Source: Octopus sinensis
Lineage: Eukaryota
Assembly: GCF_006345805.1 (NCBI RefSeq)
Contig: NW_021826997.1
Span: forward strand, 1-11,451
Length of the DNA stretch: 11,451 bases
Direction of reading: 5' to 3'
Below, one piece after another: positions 1-11,451 of this stretch; the first letter of the stretch is position 1; the number at the start of each line of letters is the position of its first letter. A program made the position numbers and the translations under genes. The notes under the pieces are model-generated. The model did no database searches. It had not been told where the DNA came from and saw nothing but the letters and a program-made list of their open reading frames with translations.

Positions 1-1310
1 CTCCAGAACATAATAGGTGGGGGTCATATGTTTCACAGAAAGGTAAAACCTATAACTTTAAAACGCAGCTAAAACACAAATTAAAATTGTCAGGCATATC
101 TCTGAATATACCAGTGTCATTGGTGAAAGAAACGCAAGAGAAACAATAAAAGACACCGGTAATGACACAGATCAATGCTTCACATTACGAGAATATAGGA
201 GAATAGAGCGCGTGACATAAGAGCATGGCTGAATTCTGTTGCCTGTTTTATTGTCTGTTCTGATCTCAGACCTTCTGTTTTCTTGAAGCTGAGTTAGCTT
301 ATGTAATGATTCATTCATTGCAATCACAGAATCCATTGGCTCTTTTGAAGACGCCAGCCTTCGGACACTATCATTGGTATTTTTTCATGACATCCTCACT
401 CAGTTTGGGAGATCCAATTTTCTTTCTAAAACTTTTCCAACATTGGAAGAAACAAGTTTCAATTTCAAACTAAGGCAATGCAAATCTTATTTCTAACTTC
501 AATGTCTACATTTTCATTGCTTTTATTATTGTTAGGTGTTTGCGATTATTAATTGCGTTTTCGTGATGGATTCTTTTCTTTAAATATTCTTCATTTCTGA
601 TATTTTTCGCTTTCAGAATGTCCCTTATTAAGTTAACAAGACCTTGGTTGTTTTCTCTCCAAATTTTATACTAATATACCGTGTTTTCATATAAAATATA
701 CTTGCAAAATAAAACGAAGTTTCTCTTGTGTTCGTTTTATGTATTTTCTGTTTTATTTGCTTGGACTGAGGAGTTCAATCTGACAATTATATTTCATTTT
801 CATCTTTGGGTAAAGGCATATTAGTTTCTCTTGTTGGTGAGTTTTGTACGCATGATTTCCGTAAATTTATATGAAAAATTCCTCTTGAGCATTCCTCCAG
901 TAAGAAGTAATTTTAGAGAATTGATACATCTTTATTGGGATAATTTGACCTATTTTAAGTTTGGTGACGGGTGACAGTGCGATGCGGTTTTGCTAAAGAC
1001 CGTGACCCGATGTCCATATCTACATGTGATCTGAGAGGTTTGGACACTGTAAGCATTTAAAACATGATTTTTGAATACTAAATAGCAATAAATTTTACGG
1101 AATTTTACTTATGCTGTTAACTTTCAACAATTCGGCAACTCTTTTACGGTTTCATTTATTGCTTTGGGGTATTTTAAAGCAATGATTAAACTTACTTGCA
1201 TGGTAAACATCCCCAGCGGTGTTGTTTCTGTTGTTGTTGCTGTAATTAGCAGTAATCGTACTAATAAATATTGTTGTTGTAGTGTATAATTTTCATATCT
1301 GTTATTACAG

Positions 1311-1494
1311 CCTGTATGCCGATTCGCAATATCAATGAACGGTGCTAAACTGAAGACTGAAAGGTCCTGCAGCACATACAGAAAATGTGTTGAAGCTATG
1401 AGAAACAATACCCTTACATGCAATAAACGGACGAATGGCACGTCTTGTACTGGTTGTTGCGTCGGACACTTATGTAACAAGAATGATTTCATTG
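1311..1494 (+). CDS. Internal coding exon A: C-terminal half of a Ly6/uPAR (LU, three-finger) domain
   Basis: Acceptor tttcatatctgttattacAG (ends 1310), donor GTAAGT (1495-1500); 184 bp, phase 0 to 1. Translation PVCRFAISMNGAKLKTERSCSTYRKCVEAMRNNTLTCNKRTNGTSCTGCCVGHLCNKNDFI(G) has 8 Cys ending in the CxxCCxxxxCN signature of LU domains. Confidence 0.88.
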
Positions 1495-1595
1495 GTAAGT
1501 GGTACTTATTGTCTATATAACACTAACAAGTTTATTACAAATTGATAGTTAATAAGAACATTTTATAGTAATTAATATACGGGAAAATATTTTGA

Positions 1596-1608
1596 TGTGT
1601 GTATACGT

Positions 1609-1648
<40 letters not shown>

Positions 1649-1740
1649 TATATATATGTGTGTATATATATGTTTGCAATGCTCTCTCTCCCTCTCTCCC
1701 TCTCCCCTCTCTCTATCTCTCTAACACACACACACTCACA
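1596..1740. repeat. Compound microsatellite (TA)n-(CT)n-(CA)n
   Basis: Read directly. Confidence 0.95.
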
Positions 1741-2037
1741 GATGGAATCAAACACCACGACATGAAGGAAAAGAGTAAAAGAGAGCACTTTTGGCGAGTG
1801 AGCAAAATATTGATTTGAAAGCTGAATGCCTGGAACATAATTTCGGCGATAAACTCGCACGCAGTCGCAGTAGTTCGGAATGATGCTGGAAAACTGAAGT
1901 GGACAGAGGAGAAGCTAAAGGAGTTGGACAGGAAGTCAAGAAAGGTCCTATCGATGTATGGAACCAATCATCCATGTGCAGGCATTGATAGCCGATACAC
2001 GAAGAGAGCGACAGGAAGAAAGGGAATGATAAGTGTA
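1741..2037 (+). mobile_element. Degenerate non-LTR retrotransposon fragment, R4/Dong-like (region downstream of the RT core)
   Basis: Single frame DGIKHHDMKEKSKREHFWRVSKILI*KLNAWNIISAINSHAVAVVRNDAGKLKWTEEKLKELDRKSRKVLSMYGTNHPCAGIDSRYTKRATGRKGMISV resembles the R4/Dong motif series KLNxxN-AIN-AV-W-ELDRKTRK-HP-DRLY-GGRGL. One in-frame stop at 1816-1818. Confidence 0.85.
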
Positions 2038-2060
2038 TATATATATATATATATATATAT

Positions 2061-2290
2061 AATAATTATTATTTGAGTGAATAAAATCCAAACTTACAAG
2101 GAAAAAATTAAATTTAGAAATACTAAATCAAATTTCACATAATATAAGATATATATAAAAAATTAAAATAAAAAAACCAGCTTTTATCAATTCAAAATGA
2201 ACAACTAAATTACACCATCTAGAAAATTACATATAATAGAAATATAAAAAATAAATAACAATTAAATGTCAATGCTTAAAAAAATTGCAA
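2061..2290. repeat. Possible AT-rich interspersed repeat fragment between microsatellites
   Basis: Non-simple A-rich block (ccaaacttacaaggaaaaaattaaatttagaaatactaaatcaaatttcacata) bounded by (TA)n and (AAT)n; resembles a recurring octopus repeat by recollection only. Confidence 0.3.
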
Positions 2291-2481
2291 ATAATAATAA
2301 TAATAATAAAAACGTATATAATAGGTAGAATAAGAATAATATATATATATATATATATAGTATTTTAAGTGTATATGTGATTATGAATGTATATTTTTAT
2401 CTACGTATGTGGGTTTTCTGTGCATCTATGACGTGTGTCTCATTTATAAACGCAGCGATTATTTTCTATATCAATCCATAG

Positions 2482-2564
2482 GCTGGACCAAATCCCTCGT
2501 ATTTCGTTTGATTTTTAAAAAGTTCAACGAATATAAAATCCCCGCTGAGAACATATCAAGAGCC
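2482..2564 (+). CDS. Internal coding exon B of the same gene (start of SEA-like domain)
   Basis: Acceptor ttttctatatcaatccatAG (ends 2481), donor GTGAGT (2565-2570); 83 bp, phase 1 to 0, matching exon A. Translation (G)WTKSLVFRLIFKKFNEYKIPAENISRA. Confidence 0.8.
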
Positions 2565-2935
2565 GTGAGTAGATATCTGCCCTCTCTCTCTCTTTCTCCG
2601 TACACAGACGCGCGTGCGCGCACACATATGCACTGAACATGCGCACACATGCATACACATACACACTCTCACGCACACATACACACACACACATGCATAT
2701 TTTATAGAAGAAATGTGAAACGTCAAATAAATAGTGAGGTTTCATGAAATTCAGACAATCAACTCCATTTACTGATAGTAAACTATTACATAAAACTTTC
2801 TTTTTTAACTTACTGAATTTTTGCTGGTCAATAAAAAGACTGTTCTATCCACTATTTTGTCTTTATATATTCCGTGATATAACTTCCGATTCTGACAGTA
2901 AATAAAATCCTACTCAAATATTCACTAATCTTGTG

Positions 2936-2938
<3 letters not shown>

Positions 2939-3023
<85 letters not shown>
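2939..3023. repeat. (CA)n microsatellite, about 42 units with one interruption
   Basis: Read directly; source of the poly-HT and poly-CV pseudo-ORFs. Confidence 0.97.
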
Positions 3024-3024
<1 letters not shown>

Positions 3025-3170
3025 GAATATATGTAATCACACACTTTCTTTTGGTAATACTTTTCTTCTCAACATTTTCGTTGTCCTTTCTGACAAAGAG
3101 ATATGCTCGGAACATTAAAAACCCTCTCATTTCCCCCACTTTACCGAGTGTCAAGCTAATATATTTATAT

Positions 3171-3483
3171 ATAATTATATTCTCAAACGCAGGATAATGC
3201 TAATAGTATAGCATGAACAGGATAAACTATTCACCTGTTGCCGAAAACTCTGTCGGCGGCCAGATTACGCGTCTTATAAAGCTAGATGTATATAGCCTAA
3301 ATTTGCAGAAGTATTTGTCGTTCACGCAGTTTAGCTTAATGGTAAAGCAATTAAAGCGTAATCACAGGGGTGTGAGTTGTAGTCACATAGCTGGCCGCCG
3401 ACAGATTTTTCTGCAAATTATGGATATTTCATCCGGTTCACGTTATATCATTAGCATTATCCTGCGTTTCAGAATAAAATTAT
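3171..3483. mobile_element. Foldback / MITE-like element with 93-bp imperfect terminal inverted repeats
   Basis: 3171-3263 aligns without gaps to the reverse complement of 3391-3483 (about 16 mismatches by hand count), with perfect cores AAACGCAGGATAATGCTAAT (3185-3204 / 3450-3469) and TCTGTCGGCGGCCAG (3249-3263 / 3391-3405). No clear target-site duplication. Confidence 0.7.
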
Positions 3484-3580
3484 TTCTTTATTTTTCAATA
3501 CATCTCAACACTTTTAAATCAAACTTAGTTTCTTTCATTTAATGTATATATATATATATATATACATCCGTCTTTTGCAG

Positions 3581-3633
3581 ATGGAGCATGACCTTTCAAC
3601 CGTGACGGGAACATTTAGAGTTGAAGGCTGTGG
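3581..3633 (+). CDS. Internal coding exon C of the same gene
   Basis: Acceptor catccgtcttttgcAG (ends 3580), donor GTAAAC (3634-3639); 53 bp, phase 0 to 2, bridging exons B and D. Translation MEHDLSTVTGTFRVEGC(G). Too short to appear in the ORF track. Confidence 0.75.
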
Positions 3634-3849
3634 GTAAACAATGCTTCTAACACATTTATTCAAATTTATTTGGTTTTGTTCCAAACATTCAATTTTATCG
3701 CATGTATTATAAGCCACAATATTCAACAATGTTGTACTTGTGACTCATAATATACTAATTCATACATTCAATGAAATGTTTAAGTGTTTTATCCATGTTT
3801 TATTATACAAAGGACACACAAACCCATATAAAGATACACAGAGAAACTG

Positions 3850-3883
3850 TATATATACTTGTATATATGTACACATATATATG

Positions 3884-3915
<32 letters not shown>

Positions 3916-3916
3916 C
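3850..3916. repeat. Imperfect (TA)n tract, left flank of the inverted-repeat element
   Basis: Read directly. Confidence 0.9.
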
Positions 3917-4193
3917 ATTTCAACAATTGAGGGTAAAATTAATTAATTATTAATCAATTTCACCAAGTATTCAGTATGTAAAGGGACCATTTTAGGCGAA
4001 TTCAAAATATTACATTATATATAAGGGCTTAGTAAAATAAATTACTTTGCCACATACTGAACTCATTAGAAATAGCAGCTAAAGAAATTTCTTCAGCTAT
4101 TTCTAATACTTAAAGAAGATCTCTCTCAGATAGTGTTTGCCTAAGCCAACTCACAAAGGTATGGGGGAAAAAAACATTAAAAAATCAAGTGCA

Positions 4194-4263
4194 AAGGTTA
4201 TTTGAGAACGTACGTTTCTAGATTAGTCAATTCGACATTTCTTTCGTCAGCTCAGAATTCCTT
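4194..4263 (-). ncRNA. Minimal type I hammerhead ribozyme motif (inverted copy)
   Basis: Exact reverse complement of 4685-4754 inside the inverted arm. Confidence 0.7.
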
Positions 4264-4684
4264 GAATCGGATTTGGGAACACTGAAAGTTAGGAGCATAC
4301 CCTTTCGGCTTCTTATCACTTCCAGAATTCTGCTCGAACTAAAAGTAATTTATTTTACTAAGCCCTTATATATAATGTAATATTTTGAATTCGCCTAAAA
4401 TGGTCCCTTTACATACTGAATACTTGGTGAAATTGATTAATAATTAATTAATTTTACCCTCAATTGTTGAAATTATAATTCATCTCGCTCTGTTAAATGC
4501 TGCGGTTTTCACCGTTAATACATGGTGTTTGTCAATTTTAACCCACGCTGGTGGAAGGGGGAGAGCAGAAATTCTTCGCTTGCATATTCGAATTTGGTAG
4601 CACTTTTAGTTCGAGCAGAATTCTGGAAGTGATAAGAAGCCGAAAGGGTATGCTCCCAACTTTCAGTGTTCCCAAATCCGATTC

Positions 4685-4754
4685 AAGGAATTCTGAGCTG
4701 ACGAAAGAAATGTCGAATTGACTAATCTAGAAACGTACGTTCTCAAATAACCTT
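4685..4754 (+). ncRNA. Minimal type I hammerhead ribozyme motif
   Basis: Stem I TGAG (4694-4697) / CTCA (4742-4745), extendable through ATT/AAT and AAGG/CCTT; core CTGACGA (4698-4704); stem II AGA..GTC-gaatt-GAC..TCT; GAAA (4730-4733); minimal palindromic stem III ACGTACGT; GUU triplet with predicted cleavage after 4741. The first stem II pair is a non-canonical A-A. Confidence 0.7.
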
Positions 4755-4931
4755 TGCACTTGATTTTTTAATGTTTTTCCCCCATACCTTTGTGAGTTGG
4801 CTTAGGCAAACACTATCTGAGAGGATCTTCTTTAAGTATTAGAAATAGCTGAAGAAATTTCTTTAGCTGCTATTTCTAATGAGTTCAGTATGTGGCAAAG
4901 TAATTTATTTTACTAAGCCCTTATATATAAT

Positions 4932-4965
4932 ATATATATATACATATATATATATTTAAATATAC

Positions 4966-5015
<50 letters not shown>

Positions 5016-5060
5016 ATAATATATATAATATATATATATATATAATATATATTATATATA
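4932..5060. repeat. Imperfect (TA)n tract between the inverted-repeat element and the RTE fragment
   Basis: Read directly. Confidence 0.95.
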
Positions 5061-5583
5061 CTGTATGATGCATGTGTTACGAAAGCTATGCTACATGGCA
5101 GTGGAACATGGGTCGTGACTGCTGAGGACATGCGTAAGCTCGTGAGGAACGAAGCCAGTATGCTCCGATGGATGTGTAATGTCAGCCTACCTACTCGACA
5201 GAGCGTTAGTACCTGAGAGAAATGTTGTACCTCAGAAGCATCAGTTGTGTGTGTGCAAGAGAGACGATTGCGCTGGTATGGTCATGTGGCGAGAATGGAT
5301 GAAGATAGGTGTGTGAGAAAGTGCCAATCCCTAGCAGTTGAGGGAACCCGTGGAAGAGGTAGACCCAGGAAAACTTGGGACGAGGTGGTGAAGCACGACT
5401 TCGAACGTTAGGTCTCACCATGGAAATGACTAGAGACCGAGACCTATGGAAGTATGCTGTGCGTTGAGAAGACCGGCAAGACTAGTGAAGCAATACTCCG
5501 TGGCCCCTACCTGGGACGTAGTCAGTCCACCTGTGCATACCTTCCTTCTTGTGACACTTGTGAAGACCTGTTGAGGCAAGTGA

Positions 5584-5632
5584 GAATCGAATCGAATCGA
5601 ATCAAATCAAATCAAATCGAAACAAATCAAAA
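5584..5632 (+). repeat. (AATCG)n/(AATCA)n pentanucleotide microsatellite in the RTE 3' UTR
   Basis: aatcgaatcgaatcgaatcaaatcaaatcaaatcg read directly. Confidence 0.9.
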
Positions 5633-5675
5633 TAGATGAAAATCAATGGAATTTGTATCCTTGTGGACCAGTGCC

Positions 5676-6133
5676 GGTGGCACATAAGAAAAACCATCCG
5701 AACGTGACCGTAGCCAGTACCGCAACGACGGCCTCCGTGCTGAGGGCACGTAACAAACACCATCCGAGCGTGGCCGTCCGCCAGCCTCGTCTGGCACCTG
5801 TGTCGGTGACACATAAGAAAACACCATCCGAGCGTGGCCGTCAGCCAGCCTCGTCTGGCACCTGTGTCGGTGGCACATAAAAAACACCATCCGAGTGTGG
5901 CCGTCTGCCAGCCTCGTCTGGCACCTGTGTCGGTGGCACATAAAAACCACCATCCGAGCGTGGCCGTCAGCCAGCCTCGTCTGGCACCTGTGTCGGTGGC
6001 ACATAAAAAACACCATCCGAGCGTGGCCGTCAGCCAGCTCGTCTGGCACCTGTGTCGGTGGCACATAAAAAACACCATCCGAGCGTGGCCGTTCGCCAGC
6101 CTCGTCTGGCCCCTGTGTCGGTGGCACATAAAA
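5676..6133 (+). repeat. 63-bp GC-rich tandem minisatellite within the RTE 3' UTR
   Basis: catccga anchors at 5695 (degenerate unit), 5761, 5825, 5888, 5951, 6014 and 6076; spacing 62-66 bp; six near-identical units. Confidence 0.95.
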
Positions 6134-6462
6134 TCACCCACTACACTCTCGGAGTGGTTGGCGTTAGGAAGGGCATCCAGCTGTAGAAACACTGCCAGAT
6201 CTGACTGGCCTGGTGCAGCCTTCGGGCTTGCCAGACCCCAGTTGAACCGTCCAACCCATGCTAGCATGGAAAACGGACGCTAAACGATGATGATGATGAT
6301 GATGATACATACGCATTGAGTCGAAACAGAGGCAGCTGAAGAAGGGAATTTTCCTTGTATTGTTTGTCCTGTTTTTCGTTGTTGAAAAAAGTCTGTTTCC
6401 TTTTTGATTTTATGTTTTCGCTTCTCGTTGTGTTCTACGCTTTTTTGTGGTGTCCTGTACTC

Positions 6463-6640
6463 ATATATATATGTATATATACATATAGATGTAGGTATGT
6501 ACATATATGTATGTATGTATGCATATGTTTTATTTATTAAATTGCTGTATATATATGTATATATATATACATACATATACATCACACATATATATACACA
6601 CATATATATACACACATATATATGGGTGTGTATATATATA
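6463..6640. repeat. Degenerate (TA)/(TATG)/(CA) microsatellite
   Basis: Read directly. Confidence 0.9.
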
Positions 6641-6823
6641 AATTGAGTTGGGTATCGGCAATTTGAAACCAACAAGGAAATAATTCACAGTCACTAAGTG
6701 TGAAAAGAGTGCAGTGAGCACCAGTATTATTAGAAATATTAGTCATAGACTCCTTAGCCACAAAAAGACATATGGTCTGTTTGCATTGACAGTGGGGAGA
6801 ACATTCCCCACGGTAAGCCAGAT

Positions 6824-6877
6824 GGATTAGATTAGCATGGTAATTTCTAATAGGAAGTTAATACTCATCAGCAATGC
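6824..6877 (-). ncRNA. Degenerate hammerhead ribozyme-like motif
   Basis: Minus strand: GCATTG-CTGATGA-gtattaacttcctatta-GAAA-TTAccatgcTAA-TC-TAATCC. Intact core boxes, stem III AUUA/UAAU, AUC triplet, stem I AUUG/UAAU; stem II pairs poorly. Confidence 0.4.
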
Positions 6878-7031
6878 TCACTCCATTACGGCTGGTGGAG
6901 GCTAACTCCCGCCTGTCAATATCATTGAGAATGACATAAAAATGAGTGATTGATTTCACAAAATGGCAATGTGAAGATTATAAAATATTGAAGGTAGCTA
7001 ACACACATTTTAAAACCAACCAGGTAATTAT

Positions 7032-7064
<33 letters not shown>

Positions 7065-7073
7065 GTATGTATC

Positions 7074-7475
7074 TCTCTCACTTTTTTCTCTCTTTTACTT
7101 GTTTCAGTCATTTGACTGCGGCCATGCTGGAGCACCACCTTTAATCGAGCAAATCGACTCCGGGACTTATTCTTTGTAAGCCCAGTACTTATTCTATCGG
7201 TCTCTTTTGCCGAACCGCTAAGTGACGGGGAGTAAACACACCAGCAATGCTTGGGAGACAAACACAGACACACAAACACACACACATACACACACACACA
7301 TATATATACATATATACGACAGGCTTCTTTCAGTTTCCGTCTACCAAATCCACTCACAAGGCATTGGTCGGCCCGGAGCTATAGCAGAAGACACTAGCCC
7401 AAGATGCCACGCAGTGGGACTGAACCCGGAACCATGTGGTTGGTTAGCAAGCTACTTACCACACAGCCACTCCTG
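7074..7475 (-). mobile_element. tRNA-derived SINE (octopus-type), near full length
   Basis: Minus strand begins caggagTGGCTGTGTGGtaag (A-box-like) ... GGTTCAGTCCC (B-box-like), has an internal (TA)/(TG) tract and a purine-rich tail; homologous to 10094-10379 and 10836-11260. Confidence 0.9.
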
Positions 7476-7993
7476 TATATGTATAAATACATATATAAAG
7501 TGTATTCAAAGATTTATGCAGGGAGCGAAGACCTTCATGTGCATTTCTTAGTGGACGAATATATTCGTAAGACCAACTTTTAGTCACCCGCTTGTAGTTC
7601 GAGCCTCCTTCACTAATTCTGTTCTCAACCATACTGAATGCGGTTATTTTAGCTATGATGATCCAATCCTGAGCTATATTTGAATATACTGATAGAAAGC
7701 GATGTGAAAGACAGTGGTGATGGTGGTGGAGCGGAAAGTGATGAAAAGTATTGATGGTGATGGCGTCAGAAGTCTGGATGGCGTGTGTATGGCAGATATG
7801 GTGGCGATGGTGGTGGTACTGTTGTTTATCATGAAGCTTTGCAATAAGTTCCGAGTCGACAAATTATATCATTGCTTTGATGAAAATTGTTCATTGCTTG
7901 AGAAATATTCATGTTTCATGAAATTTAATATGTACTCAATGCATGGTGTCATTGTTGGGCCCAAGGATTAACAGGGGAGCTTTTAAACGAATG

Positions 7994-8037
<44 letters not shown>

Positions 8038-8106
8038 TATATATATAATATATATATATCAATGTATATTTCTAGCTAGCTAGCTAGCTACATACATACA
8101 TACATA
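7994..8106. repeat. Compound microsatellite (TA)n-(TAGC)n-(TACA)n just upstream of exon D
   Basis: Read directly. Confidence 0.93.
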
Positions 8107-8141
8107 CCGACATACATGTATGTATTTATTTTTTATTTCAG

Positions 8142-8296
8142 CTCAAACAGAAATAAAATATTTGCTATTTACTGTACAGTATTTAGCGAAATGACTGAAA
8201 GTCAACTGCGGCGCAATATCTCCCAAGTTTTGAACAAATCCCAGGAATTGCTTAACTTAGGAGTTAAGAAAAGCCACATTAAATTCATTGATGAAA
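8142..8296 (+). CDS. Internal coding exon D of the same gene (C-terminal part of SEA-like domain)
   Basis: Acceptor tttattttttatttcAG (ends 8141), donor GTAAGT (8297-8302); 155 bp, phase 2 to 1. Translation (G)SNRNKIFAIYCTVFSEMTESQLRRNISQVLNKSQELLNLGVKKSHIKFIDE. Confidence 0.82.
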
Positions 8297-9351
8297 GTAA
8301 GTATCGTGTTCTCTATTAATTTAATCATCATTACCGTCATAATTAGCTTCATCAATCACCAACCTCTTAGTCGTTGTCGTCATCATCAACCACAGTAGAT
8401 GACACCAAGCACACAGACTCTCTCCCTCTCTCTCTCTCTCTCTCTCACAACAACTATTTATTTACATTTTCTCACAACGCTTGGATAATTTTAAAAAAAA
8501 GCATTTTATTTTGCGCTTTTCGGTTCTTGTCCCTACGGAACTGTTTGTCTTTGCTCAGTTTCTTTTTAATTATACCAATTAACCGAGGGCAAAAATGTCT
8601 TCTTCTAATTTTGTATAGAAGTAGAAGATGCAGACTCTAATGGGCAGAAAAATTCAAACAATTCCAGTACTTGCTTTAATTCAAACAGGAAAACTATTTA
8701 GTGCTGCAAATAATTTTCCTCAGCGAAAATTCATTTCGTACGAAGTGATCAAGTTAATTTTTACATTAGGATCGATAGATACACACACACAGCTCATACG
8801 ATTTAAACAGTGTCTAAGGGATATAAGAGAGGAACAAATCATATCCCATTGCCGAAAAATGATATATTTTCTCTTCGTTTCCATTCATTTCATTTTACCA
8901 TCGCCAAATCAATATAACATCTACCTATTTCTAGCATACATTAGGTTTTGCGCTTCCGGTCAGTATGTCTAAAGAGTGATCAATATATTGACGAAATTCA
9001 ACGCTAGAGGCCGCGAAACAGACAAGCATTCTGAGTAGTCATATCCCGTAACCAGTTATATATTGCTCGAGAAAATATAAAATATATATATACATATGCA
9101 CACATCTCTATTTCTATTTTGTTTATTGTTTTTTAAGAATATATAAGAAAATATATATATAAGAATATATATATATATATATAATCTACAGGATCTCAAG
9201 TAGTTATGCAGTTTCAATCGGCTAAATTTAATTGAACAATACAAAAATTACATCAATTTAAATGCAATGCCATCTTCAGCTGCATAAATAATGAATTAGA
9301 ATTTTAATAAGTAGGACACTTTAATGTAATTTTTCTCAAATATTTGAACAG

Positions 9352-9446
9352 AGCAAGAATATGGAGAAAATCATATTGTCGCCATTTTAGTTAAGAATAG
9401 ACTACACTTCCAAGAATTGCATGGAGCCTGGTTGGGTCCTTGTCTT
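9352..9446 (+). CDS. Possible further exon (weak candidate)
   Basis: tttttctcaaatatttgaacAG acceptor and GTAAGG donor (9447-9452); phase 1 to 0 is compatible with exon D and open: (K)QEYGENHIVAILVKNRLHFQELHGAWLGPCL. The acceptor is weak and there is no recognisable motif. Confidence 0.2.
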
Positions 9447-9780
9447 GTAAGGGATTGTAATTCATTTCTAAATCATTTATCTCTTTACAAACTACTAAAT
9501 GAAAAACTAGAAATCTGTCTATTTTGAATAAATATATATGCTCTCCGTATATGTTTGCAACACTTCGTGTATCATTGTCCTCAAATCAGCCAGCACGTGG
9601 TCCAAACAATTTATTTCCAACATTAACCGAGAACACTATATTGGCAGCGCAAGAGTAAGCTTTGGCCACAAACTGGAGGGTCGACATTAGAATGAGCAAG
9701 TGTCCAGGAACTCCCACAATGCAAGCCTCAAGGAACTCCTACAAAACCTCTGATAAAGAGAAATAATAATCAAAATAAAT

Positions 9781-9976
9781 AAATTTGACAAAAACTAATA
9801 AGTTGCTGAAAATATGTGGAGCTCAACATCCGAAAGCAGATATCAACCGACTGTAATTAAGGAAAGACCAGACTGGGAGATGCTTAATAGCAGTAGAAGA
9901 ATGTATAGAGATGGAAAAAAAAAGCTTAGCCGAGTATTTACAATGTGGCACAGAAAAACTACTAAAGACTGAATAA
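9781..9976 (+). mobile_element. Second degenerate R4/Dong-like LINE fragment
   Basis: From 9791: KTNKLLKICGAQHPKADINRL*LRKDQTGRCLIAVEECIEMEKKSLAEYLQCGTEKLLKTE*, matching HPKADxDRLY-R--GGRGLI-VE-C; overlaps the protein region encoded at the end of 1741-2037. Confidence 0.8.
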
Positions 9977-10093
9977 AAAGGCAGGTAAAAGCAGACTTCT
10001 CTTGCTATAATTCTAATGAAAAGGCCTGAAAATGTGAAAAGTGCAGAAACTGTGTCCAAAAAGCCTAAATTAAGCGACGCGAGAGAGAAAAGC

Positions 10094-10379
10094 CCCCAGT
10101 ACTTATTCTTTGTAAGCCTAGTATTTATTCTATCGGTCTCTTTTGCCGAACCGCTAAGTTACAGGGTCGTAAACACACAAGCATCGGTTGTCAAGTGATG
10201 TTGGACGGGGGGGGGGGCAAAAACACACACAAACATATACACACATACACACACATAGATATATATACATATACATATATACGACAGGCTTCTTTCAGTC
10301 TCCGTCTACCAAATCCACTCACAAGGTTTTGGTCGGTCCGAGGCTATAGTAGAAGACACTTTCCCAAGGTACCACGCAG
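10094..10379 (-). mobile_element. Internal fragment of the same SINE family (lacks head and tail)
   Basis: Reverse complement aligns to about 10900-11178 of the downstream copy. Confidence 0.9.
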
Positions 10380-10664
10380 GTTCTTCCTGAAATTTCAATT
10401 GAAAGCGATTCTCCTTCCAAACGCTAATATCCCTCTTCCTTGCACACATTGTATCCCTCGTACACGGGGTAATCAAATTAATAAAAACCGCTTTAGATAT
10501 TTCTTTTGCGTTCTATTTTACTGTGCTTTTATTATTGTCATTTTCCTTGTAACTGTAGGCTTTCTGTTTCGAAACCCATAAAATTGGCCATTGGATGGTT
10601 TTGTGTTGCTGGAAAGGAACAATCATATTCTAATACATATGTCTGCATGTGTGGGCATGGTTGC

Positions 10665-10835
<171 letters not shown>

Positions 10836-11260
10836 GCGTAGTAGTGGGTGTGTGGTAAGTAGATTGCTTACGAACCATATGGTCCCGGTTTCAGTCCCAC
10901 TGCGTGGTACCTTGGGCAAGTGTCTTCTGCTATAACCTCAGGCCGACAAAGCCTTGTGAATGGATTTGGTAGACGGAAACGGAAAGAAGCCTGTCGTATA
11001 TATGATATGTATATATACTATGTGTGTGTATGTGCGTATATGTTTGTGTCTGTTTTTATCCCCCCCTCCAACATCGCTTGACAACCGATGCTGGTGTGTT
11101 TACGACCCTGTAACTTATCAGTTCGGCAAAAGAGACCGATAGAATAAATACTAGGCTTACAAAGAATAAGTACTGGGGTCGATTTGCTCGACTAAACGCG
11201 GTGCTCCAGCATGGCCACAGTCAAAGACTGAAACAAATAAAAGAGTAAAAAGTAAAGAGT
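10836..11260 (+). mobile_element. tRNA-derived SINE (octopus-type), near full length
   Basis: gcgtagtagTGGGTGTGTGGtaag ... GTTTCAGTCCC head, shared body (gatttggtagacggaaac, ttcggcaaaagagaccgatagaataa, gctccagcatggcc) and taaaagagtaaaaagtaaagag tail. Confidence 0.9.
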
Positions 11261-11451
11261 ATATATGAATCTTTAGTCAAATATATTCAATGAGAATATT
11301 ATATACTGAATATATATTGAGTGCTCTATTGTATCAAAGTGTTAATATTATTAAGGTATTTATATATTAATGCGAGCGATTATATATATTTTTATATAAT
11401 ATATTATTATTAATATTAAGAATTCAATATCAGAAAACTTCACAGAAAGAT

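Follow-up and report, generated by a model that had tools for sequence, protein, structure and literature searches.

The locus analysed here is an 11,451-nt window of AT-rich, repeat-rich animal DNA from Octopus sinensis ("the window" refers throughout to this whole stretch). It contains four short exons that, when joined, give a cysteine-rich LU (three-finger) domain running into a second domain, and the question it raises is what kind of protein they belong to. In our reading, they encode most of an LU domain and a predicted SEA domain in an octopus adhesion-GPCR gene, and this copy likely falls in a young subgroup that would secrete the ectodomain without the membrane part (probability roughly 0.6).

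Exon structure of the window

The chain consists of four coding exons and three introns, all on the forward strand:

1311..1494, + strand: coding exon 1, phase 0-1; C-terminal two thirds of a 12-Cys LYPD1/LYPD6-type LU domain; 8 Cys, 2 sequons
1495..2481, + strand: intron 1, 987 bp, phase 1, GT-AG; spliced joint in runs X10 and X8
2482..2564, + strand: coding exon 2, phase 1-0; predicted strand 1 and beginning of helix 1 of the SEA-like domain
2565..3580, + strand: intron 2, 1016 bp, phase 0, GT-AG; 9-letter loose end in run X4
3581..3633, + strand: coding exon 3, phase 0-2; predicted rest of helix 1 and strand 2 of the SEA-like domain
3634..8141, + strand: intron 3, 4508 bp, phase 2, GT-AG, repeat-filled; loose ends equal to 8142-8171 in X10 and X8
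8142..8296, + strand: coding exon 4, phase 2-1; predicted strand 3, helix 2 and strand 4 of the SEA-like domain; 2 sequons

AG acceptors and GT donors flank each of the four exons, and every exon is stop-free in its own phase. The chain totals 475 nt (158 codons), and the spliced peptide has five sequons (NNT, NGT, NIS, NIS and NKS). A preliminary description of the same DNA had given these exons, splice sites, phases, intron lengths and sequons, and it is right in all of them. The O. sinensis model P0008 (XP_036369240.1) is identical to the window chain at 153 of 156 whole codons, its junctions being spaced exactly 1, 0 and 1 residues relative to the window pieces, and the same four-piece chain with exact junction spacing occurs in 18 of the 93 proteins collected; the chain is therefore not a product of chance. 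The four exons are real, and belong to one copy of a known octopus-expanded adhesion-receptor family. One residue in exon 3 is Gly in the window copy and Asp in the closest paralog models, and the Gly variant is absent from all family proteins collected. Exon 4 matches models with a second SEA domain (SEA2) at 48-51 of 51 residues, versus 43-44 of 51 for GAIN-type models; judged by sequence, it is nearest to the SEA2-bearing, 7TM-less paralog models.

Transcript support for splicing

Four of 14 public runs (X1, X4, X8 and X10, guessed to be RNA) were aligned to window positions 1250-3700, and the resulting transcript contigs, which derive from near-identical paralogs, are not assignable to a single gene copy. 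The preliminary description had proposed checking the three junctions against RNA reads, and they fare unequally. At 1494/2482, the 987-base GT..AG joint is present in two of the four runs (X10 and X8). At 3633/8142, loose ends in the same two runs have 30 displayed letters equal to positions 8142-8171, and a third run has a 9-letter loose end carrying a paralog variant. The sole trace of 2564/3581 is a 9-letter loose end in one of the four runs (X4), with a paralog's variant. Loose ends before exon 1 lead to an upstream LU exon through a phase 0 joint (two of four runs), and the HormR-to-SEA2 junction is present in X10; no read joining SEA2 to the C-terminal tail described below was seen in the contigs of the four runs. 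In X4, X8 and X10 the depth of the exon bins greatly exceeds that of most intron bins; in X1 it does not. One X10 contig is identical to exon 1 throughout. Taken together, the contigs show family-level splicing of this pattern, not expression of the window copy.

The LU and SEA-like domains

The LU domain has 12 cysteines, of which exon 1 carries eight, the first four residing in an exon upstream of the window. The domain type and its CxxCCxxxxCN end had been recognized correctly, but exon 1 without the first four cysteines is not the whole domain. All 12 cysteines are in register with those of LYPD1, and the skeleton ends in CCxxxxCN. The domain has a three-finger fold, with the LYPD1/LYPD6/LYPD6B group as best structural match. 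The Pfam LU gathering score is not reached, either by exon 1 (E 0.26 against UPAR_LY6_2) or by its best relative (E 1.3e-4; 22.6 bits versus a gathering score of 31.5).

The second domain is modelled as a beta-alpha-beta-beta-alpha-beta ferredoxin-like sandwich of ∼100 aa (model residues 92-185, pLDDT blocks 71-89), the predicted strands and helices falling at the positions first proposed for a ferredoxin/SEA-like domain. Its structure matches are ferredoxin folds, among which solved SEA domains are not ranked above the others. A Pfam SEA match is present below threshold in three of 13 relatives, with the sequence bridge to the window passing through gastropod relatives, and in relatives the domain is placed before HormR-GAIN, which is the position of SEA in ADGRG6 (PMC6954182). 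An SEA-type fold is the predicted one, and we consider it very probable that the window peptide combines this fold with LU. As had been noted, the SEA module is bounded on both sides by phase-1 introns; tandem LU copies suggest the same for the LU module. Cleaved SEA domains (MUC1, GPR110/116, human GPR126) use a GSVVV/GSIVA motif or a furin site between strands 2 and 3 (PMC6954182), and neither is found there in any of the four exons. The SEA domain of zebrafish Gpr126 is likewise uncleaved (PMC6954182).

An adhesion-GPCR family

A search with exon 1 gave 32 matches, all in one family, and 31 of these are named as O. sinensis, O. vulgaris or O. bimaculoides. Full members have the order signal peptide-LRR-LU-SEA-HormR-GAIN/GPS-7TM, in which Pfam GPS and 7tm_2 matches are above cut-off (P0015, P0030, P0034, P0037 and others) and those to HormR and GAIN are sub-threshold. 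A profile of LU+SEA found 45 proteins at E<=0.001; the ten looked up include Argonauta, Nucella, Haliotis, Mizuhopecten, Dreissena, Bulinus and Physella proteins, along with one LU-only Holothuria protein, and Pecten and Ylistrum members were also found. GPS occurs in older members from Octopus, Argonauta, gastropods and bivalves, most of them with a full 7TM. By sequence comparison, then, the LRR-LU-SEA-HormR-GAIN-7TM layout is common to three mollusc classes and has multiplied in Octopus; since gastropods and bivalves have it, the layout predates the octopus expansion. The window gene is almost certainly a member of the octopus family, and the original guess of an adhesion-GPCR-like protein agrees with the GPS and 7TM of its relatives.

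In a midpoint-rooted tree, in which P0008 stands in for the window sequence, five rows without a full LU+SEA unit are left out and long branches occur among the non-cephalopods, the Octopus sequences form a clade of 33 rows (support 98/91). Near the window copy is a young clade of 13 O. vulgaris and O. sinensis rows with branch lengths <0.1, within which GAIN-bearing models nest together with 7TM-less ones. The GPS motif is HLT in 36 of 40 motifs and RLK in the three closest GPS-bearing models. These, P0014, P0015 and P0026 (O. vulgaris), are the GAIN-bearing models nearest the window and are without HormR; with the non-canonical RLK in place of HLT, they are predicted to be non-cleaving receptors. 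The O. bimaculoides member P0048 has a C-terminal Death domain and is the one noted by Ritschard et al., whose table assigns 0.71 of its expression to skin and 0.17 to sucker (PMC6408891).

Module composition varies among the 100 models. Two or three LUs are present in four (two of these with a partial first copy) and two SEAs in 14, other models are without SEA or without LU, and LRR motifs number 2-11 per protein (14 counted). Part of this variation may be annotation noise.

Models that end without GAIN and 7TM

The six models closest to the window, together with isoform X1 of the closest locus, have neither GPS nor 7TM, and GPS is found in none of the 14 two-SEA models. One common tail ends 12 of the 100 models. 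Its best match is the exact C-terminus in eight of the 23 7TM-bearing proteins tested, all eight from Octopus, which implies that these models join SEA2 directly to the last exon of the receptor. The predicted models of the young subclade nearest the window thus lack GAIN and 7TM, and close with a second SEA followed by the receptor's own C-terminal tail. Being drawn from near-identical arrays, these models are not independent of each other, four close models continue into GAIN, and the window ends before the downstream exons that decide between GAIN/7TM and tail; for the window copy, we lean somewhat toward a 7TM-less product.

Repeats and intron elements

Intron 1 contains a degenerate frame (1762-2025) without a relevant Pfam match, presumably a relic resembling a LINE reverse transcriptase. 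The O. sinensis model P0067 starts with this frame (94% over 88 aa) before running into a SEA2-type exon, which suggests that SEA2 originated when the SEA exon block was duplicated along with its upstream intron. Intron 2 harbours an older element (3171-3483) whose 93-nt inverted arms are 83% complementary. Intron 3 contains a MITE-like element with perfect 132-nt terminal inverted repeats and an adjoining inverted partial copy (3917-4473 and 4602-4934); its copies are 98-99% complementary, which makes it very recent. Broken frames at 5046-5411, whose Pfam match is AT-hook only, we take to resemble a LINE reverse transcriptase at its C-terminal end. A GC-rich tandem repeat of 63 bp (6.2 copies, 94% matches) occupies 5745-6133. 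Finally, three copies of a dispersed repeat (∼7108-7495, 10083-10379 and 10819-11225) are 83-89% alike, occur in both orientations, have no Rfam match, and are probably an octopus SINE.

Proposed function and alternatives

By analogy with ADGRG6/GPR126, the LRR+LU head would capture a protein ligand of the matrix or of an adjacent cell, the uncleaved SEA-HormR stalk would space and couple the head, and self-cleavage of GAIN at HL|T in full members would yield a tethered agonist for the 7TM. Transcripts of the young subclade would instead run from LU-SEA-(HormR) through the duplicated SEA directly to the receptor's last exon, and the product would engage the ligands of the full-length paralogs but not signal, serving as their decoy or modulator.

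The most serious alternative, to which we give perhaps one chance in four, is that the window copy is itself a full-length signalling adhesion GPCR (LRR-LU-SEA-HormR-[SEA2]-GAIN-7TM) with the 7TM-less models being either minor isoforms or artefacts of annotating an array that is hard to assemble. P0015, identical at 144 of 156 positions, has GAIN, GPS and 7TM; GAIN-bearing models share the young clade, and GPS and mostly full 7TM characterize the older members in Octopus, Argonauta, gastropods and bivalves. However, exon 4 fits SEA2-type models better than GAIN-type ones, the common tail recurs in models of two species, and the close GAIN-type models read RLK rather than HLT at the GPS.

It is a good deal less likely that the window is a recent segmental duplicate, silent or truncated, with the transcripts stemming from sister copies. 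The short branches of the 13-row clade, intronic sequence common to several copies, the exon-3 Gly found in no collected protein, and contigs not assignable to a single copy all speak for such a duplicate, but none of its four exons has an interrupted frame or a non-canonical splice site, and one X10 contig matches exon 1 without difference. A separate, new type of LU+SEA protein, either mucin-like or GPI-anchored and unrelated to GPCRs, has only the window's isolation in its favour and is very improbable, being largely refuted by relatives that have the module after LRRs and before HormR/GAIN/7TM or SEA2; the mucin-like option of the preliminary description also fails on the lack of a Ser/Thr-rich stretch in the close models examined.

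Returning to the secreted-ectodomain reading, we are least sure that the window copy yields a non-signalling product that competes with or modulates its paralogs. More broadly, and quite tentatively, an ancient LRR-LU-SEA adhesion receptor of molluscs may in octopus have become a young array, still duplicating, of secreted ectodomains that lack GAIN/7TM. LRR number and phase-1 LU, SEA and HormR modules would make this array combinatorial, and in arms, skin or gills it would serve, beside signalling paralogs, as a diversified system of recognition or of decoys. These results fill in the unannotated middle of one octopus-specific GPCR expansion, placing LU and SEA between LRR and HormR, and tie its layout to the GPR126 mechanism, from which testable predictions follow. 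Should the 7TM-less forms be genuine, this expansion has given rise to secreted modulators that surveys based on 7TM would miss.

Comparison with known systems

The architecture had been presented as unusual, which overrates its novelty: GPCRs with an LU domain have been described before from starfish, molluscs and arthropods, and the window gene is one more copy of a published family. The same description had held that a match to a characterised family would remove the novelty, and this applies in part. Our literature search did not find the SEA assignment, the pan-molluscan domain order or the 7TM-less subgroup in print.

The published family is group 3 of an octopus-specific adhesion-GPCR expansion (Ritschard et al. 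2019; PMC6408891), since the clusters from our LU+SEA profile contain the group-3 proteins A0A0L8HDZ7, A0A0L8FLR8 and A0A0L8GYR2; the NCBI name for the family is "adhesion G-protein coupled receptor G6-like". In the portions of that paper available, group 3 agrees with the window family in LRR, GPS, 7TM and a single Death-domain member, has signs of positive selection, and is expressed in axial nerve cord, suckers and skin (O. bimaculoides) and gills (C. minor). GPS, 7TM, LRR and Death are the domains named in the main text portion; the available supplementary table has one SSF57302 match over LU and no match to SEA terms. The set was built on the 7TM Pfam signature, so that 7TM-less paralogs lay outside it, and the window copy belongs to a younger O. 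vulgaris/O. sinensis clade. SSF57302 we take to be the snake toxin-like superfamily.

The single squid member of group 3, E. scolopes cluster_8002, has an unannotated gap (∼281-562) between LRR and GAIN in the portion of the supplement available (PMC6408891), which LU-SEA-HormR would fit.

As far as the accessible parts of these reports go, Paramonov et al. (2026; PMC13719153) describe GPCRs with LU domains from molluscs, arthropods and echinoderms, and starfish LyAr2/LyAp2 are adhesion GPCRs with a LYPD1/6-like LU (PMC9410279, PMC11595613). Like the octopus family, these have one LYPD1/LYPD6-type LU in the N-terminal part of an adhesion GPCR, and the mollusc example may be the window family itself. 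Compared by description, they differ in that no SEA domain is named for them, the Fig. 2 legend of PMC13719153 listing LRR, GPS and 7TM.

ADGRG6/GPR126 (and also ADGRG4; PMC6954182, PMC13197933) shares the SEA-HormR-GAIN core with the octopus family, but the octopus head is LRR+LU rather than CUB-PTX (Pfam scans of full-length relatives find LRRs, and no CUB or pentraxin), and the loop between strands 2 and 3 of the octopus SEA has no furin site or GSVVV-type motif.

With LYPD1 (Lynx2), LYPD6 and LYPD6B the octopus domain shares a 12-Cys LU in which all cysteines align. These proteins are single GPI-anchored domains, whereas the octopus LU is an internal module, ∼19% identical. Nicotinic receptor and LRP6 binding are roles given for LYPD1/LYPD6-type proteins; the likeness of the octopus LU to them is one of cysteines and fold, and lends no support to binding of either partner.

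Follow-up and report, generated by a model that had tools for sequence, protein, structure and literature searches.

The window (the whole stretch of DNA analysed here, 11,451 nt) contains at 3917-4931 what we read, with a probability of roughly three in four, as the young insertion of an ORF-less 555-bp repeat that has many copies in octopus and bears a hammerhead motif; it lies within (TA)n, is arranged like a Penelope-like element (PLE) and was likely mobilised in trans by an autonomous PLE. A non-autonomous PLE is the best reading because the insertion layout is that of PLEs and the hammerhead is Hydra-like. The kind of element is already known (Craig, 2021; Li, 2026), and the octopus 555-bp family is a further member.

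Layout of the element and its host gene

The element consists of a direct arm and an inverted, overlapping partial copy (Table 1), and the segment order A-B-A'-C-B'-a' of the original prediction was reproduced with its coordinates. Positions 3917-4048 are the exact reverse complement of 4342-4473 (132/132), 4342-4376 occurs a second time at 4897-4931 at a spacing of 555 nt, and segment C (4474-4601) occurs once within the window. The longer inverted pair, 4014-4346 and 4602-4931, differs by one substitution and two small indels, of 2 nt within a T run and of 1 nt within a GA run. A partial-tandem pseudo-LTR and an adjacent inverted 5'-truncated copy are thus both present at the locus, and the predicted Penelope architecture agrees with the published PLE layout. 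The two ends of the element differ in length by 97 nt. A 12-nt repeat flanks the element (3905-3916, again at 4932-4943), and it is weak as a target-site duplication, since within the right microsatellite an equally good match arises at 16 of 113 offsets.

The segments have a GC content of 23-42%. Segment A contains a 15-bp hairpin (4426-4458) just ahead of the family's 3' end, and indels seen in family contigs are located in its loop region (4436-4438). The element was predicted to be free of coding sequence, which was borne out: when the unit is read as a circle its longest stop-free frame has 62 codons, none of 6 frames examined inside the element gave a Pfam match above cut-off, and an ORF with reverse transcriptase and GIY-YIG domains is absent from it by frame scan, Pfam and protein search.

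Table 1. Features of the element, its target and its host intron (window positions)
Feature	Position	Strand	Basis or remark
Host intron, LRR/adhesion-GPCR-like gene	3634-8140	+	coding matches on either side
Left target microsatellite, degenerate (TA)n	3849-3916		repeat scan
Inverted, 5'-truncated copy, 430 bp (B, then full A, on the - strand)	3917-4346	-	sequence comparison; outer end is the family's visible 3' end
Mirrored hammerhead motif in the inverted arm, with the same sequence as the + copy	about 4203-4254	-	descriptor; core starts at 4250 on the - strand
5-nt overlap (microhomology), head-to-head inversion joint	4342-4346		arm comparison
555-bp unit plus 35 bp	4342-4931	+	direct arm of the element
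Segment A, 3'-terminal portion of the unit; truncated upstream pseudo-LTR at this locus	4342-4473	+	self-comparison, folding
Segment C, 128-bp body, in place of the ORF of an autonomous PLE	4474-4601	+	folding predicts pairing with 4645-4826
Segment B, hammerhead-bearing part of the pseudo-LTR	4602-4896	+	palindromic hairpin at 4837-4881
Type I hammerhead motif	4694-4745	+	descriptor search; family conservation
Stem I, 4 pairs	4694-4697/4742-4745	+	hammerhead parts
Core CUGACGA	4698-4704	+	hammerhead parts
Stem II, long, interrupted, A.A at base	4705-4729	+	hammerhead parts
Core GAAA	4730-4733	+	hammerhead parts
Predicted cut after GUU	4741	+	hammerhead parts
Restart of A over 35 bp; its end is an internal TATATAAT word continuing into the target	4897-4931	+	left end extends 97 nt farther
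Right target microsatellite, (TA)n	4932-5060		repeat scan

A protein search with the host exon at 1311-1493 matched 32 proteins, 31 of them named Octopus, with identities of up to 100% in O. vulgaris and O. sinensis and of 79-80% in O. bimaculoides. Nine of the 32 proteins used as tblastn queries gave coding matches at 1308-1496, 2481-2567, 3581-3634 and 8140-8298. These matches bracket the element, which is therefore intronic in a + strand LRR/adhesion-GPCR-like gene, and judging by the matched proteins the host is an adhesion-GPCR-like gene of the Octopus vulgaris/sinensis group. The cysteine-rich exon (1311-1494) is tandemly repeated within several octopus LRR/adhesion-GPCR-like proteins, and proteins composed mainly of this repeat carry no Pfam label.

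Several other repeats surround the element. The preceding intron holds a MITE-like element (3171-3483) with 93-bp terminal inverted repeats that are 83% complementary. A decayed LINE fragment (5063-5470) adjoins the right (TA)n tract; its Pfam match is to an AT-hook only, and its translation we take to resemble the end of RTE-type ORFs. Farther along lies a GC-rich 63-bp minisatellite (5745-6133; 6.2 copies, 94% matches) within a repeat that ends in (GAT)n. Three related interspersed repeats (about 7085-7475, 10083-10380 and 10819-11225; two on the + and one on the - strand), each with an internal microsatellite, are 83-89% alike and presumably represent a common octopus SINE. A short frame between microsatellites (1819-2031), with no Pfam match above cut-off, resembles, in our view, a remnant LINE ORF.

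A type I hammerhead motif in each arm

Under standard hammerhead numbering and the NUH rule, each arm carries one type I hammerhead motif; the original prediction had called the element hammerhead-bearing. A strictly minimal, stem-III-less type was rejected, since a palindromic stem III is present. The 10-nt palindrome that contains stem III could allow two copies to pair with each other, with a predicted duplex energy of -11.6 kcal/mol. The descriptor matched the window at the two mirrored sites only, one hammerhead per strand. It matched none of 5000 unit shuffles and one of 300 window shuffles, a chance rate that is understated because the descriptor was written after the motif had been seen. 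The Rfam hammerhead models gave no match at E<=1 over the whole window or at E<=10 over 4342-4931, and an Rfam mir-31 match proved to be the palindrome and was discarded. In predicted folding, the active-like structure (-4.7 kcal/mol) lies 4.3 kcal/mol above the local minimum (-9.0 kcal/mol).

Sequencing contigs of the family, described below, support the motif as well. Depth within B peaks at 4722-4759, the 3' half of the hammerhead, in all four runs, and among the variant rows listed there is no substitution between 4703 and 4809. Variation does occur at the free core position 7 (4702), with C>A at 74k of 115k depth in run X1. Two loose ends (nine contigs in X1 and one contig in X17, for which the 5' letters of the window were assumed) carry variants that allow the base of stem II to pair, the change falling on opposite sides in the two. 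Both arms in the window run intact across the predicted cleavage site.

A many-copy family in public contigs

Part of the stretch, at most 0.60 of its words, is contained in 20 of the 23 public runs listed, under four organism codes. None of the listed runs with the stretch is recorded as RNA; X5 and X17 are guessed to be RNA and were left unused for expression. Contigs of four runs were aligned to the unit (4342-4896): 6964 from X1, 536 from X7, 111 from X5 and 52 from X17. They cover 30, 30, 30 and 28 of 30 bins of the unit, respectively. Thousands of contigs over all or nearly all bins establish the unit as a many-copy rather than a single-copy sequence, as had been anticipated, and the tandem arrangement likewise recurs: the head-to-tail joint 4896->4342 was found in all four runs (24, 5, 1 and 1 contigs in X1, X7, X5 and X17). 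Among the contigs listed, beyond which lie 103 loose ends and 7801 pieces, none covers the whole unit or bridges A and C with 31 letters on each side.

In three of the four runs, contigs continue into (TA)n after 4477 (23 in X1, three in X7 and one in X17), and thus the visible 3' end of the family is the end of A, which is also the outer end of the left arm. The 35-bp restart at 4931 is probably not the usual end of the family, which in the contigs lies at the end of A. The family is many-copy and diverse, and its dispersal is inferred from the end that abuts (TA)n. By identity to the unit, 1440 X1 contigs fall at 99% or more, 2907 at 95-99%, 2299 at 90-95% and 318 below 90%. The predicted recency applies to one insertion and not to the family: with arms that differ at three places the window copy is young, and it is the only insertion that looks recent; most family contigs share 90-99% identity with it. 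At 4625 and 4628, and at the mirror sites of the left arm, the letters of both arms are absent from nearly all covering X1 and X7 contigs, so that the source copy belongs to a minor subfamily or the species or individual of the window differs from those of the runs. A>G variants occupy six places in the guessed-RNA runs (X5 and X17) and five in the other two, counts too similar to bear on RNA editing. Matches to an 18-nt motif in JGI metagenomes came to four loci, each just a 20-nt match, and were set aside as chance.

Contigs are about 80 nt long. Summed depth in X1, which is not a copy number, is about as high in C (1.09M) as at the hammerhead (1.23-1.28M), and reaches 585k at 4481, just past A, versus about 2.0M in A. 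Listed contigs cross the valley in C (4448-4564, 4463-4560 and 4470-4554) and the C-B border (4559-4740), which leaves no space for an ORF in those variants. Between 0 and 9% of aligned contigs extend into unlike sequence and, (TA)n aside, the longer loose ends listed are, judged by eye, diverged versions of the unit.

Insertion template and candidate partner

Published PLE insertions combine a partial tandem with an adjacent inverted 5'-truncated copy and unequal ends (available text of Craig, 2021; PMC8557442), and an overlap of 15 bp between inverted and direct pseudo-LTRs is on record (available text of Arkhipova, 2013; PMC3846280). Both arms of the octopus element span the cut site and neither 5' end (4342, 4602) coincides with 4742, which points to a template that had either stayed uncut or been closed again; a linear cut monomer copied without jumping was rejected on the same ground. 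We propose that the GIY-YIG nuclease of a partner element would nick both (TA)n strands, and that each 3'-OH would prime reverse transcription inside an uncut, longer-than-unit RNA, for which A-C-B-A (687 nt) would be enough. The first cDNA would start at the end of A and stop at 4602, the second would start 35 nt into A and run for 590 nt, and the two would be joined via the 5-nt overlap. Both ends of the element lie at TA-like words of the RNA, and pairing between target and RNA may thus choose the start sites. The right end may reflect either a second start site set by such pairing or a later loss of 97 nt. In the accessible part of a study of a Poseidon PLE in vitro, uncut RNA was the main insertion template, and initiation proceeded without homology to the target, contrary to the idea of TA words (Frangieh, 2024). 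The hammerhead would be a weak cutter, assisted by dimerisation or protein, that trims precursor RNA and is dispensable for insertion.

The partner most likely belongs to a (TA)n-targeting, hammerhead-bearing clade, Hydra or Neptune. According to the accessible text of Craig (2021), Naiads target (TA)n and have no canonical hammerhead and Hydra elements have both; for Neptune, a (TA)n-type target bias has been hypothesised. Membership of the Naiad clade is contradicted by the full three-stem hammerhead motif at the locus. The O. vulgaris genome is reported to hold 190 PLE families that make up 6.83% of it, 31 of them recently active, and the words "hammerhead" and "ribozyme" are absent from the available text of that study (Bonar, 2026). 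Comparisons of motifs, of proteins and with Hydra-1_Obim yielded no autonomous partner. Five window motifs had no match in the available supplement of Craig (2021), where wrapped FASTA lines may hide words, nor did window motifs match the available supplement of Bonar (2026). A protein search of the frame at 4542-4718 against longer proteins, a weak search of one frame, gave none among 11 candidates. Hydra-1_Obim itself was rejected as the partner by eye, its 3' end being unlike the unit. Two words of the window (4570-4579, 10 nt, and 4645-4655, 11 nt) recur, by eye, in the first 70 nt of Hydra-1_Obim in opposite order, probably by chance.

RNA fold and alternative explanations

The original prediction left open whether the element is a PLE derivative or a retrozyme, and took its terminal redundancy to fit reverse transcription of a circular or tandem RNA of about 555 nt. 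The first option stands, as a non-autonomous type of PLE; the two-unit definition of a retrozyme fails at the locus. As for the template, the circle found no support, since a 687-nt linear A-C-B-A RNA contains both arms and explains the redundancy equally; a circle is allowed and not required. A true non-LTR retrozyme, in which loci with two hammerheads release a 555-nt monomer that circularises and a PLE enzyme copied the circle here, would be compatible with mobilisation by a PLE, and we consider it possible if unlikely. The closed path A-C-B-A exists in family contigs, and the GC content of the unit fits the figure of below 45% given for retrozymes in the text available to us. The unit folds better than its shuffles, with z -4.39 as a linear RNA and z -4.25 as a circle (-2.83 for the opposite strand). 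In the predicted fold, a helix (4411-4421/4883-4893) spans the tandem B-A joint, stem I of the hammerhead is left free, and pairing between C and B surrounds the hammerhead. Confident + strand pairs are touched by 22 of 39 family variants, and 11 of the 22 keep the pairing against 8.3 expected (P 0.014); on the - strand two of 14 do so against 1.4 expected (P 0.35). Folding scores and variant counts together lend modest support to selection on a + strand RNA fold.

Against the retrozyme, the locus has one hammerhead per strand and could not itself release a monomer, no molecule with two tandem hammerheads was seen, and a linear template suffices. Local palindromes account for much of the folding signal. 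The C-B core by itself scores z -2.07, and among ten control stretches nine lie between -2.2 and +1.1 and one, the MITE-like 3171-3483, reaches -6.67. Pair-breaking variants on the + strand (11 against 15.3 expected) are not significantly depleted (P 0.064). A unit of 555 nt exceeds the 170-400 nt circles described in the accessible text of Cervera and de la Pena (2020; PMC7229834), though it lies inside the 51-972 bp of Li (2026), and eight of the nine dimers tested by Li (2026; bioRxiv 10.64898/2026.07.22.740005) remained uncut, as far as that text is available. Rather speculative is an abundant octopus family of 555-nt hammerhead circular RNAs whose copies would show the complete Penelope scar, with its inversion, partial tandem and (TA)n target, and would begin at TA-like internal words. 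If the circular-RNA reading were true, the locus would be direct structural proof that Penelope-like enzymes copy retrozyme circles, and a sign that (TA)n-targeting clades pick their starts by pairing with the target.

In host pre-mRNA, the two B arms are predicted to pair with each other (329 pairs) and to bury the hammerhead. Inverted intronic insertions of this kind would give long double-stranded RNA, in an animal with heavy RNA editing.

We consider it improbable that an autonomous PLE family with a long 3' UTR or pseudo-LTR left its 5'-truncated end here, the short A-C-B path being a local or minor deletion form. Most PLE insertions are indeed 5'-truncated (accessible texts of Craig, 2021; Li, 2026), contigs break at branch points, and an ORF branch could hide among 103 loose ends beyond those listed; in X17, a 255-letter loose end before 4661 is visible over 30 letters only. 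The depth past A and the contigs across C in three runs, however, point to a common A-C-B path, and few contigs enter unlike sequence. Very improbable is an inversion produced by assembly error or by later DNA fold-back of an ordinary repeat copy: the strand-change joint (4342/4602) is absent among the joints listed in the four runs, the flanks are microsatellites, and assembly trouble is reported at such sites (available text of Craig, 2021), but three differences separate the arms, which also have different end points, the left end falls at the family's own 3' end, the joint has a 5-nt overlap, and the layout is the standard one of PLEs.

The claim of an undescribed cephalopod family is upheld as to its Octopus host, by the host proteins, and as to novelty within the literature searched: outside subscription papers, Repbase and Dfam, no paper on an octopus retrozyme or on the 555-bp unit was found. 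An unnamed Penelope consensus, for example in the O. vulgaris library of 190 PLE families, may already represent the family. Mobilisation of animal retrozymes by PLEs has been argued from co-occurrence and the likeness of pseudo-LTRs (accessible text of Li, 2026), and a many-copy ORF-less unit with a whole Penelope scar is more direct evidence for mobilisation by PLEs. Copies of the family would bear on three points, namely a circular versus a linear tandem template, the origin of the inverted arm and unequal ends, and the role of the hammerhead. As it stands, the octopus repeat is one more transposon family.

Comparison with known systems

The statements on published systems below follow the available portions of the sources cited. 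With EN+ PLE insertions (Arkhipova, 2013; Craig, 2021) the octopus element shares the partial tandem, the overlapping head-to-head inverted truncated copy, unequal ends, a hammerhead in the pseudo-LTR and a microsatellite target. It differs in having 128 bp where those elements have an ORF, and in an end asymmetry of 97 nt versus the published 30-40-nt tail (Craig, 2021). Hydra-clade PLEs, including Hydra-1_Obim of O. bimaculoides, share the (TA)n target, a 4-bp stem I, a 3-4-bp stem III, cleavage after U/A and, in many members, a mismatch at the base of stem II (Craig, 2021, supplement). The likeness is one of hammerhead design and (TA)n target only, the octopus unit being protein-free, and unlike them the unit has a longer interrupted stem II and a hammerhead that lies 190-290 nt from the 3' end. 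Cervera (2014) describes variants with a palindromic helix III, to which the design is also akin.

Metazoan non-LTR retrozymes (Cervera and de la Pena, 2020; Li, Clavereau, Pollet, 2026) resemble the octopus unit in being non-coding, low in GC and self-pairing, and in their type I hammerhead, head-to-tail joints and proposed mobilisation by PLEs. Their definition asks for two or more units in a row, every one of them carrying a complete hammerhead (Li, 2026), an arrangement that the octopus locus does not have. Unlike them, the octopus element has a full PLE insertion scar with inversion, a feature unused as evidence in the available texts of Cervera (2020) and Li (2026), in which cephalopods are unsampled. 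Non-autonomous Chlamys elements such as MRC1 (Craig, 2021) differ in their green algal host, in mostly being without a hammerhead and in having known partners, and they are, like the octopus repeat, ORF-less passengers of PLEs with pseudo-LTRs and head-to-tail insertions.
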